Assembly (NCBI GenBank): GCA_951406725.2
Contig: OX597816.1
Coordinates: forward strand, 165,540,001 to 165,604,000
Direction of reading: 5' to 3'
Length of the DNA stretch: 64,000 nt
From: Octopus vulgaris
Lineage: Eukaryota
In this document: positions 1 through 64,000 of the stretch, one piece after another
Numbering within the stretch: the stretch's first letter is position 1
Layout of the letters: every line of letters starts with the position of its first letter
Notes under the pieces: generated by a model
Database searches by the model: none
What the model saw: the letters and a program-made list of their open reading frames with translations, nothing else
What the model was told of the DNA's origin: nothing
Program-made: the position numbers and the translations under genes

Positions 1-191
1 GTTGGTGTGTTTACATCCCCATAATTTAGCACAAGAGACTAATAGAGTATATACTTGGCTTAAAAAGAAAACCAGAAAAATACTGGGGTTGATACATTTA
101 ACTAAAAATTCTTTGAGGTGGTGCTCTAGCATGGCCACAGACTAATGACTGAAACAAGTAAAAAACAAAACAAACAAAAAAACTCAATGTA

Positions 192-505
192 TCCTTTTAT
201 TTGTTTCAGTTATTTGATTGCAGCCATGCTGGAGCACCAAAGCCCAGTACTTATTCTATTGATCTCTTTTGCCAAACCACTAAGTTATGGGGACGTAAAC
301 ACACCAGCATCAGTTGCCAAGCGATGTTGGAGGGACAAACATAGACACCCAAATATATACATACACATATATACACATACATATATACGACAGGCTTCTC
401 TCAGTTTCTGTCTACCAAATTTGGCCCGAGGCTACAATAGAAGACACTTGTCCAAGTTGCCACACAGTGGGACTGAACCAGGAACCATGTGGTTGGTAAG
501 TGAGC
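192..505 (-). mobile_element. SINE family A copy (tRNA-like head, central microsatellite, GCATGGCCACAGTC tail)
   Basis: Reverse complement of the family A copies at 5722 and 30445. Confidence 0.8.
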
Positions 506-861
506 ACATGTGTATAATACTTGTGTATGTCTTGCCTGTTCTCATGTCTCTGTGCACTCACACTCCTGCTATACCCGGCCATGTGTGTGCTTATAAAGCT
601 ACATCAATAAAACGATTAGCAAATCACTCTACCAGGAATATGAAAAAAATACAAATTAATGCCGACTGTCCTTGCCTGTTAGTTGAAGTGTTAGAGTACA
701 TTAAGTCATTATTGTTTCTCATGATAAACAAACAAGTAATTTATGCGATATATCAACAGTTTTTCCCTGTTGGCTTTTATTATAACCATTCTGTGCTGTG
801 CAACTCAGCAGTGCATTAATGCCAGCCATATTCTGTAGGTTCTCCTCCTCTTCTTCCACCT

Positions 862-1255
862 CATCATCATCATTTAGTGTCCATTGTCCCCACTGGCATG
901 GGTTGGACAGTCAGACCAGGACTGGTAAGCTGGAAGGCTGCACCAGACTCCAGTCTGATTTGGTATGGTTTGCTATGGCTAGATACCCTTCCTAATGCCA
1001 ACCACTCTGAAAGTGTAATGGGTGCTTCTACGTGCCACTGGCATGGGTGCCATTTGCATGACACCAGTATCTGCCATGACTGCAATTTTGCTCGGCTTGA
1101 TGGGTCTTCTCAAGCATGACATAATGCCAAAGGTCTAAGTCATTGCCCCTGTGAGGCCCAACACTTGAAAGGAACTCAACCACTTTGCCTCCATGAGGCC
1201 CAACGCTTGAAAGGAACTCAGCCTCTTTGCCTCTGTGAGGCCCAGCGCTCGGCTG
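862..1255 (-). mobile_element. SINE family C copy with three internal ~36-bp tandem units (about 1145-1250)
   Basis: (CAT)n tail, cccttcctaa motif, repeated gaggcccaac.cttgaaaggaactca. Confidence 0.75.
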
Positions 1256-1702
1256 TGGATAGTTTTTTGGAACAAGAGAAATTGCTGGCTTCTAGTCCAA
1301 TCTGCTGCCATGTCTTGGAGGAATGGAACTCCGTGACTGGTTCTGATGACTCTCACACATCACTGCATAGCTGACTCAGAGAGGCAGGGAGACAGGCAGA
1401 GAGAGAGAGAGAGAGAGGAATGGGGAAGCACAAAGAAAGAGAAAGGTGAGAGAGACAGAGTGACAGAGAGGTGGGTAGGGACAGTAAAAGAGAGAGAACG
1501 AGAAAGCAGAATCAATCCCTAATATTTGACTGGTTCTTTACCGACCCCTGAAGGGTGAAAAGTGAAGCTGTCCTTGACTCAGAATGTAAACAACCAAAAC
1601 AATCTCAACAAGGCATTTATCTGGTACTCCTAGTCCAATCAACAGTCTGCCTTATCAACTATTAATTACAATTATCATTAAACATCAATAATTACAAACT
1701 AA

Positions 1703-2082
1703 TGTGGATGTGTGCATGCATGCGTGAGTATGCATGTGTGCATTTGTATATCTATGCAAGTGTGCGTATGTGTATGTATGTGTGCATATGCGTACAAATG
1801 CACATGAATATACATGTGTGCATGAGATTTTGTGTATGTGTGTGTGCAAGTATGCATCTGTGTGGGTAGGCATGTATATGCACATGCATGTGAGCATGCC
1901 AATATATGTCTATGCCTATGAATGTGCATGTGTATGTCCATGTGAGTGTGTGTGTGTCTGTATGTGTATGTGAATGCATGTGACTTAGTGTCTGTATGTG
2001 TGAGAGCATGTGTGTGTGTCTGTATGTAAATGCATGTGAGTTTGTGCTTGTAAGTGTGAGAGTGTGTGTATGTAGGGGTACG

Positions 2083-2129
<47 letters not shown>

Positions 2130-2230
2130 GTGTATGAGTATACATGTGAATGCTTCTGTTTTTGTGCCTGTATGTGTGAGAGCGTGTGTATGCATGAGTG
2201 TGTATGTGTGTGAATGCGTGTGCGTGCATC
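1703..2230. repeat. Compound degenerate (TG)n/(TATG)n/(GA)n microsatellite
   Basis: Direct reading; source of the His/Thr- and Cys/Val-rich spurious ORFs. Confidence 0.95.
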
Positions 2231-2700
2231 AAAATATTCACCCCTCAGCCTAGCAAAGATTGATACCAACAACTGTTTTAACAACAACAAAAACATTTCA
2301 CGAAAACAAAAACCAAAAATAAACAAAAAAAAAAATATAATCCTAATGAATCAAAGACAGACAATGCCAGCATTTCATAAGACTAACTCCAATGAGAGTA
2401 AACACACGCATACGATCACACACATACACACACACACACACACAGGGACATTTGCACACGCGTGCATGCACATGCACACAAACGTGTGTGTGCACAGAAG
2501 GAAAGAAGAGCAAGCGCAACAGTTACTATGGCATTTCTGAAGATGGTAAAATATCACATTATCGTGTCTGGCAGTAGTCTGTTCGTCCTTGACCAATACA
2601 CTGTTTTCTCGCGGAAGTCAAACTTGAAGAAAAATATTGACATAAACTTGCTATAATGAAGCTATTTGGTCTACTGCTAATATGGTTGTTATAAGTGTTC

Positions 2701-2778
2701 AATGATGGTGATGATGATGATGGTGGTGATGATGATAATGATGGTGGTGATGATGATGATGATGATGGTGGTGGTGGC
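2701..2778. repeat. (GAT/GGT)n microsatellite
   Basis: Direct reading. Confidence 0.95.
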
Positions 2779-2927
2779 TTGTTGATTGTTCCTTTCACTA
2801 CTTACAATGTCAAATGTCTTAATCCGTCATTTAAATAATACAGCTTCACTAAATACCATACAGGATTAGAAGAAGAATGATAACAACAACAATAATTATT
2901 ATTATTATTATTATTATTACTGCATCT

Positions 2928-3890
2928 AAGGCAGTGAGCTGGATGAAATGAAAGTGCACCAGACCAAATACTTCATAGCATTTTGTCTCTTACATTCTGA
3001 GTTCAAATTCCACTGGGTTGACTTTGTCTTTCTTCCTTTTGGGGTTAATTAAACAAGAACCAGCTGAGAACTAGGGGTTGATGTAAGCAATTTTTCCCCA
3101 CCCACCCCCCGAAATTGCTGGCCTTGTACCAAAAATTGAAATCACTATCATGATGAGCTGGCAGAATTGTTAGTACACTGGACAAAACGCCTCACAGCGT
3201 TTCATCTGTTTTTATGTTCCGAGTTCAAATTTCGCCGAGGTCGACATTGTTTTCATCATCTAGAGATTGATAAAATAAATTCTAGCTGGGGGTCAATGTA
3301 ATCAACTAAACCTTTCCCCCAGAATTATAGGCCTTGTGCCTATAGCAGAAAGGGTTTTTATTATAATTATCTTCTAGCAAATTTATTGAAAAGTGGGTGG
3401 ATATTGGAAAAAATGGCCAGTGCGAATGGACCAATTCTGAGGATACACCTCTAGAAACAATAAAAGGGCTTTTGCTCTGTTGATCAATAAACCCATACTT
3501 TTTGTGGGTTCTTCCACAAGTAGCCTTAAAGCGCCTCCCTCTATTGGGAGATTTTTTTCTTCTAATTTTATTTACATGTTCTAATACCCTTTATATCGTC
3601 CTGTTTTGTCATTTCATGTTGCTTTCATATTAGCCCTTGTGGCCAATAAAAGAATTTATTATTATTATTATTACTATTATTATTATAATCTAAGGCAGCT
3701 AGCATGCAGAATCGCTAGCACACTGAACAAACTGCTTAACAGCACCTGGTCCATCTTTGTGCCCCAAGTATAAATTCTGCCAATGTTGACTTAGCCCTTC
3801 ATCCTTTTAGGGTTGATCAAATAAGTTCCAGTTTAAACCTTGGGGTGAATGTAATTGACTAGCTCGTCCCCCAAAATTTCAGGTCTTGTG
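2928..3890 (+). mobile_element. Cluster of three SINE family B copies
   Basis: Recurrent ggc(g/a)gtgagctggcagaa...gagttcaaattcc (B-box-like)...tttcatcctttt core, with (TTA)n tails. Confidence 0.75.
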
Positions 3891-3914
3891 CATTTAATAA
3901 TAATAAATAAATGC

Positions 3915-4160
3915 GCCCTTTTAAAGCCTAACCAGGCTCATGGGCCCGGTTTCTCGGTTTCCATGGCGTATGAGTTCTCCAGCTGGATTGGACACCAGTC
4001 CATCACAGCGTTACTCATTTTTGCCAGCTGGGTGGACTGGAGCAACATGAAATGAAGTGTTTTGCTCAAGAATACAACACATTGCCTGGTTCAGGAATCG
4101 AAACCACGATCTTACGATCATGATACTGACACCCTAACCACTAAGCCACATGCCTCCACT
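3915..4160 (-). mobile_element. SINE family D (tRNA-like head; ttgagcaa..cacttcatttc central block)
   Basis: Head gtggcttagtggttagg...ggtttcgattcc on the minus strand; relatives near 8940-9185, 11700-11949, 28270-28385 and 31497-31850. Confidence 0.7.
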
Positions 4161-5103
4161 GTGCATTTAATAGAAAGACTATATTAGATACACACATTTT
4201 CAGCATATTCAGAGTAAAAAAAAGTTTTTAGTGCGTCGAACCATTTAAAATTGGCCCTGACTTTACATATAGGACCTAGGAGTGATCTTACGTTTTTGCT
4301 TTATGACACCACATAAAAAGCACCTGTGCTGGTGCCATGTAAGTTCAGTGGTTGAGGTAGGTCGATTACAGAGACCCCAGTACTCAACTGGCTCTTATTT
4401 GGATGAAAGGCAAAGTCGACCTCAGCAGAATTTGAACTCACAATGTAAAGGCAGATGAAATGCTGAAGAGCTGGAACAGCCCTCCAGCTTTCCAACTCTG
4501 GTCAAACCGTCCGACTCATGTCAGCATAGAAAATGGACATTCCATGAATGATAGTGATAATAATAGTAATAATAATGATGTCAAATTTTGGCACAAAGCT
4601 AGAAATTTTGAGAGAGGGGTAAGTCGATTACATCGACCCCAGTATTGAACTGGTACTTATTTTATATGATGAAAGACCAAGTCAGCCATGACAGAATTTG
4701 AACTCAGAACCTGAAAATGGACAAAATGCTGCCAAACATTTCGCCTGAGAAGCTAACAATCCTGCCAGCTCTCCACCTTAGATAAAAAATTTAAAAAATG
4801 TAAAGTAATAATAATAATAATAAATCATACATGACACATGCAGAAATAAATGACATGGAACTTGCTCTGTAGAGATGAAAATCCTACACAGAACATGCAT
4901 CTTAAAAGAATAATGATAAAGAAATAAAGTAAAAAGAAGAAAAAAGAAAGAAAATAACGGAACGATATTCAAGAATTTTTTTTTTGTTTTTTTTTTTTTG
5001 AAAACATCAGTTTTTTTTTTAACAAGGAATTTGGTTTTTCAAACTAGATTGAGATGGAACAAAAAAGCATCTACCACGGAGATTTGGCTTGCACCTAACT
5101 TAC

Positions 5104-5151
5104 CTTATGCAGTTTATGCAGAGTGTTTAACTCCGGCAGATCAAAATGCAC
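5104..5151 (-). CDS. Putative internal coding exon (VHFDLPELNTLHKLHK, 16 codons, phase 0-0)
   Basis: Polypyrimidine tract (ctgtcttttttgttctctttctg...cctag|) and donor AAG|GTAAGT; only the phase-0 frame is open, matching the phase of the 52682-52750 exon; unique flanks. Confidence 0.65.
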
Positions 5152-5721
5152 CTAGGATTTCCAAACGCAGAAAGAGAACAAAAAAGACAGCGGATTATGA
5201 ACAAAAAAAAGGAACCGAATGTGTTTTTTTTTTTTAAATCAAGAGAAGTTCGGGAATGTATCTAAAACAGTTAACTTCTAAAAATAAAAATAAAAACCCC
5301 CTTGCTTCCAATAAATCAAGCTATATTTCGCTAGATATTTATATTTTATAATTAAACAAAGAAAAAATTTGGAAGATCTCTAATTTAAATAATGCTAAGA
5401 TACTCAAATTTATGTAAATTAATTCAAATTCTATGCATTAAAAAATCCATCTCAAACTGTATTTAGGCTAAGGCACTAAGGAAGGTCTACCTATCTATCT
5501 ATCTATCTATAAACATTTACATAAATTCAAAAGGTGAGCTGGAAAGCACATGATACTGAACGATTGGTTCCACACTATTCATATGCTTGAAGTGGTTTGA
5601 CCACAGCCTTCCTAACTCGATAGTTAGGAACTGTACTATAATGAAAAGAAACAGAAATAATGCTGACGAAGGATGTCAGCTGCATCTGTTGCATAACAAG
5701 GCATTTAGGCTTAAGCCATTT

Positions 5722-5875
5722 ATGGGGGCTGTGTGGTAAGTAGCTTGCTTAACAACCACATAGTTCCGGGTTCAGTCCCACTGCGTGGCACCTTAGGCAA
5801 GTGTCTTGTACTATAGCCACAGGCCGACTAAAGCCTTGTGAGTGGATTTGATAGACAGAAACTGAAAGATGCCTG

Positions 5876-5923
<48 letters not shown>

Positions 5924-6115
5924 ATGTATGTGTTTGCTTGTGTGTCTGTCCTCCCACTATTGCTTGCTACGTCCCTGTAACTTAGCGGTTCGGCAACAGA
6001 AACCGATAGAATAAGTACTAGGCTTACAAAGAATAAGTATTAGATGTAGCTTTGTTTGACTAAAGGCAGTGCTCCAGCATGGTCACAGTCAAATGACTGA
6101 AACAAATAAAATAAA
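5722..6115 (+). mobile_element. SINE family A, near full length
   Basis: Head ggctgtgtggtaag...ggttcagtccc (A/B-box-like), central (TA)n, tail aaggcagtgctccagcatggtcacagtcaaatgactgaaac. Confidence 0.85.
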
Positions 6116-6116
6116 A

Positions 6117-6155
<39 letters not shown>

Positions 6156-6159
<4 letters not shown>

Positions 6160-6407
6160 CCGGTGGCATGTAAAAAGCACCATCCGTCCGTGGCTGTTTG
6201 CCAGCTCCGTCTGGCACCTGTGCGGGTGGCACATAAAAAGCACCCACTACACTCACGGAGTGGTTGGCGTTAGGAAGGGCATCCAGCCATAGAAACACTG
6301 CCAGATCAGACTGGGCCTGATGCAGCCTTCTGGCTTCCCAGACCCCAGTTGAACCGTCCAACCCATGCTAGCATGGAAAGCGGACGCTAAATGATGATGA
6401 TGATGAT
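6156..6407 (+). mobile_element. SINE family C (GTGCCnGTGGCAC modules, taggaagggcatccag body, (GAT)n tail)
   Basis: Family C layout. Other copies near 7680-7880, 10705-10930, 15105-15498, 26620-26825, 38530-38683 and 62319-62520. Confidence 0.85.
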
Positions 6408-6454
6408 ATATATATATACACATTATTTTAAGAAAGTTTTAAATCCTTATTTAA

Positions 6455-7173
6455 CCCTTTAGGACAGTTGTCTCCAACCTTTTTTTATACTATGGACTGG
6501 TTTTATGCTGGACAATCTTTTCATGGACTGGTGGTGGTACATGTGTAATTTAAGTGCATTTCAATAAAGAGAACAATGATAAAAAGAGCAATTTATTAAA
6601 AGGAAGAATTTGTGTATAATCATTTGACGCTCATGTCTGAGCTCTAGCCTGGCCATACACCAGCATGCTTAGTTTCCCTGAATCAATGCCTATTACACTA
6701 TTATAACATCAATATCAACTCACCATCATGTAGAATCAGTGGGAGCCCTTAGTTTGCTTCCGTGCAACTGGACATTCCCATCTGGGAGCAATGGGAGACA
6801 ACGACACTCGAAATAGGTTCTTTATGTCTAGTTTATTTTGTAATTTTGTTTTGGTTATTGTCACTACAGAAAACCCTGCTTATTTCTTTGCGGCCCAGTA
6901 ACAAATGATCCATGGACCAGTACCGGTCCGCGGCCCAGTGGTTGGGGACCTCTGCTTTAGCGCAAAAATTACTCTGACAAATGTAAAGGTTATTTACGCA
7001 TATTTTTATGAATTAATCATGACTTGTGTCATAGATTTGAGATTTTGATGATGCTATTGTCTATATTTAGAATGACATTGTAGAGTAGGTGTGAGAGACT
7101 TGATCTGGCCAGTGTGAACATAAAACAGCAGGCATATTTGGGCCGGATATGGCCCAGAAGAAATGCTAAGTGG
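6455..7173. mobile_element. piggyBac-type MITE (TTAA|CCCTTTAG...), interrupted by a hAT MITE
   Basis: TTAA flanks; an uninterrupted relative lies at 21505-21715. Confidence 0.75.
6465..6954. mobile_element. hAT (Charlie-like) non-autonomous element
   Basis: TIRs cagttgtctccaacc / ggttggggacctctg; 8-bp flanks ctttagga / ctttagcg. Confidence 0.8.
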
Positions 7174-8565
7174 TTAAACTGATAACTTAAATTCTTGTGA
7201 TGAAAATCATGTAGAGGAAATACAGTTCTAAATGCCTCGAGAAGTTCTACGGTTCACAACAGCATTTTATGTTCTGCAATAAAACAATGAGCAACTGGGT
7301 GAGAAATGCCTTCCTTAAAAATCTAGTGCCTATTCCTAACTACAAGGTGGAATGAGAGTCATTTCTAAGCACAAGAGAAAATTAGCACACGGAATCGCCA
7401 TTGTCATTATCTTCTTTTAATGCCCATCTTTCATACTGGAAGAAGATAGTTTGAGAGGATCCAACAGGTTGGAGGACTACATCACACACAAACGTGTGCT
7501 TTGGCATAGTTCCTGTGGTTCAATGTACTTCCTAACGCAAACCACTTTGCAGTGGGTGGTTTTATTTATGGTACCACCACTAGTTAGATTACCATGTCAC
7601 TGGCAACCTGCAATCCCCTTCAAATGAGTGAGACTAGAGAGTATAGAGAAAGAGGCAGTTCTATACAAGATTAGACTATCTGAATGTGATTGATGCCAGG
7701 CCTGCCTGACCGGCTCCTGTGTCAGTGGCACGTAAAAAGCACCCACTACATTCTTAGGAAGGGCATTAAGCTGTAGAAACTTTGCCAGATCAGATTGGAG
7801 CCAGGTGCAGGTGCTGGTTCTCGAGACCTCAGCTAAACTGTCCAACCCATGCCAGCATGGAAAATGGATGTTAAATGATAAGGAGAGTATGAGTAAAGAT
7901 GTTAGAAAAGACGGTTTGCTGAAGAGGGAATACATGGTCACTGGCACCATATAAGAATGGGTGGGAGTAATTGGGGTGGAGCTAGAAAGAGAAATAATGG
8001 TGGTAGTGGTGAAGAGGTGTTGGGTGGACCTATGACAGAAAAGGAGGAGGGGTAGATAAAGGGAGAGGGAAGGGTGGTTAGCAATGAGATGAGAGGAGAA
8101 AAAGAGTGACTCATTGTACCAAAATGACTTGGATATATATTGCCCTGCACATGTATGAGCAATAATTTCTAAATGTTTAAATAATGAAACATCAGATGCA
8201 CGCACGCACTCCTGTTAGAGCATTACTTTTTTTTCTTTCTCAAATACATATATTCGTTCATTCTTTTACTCTTAGAGCAACAACCCCCAACTACAGACTT
8301 GGTCGCCAAGGTAGTGGAAGCTATGAACTACTAGTTTTTCCCACCTGCATGCGATGGAATCTGTTTTCTATACATCTTCAGTATTTATTGCCCCGGCACA
8401 CAAAAACTATTTTCCCGGTTAACCTTCCTTTGATATTGCTCTACCTTCTATATGCCCATAGCTTACACTGGGTACATCATATGTGGTTTCTACTCACATC
8501 TTTTCTACAGATCAAGCAGGGTCATCTATCTGAAGGGGTTTGTGATTTGCCATCCTTCCTCCTGA

Positions 8566-8603
<38 letters not shown>

Positions 8604-8901
8604 GTATATACACAAATACACACACACAGACATATTTAAACATTGAATACTGTGGTTCCAAACAACCACAACACTGAAATGTATGTACAAAACACAATGT
8701 AAATTTGTCTTTCCTGTAATTTCTCCTACATTTATTTAGTATACCATAACCAGTATTACAATGGAAGATGATGATAATCTACATGGAACTCTAAACTTAA
8801 CACTAACAGTCATACATCTAACTATAAACACAAAATACATACATACACACATCATCATCATCATCATCATTTAACGTCTGCTTTCCATGCTAGCATGGGT
8901 A

Positions 8902-8942
<41 letters not shown>

Positions 8943-10149
8943 CCAACCAAACTATCAGATGTTACACATCACTGATCACAATGTGTTTTGCATTATTTTA
9001 GCCTTCTAATGATGCCACACTCCTGGCTGGGCAAGCAAACCTACATCTCCTCCTGATTGAAAAGGGGGCTAGAGCAGCATAAAAAAGTGTTTTGCTCAAA
9101 AACACATGCCACCCGGTCTGCGAACTGAACCCATGATCCAGCAATCACAAGCTCAACAGCCTGACCACTAGGCTATGCACCTTCATACACACAGATAGAT
9201 ATGTCATAGAAGTGTTAAAAAACACAACTAGTACTCAATTTGGGGAATTTTCCATGAAGCTGTTGAAGTGTACAGATTTTAATTCTTACAGCTGAAGTTG
9301 TAGAAAAATTGGACAAACTGCCACAATCTCATATATTCCTCGTACATTATTGGAATTCTAAATGATTTTTAACAGCACAATAGAAAAACAAGTGACAGAA
9401 AACTTGATGGAGAGTTCTCGTTAGAGTATGAGAGTGGATGTGATTTAATCTGGCCAGCTGGCTGCATCTATGCTTGACACTTATCTAATCAGTCAGTCAT
9501 TTTGGAATGAAAATGTATGACAATGGAGAACAATAACAAAATGGCAAATAAAACATGCTTTTTTCTGATTGGTTAATACAGATCTCATATTGGTGTCATG
9601 TGATTTCAACAGTTCAGATACTTCATGTACAGTTATTCCTCGCCATGTCACGGCTTAATATTTAAGCTTATGTCGATTCCCCCGTGGTGTAGTTTTGCCT
9701 TTATGATAAAATATATACAAATTATAAAAATAAAAACATATACAGTACTGTTTCTACTTTCACCTATCGCAGGGGGTTTTGGAATGTAACACCCTTGATA
9801 GTCTTGGGGTTACTGTATACATGAAATGAGATAAAACACTTTCAGGAAAGTCAAGGTGCAAGCAGGAGGTTTTAATCATATAGACCAGTGGTTCTCAACA
9901 GGAATTCCATACAGCACTTGGGGGTTCATATAAGATTTTGTTAAAAACCATGAGCAATAAATTGGTTTGACTCCTACAATACACATAATAATAATAATAA
10001 TAATAAACGATCCTTTCTCCTGGAGGTACAAGGCCTCATATTTGTGGGGAGGGAAGTAGTCAATTACATCGAACCCAGTGTTTCACTGGTACTTAATTTA
10101 TTGACCCTGGAAAGATGAAAGGCAGAATTTGATAATAATAATTATAATA

Positions 10150-10700
10150 ATAAATGCCCTGATGCAGCACCAGGCAGTGGCTCTCATAGCTTCTTATCTT
10201 AAGTGACTGGAAGTGTTATCATGTATAAAAGATGTTATCTTGGTATAAAAGATGGACTACAGCAAATATTCAGCTCAATACCTCAGATTTGCTTGTCAGT
10301 TGTTTGACCATAACCAGTTGAGCATCTTTGGTGGCAGACAATATGTGCATCTTTGGTCACGAGCATCATAGCCATATGTTGAGAGGAATTCTTTGGGGTT
10401 TGGATAATTCACTTTTTGAAACATGGGTATTTTGTTCAACATCCTTAAACAATCATTATTCAGGGACCTTTTTGAGTGAGATGGGCTACTCGACCTGAAG
10501 AAGATTTTAACTGGACCTCACCTGCAATGTCATGCACTGTTAATCTTGATATGAAATCACTCTGTCACAAATATATGGTTGTGATACATGTGCCTGGTGT
10601 ACCCTTATCAGATGCGTAGTCTCATTGGGTATATTGGGCTTCATATATTTTACCTCAGTGTATTTTTGATGGCATGCACTGCTCTCTCACTCATTAATAA
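10150..10700. repeat. Unclassified interspersed repeat, possibly retroposon-derived
   Basis: Bounded by (TAA)n tracts; composition differs from the flanks; no open frame. Confidence 0.35.
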
Positions 10701-12029
10701 TACAGATGTGGCAGATACTGGCGTCACACAAATTGGCACCTGTGCCAGAGGTATGTAAACGCACTCTGGTGTCATGCCGGTGGCACATAAAAGCACCTGT
10801 TACACTCTTGGAGTGGTTGGTGTTAGGAAGGGCATCCAGAAAACTATGCCAAATGAGACTGTCAGCCCTGGTGAAACCGTCCAACTCATACCAGCATGGG
10901 CGCAGATGTTAAAGGATGATGATGATGATGAATCTAGGTGTATTGCAAGAATCGGCATTACTTAGAACTGCACACATATTGCGTAAAGTACTGTCTGTCT
11001 GAGGTCCTTGTTGTGACTTGATAAACAGTACAAACCCCCCAGTAGGCCCAATATCTTCAATCAACAACATCACGATATTGTATACTGTGCGTCTATAATA
11101 ATAATAATTCCAAATTTTGGCACAATGCCATCAATTTTAAAGGGAGAGGAATAATTGATTACATTGACCTCTGTGCTTACCCAATAACAACAACAGTTGA
11201 TTTGCACACAAAGCTAGAAATTTTGAGAAGCAGCTTAGTTGATTATATTGGCCCCAGAACTGGGCTAGTACCTTATTTTATTGATGTTGAAAGATTTAAT
11301 TGTAAATTTGACCAGGGCTTTAAATGAAAAGAGCCACAAGAAATTGTTCTAAGTCCATTGCAGTTATGATTCAGCAAACTCACCATTTCTATCATAAAGA
11401 TAATTCTTTCTACTATAGACACAAGGCCTGAAATTTAGAAGGGGTGGGGTCTTGTTGATTACATTGACCCCAGTACTCAACTGGTACTTTTTTCCTCAAC
11501 TCTGAAAGGATGAAAGGCAGAGTCAACATTGGTGGAATTTGAACTCAGAACGTAAAACCAGAGGAAATGCTTCAAAGGATTTTGTAGACGTTACCAGTTT
11601 TCAATCAAACTGTCCAACCCATGCCAGCATGGAAAGCAGACAGTAAATGATGATGATGATGCTAATAATTCAGCCAGCTCCCTGCCTTATAAGAGAAGCA
11701 CTGTTAGTTAGGACAAGTGTTCCCATTGATCCAATCAATGGAGCAGCCTGCTCATGAAATTAACATGCAAGTGGCAGAGTGCTCCACAGACATGCATACC
11801 CTCAACCTAGTTCTAAAGAAGACTCAGTGCAACACAGTGTGCAACAAGGCTGGTCCTTTGAATTAAAGGTGCAACTTATTTTTGCCAGCTGAGCAGACTG
11901 GGTCAATGTGAAATGATGCTTTCTTCCTCAAGGACACACTGTGCAACAGCAGTGGCTCCTAACCTGTGGACCATAGGTGACCCACAAAGGTAGTACTGGG
12001 GGTCTCTGAACTAAATTCCAAATTTCATT

Positions 12030-12063
<34 letters not shown>

Positions 12064-12066
12064 CAT

Positions 12067-12111
<45 letters not shown>

Positions 12112-12212
12112 TATATATACACATATATATATATACACACATATATATATATACACACATATATATATATACACACATATATATATATACACACATATAT
12201 ATATATATACAC
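12030..12212. repeat. (TA)n(CA)n compound microsatellite with a ~18-bp period
   Basis: Direct reading; lies inside a hAT-like element at about 11950-12524. Confidence 0.95.
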
Positions 12213-12831
12213 CCAGTGGCACATTAAAAAGCACCATTCGAGTGAGACCAATACCAGTGCCGTCTGACTGGCCCCCATGCTGGTAGCACATAAAAAACAA
12301 CCACTACACTGTCGGGGTGGTTGGCATGCGGAAGGGCATCCAGCTGTAGAAACCTTGCCAAATCAGATTGGAGCAAGGTGCAGCCTCCCGGCTTGCCAGT
12401 CCTCCGTCATAGGAAGCAGACAAATGATGTTGATGATGAAGGGGAAGCATATTAAAAGGGGGTCTGTGAGAAAACTCATTTAACTAAAAAGGGTCCTTGG
12501 TAGTGAAAAGATTGGGAACTACTGTGCTGCAAGGAATCACAATCACAACAATGAGCGAAACATCAAAACTTTATAATAATGCTTAAAGCAGAATACATAT
12601 AAAGTGGAATATTGAGCATGTAAGTTCAAAAAGGTTAAAAACTCTGAATATGCAACAGAATGATGAAGATGAAAATTCTAAAGAGGTTAAATGGAGGATG
12701 GTTATGTTTTTAGAATGGTTGTAATATTAATTCTTGGCTTGGAACCAAAATAACCCATTGCAACACTTCATTTTTTTGATATTGTAATCAGAAAAATGAA
12801 TCAAGAAACAAATCTATTTCACATGTAAACT

Positions 12832-13640
12832 AAGAGGTGTAGACGTCGCTGTGAGAATTTTGCTTCCCAACTACATGGTTGTGGGTTCAGTCCCACTGTA
12901 TAGCAGCTCGGGCAAGTGTCTTCTATTATAGGCTGGGCCAACCAAAACTTTGTGAGTGGATTTAGTAGACGAAAACTGAAAGAAGCCCATTGTGTGTGTG
13001 TGTGTGTGTGTGTGTATGTAATATCTATGTGTGCGTGTAATAACTGTGCATGTGTATGTATATGTCCACCACCACTAAGCTTGTCATCTCATGCTGGTGG
13101 CATGCAATAAGCACTATTCATGCGTGGGTCATTGCCAGCACTGCCGGACTGGCTCCCCGTGCCGGTGGCATGTAAAAAGCAACATGGTCAATGCTAGCCC
13201 CTCTGCCCTGACTGGCTCCTGTGCTGGTAGGACATAAAAGGCACCATCCCAACGTGGCCATGGTCAGTGCTACCTGACTGGCACCTGTGCTGGTGGCATG
13301 TAAAAAGCACCTACTACACTCATGTTGGTTAGCGTTAGAAAGGGCATGCAGCTGTAGAAACCTTGCCAGATCAGATTGGAGCCTGGTGAGGCCTCCTGGC
13401 CTGCCAGTCCCCAGTCAAACTGTCTAATCCATGCCAGCATGGAAAACAGAAGGATGATGATGATGATGATATGTGCATGTGTGTCTTTGTCTATGTGTTT
13501 GACTCCGTAATTTAACTGTTCAGCAGAAGAGATCAACAAAATAAGGGCCAAATGAAAAAAAAAAAAGAAAGAAAAAGCACTAAAACCCCTTCAAGGTGGT
13601 GTCCCAGCATGGCTACAATCAAACGATGGCACGGTAAAAA
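12832..13640 (+). mobile_element. SINE family A interrupted by a family C element (about 13085-13470)
   Basis: A head to about 13080, C modules with a (GAT)n tail, then the A tail resumes. Confidence 0.75.
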
Positions 13641-14454
13641 AATACCAAATACGTATTTAGAATAGTTGTAATATTGATTCTTGGTTTGTAACTAAAATAA
13701 GCCACTGCAACACTTCAGCTTGTAGATTAGTGTCATTAGAAAAATAAACAAACAAATAAATATATAAATAAACCTCAAACAAACTAATTGCTAGAAATTT
13801 AATTAACATTTGGAACTATTTTTACCAAAATTACAAGAATTTCTAATTCGAGGTAAGAATATTTTTACTGAAAACGTGTTTAGACAATATAACAAAAGCA
13901 GATATTTAAAGACAGGACTGATTGCAATCAACCTTGTCATTCATCATTATTCTAATTAGCAGTCAATAATACTAAGAGTTCAAATAATCAGTTCATCACT
14001 TGTGTGTCATTGTGTTAATTATATCTTTAATTGTGGAAAATGAAGTGACAGAATCTAAATGAAAGTGAAAACATGAAACCATTTCCAATACATTACGGCT
14101 TTATATTATACACACTCACATCATCATTTAACATCTAACGTCCATGCTGACATGGGTTGGATGGTTCGACAGAGTCTAGTGAGTCGGAGGAACGCACCAG
14201 GCTCCAATGTTTATTGTGGTTTATAACACTGGATGCCCTTTCTAGTGCCAACTGTTTTACACAGTGCACCAAGTACTTTCTGAATGATGCCAGCACTAGT
14301 GAAGGTCACCTTATAGCTTACAAGGCTAAAAGCAGAAACCAACCCCTTTGACTGAGATGAAAGATGGCAATGATTCTAAGCAAGGAGGAGATGATGGAAG
14401 GTGAGAGAAACAGCATGGCAGTGTGGTTAGAAGTTTCGTTTACAACTACATGGC

Positions 14455-14650
14455 TCGTCTGTATCACTAGCGATTTTTTCCCCCGGTCTTCCCTTCTCGG
14501 GATCTTTCCTTCTCCTATGTTTCCGACAAAGAGCTCCGCTCGAAACGTCAAACCCTCCTTCTTCCCTTAGCGTCCAATAATACTTTATTTGTTCCACGTC
14601 CTTGCGTTGTTGTTTTTTTTGTTTTTGTTTTCTTGTTTGGATTAACTTTA
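14455..14650 (+). mobile_element. Penelope-like pseudo-LTR fragment carrying a degenerate minimal hammerhead motif (14519-14553)
   Basis: GTTT-CCGACAA-A-GAGC-TCC-GCTC-GAAAC-GTC-AAAC. Confidence 0.55.
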
Positions 14651-14661
14651 TATATATATAT

Positions 14662-14707
<46 letters not shown>

Positions 14708-14739
14708 CTGGTCCTGAAATGGTCCTGGCTTTAAGGGTA

Positions 14740-14920
14740 TCATGAAAGACCTGGTTGAAGGGCCAACCTTCCGAGTTCATTTACAGAACTTAGAAAAACT
14801 GAAGGACCACTGAAATAAGTGTGTGAATCTGAGAGGAGAATATGTTGAATAAAACAATAATTAAATGATTCTCCCATATTTTCTTTTACCCAAAACAGGA
14901 ATTTTCCAGCACCCACTCAT
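14740..14920 (+). mobile_element. Mariner 3' remnant
   Basis: KCVNLRGEYVE* C-terminus followed by a TIR-like caggaattttccagcacccactcata. Confidence 0.7.
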
Positions 14921-16155
14921 ATATATAATGCTAATCTAGGAAAGAAAAACACCCAGTATCTTCTGTAAAGAGATAAGCATCAGGAAAGGCATCTAACCCT
15001 AGAAACTATGCCAAAGCAGATACTGGAGTTCATTACAGTCCTCTGGCCCATCAGATCCTATCAAACCATTCAGCTCATGACAGCATGGAAAATCAACATT
15101 AAATAATGACAAGTGAGACCGCAGCAACGCATGTTCGGCCCTGTAAAGAACACCCTGATGCATTGGGCGATATGATATGCTTAAGAAGACCTGTTGAGTC
15201 AAGTAAAACCAATATTGTAGCTGTGGCCAGTGCCCCCTAACTGGCTTCCGTGCCAGTGGCATGAAAAAGGCACCTACTGATCATGGCCGATGCCAGTACC
15301 CTGACAGGCGACTGTGCTGGTGGCGCGTAAAAAGCACCTACTACACTCTCGGAGTGGTTGGCATTAGGAAGGGCATCCAGCTGTAGAAACACTGCCAGAT
15401 CAGATTGGAGCCTGGTACAGCTGCTGGCTCTCCAGACCTAAGTCAAACTGTCCAACCCATGCCAGCATGGAAAGCAGATGTTAAACGATGATGATGATTA
15501 AGGGTGAATAACTTTTTTCAAAACAAGGGAAATATTGAATTTAACGAGCACTATTTAGTCAAATGTTGAAATGTACCATATGACAAAAAGGGAATTTAGA
15601 GATAGCACATTGCAGATGAAAATTACACCAGAATTTTTCTGAATACAGCAAATATTTTAAATCTGAACATTTGCCAATCACAATGAATATTAAAAAGCTG
15701 ACGGATAAAATACAAGAAATATATAAGAGAGACAAATTTAAGCAAAGAGTTTTTCATGACCACCACAACTGAAATGGATTAACCCTTGAAGATAAGAAGA
15801 ACTGTGAGTAGAGAGGGCAGATAATTAACAAAGTCATGAAAGGAAATGAAAGGACTCTTAAAGAACCTAACTGACTGACCAAACAATTTAATCAAACAAT
15901 TGGTTAAATTGTTAACTAGCTGACTAATAATGGTAGTGAAAGAAGTGAAATAGGACCAGTGTGTGTATTTATAGACATAATGACGCTCCCAAGATACAAC
16001 AAAATCTATCATAACACAATCTTGCAAATCAAATACAAAAATAGGATACTGTAAAGAAATATAGAGAAATAATTAAACAATAATTAATCACTTATCTGAA
16101 TACAGTGATGATAGACAAAGTAGCAGTTGTGTGTTCAGTGTTCAGTTTTTAGCAC

Positions 16156-16190
16156 ACTTACCTAAAAAATAAAAAGAAAATAGAAATTAA
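16156..16190 (-). other. Candidate recursive splice site (ratchet point; zero-length exon AG|GT)
   Basis: Minus strand reads ttaatttctattttctttttattttttAG|GTAAGT: a full acceptor directly abutting a consensus donor, on the same strand as the flanking exons. Confidence 0.6.
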
Positions 16191-17737
16191 AATCATTTCA
16201 GTGATTTTTTTTTTTTTTTCATAACTAAATATTTTTACTTCATCATCATCATTTAACATCCGCCATCAACACTACTACTTTTAATAAAAGCATCAACTCT
16301 CCCTAGATTTCTTTGTCTCTCTCTCTCCCTCTTTTTCTTTCTCTCTTCACCACCGCCCTCACCATCTCTATGCCTACTATTACTCTCACCCAAACATGAG
16401 CAATAGTAGGAGTGTCAATGGCTAGTTAGAGAGGGGGGGTCGAAGTGTGACACACTGACACACAGAAATTAGTTTTCGCATTCATTACATTAGATAAGTT
16501 ACCGAAATATTGCAAAACTTTTGACTGAGCACAATATAAATCAAAATAAATCTATGTCACAACAGAACACTCAGAGCTAAACGTTGGCTCTTAACACTTT
16601 GTGATCTCTTTGAAAGCATTTGTTTCCTCCTTTTTCAATACATAACTGTTAAGATTCATTCTGAACTATTCCCTACGGCATTTGGATGAAATTCCTCAAT
16701 GAAAGAATTATGTTAAAATCAACCAAAATTTGAAGAAAGATCTTGGTTTGTGATTAGTTTGTAAAACAGAGGAAAGTGAGCTGCATGGGCAACGGAATGC
16801 TATTTTCGGATTTCCTATCAAGTTAAAATATACTTAATTAAATTCAAAAATCGACTGCCACTATTTCATGCATAATTCTCAACAGGCTCTCAGGCAGCTT
16901 TAAAAGGTTTCCACTCTCCATTTTGTACATGACAATTTTAATAAGGGAAAAAAAAAAATGACTTTATTCATACACATAGGAATATCGTGCACAGTTCTTG
17001 TTGCCATAGTAGTCTAGTAAGAGCCACTAGTTCGCTGTCAGCTAGTTTAGTTGGGTAGGTGCTTCAAAGAGATTTAGCTTTCAATAGCTCCGTTTCATCA
17101 CAATATACAATGCTATCATGAAATGGAAACATTCAGTACAGGAAGCATCTGCAGTCATTTAAGCAGTAAAAAGATTGCAGCCAAAATCTCCAGCAAATGA
17201 GACATAGCGTTCTTAAAGAAGAAAAGACACTTTCACTTATGTAGTTCTAGATACATAGATACACTATGTCTAAAATCAAGGAAAAGAAAAAAAAATTAAC
17301 AGAAAGATGAAATGGTCACAGCTGGAATGTCTTCAATCATAATTCCTCTGAATGAAGGTTAACATGGATGAAACAGTAACAGCAACAACATCACTAACAT
17401 TGAAATCTTAAATCACACAATACACAAATCACACATCTTACAAAAGGAAAGAAACGAGAGCTAAAATGATGGATGATTTATTTGCTTCCAGCATTTTGAA
17501 GGAGAAATCTCAGTCAAAACTAGCAACAGATTCATGCTGTATCTACAAAGAAGGATATATTTCTCAACAAGAGAAGGCACATGGCTTAGTGGTTACGATA
17601 GTCACTTCACACTCCTAAGGTCAGGAGTTCAATTCCTTGCGGTGCATTACTTAAACAATTACGACTTGTGTACTAATGACTCTTTGACTCATTACTCAAT
17701 CCTGACCTGCTGTATCTGAACTAAGAATTTAAATATT

Positions 17738-18052
17738 CAATTCAATTCAATTCAATTTTTATTGGCTCAAAAAGCAAAAGCAAGGCCATGTAGGACAGTG
17801 AGTTATGTACAGGGAGGGTGGTCATACAAAGAGTTCAGACCATTTCTGGTCAAGAGAGACTTTGAAGCGAGCGGTCGTCGGCATCTTCACTATCTCGTCC
17901 GGCAGTTTATTCTACAGATCTGCAACCCGGAGGGAGAAAGCCCCTCTCCTTCGATTGAGATGAAATTGTCGTAGATAGAGCTTTTCGGAGTGACCCCGCA
18001 GCCCACGTTCTGGAGCAGGAGTGAAGAACAGCTCTTTCGAGAGGTTACACTT
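17738..18052 (-). mobile_element. 5'-truncated CR1-clade LINE (ORF2 C-terminus, 3' UTR, (TTGAA)n tail)
   Basis: Translates ...GLRGHSEKLYLRQFHLNRRRGAFSLRVADL*NKLPDEIVKMPTTARFKVSLDQKW, the typical CR1 ORF2 end; candidate TATT duplication; an empty-site paralog lies at 21235-21394. Confidence 0.85.
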
Positions 18053-19725
18053 TATTTTGTGTTTGCTTTGTTACAGTGACAAGCTTCACCCTGTGAAACT
18101 GAGGAGCAAAGTTCACCGTTAAGCAACGGTAAAATGAGAGTTGTACCTGTATTTCAAAAGGCCAGCCTTGTCATACTCCATGTCATGCTGAATCCTCTTG
18201 AGAACTATGTTAAGGGTACATTTGTCTGTGGAGTGCTGTAACTGACAGAGTGCCAATTATTTTTCAACTGCTTCACATTACACACATGAAAGAGTAAGCT
18301 CCTGCATATTCAAAATTGTACCAAGTACAAAGAAATTTGGTAATATTTGACATTCTAAGAAAGCAGTGGCACAAATTGGTATGGGTAATTATTTATTGAG
18401 GGAAGTCTATCAAGTCCAATTTATGAGGTGCAACAGATTTAACTGAGACACTCAGCACAGTCGAAACACCATGTAGTCTCAAAAGTTCTTACACATGTTA
18501 TGAATACACATCATCTAAAGGATGTTCTCTGATGATGAAAAACAACAGTAATCAGATATTTACATTGAAATCTGCCAGAGTATATTAAGAATGAAAAGAT
18601 ATGTTATTCTTTTGTGAAGTCTTATATTGGAAGAAAATCAATAATGAGTGATAATTGATGCTGTAATTATTGCTTGATTAGAGCAAGAAGTAGGGGTGGG
18701 GAAGTCACAAAGAACTTACATGCAACACATGGGAATAAAAAGAAAACAAAAGAAAGAAAGGAAGAATAAGAGCCAAATCAGTCGACAAGAAAAGAAAAGA
18801 ATTATATCAAATGGCAGAAATCTAATGGTATGAGCGAAAGAAGTTAAAAGATCTGACGAATCTTCATATGAATGAATTACTGGATTCTGTCACGCAAGAC
18901 TGAGAAATGGGTTGTATTGAAAGAAATAACATAGAAACCAGTTAAATATAACAACACAGCCACTGGATGTTGTGTGGTTGTAGATCGCATGCAACACACA
19001 AACACACTGACTCAATGTGGGGCAGAGTAAAAATAGTTGTGATGCAATTAGATGCAACTAATGCAGTGATGCAAACATTGACTGATAATTTGGTTCCAAT
19101 GATGTGAACAACCATCCTTGTTACGAAGAACTAAGCAAGAAGGGAGACGACAAGTAGGGTTGTTTCTCTTTACTTTTTTTTTTCTGCTTTTTTTAAAAAT
19201 TCTTACTGCAGGCTATTCCAATCTATGCTAGTATGTCTAGCAAATGGAATGAAATCGATACTGAAGCAAGTGGTTCAAAAATAAATACATCATGATAACA
19301 ATGTAAACTGAATGTCTTCAGAATAACGGTGCCCTACTTACTGGTTACTACTGGAAAGTAGCATTAAGCTCTTGAAAATCTGAAAGCAATAACCAGCACC
19401 ATTAACCACTGCATGGCAGAATTGCCATATGGTCTCCAGCTAGATCAGAGCAGGACGGAGTTGGAACAAGCGTTCTGCTGATCAAACCAAGCCATTCAAC
19501 CAATTATCAATTTGTCTTAGACAAGGGGCAAGTATGGCTGTGTAGATAAGAACTTCATTTCCCAGTATGTGACTACTGGTTCAGTCCCTCTGTGCAGCGC
19601 CTAGACCAAACGTCTTGTACTGTAGCACTGCAAGTGAATTTGGTCAAAAGAGCCAAAAGGCCAACATGCGTATCAGTGTACACCTGTGACTATATATCTT
19701 TCCTGACACTCCTTTGGTTATGACC

Positions 19726-20198
19726 AGGGTTGTGGAGTCAAAACAAAAGTCATTCTTCGAAGGGGTACAGAACCAGCATGATGCAGCAGGGGTAAATTAG
19801 CATATGCTGTTGGGCCCCGCTGCTGATGTTGGGGGTTGTGTTCTATGTCTTGACCTGAGCATAGGAGAGGGTTCCCCTCTTTGAGCTGGGAAAGGAATGG
19901 AATGCTTGGTGTGTGTCTTGTTGTGGCTACTCCCTCCTATGGGGAATTTAGGCCTTGGTAAAAAAAAAAAAAGGCTATGGAGTAAAATTGGAAGCAAAGG
20001 AGTCCATAAGCAAAAAATTCTTCTACTGTTGGTACCTCTGACTCCTCTTTATGTAATTAAGTGATTGTGGTCTACATATCTCATAAAGCATATGCTTGTA
20101 CTTTGAGTAGGCCTATATGTTATAACTGGTTTATATTAAAGAATAAAGATATTGTGAGTCAGAGTCAGTATTGTTTTATCGACTCCGACTCCAGCAAC
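19726..20198. mobile_element. Degenerate DNA-transposon remnant with GGAGTC/GACTCC termini
   Basis: cagggttgtggagtc ... gactccgactccagcaac inverted ends. Confidence 0.45.
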
Positions 20199-22132
20199 AA
20201 AGTGATTTGGCTGTCTGGATACAAAACAATAAATGCTTTAATGATGTATTCCACTAATCCATGCTTTCAAGGGAAAAATAGATGTTAGAAGCAAATGAAC
20301 ATGATCAACTCATTATTTATATTGGCCTAAATATTCAACTCTTTTATATCCAAACTAACCAGCTCTGACTTCTTACACCCATTCTACAATGTCATTCACT
20401 TGAACAATTACATCATTAAAATCTCAAAATTAGAAGATAATGCATAATTAATTCCAAACAATGCAAATAAATAAACATTACATTTGATAGAAAAAAAAGG
20501 TTTAATCAAAGCTAAGCTACACAGCAGTAACAGTTAAACTATTGACAAGTCCACATTACTTTCATTTTCTCTTGTAACATTACTCAAAACTTATGATTGA
20601 TATCCTTGAGTAAAGTTCCAATATCAAATACCTTGGTTGTCTTTAGCAGAGATCCTTCTGATGTAAGAATAGAGGCTAGGTCTCCATTTTGAGCGCATCT
20701 TCCTCCCCCCACCACCATCACAACCCACTATTATTGGAAGTCCTGTGTAATGGGTCATGAACACTTTCGCCCCTCAAAAAAGAAAAAAAAATATTTTATC
20801 ATTCTTTTCTTAGAAATGTAAAACCTGAGGAGTATTTATATTGTTTGACATGTAGGAAATAGTAGCCAAATTCCTTAGATCACATACTATTGTCTAAAAA
20901 AAGGTCACACTGAATAAGGTCATCCTTGATTTACCATGTCTAAAAGAAAGAAAGACGAAAGCAGTGGCTGGTCATAATTCTGCTGGATCACAATTGATAT
21001 TGTACTAAACAGCCACAACAACCTGAAGCCTATTCAGACATCAGCAATAATGGAGAAACTTTGAAATAAATAATCACAAATTACTGATGTAATGTTATTC
21101 AGTTCCAAACTATTGACACATCTACATTAATATTGAATTCAATATAAATTGTGTAAACTATTGTCAGACAAACACAACACCTTCTTGGCTTCAAGTCCTG
21201 GTGGAACAGAAACAGAATTTCTTGTTTAGATTTGCTTAAACAATTACAACGGCTTGTGTACTAATGACCCTTTGACTCATTACTCAGACCTGACCTGCTC
21301 TATCTGAACTAAGAATTTAAATATTTTGTGTTTACTTTGTTACAGTGACAAGCTTCACCCTGCGAAACTGAGGAGCAAAGTTCACCGTTAAGCAGAAGAA
21401 CAACATTAATGGAAGAGAAATGATGGAAAATCATCCCTGTGTCACAGGTTCAAATCCAGTTATAACATGTAGGTAAGACACTAATGTATGAAACAATTTA
21501 ACAACCCTTTAGAATTCAGATCATTCTGTCAAATGTAATGCTTATCTATTCACAATGCTTTGAATTAATCATGCAAAGACATCGTAGCATTCAAATTTTT
21601 AGGATGTAGTTGCTTATTCTTAAAATGACATTGTAGGATAAGTGTGCAAAGCCAGATCTGGCCAGTTTGAACAGAGAACAGGTTAAATATTCGGGCCGGT
21701 TTAAATAATAAAGGGTTAAAATATGTAAAATGCACCATCTGAATGTGGTTGATGCCAGGTCTGCCTGACTGACCCTCATGCCGGTGGCACATAAAAAGCA
21801 CCATCCAAATGTGGCTAATACTAGTGCCCAGAACTGGCTCCCGTGCCAGCGGCACGTAAAAAGCACTATCTGAATGTGATCGATGCCAGGCCCATGTGAC
21901 TGGTTCCTGTGCCAGTGGTATGTAAAAAGCACCTGCAATACAAATACTCTCCAAGCTTTCCTATCATTAATAAACTCGCTTGCCTCTCTCACTCCAACAC
22001 CTCAAACCACAAAAGCTTTCCTCACTCCATCCATCCACACAAACCGTGTATATTAAAAAACCTTGCTGTATTTTTATAATTAAATATCATTAAGAATTGA
22101 ATTAAATTAAAATACTTTGTGTATTGTGGAAG

Positions 22133-22535
22133 TCATCATCATCATCATCATCGTTTAATGTCTGCTTTCCATGCTAGCATGGGTTGGACGATTTGAGTGA
22201 GGACTGGCGAACCAGATGGTTGCACCAGGCCTCAATCTTGATCTGGCGAAGTTTTTACAGCTGTATACCCATCCTAACGCCAACCACTCCGAGAGTGTAG
22301 TGGGTGCTTTTACATGCCACCAGTACAGGGCCAGTCAGGCAGTACTGGCAATGACCTCACTCGAATCCTTTACACATGTCACCAGCACAGGTGCCAGTAA
22401 GGCGATGCTGGTAATAATCATGCTCAAATGGTGTCTTTTACGTGCCACCAGCACAGAGGCCAGAAAGCCACTCTGGCAATGATCACGCTCGGATGGTGCT
22501 CTTAATACCCAACTAGCACGGGGCTCGAGTGCCAG
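22133..22535 (-). mobile_element. SINE family C copy, inverted relative to the modules at 21725-21937
   Basis: (CAT)n at the left end; reversed body and modules. Confidence 0.8.
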
Positions 22536-23709
22536 TCAGTATAAGTAATTTATTGCACATAAGTTTAAACAAAATTTTATGTGGTCCCCAGTCGAGAGAC
22601 ACTGATTAACATTCTAGAAATGAGGTTATCAGCATAATGACTTGTAAATACACAGATTTCAGTAAAAGAAAAATTATGATCATCATCATCATTTAATGCT
22701 AGCATGGGTGGGGCAGTTTCACAAGAGCCAGCCTGGCAAAAGCTTGCACCAGACTTCTGTGACTGTTTTGGCAGGATTTTTACAGCTGGATGTCCTTCCT
22801 AACACCAACCACTCAGAGTGAAGCTCAACCAAAGCAAAATGAAAACATTTTGACTGTTTTCTCAGATTAGATGTGAAATAAACTATTTTATGTTGAAATA
22901 ATGAGAAAAATCACCTCATTCCCTTGATCTCAATTTCATATTTATTCACAGTACACTGCCCTTGTTGCCCTCAGCATTTTCAAATACTACTGCCTTCATA
23001 TGTATTCACTATTTCTACTGTACCCTCCAACAGTTAATCTCTTAAGACATTTCATCCCCTTTTCAGCATTTGCATAACTTTTTCCATAGCCATGGAGGGA
23101 GAAGCGATAGAGTACTTTAAAAATATAGATATGACCCCTGTCCCTCAAGGTTTTTATGCACTTGCTATTACAAAAGCTACCTATTCCTGCCCTAGACACT
23201 CAGGCTTGAGTTACAAGTAGTAACTTTTTGTAATGCTCATACCTGTCAGTACAACAAACTGTCTGCAGTGTTATTCCTCAGCTCCATGGGTAAGAAACAG
23301 AATAAGGCTGGTGGTAGAGGAAACCCTGCAAAATGACATTTATCACAAAACTAATTATGACTAAGCCATGGTTGGTGAGACCACTTTATGTGTCACCTGT
23401 CGAACAAGTTGTTGTCTGCATTCACATTTGATTATTTTTATCAAAATTATCTCTGGTACTACAAGTATTGTCGTTAATTTTATGTGTGGTATGTGTGTAT
23501 GTAAATGCAGAACTGTTTCAAATGGAAAGGCAGTGTTCAATTCATGTTGTAAAACCATATGTACTTATTAAAGTACATATATACGTATACATGTAATATA
23601 ATCTTATATGTGTGAGTGTGAACATACATCATATGTGTGTATGCGTGCGATTGTACTACATATATATCATACCAGCATGGAAAACAGACGTTAAATAATG
23701 ATGGGAGCT

Positions 23710-24135
23710 TTTATTTTTTTATTTGTTTCAGTTTTGGACTGTGGCCATGCTGGGGCACCACATCGAAAAATTTTAGTCGAATGAATCAACCCCAGTGCAT
23801 GATTTTTTTTTAAGCATGCTATTTATTCTATCAGTCTCTTTTGCCAAACTGCTAAGTTACAGGGAAGTAAGTACACCAACACTAGTTGTCAAGCAGAGGT
23901 GGAGGAGAAACACAAAGACAAACACACACAATGGGCTTCATTCAGTTTCCCTCTACCAAATCCACAAAGCAATAGTAGGAGATGCTTGCCCAAGGTGCTA
24001 CGCAGTCCTTTACCAAATCCACTCCCAAGGCTTTGGATGGCCTGTGGTCATAGTAGAAGATGCTTACCTACAAGGTGGCATGCAGTGGGACTCAACCTGG
24101 AACAAGGTGGTTAGGGAGCAAAACCCTTACCACAG
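23710..24135 (-). mobile_element. SINE family A copy
   Basis: Reverse-oriented tail, body and head motifs. Confidence 0.75.
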
Positions 24136-24662
24136 AGAGAGAGAGAGAGGGAAAGAAAGAAAACAAGCAAGCGAGAAAGACTGTGTTGCTGATTTGAAAT
24201 TTACTACTGACAAATGTCAATACTGAACAGAGCAATTTCAAATATTTAGTTATATACATTACTTTTTTGTTCAGTATGAATTTACAAAAAAAAAAAAAAA
24301 AAAGCAATGTGGTTTAAAAACCTATTTATTTTACTAGAATCTAAAAGTCTTATTGCTTGATATCCTTAATCTCTTTTCGTACATAGTTCTTCTTTGTTGG
24401 TAACCAGCCTATCAATAGGTCAGCTTACCAACTTAACTAGTTTACAATAACCTATTGAAGAGCTGTAACCAAAGGCAGGAGGTGTTCTACTTTCTCACCC
24501 CAGGAATAATTTTATCACAAACTGTCCCCTACCATCTGGTAACCTTAATACTTACTTTACGGTTAGAATTTTATTAAAATGGTTTATTAAAGTAAATGTT
24601 CAGTTTACATAGCAGATTAAGCAGATGCTTAGAATAGGGTAAATGTTTATTATTCATCTTTG

Positions 24663-25010
24663 ATAATAAGAATAATAATGAAATTATTGTATACAGTGCT
24701 CAGGTGCACCACAACTTGTCAGAAGTGTGTATAAAGCATATGCAGTAATGTACAAATGTCTGGGAAGTGAACAGTGTATGAGTCAGATACATGCTTGCAT
24801 GTGTATGGAGGGGAGAAAATCAGGTGTAGTGTTGGCGAATCTCAGGAAGCATGGAAGTTTTGAAGGATGCAGTGCTCCAACAACTAACAACTGATGCTGG
24901 CAGTTTGTTCCATACTTCAGCAACTCTTAGTGTGAAAAAATATTTCCGAAAGTCATGAGAGCTGTGCAGTTTTCTGACTTTGTAAAGATGTCCACGGGTG
25001 TTAGACAGAT
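24663..25010 (-). mobile_element. 5'-truncated CR1-clade LINE fragment
   Basis: NTRGHLYKVRKLHSSHDFRKYFFTLRVAEVWNKLPASVVSC..TASFK motif; (TTA)n tail. Confidence 0.85.
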
Positions 25011-25431
25011 GGAGTTGGCTTTGTTGATGTTGACTTCGTTGACTTTTAAAGTAAAAAATCAAAACAGCAATGTGACAGTAGTAGTGGTGGTGGTGGTGAC
25101 AACTTCAGATCAGAATCTTGACAGAGCAAAACCAACAAAGATGTTGCATACCCCACCATCATCATCCCATCTTCAATGATTTCAGTGTCCACTTTCCCAT
25201 ATTCGCATGGATCAGATGGAATTTGTTGAGGCAGATTTTCCATGGTCTACCTGTCACTAACCCTCACCTGTCTCCAAGCAAAGGAGTATTTCCCCAAGTG
25301 CACACAGGATTTTCATGGAAAACTGGAAACAAATAACATTGCTCATATGATGTCCATGTTTGTTTTACAACTACATGATATCTAGATAAAGTCACAAACA
25401 AACACACTTGTGTGTGTGTGTGTATATATAT

Positions 25432-25815
25432 ATGTGCAGGAGTTGTGTGGTACGTAGCTTGCTTACCAACCACATGGTTCCAGGTTCAGTCCTGCTGCAT
25501 GGCACCTTGGGTAAGTGTCTTCTACTATAGCCTCGGGTCAACCAAAGCCTTGTGAGTGGATTTGGTAGATAGAAAGTGAAAGAAGCCCATCATATATATA
25601 TGTATATATTTGTGTGTCTGTGTTTATCCCCACAACATCGCTTAACAACCAATGTTGATGTGTTTACATCCCCGAAACTTAGCGGTTCAGCAAAAGAGAC
25701 TGATAGAGTAAGTACTAGGCTTACAAAAGAATAAGTCCTGGGGCCGATTCGTTCAACTAAAGGCAGTGCTCCAACATGGATGCAGTCAAATGACTGAAAC
25801 AAATGAAAGAATAAA
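25432..25815 (+). mobile_element. SINE family A, near full length
   Basis: Same head, microsatellite and tail layout as 5722-6115. Confidence 0.85.
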
Positions 25816-28388
25816 ACATATATATATATATATATATATAAATAATAGGTGCATGTTCATAGAAAGTTTTGTTGAGGACAGGACACCTCTCTGATGCTGG
25901 TGCCATGAAGAAGGAAAACACAAAACACCCAGTGTTATCTGTGAAGTTGTTAGAGAGAAGAAAGGTAACTAGTTGCAGAAATCAAGCATGAAACCAAAAA
26001 TGAAATGTAAATGAGATGCAGTCCCCTAACCCATCTAGTGGGGCAGTACTCCTAAATTAGGGCTAATTCTAGTCATGAAAACTTGGTCAACCCAGGCCTA
26101 CATAGAAAACAGACATAAAATAATGACGAGGGTGATAAAAAGAAGACAACCAAAACAAATACATTTTGTGCAATTAATTATTAATTTCTTCAAATTAGAT
26201 GTAGACATGGATGTGTGATTAAAAAGCTCCCTTTGCAACCAGATGGTTTTGGAATTAGTCCCATTGTGCAGCATCTATAGCCCTGGGCTGACTAATGTCC
26301 TGTAAGTCAGTAGACAGAAACTGTGTGTATGTGTGTGACTACCACCACTTGTCAACACTGATGTTGGTTTGTTTACATCCCCACAACTTAGCAGTTCAGC
26401 AAAAGAAACCAATAGAATAAGTACCAGACTTAAGTGAGTGACATTGATTTTATCAACTAAGCCCATCAGAGTGGTGCCCCAGAAGGGCCATGGTCCAATG
26501 ATTGAAACAAGCTGAAGGTAGAAGATAAATTATCTCCCCTCTTCCTCTGAAAGTTGCTAACATTTACCATGAGATTATATTTCCTTTCTCTGATTAAAAG
26601 GCAGAGTTCAGCTAAGAGGTCTTTGTCTTGCAAGCTCCTTGGCAAACCTGGAGGGGCAGGTGGCACATAAAAAGCACCTGGTAGTTTCTGTAAAGTGATA
26701 GGCATTAGGAAAGGCATCCAGCTGAAGAAACCATGCCAAAACAGACAATTGGAGCCTAACACAGCTCTCTAGTCAAAAGGCCCAACCCATGCCAACATAG
26801 AAAACGGATGATGATGATGATGATGAGATTTGGCATATATCAATCAACACACCACCGCCTACTTGAATTGTCTAAATTTTACACCACCGCTGACTTATTT
26901 CAGCAATTTGTCTGGGCTAGTTTTCTTTATTCTAACAAAGTAAATCTAGTTCATTTCTTGTTCAAATCATTAAATATAAAATAACTAACCTTGTTATGTG
27001 TACAGGTAGGTGAATCTAGCTTTTAACAATATAAATATTTGCTCAGACTACTAAAGCGATAAATAGAACGGTTTTTATTTTTTTTCTTTCCTTTTCTTTT
27101 TCCTGCTTGCAAACAAGAGAGAAACATTGGAAACAAACTGCAATGTGTCTTTAACATTTCTTCACCTGTAACTTCCTCAGCAGACAATAGGTAAATATAA
27201 AGCCTAATTGGAAATGACTAGAAAGGTGACTGTAAGAAGGAAAAAAATTCCACATGTTAGACAGTGACATGAAGGCTGTTGACAAAAGAATAGATTCCTT
27301 TATAGCCACACACATTGCTATTATGTTAAACTGTCATATGTCCAAATTTGGCCACATGCATTTTTTTTCCAATATTTAATTTTGCTTGCGATAGCAGGTT
27401 CTTTTGGTTAATTTATTGCATCTCCAGCTGCTTCAGACGAAAATTATCAAAGTGTAGTACAACGGTTTAGCATTTTTCCAAAGTGTAAGTTTTGCAAAAG
27501 TATTTCTGACTAAAAATATCATACATGCATGGAGTTAGGATTTTACGCACCCAACAAAGTATTACTGCAGCGTGGAAGGTGTTTATAAGCCATTTAAGAA
27601 ACACACAAAAACCGTTAAATTCACTTCAACATTTAAATTTAATTTGTCGAAATATTTTCGTCGCTTTGAAACCACGACCTGTTCATTGACAAGACTTCGT
27701 GCTGCATCTCATTGTTTTCTCAATTGTTTTCGTTCCAGCACACGATCTCAGATCAGGTCACTTGCTATGCAAGTACATCTCCAAAGTATTATTGTTAAGC
27801 TGAAACTTTTGCTAATGTAAAAAGAAATGGAATGGTGAAACTACTTTTTCATTTTCTGGAAAAGCAGGGTTTTGGACTTACAACACTTTTGCATAATAGC
27901 AATGAAGTACAATAAAAATAAAAGAGGGGGATTAATTTCTAAAGGTTTTTTTTTAAGGTAAAAACAGGCTTTATAGAACCTATATGCCATAGTAAGGAAA
28001 GTCAACCTAATCATCGAGAACAATCAAATTGTATGGTTTCTATTAACTAATCAACATAATCAGATTACATTGCTATGTAATTAAATGTTGGTGTCTTAAA
28101 AACTAAATCAGTTCTACTACAAATATTAATGGTTCACTACACGATAAGCAATTAGTAAATAATAATAACCAGGTATCGAGGTTTCTCTCCACTTGAAGGT
28201 TACACATTTTATATTCATCATGGCAGATTAACATTGAAAACACGTTCTTGTTGAGTTAAATATGGTTGAGTCCGACTAACACTCTGCCGGTTACAACAAA
28301 AGTTCCATTTGATGCAACCAATGGGACAGCCTGCTCATGAGATTAATGTGCAAGTGGCAGAGCACTCTACAGACATACATACCTTTAA

Positions 28389-28610
28389 CCCTTTTGACAC
28401 CAACCCGGATGAAACTGCCTCTTGCTCTGTAGTACAAATGTCTTGTTTTCATAAGTTTCGAATTAGAATCTTCCACCAAACCTTAGTTATAATTTATGTT
28501 CCTAACACTAGCTTAATGATAACTAAGTTATTTTACTAAATTCTTTGTTATATTCAAAATTAATTGAAAGAAACACAGATCACCTCAAAATAAATACAGT
28601 AACGAAAGGG
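28389..28610. mobile_element. piggyBac-type MITE, second family (about 220 bp)
   Basis: TTAA|CCCTTT...AAAGGG|TTAA; inserted at a TTAA of a family D SINE. Confidence 0.85.
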
Positions 28611-30444
28611 TTAAAGTAGTTAAGAAGTTTGCTCCCTAACAGCATGGTTCTTGGTTCAGTCCCACTGCATGGCACCTTAGGCAAGTGTCATTTACTACAG
28701 CCTTCAGGGCAACTAAAGCCTTGTAAATGGATTTGTTAGTCAGAAACTGAAAGAAGCCCGTCATATGTATACATGTATCTATGTGTGTGTGTCTTATTGT
28801 CTGTGTTTGTTTCCCACTACTGCTTGAAAACCAGTGGTGTGTTTTACAACTCAGTAACATAGTGGTTTGGCAAAAGTGATTGATAGAATAAGACATCATC
28901 ATCATTGTTTAACATCCATTTTCCATGCAGGCATAGGTTGGACAGTTTGACAGAGGTCAGGAAAGCCAGAAGGCTACACCAGGGTCCAATCTGATCTGGC
29001 AAGCTTTCTACAGCTGGATGCCCTTCCTAACACCAACCACTCCAAGGTGCTTTTTTACGTGCAGGCTTTAAAAGACAAAAAAGTACTTGGGCCAATCCAT
29101 TTGACTAAAAATACTTCAAAACGGTGTGTCAGCACGGCCACAATCAAATGACAGAAGTAAAAGGTCTGAATCGCAGAGTGTAGGTACACGAAACTTAAAA
29201 AAGAATCTAAAGAAACTAGGAATAGAGAGAGTCTGGATCTTGGTCACGTGCTCTTGTTAATATGGGTTTTAAACAGCAGCAATCTTTGCATAAATGTTAA
29301 GTATGTTTACATAGGACATTGTATTATACATTTGTTTTATGAAAGGTATAATTAAGTGGTTGTTTTGCTGCTAACAAACTAATGAGCTTAACTTGAAAGT
29401 ATCATTTAGAATTACAAAACTGAAGATTTGTGGGTTTACTGGTCTGCTATTTTGAGTTTGATACAGGCATGACAGTGTGGGTTATGAAGCTCACTTCTCA
29501 ACCATGTGGTTTTGAGTTCAATCCTACTGTAAGGTATCAGGGCAAGTGTCTTCTGCTATATTGCCAAAACGGAAGCTAACCAAAGCCTTCTAAGTAGCTA
29601 GGTAGATGGAAACTGAAAGAAGCTCATACATGTGTGTGTGTGTGTGTGTGTGTCCTTGTCTTGATGTCATATAATGCTTATAAATGAGCATCACTGTCAT
29701 ATAAAAAGGGTCATTTGTTTCCAATCTTCCGTGAAAAACTCCCTGGCCAAGGGGAAACCTGAGGTTAGCATTAGGAAGGGCATCAAACCATGGAAAATCT
29801 GCCTCAATAAAACTCCATCCAAACCATGCTAGTATGGAAAAATTATCATTAAAGCAATGAGGATTCTGTTTAACTCTTGCTCGACTACATTTTAGTGTTT
29901 ATATATAGACACAAGTGCAGTACCCAAGTTAGATATCTCTGTTATTGTATGTTTGCACTAGATAACAAGGATTGCACCAAGTAACGAGATGCTATGAGAT
30001 GTATCCAACTCATGGCAGCGAGACTAAACATGTAAGCAATGATGATGTTACCAAAATAATTCTTGTTGATGCAGTGCAGCTATTTCTTCAAATTATAGTG
30101 ATTATCTTTTAAGAATAATAGGATGTCTAAGAGGAAAATTATAACAGTTAATTAAAGTGCCAGAAAGATAACAAAACTAAATATTTATTTTACATAATGT
30201 TGTTGTATAGCCCCGGGTCAACTCTTGACTGAACAGTCCAACTATCACAAGCAATCCAGTCATGACAATCCCATCCTATTGGGGGTATGTCTAGGACTAT
30301 ATTATCCAATTTATCCCTTTCTTTTTTAATATTCAAAACAAGATTAACAGGATTTGGCAGTGCCTGCCTCTCAATCATTTTTTTACCTATTTTACAGTAC
30401 TTGACACCACCCCAATGTTTAAAAAAATCCAATTATCTCATCCT

Positions 30445-30826
30445 ATAGACACAGGAGTGGCTGTGTGGTAAGTAGCTTGCTTACCAACCACATGCGTGGC
30501 ACCTTGGGCAAGTGTCTTCTACTATCGCCTCGGGCCAACCAAAGCCTTGTGAGTGGATTTGGTAGACAGAAACTGAAAGCCCGTCGTATATATATATATA
30601 TGTATGTGTGTGTATATGTTTGTGTGTCTGTGTTTGTCCCCCCAACATCGCTTGACAACTGATGGTGGTATGTTTACATCCTCGTAACCTAGCGGTTCGG
30701 CAAAAAGAGTCCAATAGAATAAGTACTAGGCTTCCAAAGAATAAGTCCTGGGGTCAATTTGGTCTACTAAAGGCAGTGCTCCAGCATGGCCACAGTCAAA
30801 TGACTGAAACAAGTAAAAGAGTAAAG
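30445..30826 (+). mobile_element. SINE family A, near full length
   Basis: Same layout, with a small deletion in the head. Confidence 0.85.
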
Positions 30827-31870
30827 AGTTACATTTCTATAACTAAAAATTTCTAGGAATTATAAAAAAAAAAAAGTGAAAATATTTCATTTATCAAAGT
30901 ATAACCAATTTATTGCTAATAAGCTTTAGCAGAATCTTATACAGACTCCCTTACATGGGCTCTGGTTAAGAAGCACTGGACTGGAGGGAAAATTTGCTAT
31001 TTCTAGCAGGCTGGGTGACCACATAGTTGGCTCTTCTTTTAATGTAATTGTGTTCAATTTTGAAATAGTGTAAAAAGATTTTCACCAAGATATATTTTAT
31101 TTCTTTTTTACTAAATAAACTAATAATAAAAATGAAGTCAGTCATGAGATTCTTCACTTGAATTAAGATTCTAATATAAGATTTCAAGTTATAATGTCTA
31201 AGATTATTTACTATTCAAATGTTAAGTAAATAATATATTTATGAATTGTCTATTTAAATTTTTTTGAGTAGATTTCATGACAAGTGTAATACAATAAAAA
31301 CCAGTGAAAATTCCAATCTCACTTTGTAAAAGAAATCTATAAATTCTTTATAAATTCAACAATAAAGTCTTCTGTAGGTGCTTACAGTTTATCTTAAAAA
31401 TCATCAAAGGTCTTTTTGTCTTTACATAGTATTCATTCACTAATACTAGTGAAGGAATTTTTCAATACAAAGTAATTTTTGTGTGTGTGTGTATAGTGGC
31501 ACTCAGTCGGTTATGACGATGAAGGTTCCAGTTGATCCAATCAACGGAACAGCCTGCTCATGAAATTAACGTGCAAGTGGCTGAGCACTCCACAGACACA
31601 TGTACTCTTAACATAGTTCTCAGGGAAAGGGCTAACCCTTTGAATTAAAGGTACAACAGAAACAGGAAAAAAGAGTAAGAGAAAGTTGCAGTGAAAGAGT
31701 ACAGCAGAGTTTGCCACCACTCCCTGCTGGAGCCTCGTGGAGCTTTAGGTGTTTTCACTCAATAAACACAACGCCAGGCTTGGGAATCAAAACCATGATC
31801 CTACAACTGCGAGTTTGCTAGCCCAACCACTGGGCCATTGCAACTCCACACACGTGTGTGTGTGTGAGTA

Positions 31871-31908
<38 letters not shown>

Positions 31909-31912
31909 ATCA

Positions 31913-32109
31913 TAGGCACAGGCATGGCTGTGTGGTAAGACGCTTGCTTCCTAACCACATGGTTCCGGGTTCACTTCCACTGCATAGCACCTTGGACAAG
32001 TGTCTTCTACTATAGCTTTGGGCCAACCACAGCTTCGTGAGTAGATTTGGTAGATGGAAACTGAAAGAAGCCTGTCATGTATGTCTGTACGTATGTATGT
32101 GTATGTATG

Positions 32110-32151
<42 letters not shown>

Positions 32152-32360
32152 TCAGCATTTGTATCTGTGTCCCTCCACCATCACTTGACAACAGATTTTG
32201 GTGTGTTTACATCCCCTTAACTTAGCAGTTCGGCAAAGAGACTGACAGAATAAGTACCAGGCTTACAAAGAGTAAGTCCAGGGATTGAATTCTTCGACTA
32301 AAAGGCGGTGCTCTAGCAAGGCCACAGTCAAAATGACTGAAACAAGTAGAAGAATAAAAG
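31913..32360 (+). mobile_element. SINE family A, full length
   Basis: Same layout. Confidence 0.85.
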
Positions 32361-32634
32361 AATATATATTTTCAATATATTTCTTCAGTAGATAGCTTAT
32401 TATTATTAAGGTGGCAAGCCGGCAGAATTGGCAACACACCAGGCAAATTGCTAAACGGAATTTCCTGTTTTTACATTCTGAGTTCAAATTCCACTGCAGT
32501 TAATTGCGTTTCATCCTTTTGGGGGTTGATAAAATAAATAGCAGCTGAGTTCAGGGGTTGATGTAATCAACTTGCTGCATTCCTTGAAATTGATGGCCTT
32601 GTGCCAAAATTTGAAATTATTATTGTTGTTGCTG

Positions 32635-32880
32635 TTACCTCTGCCTTAGCGAAGGCGGAGGTAGTTTTCAGTCGTGTTTGTTTGTGGACAAGATATCTCA
32701 AGAACTGCAGGATGGATTCGGATGAAACTTACAGGGATGTTTGGCCTCATGAGTGACACAAACCACTTAGATTTTGGGATTAATCCGGTACCAGACAAGG
32801 ATTCTGGATTATTTTTCCTGTTTTTTACTTAATTTTTGAGAGCAGTTAGGTTTATTTTTATTATTTTCGTTTGTGAGAGT
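32635..32880 (+). mobile_element. Helentron-associated (HINE/DINE-like) element, 5' part
   Basis: TTACCTCTGCC...GGCGGAGGT short inverted repeat, (GTTT)n, then a gatatctcaagaac...gatggattcggatgaaact core. Confidence 0.6.
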
Positions 32881-33084
32881 CTTAGAATATCAGATACTTG
32901 AGAAAATGCCTTCTGCTATAGCTCAAAGCTAACCACTGCCTTGTGAGGGAATTTAGTAGACAGAAACTGTGAGGAAGCCTATCACATGCATGTGTGTATG
33001 TGTTCTTCCCACCACTTGACAACTGGTGTTGGTGTGTTTATGTTCCTGTAACTTAGCAGTTTGGCAAAAGAGACTAATAAAGTG

Positions 33085-33626
33085 CAGTAATGCCTCACTT
33101 TTTGAGGACCCGCTTTACAAGACGCCAGGTTTCGGAGTTTTATTTTTCAAGCACAAGATCCAAATTTTGAACCAAGTGTAAAACTTTCTACTACCATAAG
33201 AAATGCTTCTTTGTCTTACTAGAAATTTATAGAGAATGAAAAACAGCGTCTCAGCAAACAACTTGTTTTTTAAAAGAAATCTACTAGTCTGTCTGTGAGA
33301 GCTTGTGAATTGGCAATCACATCTACAAGTGATGGTGTGAACAAGTCTAGTGAAAGTGAAAGTGATTCAGAGAACATAATATTTTTTTTTTATTATAAAT
33401 GATCTTTACGTTCTTTTTACTTTAAATAAGATATTCTTTACATTCTACTGTTGTTTTATTGCCATTTATTTACAGGTATTATAAATTTTATAAGTGAATT
33501 ATTTTTCTGGGAACGTATTACGATTTCTAATATTGCTACTATGGGAAATTACTACTCTGCTTTATGTAGTTTCACTTTACGAGTGGTCTCCGAGAATAAA
33601 TTAACTTGTATATTGAGGCACTGCTG
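33085..33626. mobile_element. Tigger/pogo-type MITE inserted in a family A SINE tail
   Basis: cagtaatgcctca / tgaggcactgctg ends at the TA of aagTAccagg. Confidence 0.7.
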
Positions 33627-34920
33627 TACCAGGTTATAAAAAAAAGAAAAACAAAATTACTGAGGCAGTGCCCCAGCATGGCCACAGTCTAAAGACTGAA
33701 ACAATAGATAAAAGATTGTAATAGCAAAAATGTAATCATGATATTTTCATATCCATGATATTAAGCCTTCTTTGGTTTCCATAGCATCAATCTAACTTAC
33801 TGGCAATTCAAAAGAATAGTTGTTCAACCTTTGATTGAATGTGTCATAGATTTACCATTAACCTTATGACAGATCTTCATACAGTCATATAATACTTGAC
33901 ATACAAAGAGATACTTATATCAAACCCAATCCAGTAAGGATATCAAATTGAGAACACCTGAATTTGTGCCAGAAACAAAGAGAGATTTGAATACTAACAG
34001 AGAATCGAAACCAGATATGTTGGCTGAAGTTGTATATATTACACTGCACAGGCAACAATAACAAAGGATGTATTTGTACCCCCTGTAGATAAATTCCATT
34101 GCTCAAAGCAGGGTGAAATTACAAACAGCGATTCTGAAGAAAGTGGACACTTAATCAAAACAATACAGCTATTATGTCAGAGTATTGGATTGAAACAGGC
34201 ACAAACAGAATGGCCAGCGGCTTTAAGATTGATTTTCAATGCACGACATTAATTTCATTCATTGGCAAGTAATCCGATACAGAATCTTCTGTGACAAGAC
34301 TAACAGCCGACCCAAAACAGGTGGAAATATTAAATTTCTTGCTGTTTGGTAAACAAGATTGATATTTCCCCAGCCCACACATTAAGAAAAGTCGAGGGTG
34401 TTTCTATTAATGACCGAAGCTAAAAACACCAACAACATCGTAACTGACCAGTGAATCAGATGTATAGTCATGATTTGTGAAGAAATTTAATCTTGTTTCA
34501 AGCATTCGTCAGTTATGTTAATTTAGTGTCTACACTGAAATTATATTTAGAGAATTTTTAATTAAGTTCTGCTATTCATTTAGCATATATTACTGCTTAT
34601 TTCAATGTTTTTTATTCACTCCCCCACCCCACTTCCCTGGTTGCTAGAGTTTTTCGTTGACTGATTTATTCAGCTTGTTTTAAGAAATTAGGACATTTGC
34701 ATATTGTCAGAGAAAGGAGTTTAAATGCTATGCTTTTCTTTTTTCTCCCCTTCCGCTTCCTTAGTGCTAAACCACTGGACTGCATAATTTAAGGATGGAC
34801 ATTGCTGTCAGTTAGCCAGATTTAGGCTATGAGGATATCTGTCTCAACTGGCAGCTCAACAAAATGACTTTTCAACCAACTAAAAATAATAGCCATATAT
34901 CCCTCACATCACATGCTTAA

Positions 34921-35140
34921 CCCTTTTGTTACTAACACGGCCAAAACCGGCTCTGGCTCTGTGGTAAAATGTCTTGTTTTCATAAGTTTTAAATTAAAAT
35001 ATTCCACCAAACCTTAGTCACAATTCACATTCCTAACACTAACTTAAGGATAACTAAGTTATTTTACTAAATTCTTTCTTATATTTAAAATAATTGAAAG
35101 AAACACAGAGCATCTCAAAATAAATACAGTAACAAAAGGG
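34921..35140. mobile_element. piggyBac-type MITE, second family
   Basis: TTAA duplication and CCCTTT/AAAGGG ends; similar to 28389-28610. Confidence 0.85.
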
Positions 35141-36621
35141 TTAATCATGATCTTCCTCAACATCCCTCTTCCTAACTGGAATCAGTTAGATAGTTCAACA
35201 GAATCCACGAAGTCAAAGGACCATGTCATGCTCTAATGTTCCATGATTTCTTTGGTTCAATGTTCTTCATAAGACCAACCACTTGATTGGGGGTAGTGCA
35301 TGTTTTTTTCAAAGCACCAACACTAGTGAGGTTGCCATGTAACTTGCGAGGCCAAAATCTTCCTTGACTGAGAGGGACTATAGTTCCACTCTATGTGAGT
35401 TACTGATAATTCCTTGGCCCTCACTCCATTAGAAACACAGTAACCCAATGATTGGCTCACTGGAAACTTTGCAGCCAATGAGCTTACTGCTCACCAATGG
35501 CTACGTATAAAATAGAAATAACGACATAGAAACTAATACAGTTTGCCTAACACAATTAAGCATTTGGATGATAATTTTAATTAGCACTTATGTTAATGAG
35601 AGGGAAAATATTCACACAGTTATGATGTCAAGTGAGAAACAAAAGTCAGCTTCTTCTGACCAGGCACAAAGACCTTATATTTAAAGAGAAACATGACTGG
35701 GAAAATTGTAGTATCAGCAAGCTTTTATAAAATAATCTTTATTCTTCTAAAAAGGGCCCTACCCAAAACAACAGAATTTACCGCCCTTTCAGCCACATAA
35801 TCTTATCTTTGTTGACAAATTTAACCCATTTTTTTTTCTCTCAATGCAGACTTAGATTCCAGTTTTTTCCAGTGTATGTTTTAACTTTATGAAAATAAAA
35901 CAGCATATTTGTGTGTGTGAGTATATTCAGAAACTAAATATAGAAGCTTAAAGAAACGTACGTGCACATCTGTCAATTATGTTGCTCAAACAAACAAAAA
36001 TACATCATCATCATCATTATTATTTTAACGTCTGATTCTCCTTGCTAGCATGGGTCAGGCAGAGAGATTTTCTCTAACCAGATGCTCTTCTAATCACCAG
36101 CCTTTACTTGTTTCCATATAGGATAGATAATTCATCATGACAAGGCTTAAACAGGATATTTGAAAATGAATGACCCTGCTTGTATGACAGTGGCACTCAT
36201 TTACAACCATCACATGATGTTCAGAAAATGAGATGCAAACATAAACACGCACTTGCATAAGTCATTGTTTGACTGCTTAGGTAGTCAAAACTTTGAAGTC
36301 ACTGTCAGTAATACTCTTGTTTCAATAAACTTGTACTCTACAAAAGTACAGTGACCTCTTTGTAGAGAAATTGTTTTTATAACACACACACACACACACA
36401 CATATGCAATCTTCTTGCTGTTTCCTTTAGTTTCAGTCTATTAAATCTACGCATAAGGTGTGGCAAGCCCAGGGATATAGAAGTCGATACCTGCACCTGG
36501 ATAGGTGTCTACTAAATTCAATTGCATGCCACCTGCCCATGCAATTGGGACTGAACCCAAAACCAAGTAGTTGGGAAACAAACTTAACCACACAGCCACA
36601 CCTGCACTCATATTTCTTTAA

Positions 36622-37337
36622 CCTTTTTGATACCTCCCCGGCTGAAACCACCTCCGCCTCTGTAGTTAAAATTTTTGTTTCCATAAGTTCTGAATTAAAA
36701 TTTCCCACCAAACCTTAGTCACAATTCATATTCCAAACACTAGCTTAAGATATTTTACAAAATTCTTTGTTATATTTAAAGTAATTGAAAGAAACAGAGC
36801 ATCTCAACAAAAATATGGTAATGAAAGGGTTAACAAATTATTAATTTAACCCTTTTGATACCGCCTCTGGCTCTGTAGTACAAATGTATCGTTTTCAAAA
36901 GTTCTAAATTAAAATTTCCCACCAAACCTTAGTCTCAATTCATGTTTCTAACACTAGCTTAATTATAAACTAAATTATTTTACTAAATTCTTTATCATGG
37001 CCGATGCCAGCGCCGCCTTGGCTGGCTTCCATGCCGGTGGCACGTTAAAAGCACCAACCGATCGTGGCCGATGCCAGACTCCCCTGGCACCTGTGCAGGT
37101 GGCACGTAAAAAGCACCCACTACACTTGCGGAGTGGTTGGTATTAGGAAGGGCATCCAGCTGTAGAAACACTGCCAGATCAGACTGGAGCCTGGTGCAGC
37201 CCCTGGCTTCCCAGACCCCGGTCGAACCGTCCAACCCGTGCTAGCGCGGAAAAACGGACGTTAAACGATGATGATGATGATTTGAAGTAATTGAAAGAAA
37301 CACAGAGCATCTCAAAATAAATACAGTAATGAAAGGC
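36622..37337. mobile_element. Two adjacent piggyBac-type MITEs (36622-36829 and 36850-37337, the second split by a SINE)
   Basis: TTAA flanks; same internal sequence as 28389-28610. Confidence 0.85.
36995..37281 (+). mobile_element. Young SINE family C copy inserted in a piggyBac-type MITE
   Basis: CpG-rich; splits the MITE at 36850-37337. Confidence 0.85.
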
Positions 37338-37699
37338 TTAATAAAGTAATTTATAAAAGCATGTGCGCGTGTGTGATGGGGGAAGGGTGTCTTTGAAGAC
37401 AGAGCCCTATAAAACATCAACCCCTCTCTTCATGGTAAACAAACTTCACTAATTTCTCCAGATTCCAGTTTATCCATCCTCCCCAACACATGCACAATGT
37501 TATATATAATTTGCAGATTTCCATGTGATGTATAATGAATTTCAAAATCCTATTTATAGGAATATTAAAAGAAAAAAAAAAAAAACACTCAAAAACAAAA
37601 ACAAAAGAATTAAGTAAAATTAAGATATATGATACGTGTAAGTACTACTTTGAAAAATTCGAAAGGTCTTTTGCATAATCTTTATTAATTATCAATCAA

Positions 37700-37978
37700 C
37701 TGAGGTCGTTGCCAGTGCCGCTGCACTGGCTTCTGTGCAGGTGGCACGTAAAAAACACCATTTGAACATGGCCATTGCCAGTACTGCCTGCTCGGCCCTC
37801 GTGCCAGTGGCACGTAAAAGCACCCACTACACTCTCGGAGTGGTTGGCGTTAGGAAGGGCATACAGCTGTAGAAACTCTGCCAGATCAGATTGGAGCCTG
37901 GTGCAGCCATCTGGTTCGCCAGTCCTCAGTCAAATCGTCCAACCCATGCTAGCATGGAAAGCAGACGTTAAACGATAA
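37700..37978 (+). mobile_element. SINE family C copy
   Basis: Family C layout. Confidence 0.85.
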
Positions 37979-40900
37979 TAACAATAGAAAAGCAAAATAT
38001 TAATTTCTTCACATATTGTTTTATTCTGTTCTAAATCTACTTCTGTTTTTTTCAAAGTGCCGTGTCTTTGTACTGTTGCTTGGCTTATTTATTGTTAACC
38101 AACAGTCAACGTAATTTTCTTTGATTCTAATTAATGAATTGATATTAATAGCAATTAAAAGAAAAACTGGTACAAGACTATTTTTAAATCAGAAGAGTTC
38201 CCACACAGCTTTTACAAGAGAAGACTTCATGTAATTGTTATTGTGGCTATTTCTTTAACCCTAGGTCAGACTTAATCAAGCAGAGTTATACTCTGAGAAT
38301 ATCAACTCTTTTGTAATCATTTACTTTGTAACTGGTTAAGTCAGCAGACTGCAGAGTCAAACAAATCAAAAACAGTACTTTCTTTTTCTTGAAAGCTTGG
38401 TGCTTACTTTATCAGCTTCTTTTGTCAAACTGCTAAGTTACAGAGATGTAAACACACCAATGCTGCTTGTCAAGCAGTGATGAGGGGCAGACACAAAGAC
38501 ACACACACACACATATTTATATATATATACAGCTGGCGTTAGGAAGGGCATCCAGCTGTAGAAACATTGCCAGATTAGACTGGAGCCTGGTGCAGCCTTC
38601 TGGCTTCCCAGAACCCCGGTCGAACCGTCCAACCCATGCTAGCATGGAGAACGGACGTTAAACGACGATGATGATGATGATGATTTATATATATACAAAG
38701 ACAATGGGCTTCTTTCAGTTTCCATCAACCAAATTTACTCAAGGCTTTGGTTGGCCCAAAAATAAGGTAGAAGTCACTTGGCCTAGAAGCCATGTAGTGA
38801 GACTGAACCCAGAACCATGTGGTTGGGAAGCAAACTTCTTACCACACAGCTACTACCATATTCCCGTTAAAATGCACTGCCTTTCTTCCACTTAATTTTG
38901 AAAATAATGAATAATTTAGTAAGACAACTTCATTACTTATTAAGCTGTTTTGAATATAAATGAACAAAAAATTCCAAGGGAAGACTTTAATTTCAAAACT
39001 TCACACCTTCCCAAAATGCTATGATGTGGAATCATACCCAAGACTTCATGGTTGCAAAGCACAAGGCCAGCAATTTTAGAGGCGAGTACAAGTTGATTAC
39101 ATCAACCCCAGTACTCAACTGGTACTCATTTTCTTGACCCCAAAAAGATGAAAGGCAAAGCCAACATCAGTGGAATTTGAACTCGGAATGTAAAGACATT
39201 TAAAATGCCAATAAGCATTTAGCCTGGGTTGTTGACAATTCTGCCAGTTTGCCACTTCTTTGGCACTCTAATATTGATTTCAAATTTTGTCACAAAGCCA
39301 GCAATTTTGGGGGATGGGGGCCAATCGATTACATCAACCCCAGAGTACCCCTGCTACTCTGAAAGGATGAAATTCATTCAATGTTGACTTCGGCAGAATT
39401 TGATCTCAGAATGTAAAGACGGACAAAATGGCATGAAACATTTTGCCTGGCATGCTAATGATCCTGCTAGCTTATCGCTTTTGCATAACTGAATATTTTA
39501 AACTATTTCACTGAGTGATCTGATCTGATTTGATTCTGCCATCAATTTCTGTCCAGTACAGTAAATATACAAAACTCCAGCCAAATGGTGTACACTTAAT
39601 CCAGACTTATGCAACAACATATCACTCTTAAAAGCTTCAGACAAGCAAAACTAAGATAAAACAACCATTCCCAAGTGGATTACCCACACAAGGTATAAAT
39701 GGCATTCCGCAAGACCATAGATATTCTCTTTGATAAATCAACCAATTCTCCATTGGTTAATCATTAATCACAAGTATACGAAAACTGTTACCATTCCCCC
39801 TTCATTCCATCTTCTTTCTTCACTCCCTGCATTTACACATACCGACACATTTGCTCGTCTTCTTGGGTATTGGGGTAGTTGTAGGTTGTTTTGGAAGGGG
39901 GTAAGGAAGATTATTTACAGCCAGAAACAAATCTCAATTCCTAATGAAATCATGGGATGATACTCTCATGCTTCTATCAGGAAATATTTGCATTTTATTT
40001 AAACACTGCAAACATGGATATACAAATGTTGCTGTTGCATAATCTCGTGCTATGGGATGAGGTGGGGCTGAAGTATGGAGAAGCGCACATGCATACACTT
40101 AGACAGACAGACAGGATAGATAGACTGATGTGCAAGTGTGGCTGTATGGTAAGAAGTTTGCCTCTCAACCACATGGTCCCAGGTTCAGTCCCATTGAGTA
40201 GAACCTTGGGCCTACCAAAGCTTTGTGAGTGGATTTAGTAGAGGAAAACTGAAAGAAGCCTGCTAGGAGCCCTACCACGTATGTGTTTGTGTGTGTGTTT
40301 GTTCCCAACCGGTGTCGGTTTGTTTACATCCCTATAATAGTTTTGCAAAAGAGACCAACAGAATAAACACCAGACTTAAAAACAAAAAAAAAGAGTACTG
40401 GGATTGATTTGTTTGACTAAGAGTTCTTCAAGGCATTGCCCCAGCATGGTCACAGTCTGTTGACAGAAACAAGTTGAAGATAACAGGTACACACACATAC
40501 ACGAGGTAAGGCCCCTAGCAAACTGACTGCAACCGAATTTTGATAACACATGATCATATAAAAAAAAAAGGTAATATGTACAGAAACCATAAAATTTTCA
40601 CCCACACACAAGAGCTAATAAGGTATTCTACTATCTGTGTAGTTACATGAAATAACATGAAATAACAGCCAAATCTCCCACAAATCACATCCTAATTGTC
40701 TAAATGACGAATAAACTCTTGATATCAACTCGCTTGAAACTACCCTTAGTTTAATAATACAAGCAGCGGAAAAACCTTCATCAAAATTTCATGATTAATT
40801 TATGCTGCAAGAAGTTATTTTCCCAAAATCTTTGATATTTTCAAAATAAAATGTCATTGTATTTCAAGAGAAATATAGCAACAAATGTGTTAAGTAAAAC

Positions 40901-41239
40901 ACCTAACAGTGCATAGTAACTGCACTTGAGATGGCCACAACAAAGAATGCCTAGTATCTGCAACCATAGAAGAGATAACTACTCTGAAATGCTAGCATCT
41001 CACAGTCTAGGTAGATGGCACTGTGAGCTGATCTAGATGTATAAACACCATTTGTCAACAAATGAGATATATACTCTGTGACAAAATGCAGTGAGTAGCT
41101 TGTTCCCCAGTTCGAATGTGCATTAAGCATATTCAGACTTGTAATAACATTAGTTTTACTTGTCACTGTTTAGTGCTCCCCATCCACCTTTGATCACAGG
41201 TCTTCTGAATCAGGCTGACCTGTGATTAAATATAACTGG

Positions 41240-41590
41240 AGGTAGCAAGGGGCTATGTTTATGGCCTTTACAATATCTCTGGGGAGATCTCTGCAGTTAA
41301 CAAGAAAAAGAATATACAGGGAAGAACGTAAAAAGTAAATACAGGGAAGAAAAGTATATACAGAGAGGAAGCCCAGTACAGACTTAGTTGAGGGCTTGAT
41401 TTTGGACACAATGAGTAAGAGAAGGAGAGAAACAAAGGAGTGAGGAATATCCGAACGGAAGTGGAATGAGCCCAGATGGTTCCGAGAAGCAGAGGCCAAC
41501 ATCAATCAGTCGAACAACCATTCTTTGGATGCTGACTAAGATGTCTGTGTGTCTAGCAGCACTGTTTGCTCCAAAGATGAACATCGCTAA
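41240..41590 (-). mobile_element. Degenerate LINE (CR1/L2-group) ORF2 3' fragment
   Basis: AARHTDILVSIQRMVVRLI and LPRDIVKAIN resemble post-RT C-terminal LINE motifs; frameshifted. Confidence 0.45.
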
Positions 41591-42715
41591 TATTATTACC
41601 AATGCTATGATTGATGCAATAAATTAAATTCTCTTTCGAGAGAACACATACCATCTTCATTCTTCAACTTATATTTACCTCAAGCGATAAGAAATGAATA
41701 AAAGAAAAAGGAAGAAAACAAAGAAGAGAAACGATCTAAAATTAAAACATTGACTTTGTACATTTGAGTTTGAGCATTTACGGTTAATTAATTTTTCCTG
41801 TTAAGTAATATTTTTGGAATCAGAATGTGTTGTGTAGGTGTGAGTGTGTGTAAACATAAATACATAAACGTACATACACAAAAAAGCCTGAAGAAGGTGT
41901 TGAGAATTCAACAATGCTGCGCAGATAAATCTAAGAAATAGACACAAGCATAGCTGTGTGAAGAAGCTCACTCTGTAATCATATGGTTTGGAGTTTGGTC
42001 CTAGTGCTTGGCATTTTGGACCAGTGTCTTCCACTGTAGACCTCAGACAACCAATGTCTTCTCAGTGAATTTGGCAAATAAAACTGTCTAGATGCACATC
42101 ATGTGTGTGTGTGTGTGTGCGTGCGGGCACGCTATGTAAAAAGTGCTGGTGCCATGTAAAAAGCACCCAGTACACAATAGAAAGTGGCAGGTATTAGGAA
42201 GACCATCTAGCTGTAGAAACTATGCCGAAACAGACTGTGGTACCTAGTGTGGTAGCCAGCTTTACCAGCTCCTATCAAACTGTTCAACATCACACTAGCA
42301 TGGAAAATGGACAATGTGTGTATGCATGTCTGCCTGTCTCTCCACTGCTTGACAACTAGTGTTGGTCTGTGTAAGAAATAGACACAGGCATAGCTGTGTG
42401 GTGAAGAAGCTCACTCTGCAATCATATGGAGTTTGGTCACACTGCTTGGCATTTTGGACCAGTGTCTTCCACTGTAGTTCTGAGACAACCAATGTCTTCT
42501 CAGTGAATTTGGTATCCCTGTAGACTTAACAGCTCAGCAAAAGAGACCACTAGAATACGAATCAGATTCAGGAACTAGGATCAATTTGTTCACCAAAACC
42601 TTTCAAGGCAGCACCCCAGCATGGCCGCAGTCCAATCAATGAAATAAGTAACAGTCAAAAGAAGACAGGCTGTGGCTGGAATTTCAATATACAGTGCTTT
42701 GATTTTAGATTATAC

Positions 42716-42950
42716 CTATTTCTTTACTACCCACAAGGGGCTAAACACAGAGAGGACAAATAAGGACAGACAAATGGATGAAGTCGATTATATCGACTCC
42801 AGTGCGTAACAGGTACTTATTTAATCGATCCTGAAAGGATGAAAGGCAAAGTCGACCTCGGCGGAATTTGAACTCAGAACGTAGCAGCAGACGAAATACC
42901 ACTCAGCATTTCGCCCGACATGCTAACATTTCTGCCAGCTCGCCACCTTC
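42716..42950 (-). mobile_element. SINE family B, well conserved
   Basis: gaaaggatgaaaggcaaagtcgacctcggcggaatttgaactcagaacgta...tctgccagctcgcc. Other copies near 4340-4778, 11403-11690, 32407-32620 and 39055-39480. Confidence 0.85.
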
Positions 42951-44342
42951 ATTATACCATTTACACAAGTTGGAAATCTATTCATTCAGATATTGAAGAA
43001 CCCCACAAGAAGAATGGTAACTTCATGAAGATACATGAATAGGTATGGCTGTGGAAGGGGCTTGTTTCCCAACCACTTATTTCCAGGTTCAGTCCCACTG
43101 TGTGGCACCTTGGGCAAATATCTATTATGGCTTTGGTTCAATCAAAACCTTGTGAATGGATTTGGTAAATGGAAACTGAAAGAAGCCTGTCTTTTATATT
43201 TATATATATATCATGTGATCCCGTGACCGACCAGGCTATCAGATGTTGTCACACATCGCTGGTTACAATGTGCTTTGCATTGTTTTAGCCTTCAAATGAT
43301 TCCACCCCGCTGGCTAAGCGAGCAGGCCATATTTATATATATATAAAACTGTGTGTCTGTCTGTTGGTCTCCCACTGGAACTTAACCAGTGTTGGTGCGT
43401 TTTATACACTGAAACCTAAGTATCTTTGAGAGATTTTAACAAGATGATGTTTTTGTTGGCTTAAGTGGTCTTGAGATTCAGATCTTTCATTAGTTTCGAT
43501 TTTACAGCAAACTGACACCCACCCAAGAATACACCTTCCCTCTTGAGATTTCCTTGAAGAGAGACAGAACGACTAAGATCAGTTTCTACTACTTGACCTT
43601 TGTCTGTTAGTCTGGTTTCCACAAGTATGGTGAGGTTTGCACTGACTTTCATCATCATTTAACGTCTGTTTTCCATGCTGGCAATGGTTTGACTGATGGC
43701 TGGTATCTATTATTAACAGTCTCTTATGCTGAACCACTAAGTTACAAGGACATAAATAAACCAACACCAGTTGTCAAACGGTGGTTGGGAACACAGACAC
43801 AAACGCAATGAATTTGTTTCAGTTTCCACCCTCAAATTTACTCACAAGGCTTTGGTTGGCCCCAAGGCTATAGAAGACACTTGCCATGGTGCCATGCAGT
43901 GGAACTGAACCCAGGACCATGGCATTGGAAATCAAGCTTCTTACCACTGAGCCACACCTATAATGTATAGACAGCATATATATCAAGCATGCCTTATATA
44001 TTCTTTAACCGACTTATAGAACTGAACACAACTAAGTCACAAAAAGATATTTTCGTTATGACAAAAGTTATAACAATCTACATGACAATACTTTTCCAAC
44101 TGAAATTCTACCTGCAATAGGAACACAGTATACAGAGACAGCATCTACTTGTATATTCATGAAGCTGTAATGTCTTCAAAGCCGATAATTTCTGAATTAT
44201 ATAGAATAAAGAACTTCCTATGTTATTGTCACCTGCGTATGTCTAGCGATTGCTAGGTTATGATTTTTTCAAAGATGAAGATAGACTGGTCCAGAATATC
44301 TTATCTTTTATCATAAACAATACACACAGACATTAATATATA

Positions 44343-44396
<54 letters not shown>

Positions 44397-44731
44397 CATA
44401 TGTGCATTAACAAACATAAACACGATATGTTTAGGTAAAGGTATATACAAACACACAGCCACATAAACAAATATATAAAGGCACATATATGTTCATATCT
44501 ATGGAAATGTGTGTGTGTATGTATATATACACACAGATATCTATATAGACAAGCACATATACGTGCACAGACATATTTATAAGCACACAAACAAGCATAT
44601 TAAAGTGCAAATATGCAAGTTTATACATGAGGTTGTGTGTATGTATGTATATGTATATAAATATATATATATATATTTAGATAGATAGATAGATAGATAC
44701 GCATACCTGCGTATACACACACACACAAGCA

Positions 44732-44777
44732 CATACAGAGAGATCTGTTAGATGTAATCAAGACAAATTAAAAAGAT
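44732..44777. repeat. Left arm of a perfect 46-bp long-range inverted repeat
   Basis: catacagagagatctgttagatgtaatcaagacaaattaaaaagat is the exact reverse complement of 49833-49878. Confidence 0.95.
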
Positions 44778-45309
44778 TACCTTGATTCATCAGGAAGAAA
44801 AAAAATGGTAAATTCTTTGTCTCACAGAAGAAGCATTTTAAGCAACGTCCAAATAAGTAGTTATTGATGCTAAAATATTTGTAGTTGTGGAAGCTGACAA
44901 GTCAATGAAATGAGAAGCAAGAATCTAGAATTCTAACAGCCACACAGTGGAAGCCAGAATATGAGAGACAACAAGATGAATAACAAAAGAAAAACAGAAG
45001 AGACTCCATTTTCTTTAATTATCATCACCATGGAAACGGAGGTATGTAATAATGGGAATGGTTAAACTGATTCAAACAATGAAATATGTCTTTCTTTTAA
45101 AGGAATTGAAAAATATTAACTTGACAGCATAAGTTTCCATGGAATTCATATGAAATGGCTGGCACTTATTCTATTGATACATAAAAGGATAAAGATTTAA
45201 AAAAAAAACGACTCCAGCAGAATCTGAACTTGGAATCAAAATTTTTTTCGTATTGTTCCAATTCTACTGTAAGGTGTACTTTTGAATAATAGAAACAATA
45301 ATAATAATT

Positions 45310-46100
45310 TCTACTATTGGCCCAAGGGCTGAAATTTTGGGGGAGAGGTTAAGTCAATAACATCGACCCCCTCAGTACTCAACTTGGACTGAATTTAATG
45401 ACCACGAAAAAGGCTAAAAGGTAAAGTGCATCTTGGAAGAATTTGAACTCAGAATGTAAAGACAGACGAAATACCTGATTCTTTACTGCCCACAAGAGGC
45501 TACACACAAAGGGGACAAACAAGGACAGACAAACGGATTAAGTTGATTATATCGACCCCAATGTGCAACTGGTACTTATTTAATTGACCCCGAAAGGATG
45601 AAAGGCAAAGTCAACCTTGGCGGAATTTGAACACAGAATGTTAAGACAGATGAAATACCATCAAGCGTGCTAACGTTTCTGCCAACTCAATGCCTTAAGA
45701 AAAATAATTTCAAAATTTGGCACAAGGCCAGCAATTTTAGGAGAGGGAACAAGTTGATTACATCGATCCCCAGTGTTCAACTGGTACTCATTTTAGCAAC
45801 CCCAAGAGGACAAAAGGCAAAGTTGGCCTTGGCAGAATTTGAACTCAGAATGTAGACATGAAATGCCGTTAATCATTTTGCCCAGTATGCTAATGATTCT
45901 GCCAGCTTGCTGCCCCAAGTGCAATGAGAATAATCCTTACTACTATAGGCACAAGGCCTGAAATTTTGTGGGGAGGGGCTAATTGATTACATCGACCCCA
46001 GTGTTCCACTGGTACTTATTTCATCAACCCCAAGGGAATAAAAGACAAAGTTGACCTCAGCGGAATTTAAAAATATACAAACCCAAAAGAAATGTCACCA
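45310..46100 (-). mobile_element. Cluster of about four tandem or nested SINE family B copies
   Basis: Repeated atcgacccc...aaggcaaag...gaatttgaactcagaa blocks. Confidence 0.8.
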
Positions 46101-46384
46101 AGTATTTTGTTCGATGCATTAGTTATTCTGATATCTTCCACAACTAAATACAGCACACTACTAACCTTTCAATTAATACTACTAGCCCCCCCATACATCC
46201 CATAAACCATTCGCATTACAGATTTATATCTACCCTAATTGCACCAAATCCAGAACTTCTTACCTCCCTTACACATAATCTTTTTACTCAGGGACTAGTA
46301 GACCCAACTCTGTTCGGTAATCGGTGCGCATTCAAAGCAGTATGCTTTTGAATCTCTTTAACAATTCACAATAATGACTTTTAT

Positions 46385-46434
<50 letters not shown>

Positions 46435-47459
46435 TTGTATGTGTTGGTCCCCCACCACTGCATGACACCAATGTTGGTGCGTCTATGTCCCTGTAACCTA
46501 GTGGTTCGGCAAAAGAGGCCAATAGTCTTGGGGGTTAATTTGTTCAACTAAAGGTGGTGCTCCAGCATGGCCACATTCATGAACCCAGTACAGGGTCATT
46601 TCACATCTAGCAATAGTGAATGAAAACAGAAACATTTGAAACGGTGAACAAGCATGCTGTAAGACTCATTTCAAGAGTGAAAAAAAAAACCCATATTAAG
46701 CATAGTTTTTATCAGGGCAACTGTCGAGGGGAGGGTCATCAGGGTCCCTTAGCTGTGGTGGCAAGGTGTAACTCAATATCACTGTATTTAATGTTTACTT
46801 TTGGGAGGAGTTTATTGGGGTAGATCTTCTATGGCTGCATGCAAGGTAATACTTCCGCACTCCAGCTATGCTCAGATATGGTTTTGCCAAATATTAAAAA
46901 CAAATCACATGTTACAAATATTCCACAGTGTCAAGACAATGAAACACAAACATACACGGGCTTCTTTTAGTTCCCATCAACCAGACAACTCATGAGGTTT
47001 TGATAAGCCAGGTGCTATGCAGTGGGACAGAACCTGAAACCATGTGGTTGGAAAACTAACTCTCTAACTACATAACCATGCTTCTGTCTAGTAAGAATGT
47101 ACTGAATGTCAATACATATATATATCTAATCTTTGTGATGAAGTATAGAGCAGTGATACACAACAGCATTCAAGAAGACAAGTACCAGAAGTCCATACCG
47201 AAGTTTTGGCAGCCCATACAAAGAAAGTTGATGAATCTTCTACATATGACAGATGTGGTTGTGTGATTAAGATGACTGCTTCAAAACCATGTGGTACCTT
47301 GGGCAAGTGTATTCTATAGCCCTAGTCCAACCAAAATCTTGTGACTCCATTTGGAAGAGAGAAAATAAAAGAAACTCATGGCATATGTGTGTGTGTGTGC
47401 ATATTTATATATATATATATATATTCGAGCAAATGGAAAGTGCTGAGTGGTCAAACATT

Positions 47460-47796
47460 TAAACCAAATTTTCTTAAAACAACTTGTCCGACTGTCCCAT
47501 AGGCCTCCCCTTTCAGAAACACTGATTTAACCTAAATTTGAGATACCAGCAAAAGAAGAAATAAAGGTAGACTTTTTTCTATTCCAAGAAAAACGATTTT
47601 ACAAATGCGTGTTCCTATGGCTTTATTGATCGCATTCTCACCTGGAATCAATTTTTGTAATTTTTTCAAGACTTTTACACGCCCTGATACCGTCGGTATC
47701 TACATATCAAATTTGAGCAGAATCAGATGGAGGATGCCCGAGATCCTAGAAGACACACACACACACAGACAGACAGAACAGATTTTATATAATAGA
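47460..47796 (-). mobile_element. Helitron-type non-autonomous element, 5' part
   Basis: Minus strand begins A|TCTATTATATAAAATCTGTTCTGTCTGTCTGTGTGTG. Confidence 0.55.
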
Positions 47797-48071
47797 TATA
47801 TATTATCTTGATCAGTCAACATCCATGCTGGCATGTGTGCGTCTACTTCTTTTGATATCACATGATAGTTGTAAACAAGCATTGTTCATATCCAATCTTT
47901 CACAGAAGACATATCTTGACAGGGAAATATTAATTTGTCTTGGAACAGGTGAAGGTTGGCAACAGGAAAGGCATCTGACAATAGAAAATCTGCCTCAATA
48001 AATTGTCAGATCCTTACAAGCAAGCAAAAAGTGGAGATTAAAACAACGATAAAGATGGGAACAATCTAATG

Positions 48072-48414
48072 CAGTGTTTGTCAACCAGGGCTACCTGGGA
48101 CCTTAGGGTTCCGTAAAAGGTTCCTCAAAAAAGAGTGAAATAAGCCAACACTAATTTCGTGATCCTAATATTACTATACATGCACAACATGTTGGTTATT
48201 GTAATATACATATCATCCTATCTAACCAATTATGTTATCAAAAAAATATAACAACCACATATATATATATATATATATATGATATTTACCATGTGAATTA
48301 TGATTTTTAAAAAATGAAAGATACGGTATATAAATTTTTTTTGGTGCAGGGATTCCTTGAGACATAAAATTTATTTTATGGGTTACGGAAGGATAAAAAG
48401 GTTTAGAACCAGTG
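48072..48414. mobile_element. hAT MITE
   Basis: cagtgtttgtcaacc / ggtttagaaccagtg ends; flanks atctaatg / gtctaatg (7 of 8 match). Confidence 0.75.
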
Positions 48415-48637
48415 GTCTAATGTTTAAATTAATTGAAATTAAATGTACATGTGTCTTACTAGACAATGTATGGTTATTTTTATTATTATTATTATTTTCA
48501 TTTTAATTCAAATATTTATATCTCACAGTGTTGTTGTATAATGTAATCAGAAGTTAATTTATATTTGGTGATCCATGAAAATCTCATGGACATTATGGCT
48601 CACTCTCTGAAAGAGTTGGTCTATCAATACTGTAGAC

Positions 48638-48919
48638 CAGTGGATCCCAAAGTTGGTGGTATTCCCCCCACCCCAAGTCTGTGGAAAGTTCCAAGGGGTG
48701 TTGAAGAAATGTGAAGCGATAATGGGGTGACAATTAATGTAAAAGTAACAATATAATGGGTTCGTTAGGTTAAGTTTTTTTTTTATTTTGTGAAATACAG
48801 TTGCTTTGAATTTGCTTTGCAAAGGTCTATGTTTGTGATGGTTAGTTGGGATGGGGGTGCTAGAAATGTGGCCTGGGTGTCAAGGGGGGCAGCAGCCCGA
48901 AAATGTTTTGGAACTACTA
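48638..48919. mobile_element. hAT MITE with a perfect 8-bp target-site duplication
   Basis: ctgtagac on both sides; cagtggatcccaaa / tttggaactacta ends. Confidence 0.85.
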
Positions 48920-49832
48920 CTGTAGACTGCAGAAGGATGACTTTACCCAGTACTTCTCAAGTAGGATCCACATATGATTTTGTTAAAATTTATGTGCAAT
49001 AAACTGATTATAACAATACACAAAATATTTTAGCATGATTTTGATACAATTTCTAATAATATTTAATTACAAAAATGCCATTTTTTAAAAAACATTGAAT
49101 GCTTATTAGGGTCCAGTACAGTAAAATAGGCATCAAAGATGTTGGTAGGCAAAAAAAGGGGGTTGAGAAACCCTGACTTAATCCATAACCTGATTTAACA
49201 CCACCACCATTGGGTCTTTGGATTACCCCCAGTAGAGCCCTATTTGTAGCTAACATTCAGGCCAGAACCTCAGGTTGTTGATAATTATTTCTTCCTTTTG
49301 TTCTACTAATCACAAAGACCACTCTGGAAGGATCACAAACAGGACCCTTTTTCTTTGAAGTAAGCCATTCAATAAAGTTTAAAAAAATAAAACAAACAGG
49401 CCAGTGCCCTAGCATGACCACAGCTTATGACCTGTAACAAGTAAAAGGTAAGTCAATCTTAAATACACGAAAATTAATTAGACTTTGCACTAAACTCGGC
49501 CAGTTACTTTCAGGTAGAATAACAAAGCAAAAGTTGTCAACAGATTTTTCAAAACAATAGATTCCAGCTTAAAAGAAACAATGCGTTTCAGATTTTTTTT
49601 TCTTTCTAGTTTTCAACTTTTCTAGAGGAGGTTTAACAACTTTTATTTATAACATGGCCTTTGTTTTGAATTCTACTCCTCAATCTATGAAGGGGAGGAG
49701 GTACGAAAAGACGCCTAGCTTCACGACAGTCTTTCTCTTCATTCCCTAATAAGACTTTTTTTTCAAGTAAAGAGCAACCAAATCACCCCCAAAATAAATC
49801 TTTTCAAAGCACCAACTAATGTGGTTTTAGAC

Positions 49833-49878
49833 ATCTTTTTAATTTGTCTTGATTACATCTAACAGATCTCTCTGTATG
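49833..49878. repeat. Right arm of the perfect 46-bp long-range inverted repeat
   Basis: atctttttaatttgtcttgattacatctaacagatctctctgtatg; 46/46 complementary to 44732-44777. Confidence 0.95.
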
Positions 49879-51342
49879 AACTGGCATTGAGACTGCTGGA
49901 TGAGATTTGACCTAGGGCTATATCGAACACACACTTCTGAATTCATATGTATGTGTGCGTGTGTGTCTTTTATTGGTTACTTATTTGTCATTCGACTGCG
50001 CCCATGCTGGGGCACTACCTTGAAGAATTTTTAGTCAAACAAATCGACCCCAGGACTTTTAGTTTTTTTTAAATACTTAGTACTTATTCTATCCATCTCT
50101 TTTGCCAAAACACTAAGTTAAAGGGACGTAAACATAGCAACACCAGTTACCAAGCGGTGGTGGGGAACAAACACACACACACGTGCTGCTTTCGGTTTCC
50201 AGCTACCAAATCAAACAAGGAAATTCCTGCCCAAGTGTCACGCAGAGGGACTGAACCCGGAACCATGTAGTTGGAAAGCGAACTTCTTAGGGGTGAAAAT
50301 GAGAGTATTTCCACCCCTAATTTTATGTTTTCTACCGATATTAAAACTGTAGACGATACGGACTAACATTAATATGAACCAGACATACTATTATTATTGT
50401 TATTACTATCGTTATTATATGGAGCAACAAGACTTCAGGCATCAATCTGTATGAACAAGGCACACCACGAACATATGGATTGTAAAAAATACAATGAAAA
50501 ATAGTCGACCAACTTGCATTGAATGGTGATATAAAAACCTGATTGAAGCCACGAACACATTGCAAATACATACATGGGCACACACCAGAAGCAAGCCGAA
50601 ACGAAGTCCCTAACAGGCTTTTCATTGAAAAAAGGTTATACATATAAAATGGAGGCAGCACACACACTCAACAAGCTAGAAATAGCAGCCAAATTTCCCT
50701 ATAAACACATCCTGCCAAATAGAAATGATACAGTCCGAGACTGTCTATATACCCGGCTTACCCCCACCCCTCAAAAGACGGATGTAATATCTCTGAACGT
50801 AAAAAGTCTGCTCGATCAGAAATCGACTGGGGATCATAACAATCGCAAAAATGTTCCGAGATCTATAAATCCAAGCGATTTTGGAGTGGTGCTGGCCTGT
50901 AGAGAGGGAGTCCAGGGGCCGCCAATCCACAGACAATATATAAAACTATGAGTGGTGATGGTCAATAGAGTTCAGTGACCGACCTACTAACAACAGCAGC
51001 TACAACAATATGCCGCGTGGATTATATACGTGCACACGCAGAGCAAGAAAAGAAACAAGGCAAAGTTTTAGCAGTTTGATGGATATCGAGAAAGTCATTA
51101 AAAACAAGCAATTTTTTTTTTTTTTCAACATTAGAATTATACACACATATATAACTGCGAGCGAGATAGAAAGAAAGAGACAGTGTGTGTGTTTGTGTGC
51201 AATTTGGTGAATGAGTTTATGAAAAAAGAGGAAATGTACTCAATATGTAGTATTTGTATATCTTATTAAAAACTGAAGATTAGCGAATTGTTCATTTGAC
51301 TTTCACGTTGTCGATTATCGTTTGTTTGTGTGTGTGTGTGTG

Positions 51343-51379
<37 letters not shown>

Positions 51380-52279
51380 CACATACAATTAACGAGTCTG
51401 TTAGCAACAATGAGGTTAGCTGCAACTAGCAAAAACTACTCCATACGTGGAGGGTACAGTTGGAAAACTTGCTTAATATGGAAAACTCTTAAAATTTCGA
51501 AGAATTTTCTTTATCTAACACTCAAATGCTGAATTAACTGTAGATTTCGTTTTCAGTACGGGGCACTTACTGTTTGAAGTTACTTAACTATATATTATAT
51601 ATATATATATAAAGAGGGAGAGAAAGAATTGTATATTTAAAAATAACAACAGGAGTAAAAACAAACTACATGGGAGTAAGATTAATTTATCTATTCCAAC
51701 ATCGTCGGTACTCGGAGTTCCTGACTTTCGGAATCATCTTCTGTATCATTCAAGAGGGTAAACGAAGAACCGAGTAAGCGGCGGAGTTGAATTATCAACT
51801 TCTAAAGAATGTGTGCGTGCGTGCGCGCGCACAGATTCGACAAAAGATCGAATTCTAGACCCATAGATTGATAGCTGATTGATGAATGGCACACAAACGT
51901 GCATGTACACGCTACATATATATATATATGCATGCATGCGACTGTGCACATGTTTCTCCATCAAATTTTTTGCGTGTGGGTAAGCATGTGTCTATGCACA
52001 TGCTTTATTATGAAACATATTTAGTGTATATTTATCACATAGAAAAATACTTGGGTAAGCAAAGCAAATTAAATGAATTTCCAACTAACTTAACCACAGT
52101 AGTGATGCTCTAGTATGGCCACAACCCTTAGGCTGGAAATAAAAAAGCAAACACGTATCACCACTTCAGTTTATATATATATATATATAATATAATTAAA
52201 ATGTACATACATAATGTATATATACATTTTATTTATATTATAATATGATTGAACGCCACGCATCTATTTCCAAGTTTAT

Positions 52280-52340
<61 letters not shown>

Positions 52341-52681
52341 TACTATTATATAATTTAACAGAAGTTTTAATTCTACTGTTCTACGGAACTTTCATCTGCT
52401 ATTACGTTATTTTACTCTCTGTTCTGTATTGAGTACTTTTTCTCGTGTCCGTAATTGCACAAACTTACATTCTCGTAATTAATATACTAATAGTAGTATA
52501 TAGATGTGAGTGCGCGCGCGAGATACGTGAATTTGTAAACTAAGTGACTTGATCTTTCTGTAATGTTTTTTTTGTTTGTTTTGTTTTTGTTGTTGTTGTT
52601 TTTTTTCGCTTTCTTAGTTCAGACAGACATTTATTTATTTATTCATTTATTAAAAAAAAAAAAATAAAGCCATTTCCTCAC

Positions 52682-52750
52682 CTTGATATCTTTTTCTAAG
52701 ATCGCAGCCGATGGCCTCCGCGTTCGACTTAACATCGGAACTAAAGACAT
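52682..52750 (-). CDS. Putative first coding exon of an unidentified split gene (MSLVPMLSRTRRPSAAILEKDIK, 23 codons, phase 0)
   Basis: ATG with G at -3 and an in-frame TGA 12 nt upstream; 69-nt open frame ending AAG|GTGAGG (strong donor); lies in a repeat-poor, CpG-richer island. Product not recognised. Confidence 0.65.
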
Positions 52751-52866
52751 GTCTGGTGGTCAGATTTATTTGTTAACCGCAAAAAAACAAAAAATAAAAT
52801 GGCACCGGCACGGAGAGAAGACGGGAGGCAAAAGTATAGAGTAAATCTATGAGTATATATATATAT

Positions 52867-52897
<31 letters not shown>

Positions 52898-53171
52898 AGT
52901 ATGTGTATATGAGAAGAAAGGAGCTTGGTCCTTGCACTGGTAGAGCTAACCACGCTCAGGTCGTTTATATATCCACACACATGACGATGACACTGTGTAT
53001 GGAGAAGTGAAAAGACTGGAGTTTCAAAGGCATGGACCGACTCGATGTGAATGAAGAGAAAGAATATCTCTCGCTGAAGTTGTTAACAGTTGTAAGTCCC
53101 CTTACAGTCAATACTACTGCTGCTGCTGCTGTTGTTAAGAAATACACAACTCAATTAGAAACCCCTTCTCT

Positions 53172-53202
<31 letters not shown>

Positions 53203-53900
53203 ATTCACTCTCTCGCCCACTCTTTAAAACATTCACTCAACTAATTCGATAACTCTCTCTCTCTCTCTATCTATCACCCACATACTCTCATCTACTAATT
53301 AAATCTTCCTCTCTTTCTCTCACACACACACAATCACTCTCTTGCTCACAAATACGATCACTCCCTCTCTCTTACACACTTACTCGCTCACACTTTCACA
53401 CACACACACACACACTTACTCGCTCACACTTTCACACACACACACTTACTCGCTCACACTTTCACACACACACACTTACTCGCTCACACTTTCACACACA
53501 CACTTACTCGCTCACTCTTTCATACACACACACACACACACTTACTCTCTCACTCTTTCACACACATTCACTAATTAAATCTCTCTCTCTCTCCCGCGCT
53601 ATTGTCTATCTCTCCTCCTCCTCCTCTCTCACTGCTTAAGGGCGAGTCACTCCATCGACTCACAAACATAAATCCTAACAGCAAAGTAACAGGATCAGCG
53701 AAGTCAGTAGTAACGTGAACAGCCGTTTATAGCAGTAAATGACTATTTTCTGAAGGGTTCACCCTCCTCCTACACACAAGAGTTGTTGGCTTATTTTCTT
53801 TCGTACTGTATTTTTTTCTTTTCTTTTCCATCATTCGCCCACCACTTTTCATTCATCGGAATCCAACGGTGAATATTGCATAAGAATATCGGACCCAACG
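52751..53900 (-). promoter_or_regulatory. Probable 5' UTR / promoter region of the minus-strand gene
   Basis: SINE-free interval directly upstream of the ATG with (GA)n and (GT)n tracts and elevated CpG; a possible acceptor (ccag|ACATG) sits 2 nt before the ATG. TSS cannot be located. Confidence 0.4.
53372..53566. repeat. Minisatellite of about six 28-38-bp units (cacacttactcgctcacactttcaca)
   Basis: ACTTAC cores start at 53378, 53414, 53444, 53474, 53502 and 53540. Confidence 0.9.
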
Positions 53901-54146
53901 AGCATAAATTGGAGGGAGTTAAGAAAGCAGTCAAACGATACGGAAATGTGTTCATAATAACGAAAAATTAGCGATGTAAATCGAATAGTGTTTATATAAA
54001 CAATGCCTTTAGATAACTAAATGGTCGTTAATTCAATTATTAGAGTCTCGTTTCGTAATGTTGTTGAATGCGCCTCTCAGCTTTTGTTTAAGTTATGGAT
54101 ATGAAACAGGACTACCAATATAAGTTTCCCAAACAACTGGACAGAC

Positions 54147-54378
54147 CAGTAATTCTCAACCAGGGTCTATGTGACCTGGGGAGGGGGTTCCGTGTAGGAT
54201 TTTGTAAAATTTATGCGCAAAAACTGTTTTACTTCTACAATGCTCAAAATATTTTAATTTTTTTTTTATTTAATTCCAAATAATATTTAATTACAGAAAT
54301 ATAATAGGATTTTTTTTTTTATGAGGGTCCGTCCAAATTAGGAATCGAAAGTCTTTTTTAAATGGTTGAGAAACACCA
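54147..54378. mobile_element. hAT MITE
   Basis: cagtaattctcaacc / ggttgagaaacacca ends; flanks ggacagac / agatagac; relatives at 48948-49175 and from 9886. Confidence 0.7.
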
Positions 54379-55384
54379 AGATAGACGTAAATAAAATATT
54401 AGACATCTTAGCGAGTTTATATAATAATAATTAGCCAATCGTTTAGCTATTATATTGAATGAGAAATAAAAGTATATATTTAAATGATGCTAAATATATA
54501 TCATAATCCAACATTGAAGAAAATAACAATACGGGATCGTGAGAAATACAGAAAAATGAATAAAAGAAATACAACAGCAAAAATTAGAAAGAATAAGAAA
54601 ACGGCATTTGATGATGGTGTGTGTATTGATTACACAATTGATAAAATAGACAATGGATAAGAGACCACGTGCTGACAAATAGGAGCCAACGTGCTCTGTT
54701 GAAGCAGAATTGAATGTATTCTATTAAATTGGCGGGATAGCCATGGCATACAAGTTTGGAAAACTCGGGGCGGGGTACATTTATAAAAAGTAACAGCTGA
54801 TTGTCGCCAAATGGTACTTCACCAAGAGTTACGAATCACGTCAATGTACATCTGAAATAACATCTAAGATAAATAAAATTCCTTTGGTAATAATTAAAAA
54901 CGGGGTGACAGCGCTAAGCAGTGATGGGTATAGATATATGCTCGAGGAGAGTTCGAACCCGTGAGAAAGCCTTTCGATGTATTTTATCAGGGAGAAAATT
55001 TCTCTGTAAACAGAAAGGTGTAAGGACTCAGTTGAGTTTGCTCCTTTCTGTCAACAGCGAAAAATTTCATCCACAACAAAATACAGTGAAAGACTATCTC
55101 GAGGGTTCGAATATGCCTCCAGCATATTTGAACTTCTTTAAGTTTGTGTTAATAATAATTGTTAAGAATTTCGGTACATGGCACGGGACTTTTTTTTTAA
55201 GGGAGACACTTTTATTGGATACTATCAACCTCGGCATTTGACTGGTGGACTTATTCTATTGCCTTTACATACCCTACCTCTGCAAGGAGGAAATAAAAAG
55301 TAAAACTGACCTCAGCAGATATCGAACTCCGAACGCAAAGAGTGAAAACGGATTACAGCAAAGTATTTTTATTACGCTCTAACG

Positions 55385-55809
55385 CAGTGTTTCCCAAACA
55401 TTTTTTGCTCATGGACCTCCTCTAATTCCTATTTTACTCTGCTGGATCCTTACAACCATTCGAAGTTTCAAAAATTCTGTTATATGTTTATAATTAAATA
55501 ATATTAAAAATTATATTAAAATACTTGTTAAAATATTTTGTGTATTGTAAAAATAAGCAGAATCAGTTTATTGCACATAAATATTAACAAAATCTTATGT
55601 GGACCCCAGGGTCGGCTCAAGGTACCGGCAATTTGGGCAGTCGTCCGGGGTACCATGTGTTAGGGGACGCCAAGGAGGGTGTGACAAAGACAAGGACATT
55701 TCCACGACCATCAGCTTGTACACTCCGAAGTTCTGTTTGCCCGGGGTTCCAGCAACCCTAGGGCCGGCACTGGAACCCCAAGGACCATATGGACTGTTGA
55801 GAATCACTG
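55385..55809. mobile_element. hAT MITE with a nested GC-rich CAGGGTCGGC...GCCGGCACTG element (about 55607-55772)
   Basis: cagtgtttcccaaac / gttgagaatcactg outer ends; inner element has its own inverted ends. Confidence 0.65.
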
Positions 55810-56039
55810 AACGATTCGGTCAACTTGGCCTTTTATTATCTTTCTTTGATAATAATTATCTGATTTGTCACAAGTTTGGCAATTTTGAGGGTAGGGATAT
55901 GGATAAGCTGATACTATCGTCACACTTCGCACCTGGACAGATTTTCAGCTCAGAACGTAAAGAGTCAGATGAAATACCGCAAGGTATTCAATTCAACGCG
56001 CTAACAATTCTGCCAGCTCGCCACCCACCATAATAATAA

Positions 56040-56438
56040 TATTGGTTTCAAATCCAGGCACATGGTCAGTAATTTTGGGGAATGGGGTAAGTCGATTACA
56101 TCGACCCCGAAAGGATGAAAGGCCAAGTCGACCTCGGCGGAGTTTAAACTTAGAATGTAAAGGCGGATGAAATGCCGCTAAGCCTCTCGCCCGGCGTGCT
56201 AACGATTCTTATTTCTTTATTGCCCATAAGGGGCTAAACATGGAGGGGACAAACAAGGACAAACAAACGGATTGAGTCGATTACATCGACCCCAGTGCGT
56301 AACTGATACTTATTTAATCGATCCCGAAAGGACGAAAGGCAAAGTCGACCTCGGCGGAATTTGAACTCAGAACGTAACGGCAGACGAAATACGGCTACAC
56401 ATTTCGCCCGGCGTGCTAACGTTTCTGCCAGCTCGCCA
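56040..56438 (-). mobile_element. Two adjacent or nested SINE family B copies
   Basis: Two CpG-rich B cores. Confidence 0.85.
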
Positions 56439-56859
56439 ACAAATTTTCTGATAGTAGAAATACAACTGTAGCTTCAAAATTAGTTGTAAACTTTTTTTTA
56501 TTTATTTTAATCTCTCCGCGGATGTCGTTCTGACCGGTTTCTCTTCTCTTCGGAATCTCACCAGGGAACGTGTACCTCTTTCGCCTGTCTACCGAGAGAC
56601 TAAATAACGTGTAGTTATTTATAGCGAATACAAATCAGGAGTTAGCCAGACCAGACAGTCTAATTCATTCATATAACAGGGCATTTCGTTGGCAAGGTGG
56701 TGAATTAATTAATGTACAAAACAACATCTGCTAGATAATTGGAAAGGAGATATACTTTTAATAAGACAATTCAGTTTCACCCCACGAACACAAAAACATT
56801 TGTTTACCTTTCAAGAGTGTGTGTGTGTGTGTGTACAATTACACACAAAAAGCTGTAGC

Positions 56860-57030
56860 TAACTCATCTGTTATACCAACAACCGTGTACGCCAGTGAAA
56901 CCTGGAAGAAGACAGCGAAGATCTCTCAATTGCTGGACGGGTCCCATCGACGTTGCCTCCGTCCACTCCTGGTTATTTCTTATAGGGACAGAGTGAGAAA
57001 CAAAGAGGTGACGAGAAGAGCAGGTATGAG
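56860..57030 (+). mobile_element. RTE-clade LINE ORF2 fragment
   Basis: VIPTTVYASETWKKTAKISQLLDGSHRRCLRPLLVISYRDRVRNKEVTRRAG matches the RTE Y.SETW...RCLR.IL.I.W.DR..N.EV motif. Confidence 0.85.
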
Positions 57031-57034
57031 AAAT

Positions 57035-57405
57035 CCGGGAAGGATTTGTACCAAACTGGCATTGAGAGTTACACAAACAACAGATCTTTGCTTAGTGCCA
57101 AAGATCCCAGTATCGCAATCAAGATACAGGACCAAATACTGCAACAGCCTGTGTTTCAAGGGCCCACAGCTCCTCCATATCTTTCACCAAAAGCCTTAGA
57201 GACTTACATTGAGTGAATGTAGGTGTCTTCAAAACAAAAGTGAAACTCCTTCCTATCAAGGGTTCCGGATGAGCTTACTCAAGGAAACGCAGATAAGGAC
57301 AGCAGCATCAAACACACTCATTCGCCAACTGAGGCTTCAAGTAGAGGTGTAGCAATGCTAATAGCGGTGCCCCAACATGGCCGCAACTCTCGAGCAGAAA
57401 CTGGG
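57035..57405 (+). mobile_element. CR1-group (L2/Crack-like) LINE 3' end
   Basis: CLVPKIP..SRYRTKYCNSLCFKGPQL..LRDL..VFKTK..RVPDE..AASNTL (with frameshifts), followed by a gcggtgccccaacatggccgca tail. Confidence 0.7.
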
Positions 57406-57419
57406 TACAAAGTTTTATA

Positions 57420-57658
57420 CAGTAAGCCCTCGACTATTGCAGGTTTTACGTTCCAAAACCTCACAAAGAAATAATTAAAATCTAAAAAAATATAAATACC
57501 TATCGGTCGCAGAAACCCGGAAATACTGAGGAGACCGCGATATAAATTTAAATATATTAGTCAGAAATACTCGCGACGTACTGAGTGCGCGTTATGTGAA
57601 CCGCGACGAATTGAGTGCGCGATAGGTGAACCGCGACGTATTGAGTGCGCGATTACTG
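57420..57658. mobile_element. Tigger/pogo-type MITE with three ~30-bp subterminal tandem units
   Basis: TA|CAGTA...TACTG|TA; repeated cgcgacg.a.tgagtgcgcg. Relatives at 9630-9815 and about 63580-63665. Confidence 0.8.
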
Positions 57659-58004
57659 TATATATTTCTATAGCGGAGGAGAGACGAAAAATTGTCCCAG
57701 CAGTGGCGGATGTGAGGTCGCGCGCGCAAGAGAGAGAGAGAGTGTGTGTGTGTGCGTGTGTTTGTTTGTCTGTGCGTGAGCACGCGCGCGCACACAGAAA
57801 TATGAGTGGGTAAACTTGATTAATTCCTTATACCTAGCTAAACGTTTGTCAAGCGTACTCAACAATCGACTGAGGGTTGACCGCATGAAATCTTTAGCTA
57901 CGATGAGTTTTGTCAACACGCAACTACATCCGTCTACACCCGACTAAAATAGCTATCATTTTCTTTTTCTTTTCTTGTCAACTTGTACGAAAATCACGTA
58001 AAAA

Positions 58005-58402
58005 CTTTATATATAAAAGTGAAGTTGTGTGTCTATCTCCTACGATTTAGATTCCTAACTACTCCCACATTTTGCAGTGCAGTTTAACCAAAACCGGGTA
58101 TCTTATAGTCGTGATTCATATCGAGCCCTTCTGGGAATTAGCGCGCGTCTACGATGAGTCTACGATTTTAAAAATAATTTACCATCATTTTTTCCCATTT
58201 TAATGCATTTTTTTCGCTATTATATAAGGGAAGTAACTCTCTAAAAATGTCTACGATGAGTCAACGATTTAAAAAAAAATTTACGATCATTTTTTTTCCA
58301 TTTTTAATGCATTTTTTAAATACTTTTTGGCTACAACTCTCTAAAAATGCTTATATAGTTATTTCCCTTACAAACCTGAGCAACGCCGGGCGATACTGCT
58401 AG
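58005..58402 (+). mobile_element. Non-autonomous Helitron-type element
   Basis: 5' tatatataaaagtgaag start, internal ~100-bp tandem duplication (gtctacgatgagtc...), 3' hairpin-like cctgagcaacgccggg and a CTAG|T terminus. Confidence 0.75.
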
Positions 58403-58782
58403 TATTATATATAGTCGGCAGACCTAACGCCGTTTTTTGGTCAGAGAGAAAAACGTGTAGTTTAACAAGAGAATAGACTTTTGTCAGGAAAGTTTAAAAT
58501 GTGTGTTTACTAAAAACCTGTAGGTCAACTTTATATCACTTTTATATAAATGGGAGTGAGTGTGCGTGTGTATAGAAACGTATATGTATTGATAGATGGG
58601 TATCTTTTATCTTTTACTTCTTTCAGTCATTAGACTGCGGCCATGCCGAGGCACCGCATTGAATAAATTTTAGTCGAAGGAATCAAACGTAGTACTTATT
58701 TTTTTAAAACCTGGTACTTATTCTATTTTCACTCTTTGCCGAACCGCTAAGTTCTATACCATCGCCGGTTGTCAAGTAGATA

Positions 58783-59280
58783 TCAGGTTATCCCATAAGT
58801 TCTGTCCGATTTTACCTTTTTAAAAATTGAATTAAATTTTATAGTATTTTAGAATGTCTAATGGAATTTAAAATTATTTTTATGCATTTGTGTACATTTA
58901 AACTAATTAAATATTATTTTAGAGAATAATAGAATTAAAATTTATTTGATTAAAACCCTTTATAACAAGGAAGTATCCAAAGAGCATTTAAGGCACATAA
59001 TGCTTTATGAGTACACAAAAGGAAACTTTGCAGCCGAAGCGATCGAAACATACACTCAGTTTATGGGAAAGAATGCTTGAATGAAAGAACTTGCAGAAGA
59101 TGGTTTGCAAAATTCAGAAATGGAGATTTCAGCCTTGAAGATGAAGATCTAACAGGACGTCCAGTTGAGTTTGATGATAAGATCCTTGAGGCATTACTTA
59201 AAGAAGATCCTGCATTATTAGTTGAAGAAATGGCAATAAAGCTTACTTAAAACCATACAACTAACTGTTCATCGTCATCT
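58783..59280 (+). mobile_element. Mariner transposon 5' remnant (TIR and degenerate N-terminal HTH of the transposase)
   Basis: TA|TCAGGTTATCCCATAAGTTCTGTCCG end; LRHIMLYEYTKG..YGKECLNERTCRRWFAKFRNGDFSLEDEDLTGRP..LEALLKEDP with a frameshift; truncated. Confidence 0.9.
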
Positions 59281-59562
59281 AAACTAAATAACAAGCACAC
59301 GAAAAGATCGATTCTGAAAAGATGAAAAACGAAGCTGACTGAGAAAGCATTCGAACTCCGTACACAGAGAAACGGGAAAAAAACTCCACTCTCGATGCAA
59401 CCAACCAACAAAATGGTCGCTAAGGCATAAGGTTACAAATTTATCGACTCCAGTATTCCATTGGTATTTAATTCAGAGACCCAAAGATGGTGAAAGGGCA
59501 AAGTGGATCGCGGTGGGATTTCAATACAGAAAATAAAGAGACCTAATCAAATACAGCAAAGC

Positions 59563-59932
59563 TATTTCTTTACTACCCACAAGGGGCTAAACACAGAGAG
59601 GACAAACAAGGACAGACAAACAGATTAAGTCGATTATATCGACCCCAGTGCGTAACTGGTACTTATTTAATCGACCCCGAAAGGATGAAAGGCAAAGTCG
59701 ACCTCGGCGGAATTTGAACTCAGAACGTGAAGGGGCTAAACACAGAGGGGACAAACAAGGACAGACATAGGTATTAAGTCGATTATCGACCCCAGTGCGT
59801 AACTGGTACTTAATTAATCGACCCCGAAAGGATGAAAGGCAAAGTCGACCTCGACGGAATTTAAACTCACAACGTAACGACAGACGAAATACCGCTAACA
59901 TTTCGCCCGGCTTGCTAACGTCTCTGCCAGCT
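59563..59932 (-). mobile_element. Tandem dimer of SINE family B
   Basis: The block aaggggctaaacacagag...gaactca occurs twice head-to-tail. Confidence 0.85.
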
Positions 59933-60739
59933 AGCAAAGCATTTTGTCTCGTGCTCCACCGATTTTGCTCATCTACCTGCCACCCTGGCTATGGATAAAA
60001 TCTAATTTCCAACATAGGTACAAAGCTTCAAATTTAGAGGATCACAATACAGCCCTGCAGTCGATTGTCCTTGTTTTATGGCGTAAAAGATGTACGAGTG
60101 TATTAGACGGATCCCAATTTCATCAGCGCCTTTTCTCTTCTGTTTTACTCGTTTAAGCCATTTGATTGCAGCCGTATTGGGGCACCACCCTGAGGAATTT
60201 TTAGTCGAATAAATCGACCCATCTGCCAGCTCTAAATACGAAATATCAATTTTGTTCGTTATATTTATAGTGCCGACATTATATATACACCAGGGAAAAA
60301 TTCACAGCTTGACTTTTAATGAGGGCGGGCTATACACCAACGCACAAACTGCAACGAATAATAAATAATAAGACGAAGCATACAAGTTATTTGTTTATAA
60401 TGTCGCTGTGTACAGATTCTGTTCTGTTTCAATTTTATTGGAGACGTTATCTTTTATCAAACATCTAAACAAATCCGAACGCGGAGTTTACCTCATCACT
60501 TGGCCTACCAGAAATAGCAGCCAAACCGCCAAATTCAAATTACAAACACACAAATTGTATTATATAACTCCTACGCAATATACGATCAAAAGTGAGGGTG
60601 GTCACTACTGGAGTGGTTCTGGTCATATATATTCTGGATCGGGTTGATTTCATGTTAAACAACGCTAAGGTTTCTTTTTTTTTCTTTTTTCTAACAAATT
60701 CTATTCTCTGATTGAAAAGTTCTGGGTTATCTAGATCAT

Positions 60740-61170
60740 AGATTACACGCGGTTTCGATTCCTGGTTATGGCTATTTCACTTAGCTGCAAATGCGTGCGT
60801 TTAAGTCGACGCACGGTTTCGATTCTAGCTGAAATATATTTACTTCATGTAGTGGTTAATAGTCTTTTCTACTCTAGGTACCATGCTCGAAAGTTTTGTT
60901 TTTTTTTTGTTGTTTTGGAGGGGTAGAGATAGTCAATTAGATCCCCCCCCCCAGTATGTAACTGGTACTTAATTTATCGACCCCGAAAGGATGAAAGGCA
61001 AAGTCGACTTCAACAGAATTTATCAAGCAAGATATGACACGGTTTCGATATATGGTGGCAGTTGTTTCATTTCATCTACCTGCCAATATTGTGTGTAAAA
61101 TGTCATACGGTTTCGATTTCTGCTGATGTCCATCTCATTTCACGTAGCAGCCAATATCATACAAGATACG
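60740..61170. repeat. Degenerate ~64-68-bp tandem array with a CGGTTTCGAT core, split by a SINE B fragment
   Basis: Cores at 60750, 60814, 61040 and 61108. Confidence 0.7.
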
Positions 61171-61197
61171 AAAGTCTCGAGTCCATTTCTGCAAACT

Positions 61198-61408
61198 TTA
61201 CTCTTTTACTTGTTTCAGTCATTTTGACTGCGGCCATGCTGGAGCACCGCCTTTAATCGAGCAACTCGACCCCGGGACTTATTCTTTTTGTAAGCCCAGT
61301 ACTTATTCTATCGGTCTCTTTTGCCGAACCGCTAAGTAACGGAGACATAAACACACCAGCATCGGTTGTCAAGCAATGCTAGGGGGACAAACACAGACAC
61401 ACAAACAA

Positions 61409-61467
<59 letters not shown>

Positions 61468-61637
61468 CATATATACAACAGGCTTCTTTCAGTTTCCGTC
61501 TACCAAATCCACTCACAAGGCATTGGTCGGCCCGGGGCTATAGCAGAAGACACTTGCCCAAGATGCCACGCAGTGGGACTAACCCGGAACCATGTGGTTG
61601 GTTAGCAAGCTACTTACCACACAGCCACTCCTGCGCC
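61198..61637 (-). mobile_element. SINE family A, well conserved (CpG-retaining, probably young)
   Basis: Complete head (ggcgcaggagtggctgtgtggtaag) through tail. Further copies near 1-165, 26200-26515, 28615-29160, 40128-40485, 43690-43960, 49975-50290 and 63438-63547. Confidence 0.85.
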
Positions 61638-63071
61638 TTTGTGCAAGAAAATTCTACAAAACACCACAGAATTCCTTATAAATGATAACCAATAAAACTA
61701 AACCTGGCCATCATTCCAAAATGTCCAATCTAGAGTAAGGATTCTTCACTGGGGTTAACAGAAACTAAACTCGGGAATAGGGGACATGATCAGTTGTATT
61801 TATACGATTTTCTTTCTGGTTCTTGCTCCAGCTCACTCATATTTTTGCTTTATCTTTTACCTGCTTCAGTCATTAGTGCGGCTATGCTGGGGCACAGCCT
61901 TGAAGAACTTTTTTGTCGAATGAATCGACAACTAGTTTTTTTTTTTCTCCCTTTTAAGTCTAGTACTTATTCTATCAATCTGCTATTGCCGAATCGCTAA
62001 GTTGCGGGGACATAAACACACCAACACCGGTTCACAAGCTGTGATGATGGATAGACAAACACACTCACACATTATACATATATAATTGAGATTCGGTTGA
62101 ATTAGGTACTTAAGTTGAAGCACCGAGTCAGTCCGGTATTATCCGCACAGATCGAAGGTGAAAAAAATCAAAATAAGCAACAGGATATCAAGTAGTGTTG
62201 CAGTATGACCGTTTCAAGCGACTCCATTTAATTGAAAAATGCAATCATTACATCAATTTAAATACAGTGCCATCATCAGCTGCACAAATAAATAAATAGA
62301 ATTTTAACCAGTTGGACCATCATCATCTTTTAACGTCCGTTTCCCATGCTGTCATGGTTTGGGCAGTTTGACCAGAACTAGCAAGTTGGGGAGCTGCATC
62401 AAGTTCTTGTTTGATTTGGGATGGTTTCTGCGACAGGATGCCCTTCCTAACACCAACCACTTTACAGTGTACTGTGTGCTTTTAACGTGGCACCACACGA
62501 GCACTTTTACATGGCAGCGGTACAGGATTCTTGCAGACCCCATTGTTTGATAACCGGTACTGGTTTATATCGCCGAAACTTAGCGGTTCGGCATAAAAAG
62601 GATAGAATAAGTATCAGGCTTTAAAAAAATAATACTGTGGTTCGATTCGTTGAACTAAAACCCTTCAAGGTGGTGTCCCAGCATGGCCGCAGTCCAATGA
62701 CTGAAACAAGTACATGATAAATGATTAACAACTGCATTACTTAACGTTTTACAATAACGTACGTAATGGACGTCGTGGAATTTGAGGCGCAGCTCATGAA
62801 TGAAGACGTAAGTCACTCATGCATGTGTGTTATGTGTAGCATGTATGTATGCGAGTGAATGTGTTTCGCCGTATATCGGTGAAGGTTGTAAACATAAACG
62901 GGCAAACAGTATATTCAAACGAAGTGCAACGAGTTACAAAACACTCCCTTGAAATTTTCCTTATGAGAAATGCAGTGAGCCAGTGACTGAATTGGTGGAA
63001 ACCTTTACCAAATCACGCTATTGGTTCTGACATAATTATGATATAAAATACAATAAATTCCTCGGCAACCA

Positions 63072-63112
<41 letters not shown>

Positions 63113-64000
63113 CATGCATATATATATATATACATATACACGGCTGTCCCACTGAAGAAAACTGGCCTTCAGCAAATACTTTTTTGCTGGAAATAGTTAG
63201 AAACCGTCGGTCTGGGAAATAGTTGAGATGGTAAACATTTTTAATTTGCATTCCTTTCGTGAATTTATCCTTTTTTTTTTTTGTGTGGTCTTGAGATTTC
63301 TACTGCTCTTTCTAGCACAACGCTTTCCTATTTGGAAGCCTCTTATTGTATACATACATATACAATTAATCAAAGGACATACTAAGTATGTCTACCTGCT
63401 TGAAACAACAGTCAAAACTCCTACTGAATCGCCAAGACAGGCTTCTTTCAGTTTCCGTTTACCAAATCTACTAACATGCAGTGGGACTGAACCTGGAACC
63501 ATGTGGTTGGTGAGAAAGCTACTTACCACACAGCCACTCCTGCGCCTATGTACAAATTATAAAGATAATTAAAATTTATATACAGTACAGTACTGTTTGT
63601 ACTTAGCGGATTTTCACCTACCGCGGGAGGGGATGTAACACCCGCAATAGTCGAAGGATTGCTGTACATGTAGGATAGATTTGTTTAACCCCTGATCGAA
63701 CGAACCTATTATCAAAGGCATTCTAACCATAATTAACGCAATCTTTCTAATGAGACGGTAGGTTATGCGATTCCAAGCAGACGTGACTGCAATATTTAGT
63801 ACATGCTCTTTAGGTGGTTCATGTTCTTGTTCGTAAATTAACCAGTACACGCTCACAAACACGAGCTATGTGATACTTCAGTGGGCGGCATACTACTTTA
63901 GCGTTCCAGATGTATTTAAGCTATTTTTTTTCTTTTCTGCGACACAGCAGAAACTGTTTCCTAAACCAACAACCCTGTCATTCTCAATGAATACGACACG

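What the first reader, a model, noticed from the sequence alone, without database searches (positions are those of the whole stretch)
44732..49878. Perfect 46-bp inverted repeat, arms 5 kb apart, masking a candidate 5' splice site
Seen: 44732-44777 and 49833-49878 are exact reverse complements (46/46) in non-microsatellite sequence not repeated elsewhere in the window, with no target-site duplication. On the minus-strand pre-mRNA the downstream arm covers positions +4 to +49 of a candidate donor, ATCAAG|GTAATC (GT at 44780-44779). Inference: a long-range RNA duplex could hide this donor (an alternative leader or cryptic exon) or act as an ADAR editing-complementary sequence. A recent templated insertion from DNA repair is an equally plausible origin.
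Basis: partly seen in the sequence, partly recalled or inferred. Interest (0 to 1): 0.75.

Follow-up and report, generated by a model that had tools for sequence, protein, structure and literature searches.

The report
Recent inverted DNA-repair patch, not regulator
The perfect mirror repeat exists because a 46-base piece of old DNA was recently copied backwards into a spot 5 kb away, where other individuals and related species still carry a different short sequence, so it is likely a scar of DNA repair rather than a splicing switch.

Summary
The 46/46 inverted repeat is real and has exactly two copies in the 2.8-Gb genome. Only the left arm (44732-44777) is old. Of 6 public runs laid, 1 (X1, possibly the assembly's own sample) holds the right arm. 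Three (same species label, plus two other organisms) read straight across the site, with 19 other bases in place of 57 reference bases. A fourth leaves the reference at the same base; the fifth lacks the arm only by indirect evidence. The flanks are colinear, so this is neither an inversion nor a transposon. The 12 inserted bases outside the arm match a second site 7.2 kb away on the other side. This is a young delins built from one certain and one probable distant template, with junctions of 0-3 shared bases: a template-switch or theta-type repair scar. The candidate donor is ordinary and is predicted to be buried already in a local hairpin that needs no far arm. No RNA was laid, so an incidental effect of the new allele remains untested. 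The scan noted similar scars in other genomes.

The parts
44732..44777 (+). Ancestral template 1 (left arm); continues a CA/GA microsatellite-like run on its left and unique sequence on its right
   Evidence: Contigs of X2 (label A) and X12 (organism E, about 95% identical) run from 44742 into the interior without a break (records 10 and 1)
49833..49878 (-). Derived inverted copy of template 1 (right arm); base 49833 is shared with the ancestral flank
   Evidence: Present with both junctions in X1 only; X3, X4 and X12 leave the reference after 49833 and carry other letters; X8 also stops at 49833
49879..49890 (+). Second inserted piece, 12 bp, absent from the ancestral allele
   Evidence: Joint 49833->49891 'skips 57' with 19 letters between in X3 and X12
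57054..57067 (+). Probable template 2: exact 14-bp direct match to 49879-49892 (the 12 inserted bases plus 2 flank bases), 7.2 kb away, in a stretch that looks like a decayed LINE (recalled; no Pfam hit)
   Evidence: the 14-mer has 12 copies genome-wide, control 10; chance estimates 0.03-3%
44778..49832 (.). Ordinary spacer, about one third old SINE-like repeats; unique parts are present in relatives; not a mobile unit
   Evidence: Best repeat matches 75-87%; pieces laid in X2, X4, X8, X12
44751..44791 (-). Local 15-bp hairpin, predicted to pair the candidate donor from -11 to +4 with the inside of the left arm
   Evidence: -12.9 kcal/mol, z -2.4, 5 of 200 shuffles as good (window chosen after seeing it); unpaired probability <=0.13 over 44790-44777
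44775..44783 (-).
   Evidence: 8 of 11 matches to a U1-type consensus; 117 minus-strand GT sites score >=8; upstream acceptors give no exon that is open in phase 0
52682..52750 (-). Candidate first coding exon (23 codons, then GTGAG) of an unidentified host gene; the only sequence basis for a minus-strand pre-mRNA
   Evidence: not confirmed by homology or RNA

Best explanation
The right arm is a young insertion allele, in which 19 ancestral bases after 49833 are replaced by 57 bases, 45 of them an inverted copy of a site 5.06 kb to the left and 12 likely copied from a site 7.2 kb to the right, most likely by a polymerase that switched templates while repairing a break or stalled fork in the germ line. 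Shown: the two alleles, the direction of change (outgroup), template 1, and colinear flanks. Inferred: template 2, a single event, and the enzyme (theta-mediated end joining or MMBIR-type switching cannot be told apart here). Read as one block, the junctions share 1, 0 and 2 bases. The ancestral 19 bases start ATGA, the same four bases that span the end of the arm and the start of piece 2. The allele can therefore also be parsed as two short excursions with 1, 3, 1 and 2 shared bases at the four switch points (post hoc). The inverted repeat is a by-product and probably neutral.
For:: X3 (label A) and X12 (organism E) join 49833->49891 with 19 letters between; X4 (organism B) has the same letters; X1 has both junctions of the arm. 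X8 (organism D) fits to 49833 and goes on unlike the arm; the left arm is contiguous in X2 and X12. The arms are 46/46 identical, and X3 has 0 differences in 419 flank bases, so the allele is young. Two copies only. Template 2: the 14-mer begins exactly where the arm ends and covers all unexplained bases; it occurs at chance level genome-wide (12 vs control 10). POLQ_helical matches on 2 contigs show that the domain family is encoded (it does not prove POLQ). Same signature in print: complex germline multi-template insertions (PMC8421209, section 10 part 1); delins with inserts from distant sites, about 3% (PMC5068794 passage).
Against: Only 1 carrier was seen, and it may be the assembly's source, so allele frequency is unknown. 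Species labels are coded and label A could hide cryptic species. Contigs, not raw reads, were laid. Template 2 is short: in an empirical null, 28 of 1023 12-mers and 5 of 1023 14-mers recur in the window, 2 of 40 random spans reached 14 or more, and PMC5453318 warns that matches under 12-13 bp arise by chance. Templates 5-7 kb away are unusual: most theta-type inserts map next to the break. Microhomologies of 1-3 nt are weak on their own. The copy ends within 4 nt of a donor-like GT, a 0.8-6% coincidence that this model explains only through the local hairpin or chance.
Confidence: 0.86

Rival explanations
1. A selected long-range RNA duplex that masks the 44781 donor or serves as an ADAR editing-complementary sequence.
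For: If both arms are in one transcript the duplex is strong in silico: -71.5 kcal/mol alone, about -46 net of local folds before a loop cost of about 13. The arm ends at +4 of a donor-like site (chance 0.8-6%).
Against: The right arm is absent in 3 other organisms and in at least 1 run of the same label. There are no compensatory changes. The donor is predicted to be paired locally without the far arm. There are 33 other inverted pairs of >=40 nt within 6 kb of each other in the window (67-96% identical), so dsRNA potential is not special here. No coding exon lies in either arm.
Confidence: 0.04
2. RNA-templated patch: the 5' end of intron RNA cut at the 44781 donor was reverse-transcribed into a break 5 kb upstream in the same transcription unit.
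For: The copied stretch stops at +4/+5 of the donor-like GT (0.1-0.7% for one specified end, 0.8-6% over four end/strand tests). Class 2 TSIPs are proposed to be cDNA patches (PMC5110952 passages).
Against: The first three intron bases are missing. Orientation does not discriminate, because either break end could prime. The probable second template lies on the other strand, beyond the candidate first exon. The hairpin loop gives a DNA-level reason for this boundary. Donor use is unshown.
Confidence: 0.06
3. Inverted duplication left at the breakpoints of a 5-kb inversion.
For: Staggered-break inversions leave inverted duplications (own knowledge).
Against: X3, X4 and X12 contigs join the interior directly to the right outer flank in reference orientation.
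Confidence: 0.01
4. Terminal inverted repeats of a 5.1-kb DNA transposon (with a hidden TA target duplication).
For: The arms start CA-TA-CAG, like a TA target plus a Tc1/mariner end (recalled).
Against: Two copies only. Relatives keep the interior and the left arm and lack only the right arm, so there is no empty site. The interior is old host DNA.
Confidence: 0.01
5. Assembly or polishing artefact.
For: Seen in one run only.
Against: Logan contigs of X1, assembled separately from the reference, hold both junctions with 0 differences at depth 62 and 86. They break 30 bases into the 46-mer, as expected for a two-copy repeat.
Confidence: 0.02

Closest known systems
Complex germline MMB-TI (microhomology-mediated templated insertion) events in humans, PMC8421209 (passages and section 10 part 1 read)
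   Same: Heritable short insertion with replacement, an inverted first template then a forward template, junction microhomology, no gross rearrangement; 33 and 26 complex events in two people.
   Different: Their search took templates within 100 bp; here the templates are 5.06 kb and (probably) 7.2 kb away, on opposite sides, in an invertebrate.
Polymerase theta-mediated end joining delins with templated inserts, PMC5068794, PMC4490562, PMC5730883 (passages read)
   Same: Small deletion (19 bp, or 15 in the alternative parse) plus insert, 1-nt homology, no target duplication; such scars are reported among natural-isolate indels.
   Different: Most inserts map next to the break; about 3% map to distant sites (PMC5068794). 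Dependence on POLQ cannot be tested here.
Class 2 templated sequence insertion polymorphism (TSIP), PMC5110952 (passages read)
   Same: Polymorphic patch from elsewhere in the genome, donor intact, microdeletion and microhomology, no TSD and no poly(A).
   Different: The template is local (kb) and 46 bp; an RNA intermediate is not shown.
Four-point template switch, PMC5453318 (passages read)
   Same: Reverse-complement copying creates a new perfect inverted repeat; young, often polymorphic.
   Different: That model is explicitly short-range and single-round; this event is long-range and probably has two rounds.

Membership tests
Templated insertion by template switching / alternative end joining (MMB-TI, TMEJ delins, class 2 TSIP) | Insert is derived; an allele without it exists | tested here: met
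   X3, X4, X12; the most distant organism carries the short allele
Templated insertion by template switching / alternative end joining (MMB-TI, TMEJ delins, class 2 TSIP) | Insert copies an intact genomic template | tested here: met
   template 1; template 2, probable
Templated insertion by template switching / alternative end joining (MMB-TI, TMEJ delins, class 2 TSIP) | Loss of bases at the target, no TSD, no poly(A) | tested here: met
   19 ancestral letters replaced (table 5c)
Templated insertion by template switching / alternative end joining (MMB-TI, TMEJ delins, class 2 TSIP) | Microhomology at junctions | tested here: inconclusive
   1, 0, 2 nt as one block; 1, 3, 1, 2 nt in a post hoc parse (read by eye)
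TMEJ specifically | Dependence on polymerase theta; template next to the break | not testable with these tools
   POLQ_helical domain matches exist; the templates are kb away, which is atypical
Functional long-range pre-mRNA duplex / editing-complementary sequence | Both arms conserved, with compensatory changes | tested here: not met
   Right arm absent in organisms B, D, E and in run X3
Functional long-range pre-mRNA duplex / editing-complementary sequence | Donor use, editing or duplex reads in RNA | not tested
   Both read-laying runs went to DNA runs
TIR DNA transposon | Family of copies; empty site lacking the whole unit | tested here: not met
Inversion with breakpoint duplication | Interior in opposite orientation in the other allele | tested here: not met
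   colinear joint 49833->49891

The most novel reading that the evidence does not exclude
The patch was written from RNA: the 5' end of intron RNA released at the 44781 donor was reverse-transcribed into a break 5 kb upstream in its own gene. That would be a natural, heritable case of RNA-templated repair in cis in a wild animal. It would also leave carriers with a new perfect 46-bp pre-mRNA duplex, which may shift splicing or ADAR editing relative to non-carriers.
Probability: 0.06. Interest if true: 0.6.

Novelty: new member of a known kind. Interest (0 to 1): 0.18.

Why it matters
As it stands it is a clean but ordinary mutation. It shows a germ-line repair event reaching templates 5-7 kb away on both sides, farther than the usual short-range scars, and it warns that perfect unique inverted repeats in a reference genome can be young accidents rather than conserved RNA structures. 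Because carriers and non-carriers both exist, it offers a ready natural comparison of whether a brand-new perfect intronic duplex gets edited or alters splicing.

Tried and rejected
Transposon ends, inversion breakpoints and assembly artefact: rejected (see rivals). Host gene not identified. Pfam found no exon family among 26 hand-picked ORFs (one Mos1 HTH fragment, one weak SBDS_C hit). Exon scans of the window and of 200 kb to the left gave no convincing downstream exon. The candidate first exon is too short for the homologue search, and an ORF 171 kb away gave no usable hit in the protein atlas. No RNA holder listed; this is no evidence on expression, and none of the 7 runs guessed to be RNA was laid. 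One search was swamped by SINE-like repeats (over 6000 joints hidden), so only its table of pieces was used; conservation of the donor bases in organism E could not be read from it (10 of 28 differences shown). In the two-strand fold the donor paired with the cut end of the fragment, so its state with the far arm bound is unresolved. A paper search that included 'octopus' listed 12 of 124 papers, none of the 12 containing that word; this does not show absence from print. Searches were seen as listings only and not used.

Full report
Observation. The two arms are exact reverse complements over 46 bases and stop matching on both sides. The 2.80-Gb genome (227 contigs) has exactly two copies by exact pattern, by a 24-mer with two mismatches allowed, and by DNA search of either neighbourhood. 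In 264 kb around the site it is the only near-perfect two-copy short match. It is therefore not chance and not a repeat family. The window is AT-rich and about one third SINE-like repeats.

Which arm is old. I laid 6 of 24 listed public runs, all as assembled contigs. Across the whole interval (runs X2, X4, X8, X12), contigs of X2 (label A) and X12 (organism E, about 95% identical) run from 44742 inside the left arm into the interior without a break. Contigs of X4 (organism B) and X8 (organism D) fit up to 49833 and then continue with 193 and 158 letters that are not the arm. Across the right site alone (X1, X3, X4, X12), X3 and X12 join 49833 to 49891 with 19 letters between. These letters differ at 3 of 19 places between the two runs, so they are the orthologous ancestral segment. 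X4 has the same letters as X3 and resumes at 49918. X1 alone holds the arm, with both junctions, 0 differences, and contigs that end 30 bases into the 46-mer as a two-copy repeat would make them. X1 may be the assembly's own sample. It shows no ancestral joint and looks homozygous, but only about 80% of that run was read. Tally for the right arm: present in 1 of 6, directly absent in 3, absent by departure at the same base in 1, indirectly absent in 1 (X2). The most distant organism has the short allele, so the reference allele is derived. X3 has 0 differences in 419 flank bases, so it is young.

Anatomy of the allele. 57 reference bases (49834-49890) replace 19. Of these, 45 are the inverted copy of 44732-44776. 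The other 12 plus two flank bases (49879-49892) match 57054-57067 exactly, on the same strand, starting precisely where the arm ends. That 14-mer has 12 copies genome-wide against 10 for the reversed control. One of the 11 others falling inside the window has a chance of about 2.5e-4 (post hoc length). The 12-mer expectation is 0.009 and the empirical nulls are 5 and 28 of 1023; 2 of 40 random spans reached 14. I call template 2 probable, not certain. Junction overlaps are 1, 0 and 2 bases as one block, or 1, 3, 1 and 2 if the ancestral ATGA is taken as retained between two excursions (read by eye).

Mechanism. Deletion plus templated insert, intact donors, no target duplication and tiny overlaps are the signature of template switching during repair. 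PMC8421209 (section 10 part 1) describes human germline events that copy first an inverted and then forward templates, with at least 1 bp of microhomology at 138 of 155 and 135 of 148 junctions. PMC5068794 (passages) finds that about 3% of delins inserts map to distant sites and most map next to the break. PMC4490562 and PMC5730883 (passages) tie such scars to polymerase theta. PMC5110952 (passages) describes class 2 TSIPs. PMC5453318 (passages) covers the short-range version. A POLQ_helical domain is encoded on two contigs. The enzyme and a single event are inferred. Supplements of these papers were not opened.

The splice-masking idea. The only basis for a minus-strand transcript is a candidate first exon at 52750-52682; I could not identify the gene. 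The candidate donor scores 8 of 11 in a crude U1-match count, equalled or beaten by 117 minus-strand GT sites in the window, and no upstream acceptor gives an exon open in phase 0. The donor from -11 to +4 is predicted to be paired in a local 15-bp hairpin with the inside of the left arm (z -2.4; unpaired probability <=0.13). That hairpin needs only the old copy, and the far arm would compete for its 3' strand. The long-range duplex is favourable in silico, so an incidental effect in carriers is possible, but 33 other inverted pairs of >=40 nt lie within 6 kb of each other in the window. The hairpin loop, chance, or an RNA template could explain it; the last is my most novel reading (0.06). 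No RNA was laid.

Verdict. Real feature, recent two-template repair scar, new member of a known kind, interest 0.18. Earlier notes of this scan describe similar young backward copies in other genomes; my reading was fixed before I saw them.

Noticed in passing
window 49893-49917: Run X4 (organism B) lacks these 25 bases, right beside the insertion site: a second, independent lesion at the same spot.
   Followed up: no
window 44751-44791 (-): Local quasi-palindrome (15-bp hairpin) overlapping the old arm; the copied stretch ends at the top of its 5' stem.
   Followed up: partly
window 52682-52750 (-): Candidate 23-codon first exon with a GTGAG donor, downstream (minus strand) of a TC/CA-rich region at 53170-53640; gene unknown.
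   Followed up: partly
L024:1672-1944 (-), about 171 kb left of the candidate exon: 91-codon open frame that looks like another first exon (basic and Ser-rich, GTGAGT donor); no usable atlas hit.
   Followed up: partly
window 59011-59247 (+): Decayed mariner transposase fragment (Pfam HTH_48, E 1.8e-11).
   Followed up: no
window 41180-41760: Essentially single-copy stretch with open frames of 70-103 codons on both strands and no Pfam match.
   Followed up: partly
window 49644-49800: Run X2 shows two haplotypes here, one identical to the reference and one with 8 differences and a 3-base insertion.
   Followed up: no
window 59581-59875 and 57572-57653: Tandem duplication of a 147-bp SINE-like unit (92% match) and a 30-bp CpG-rich tandem repeat, 2.7 copies.
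   Followed up: no
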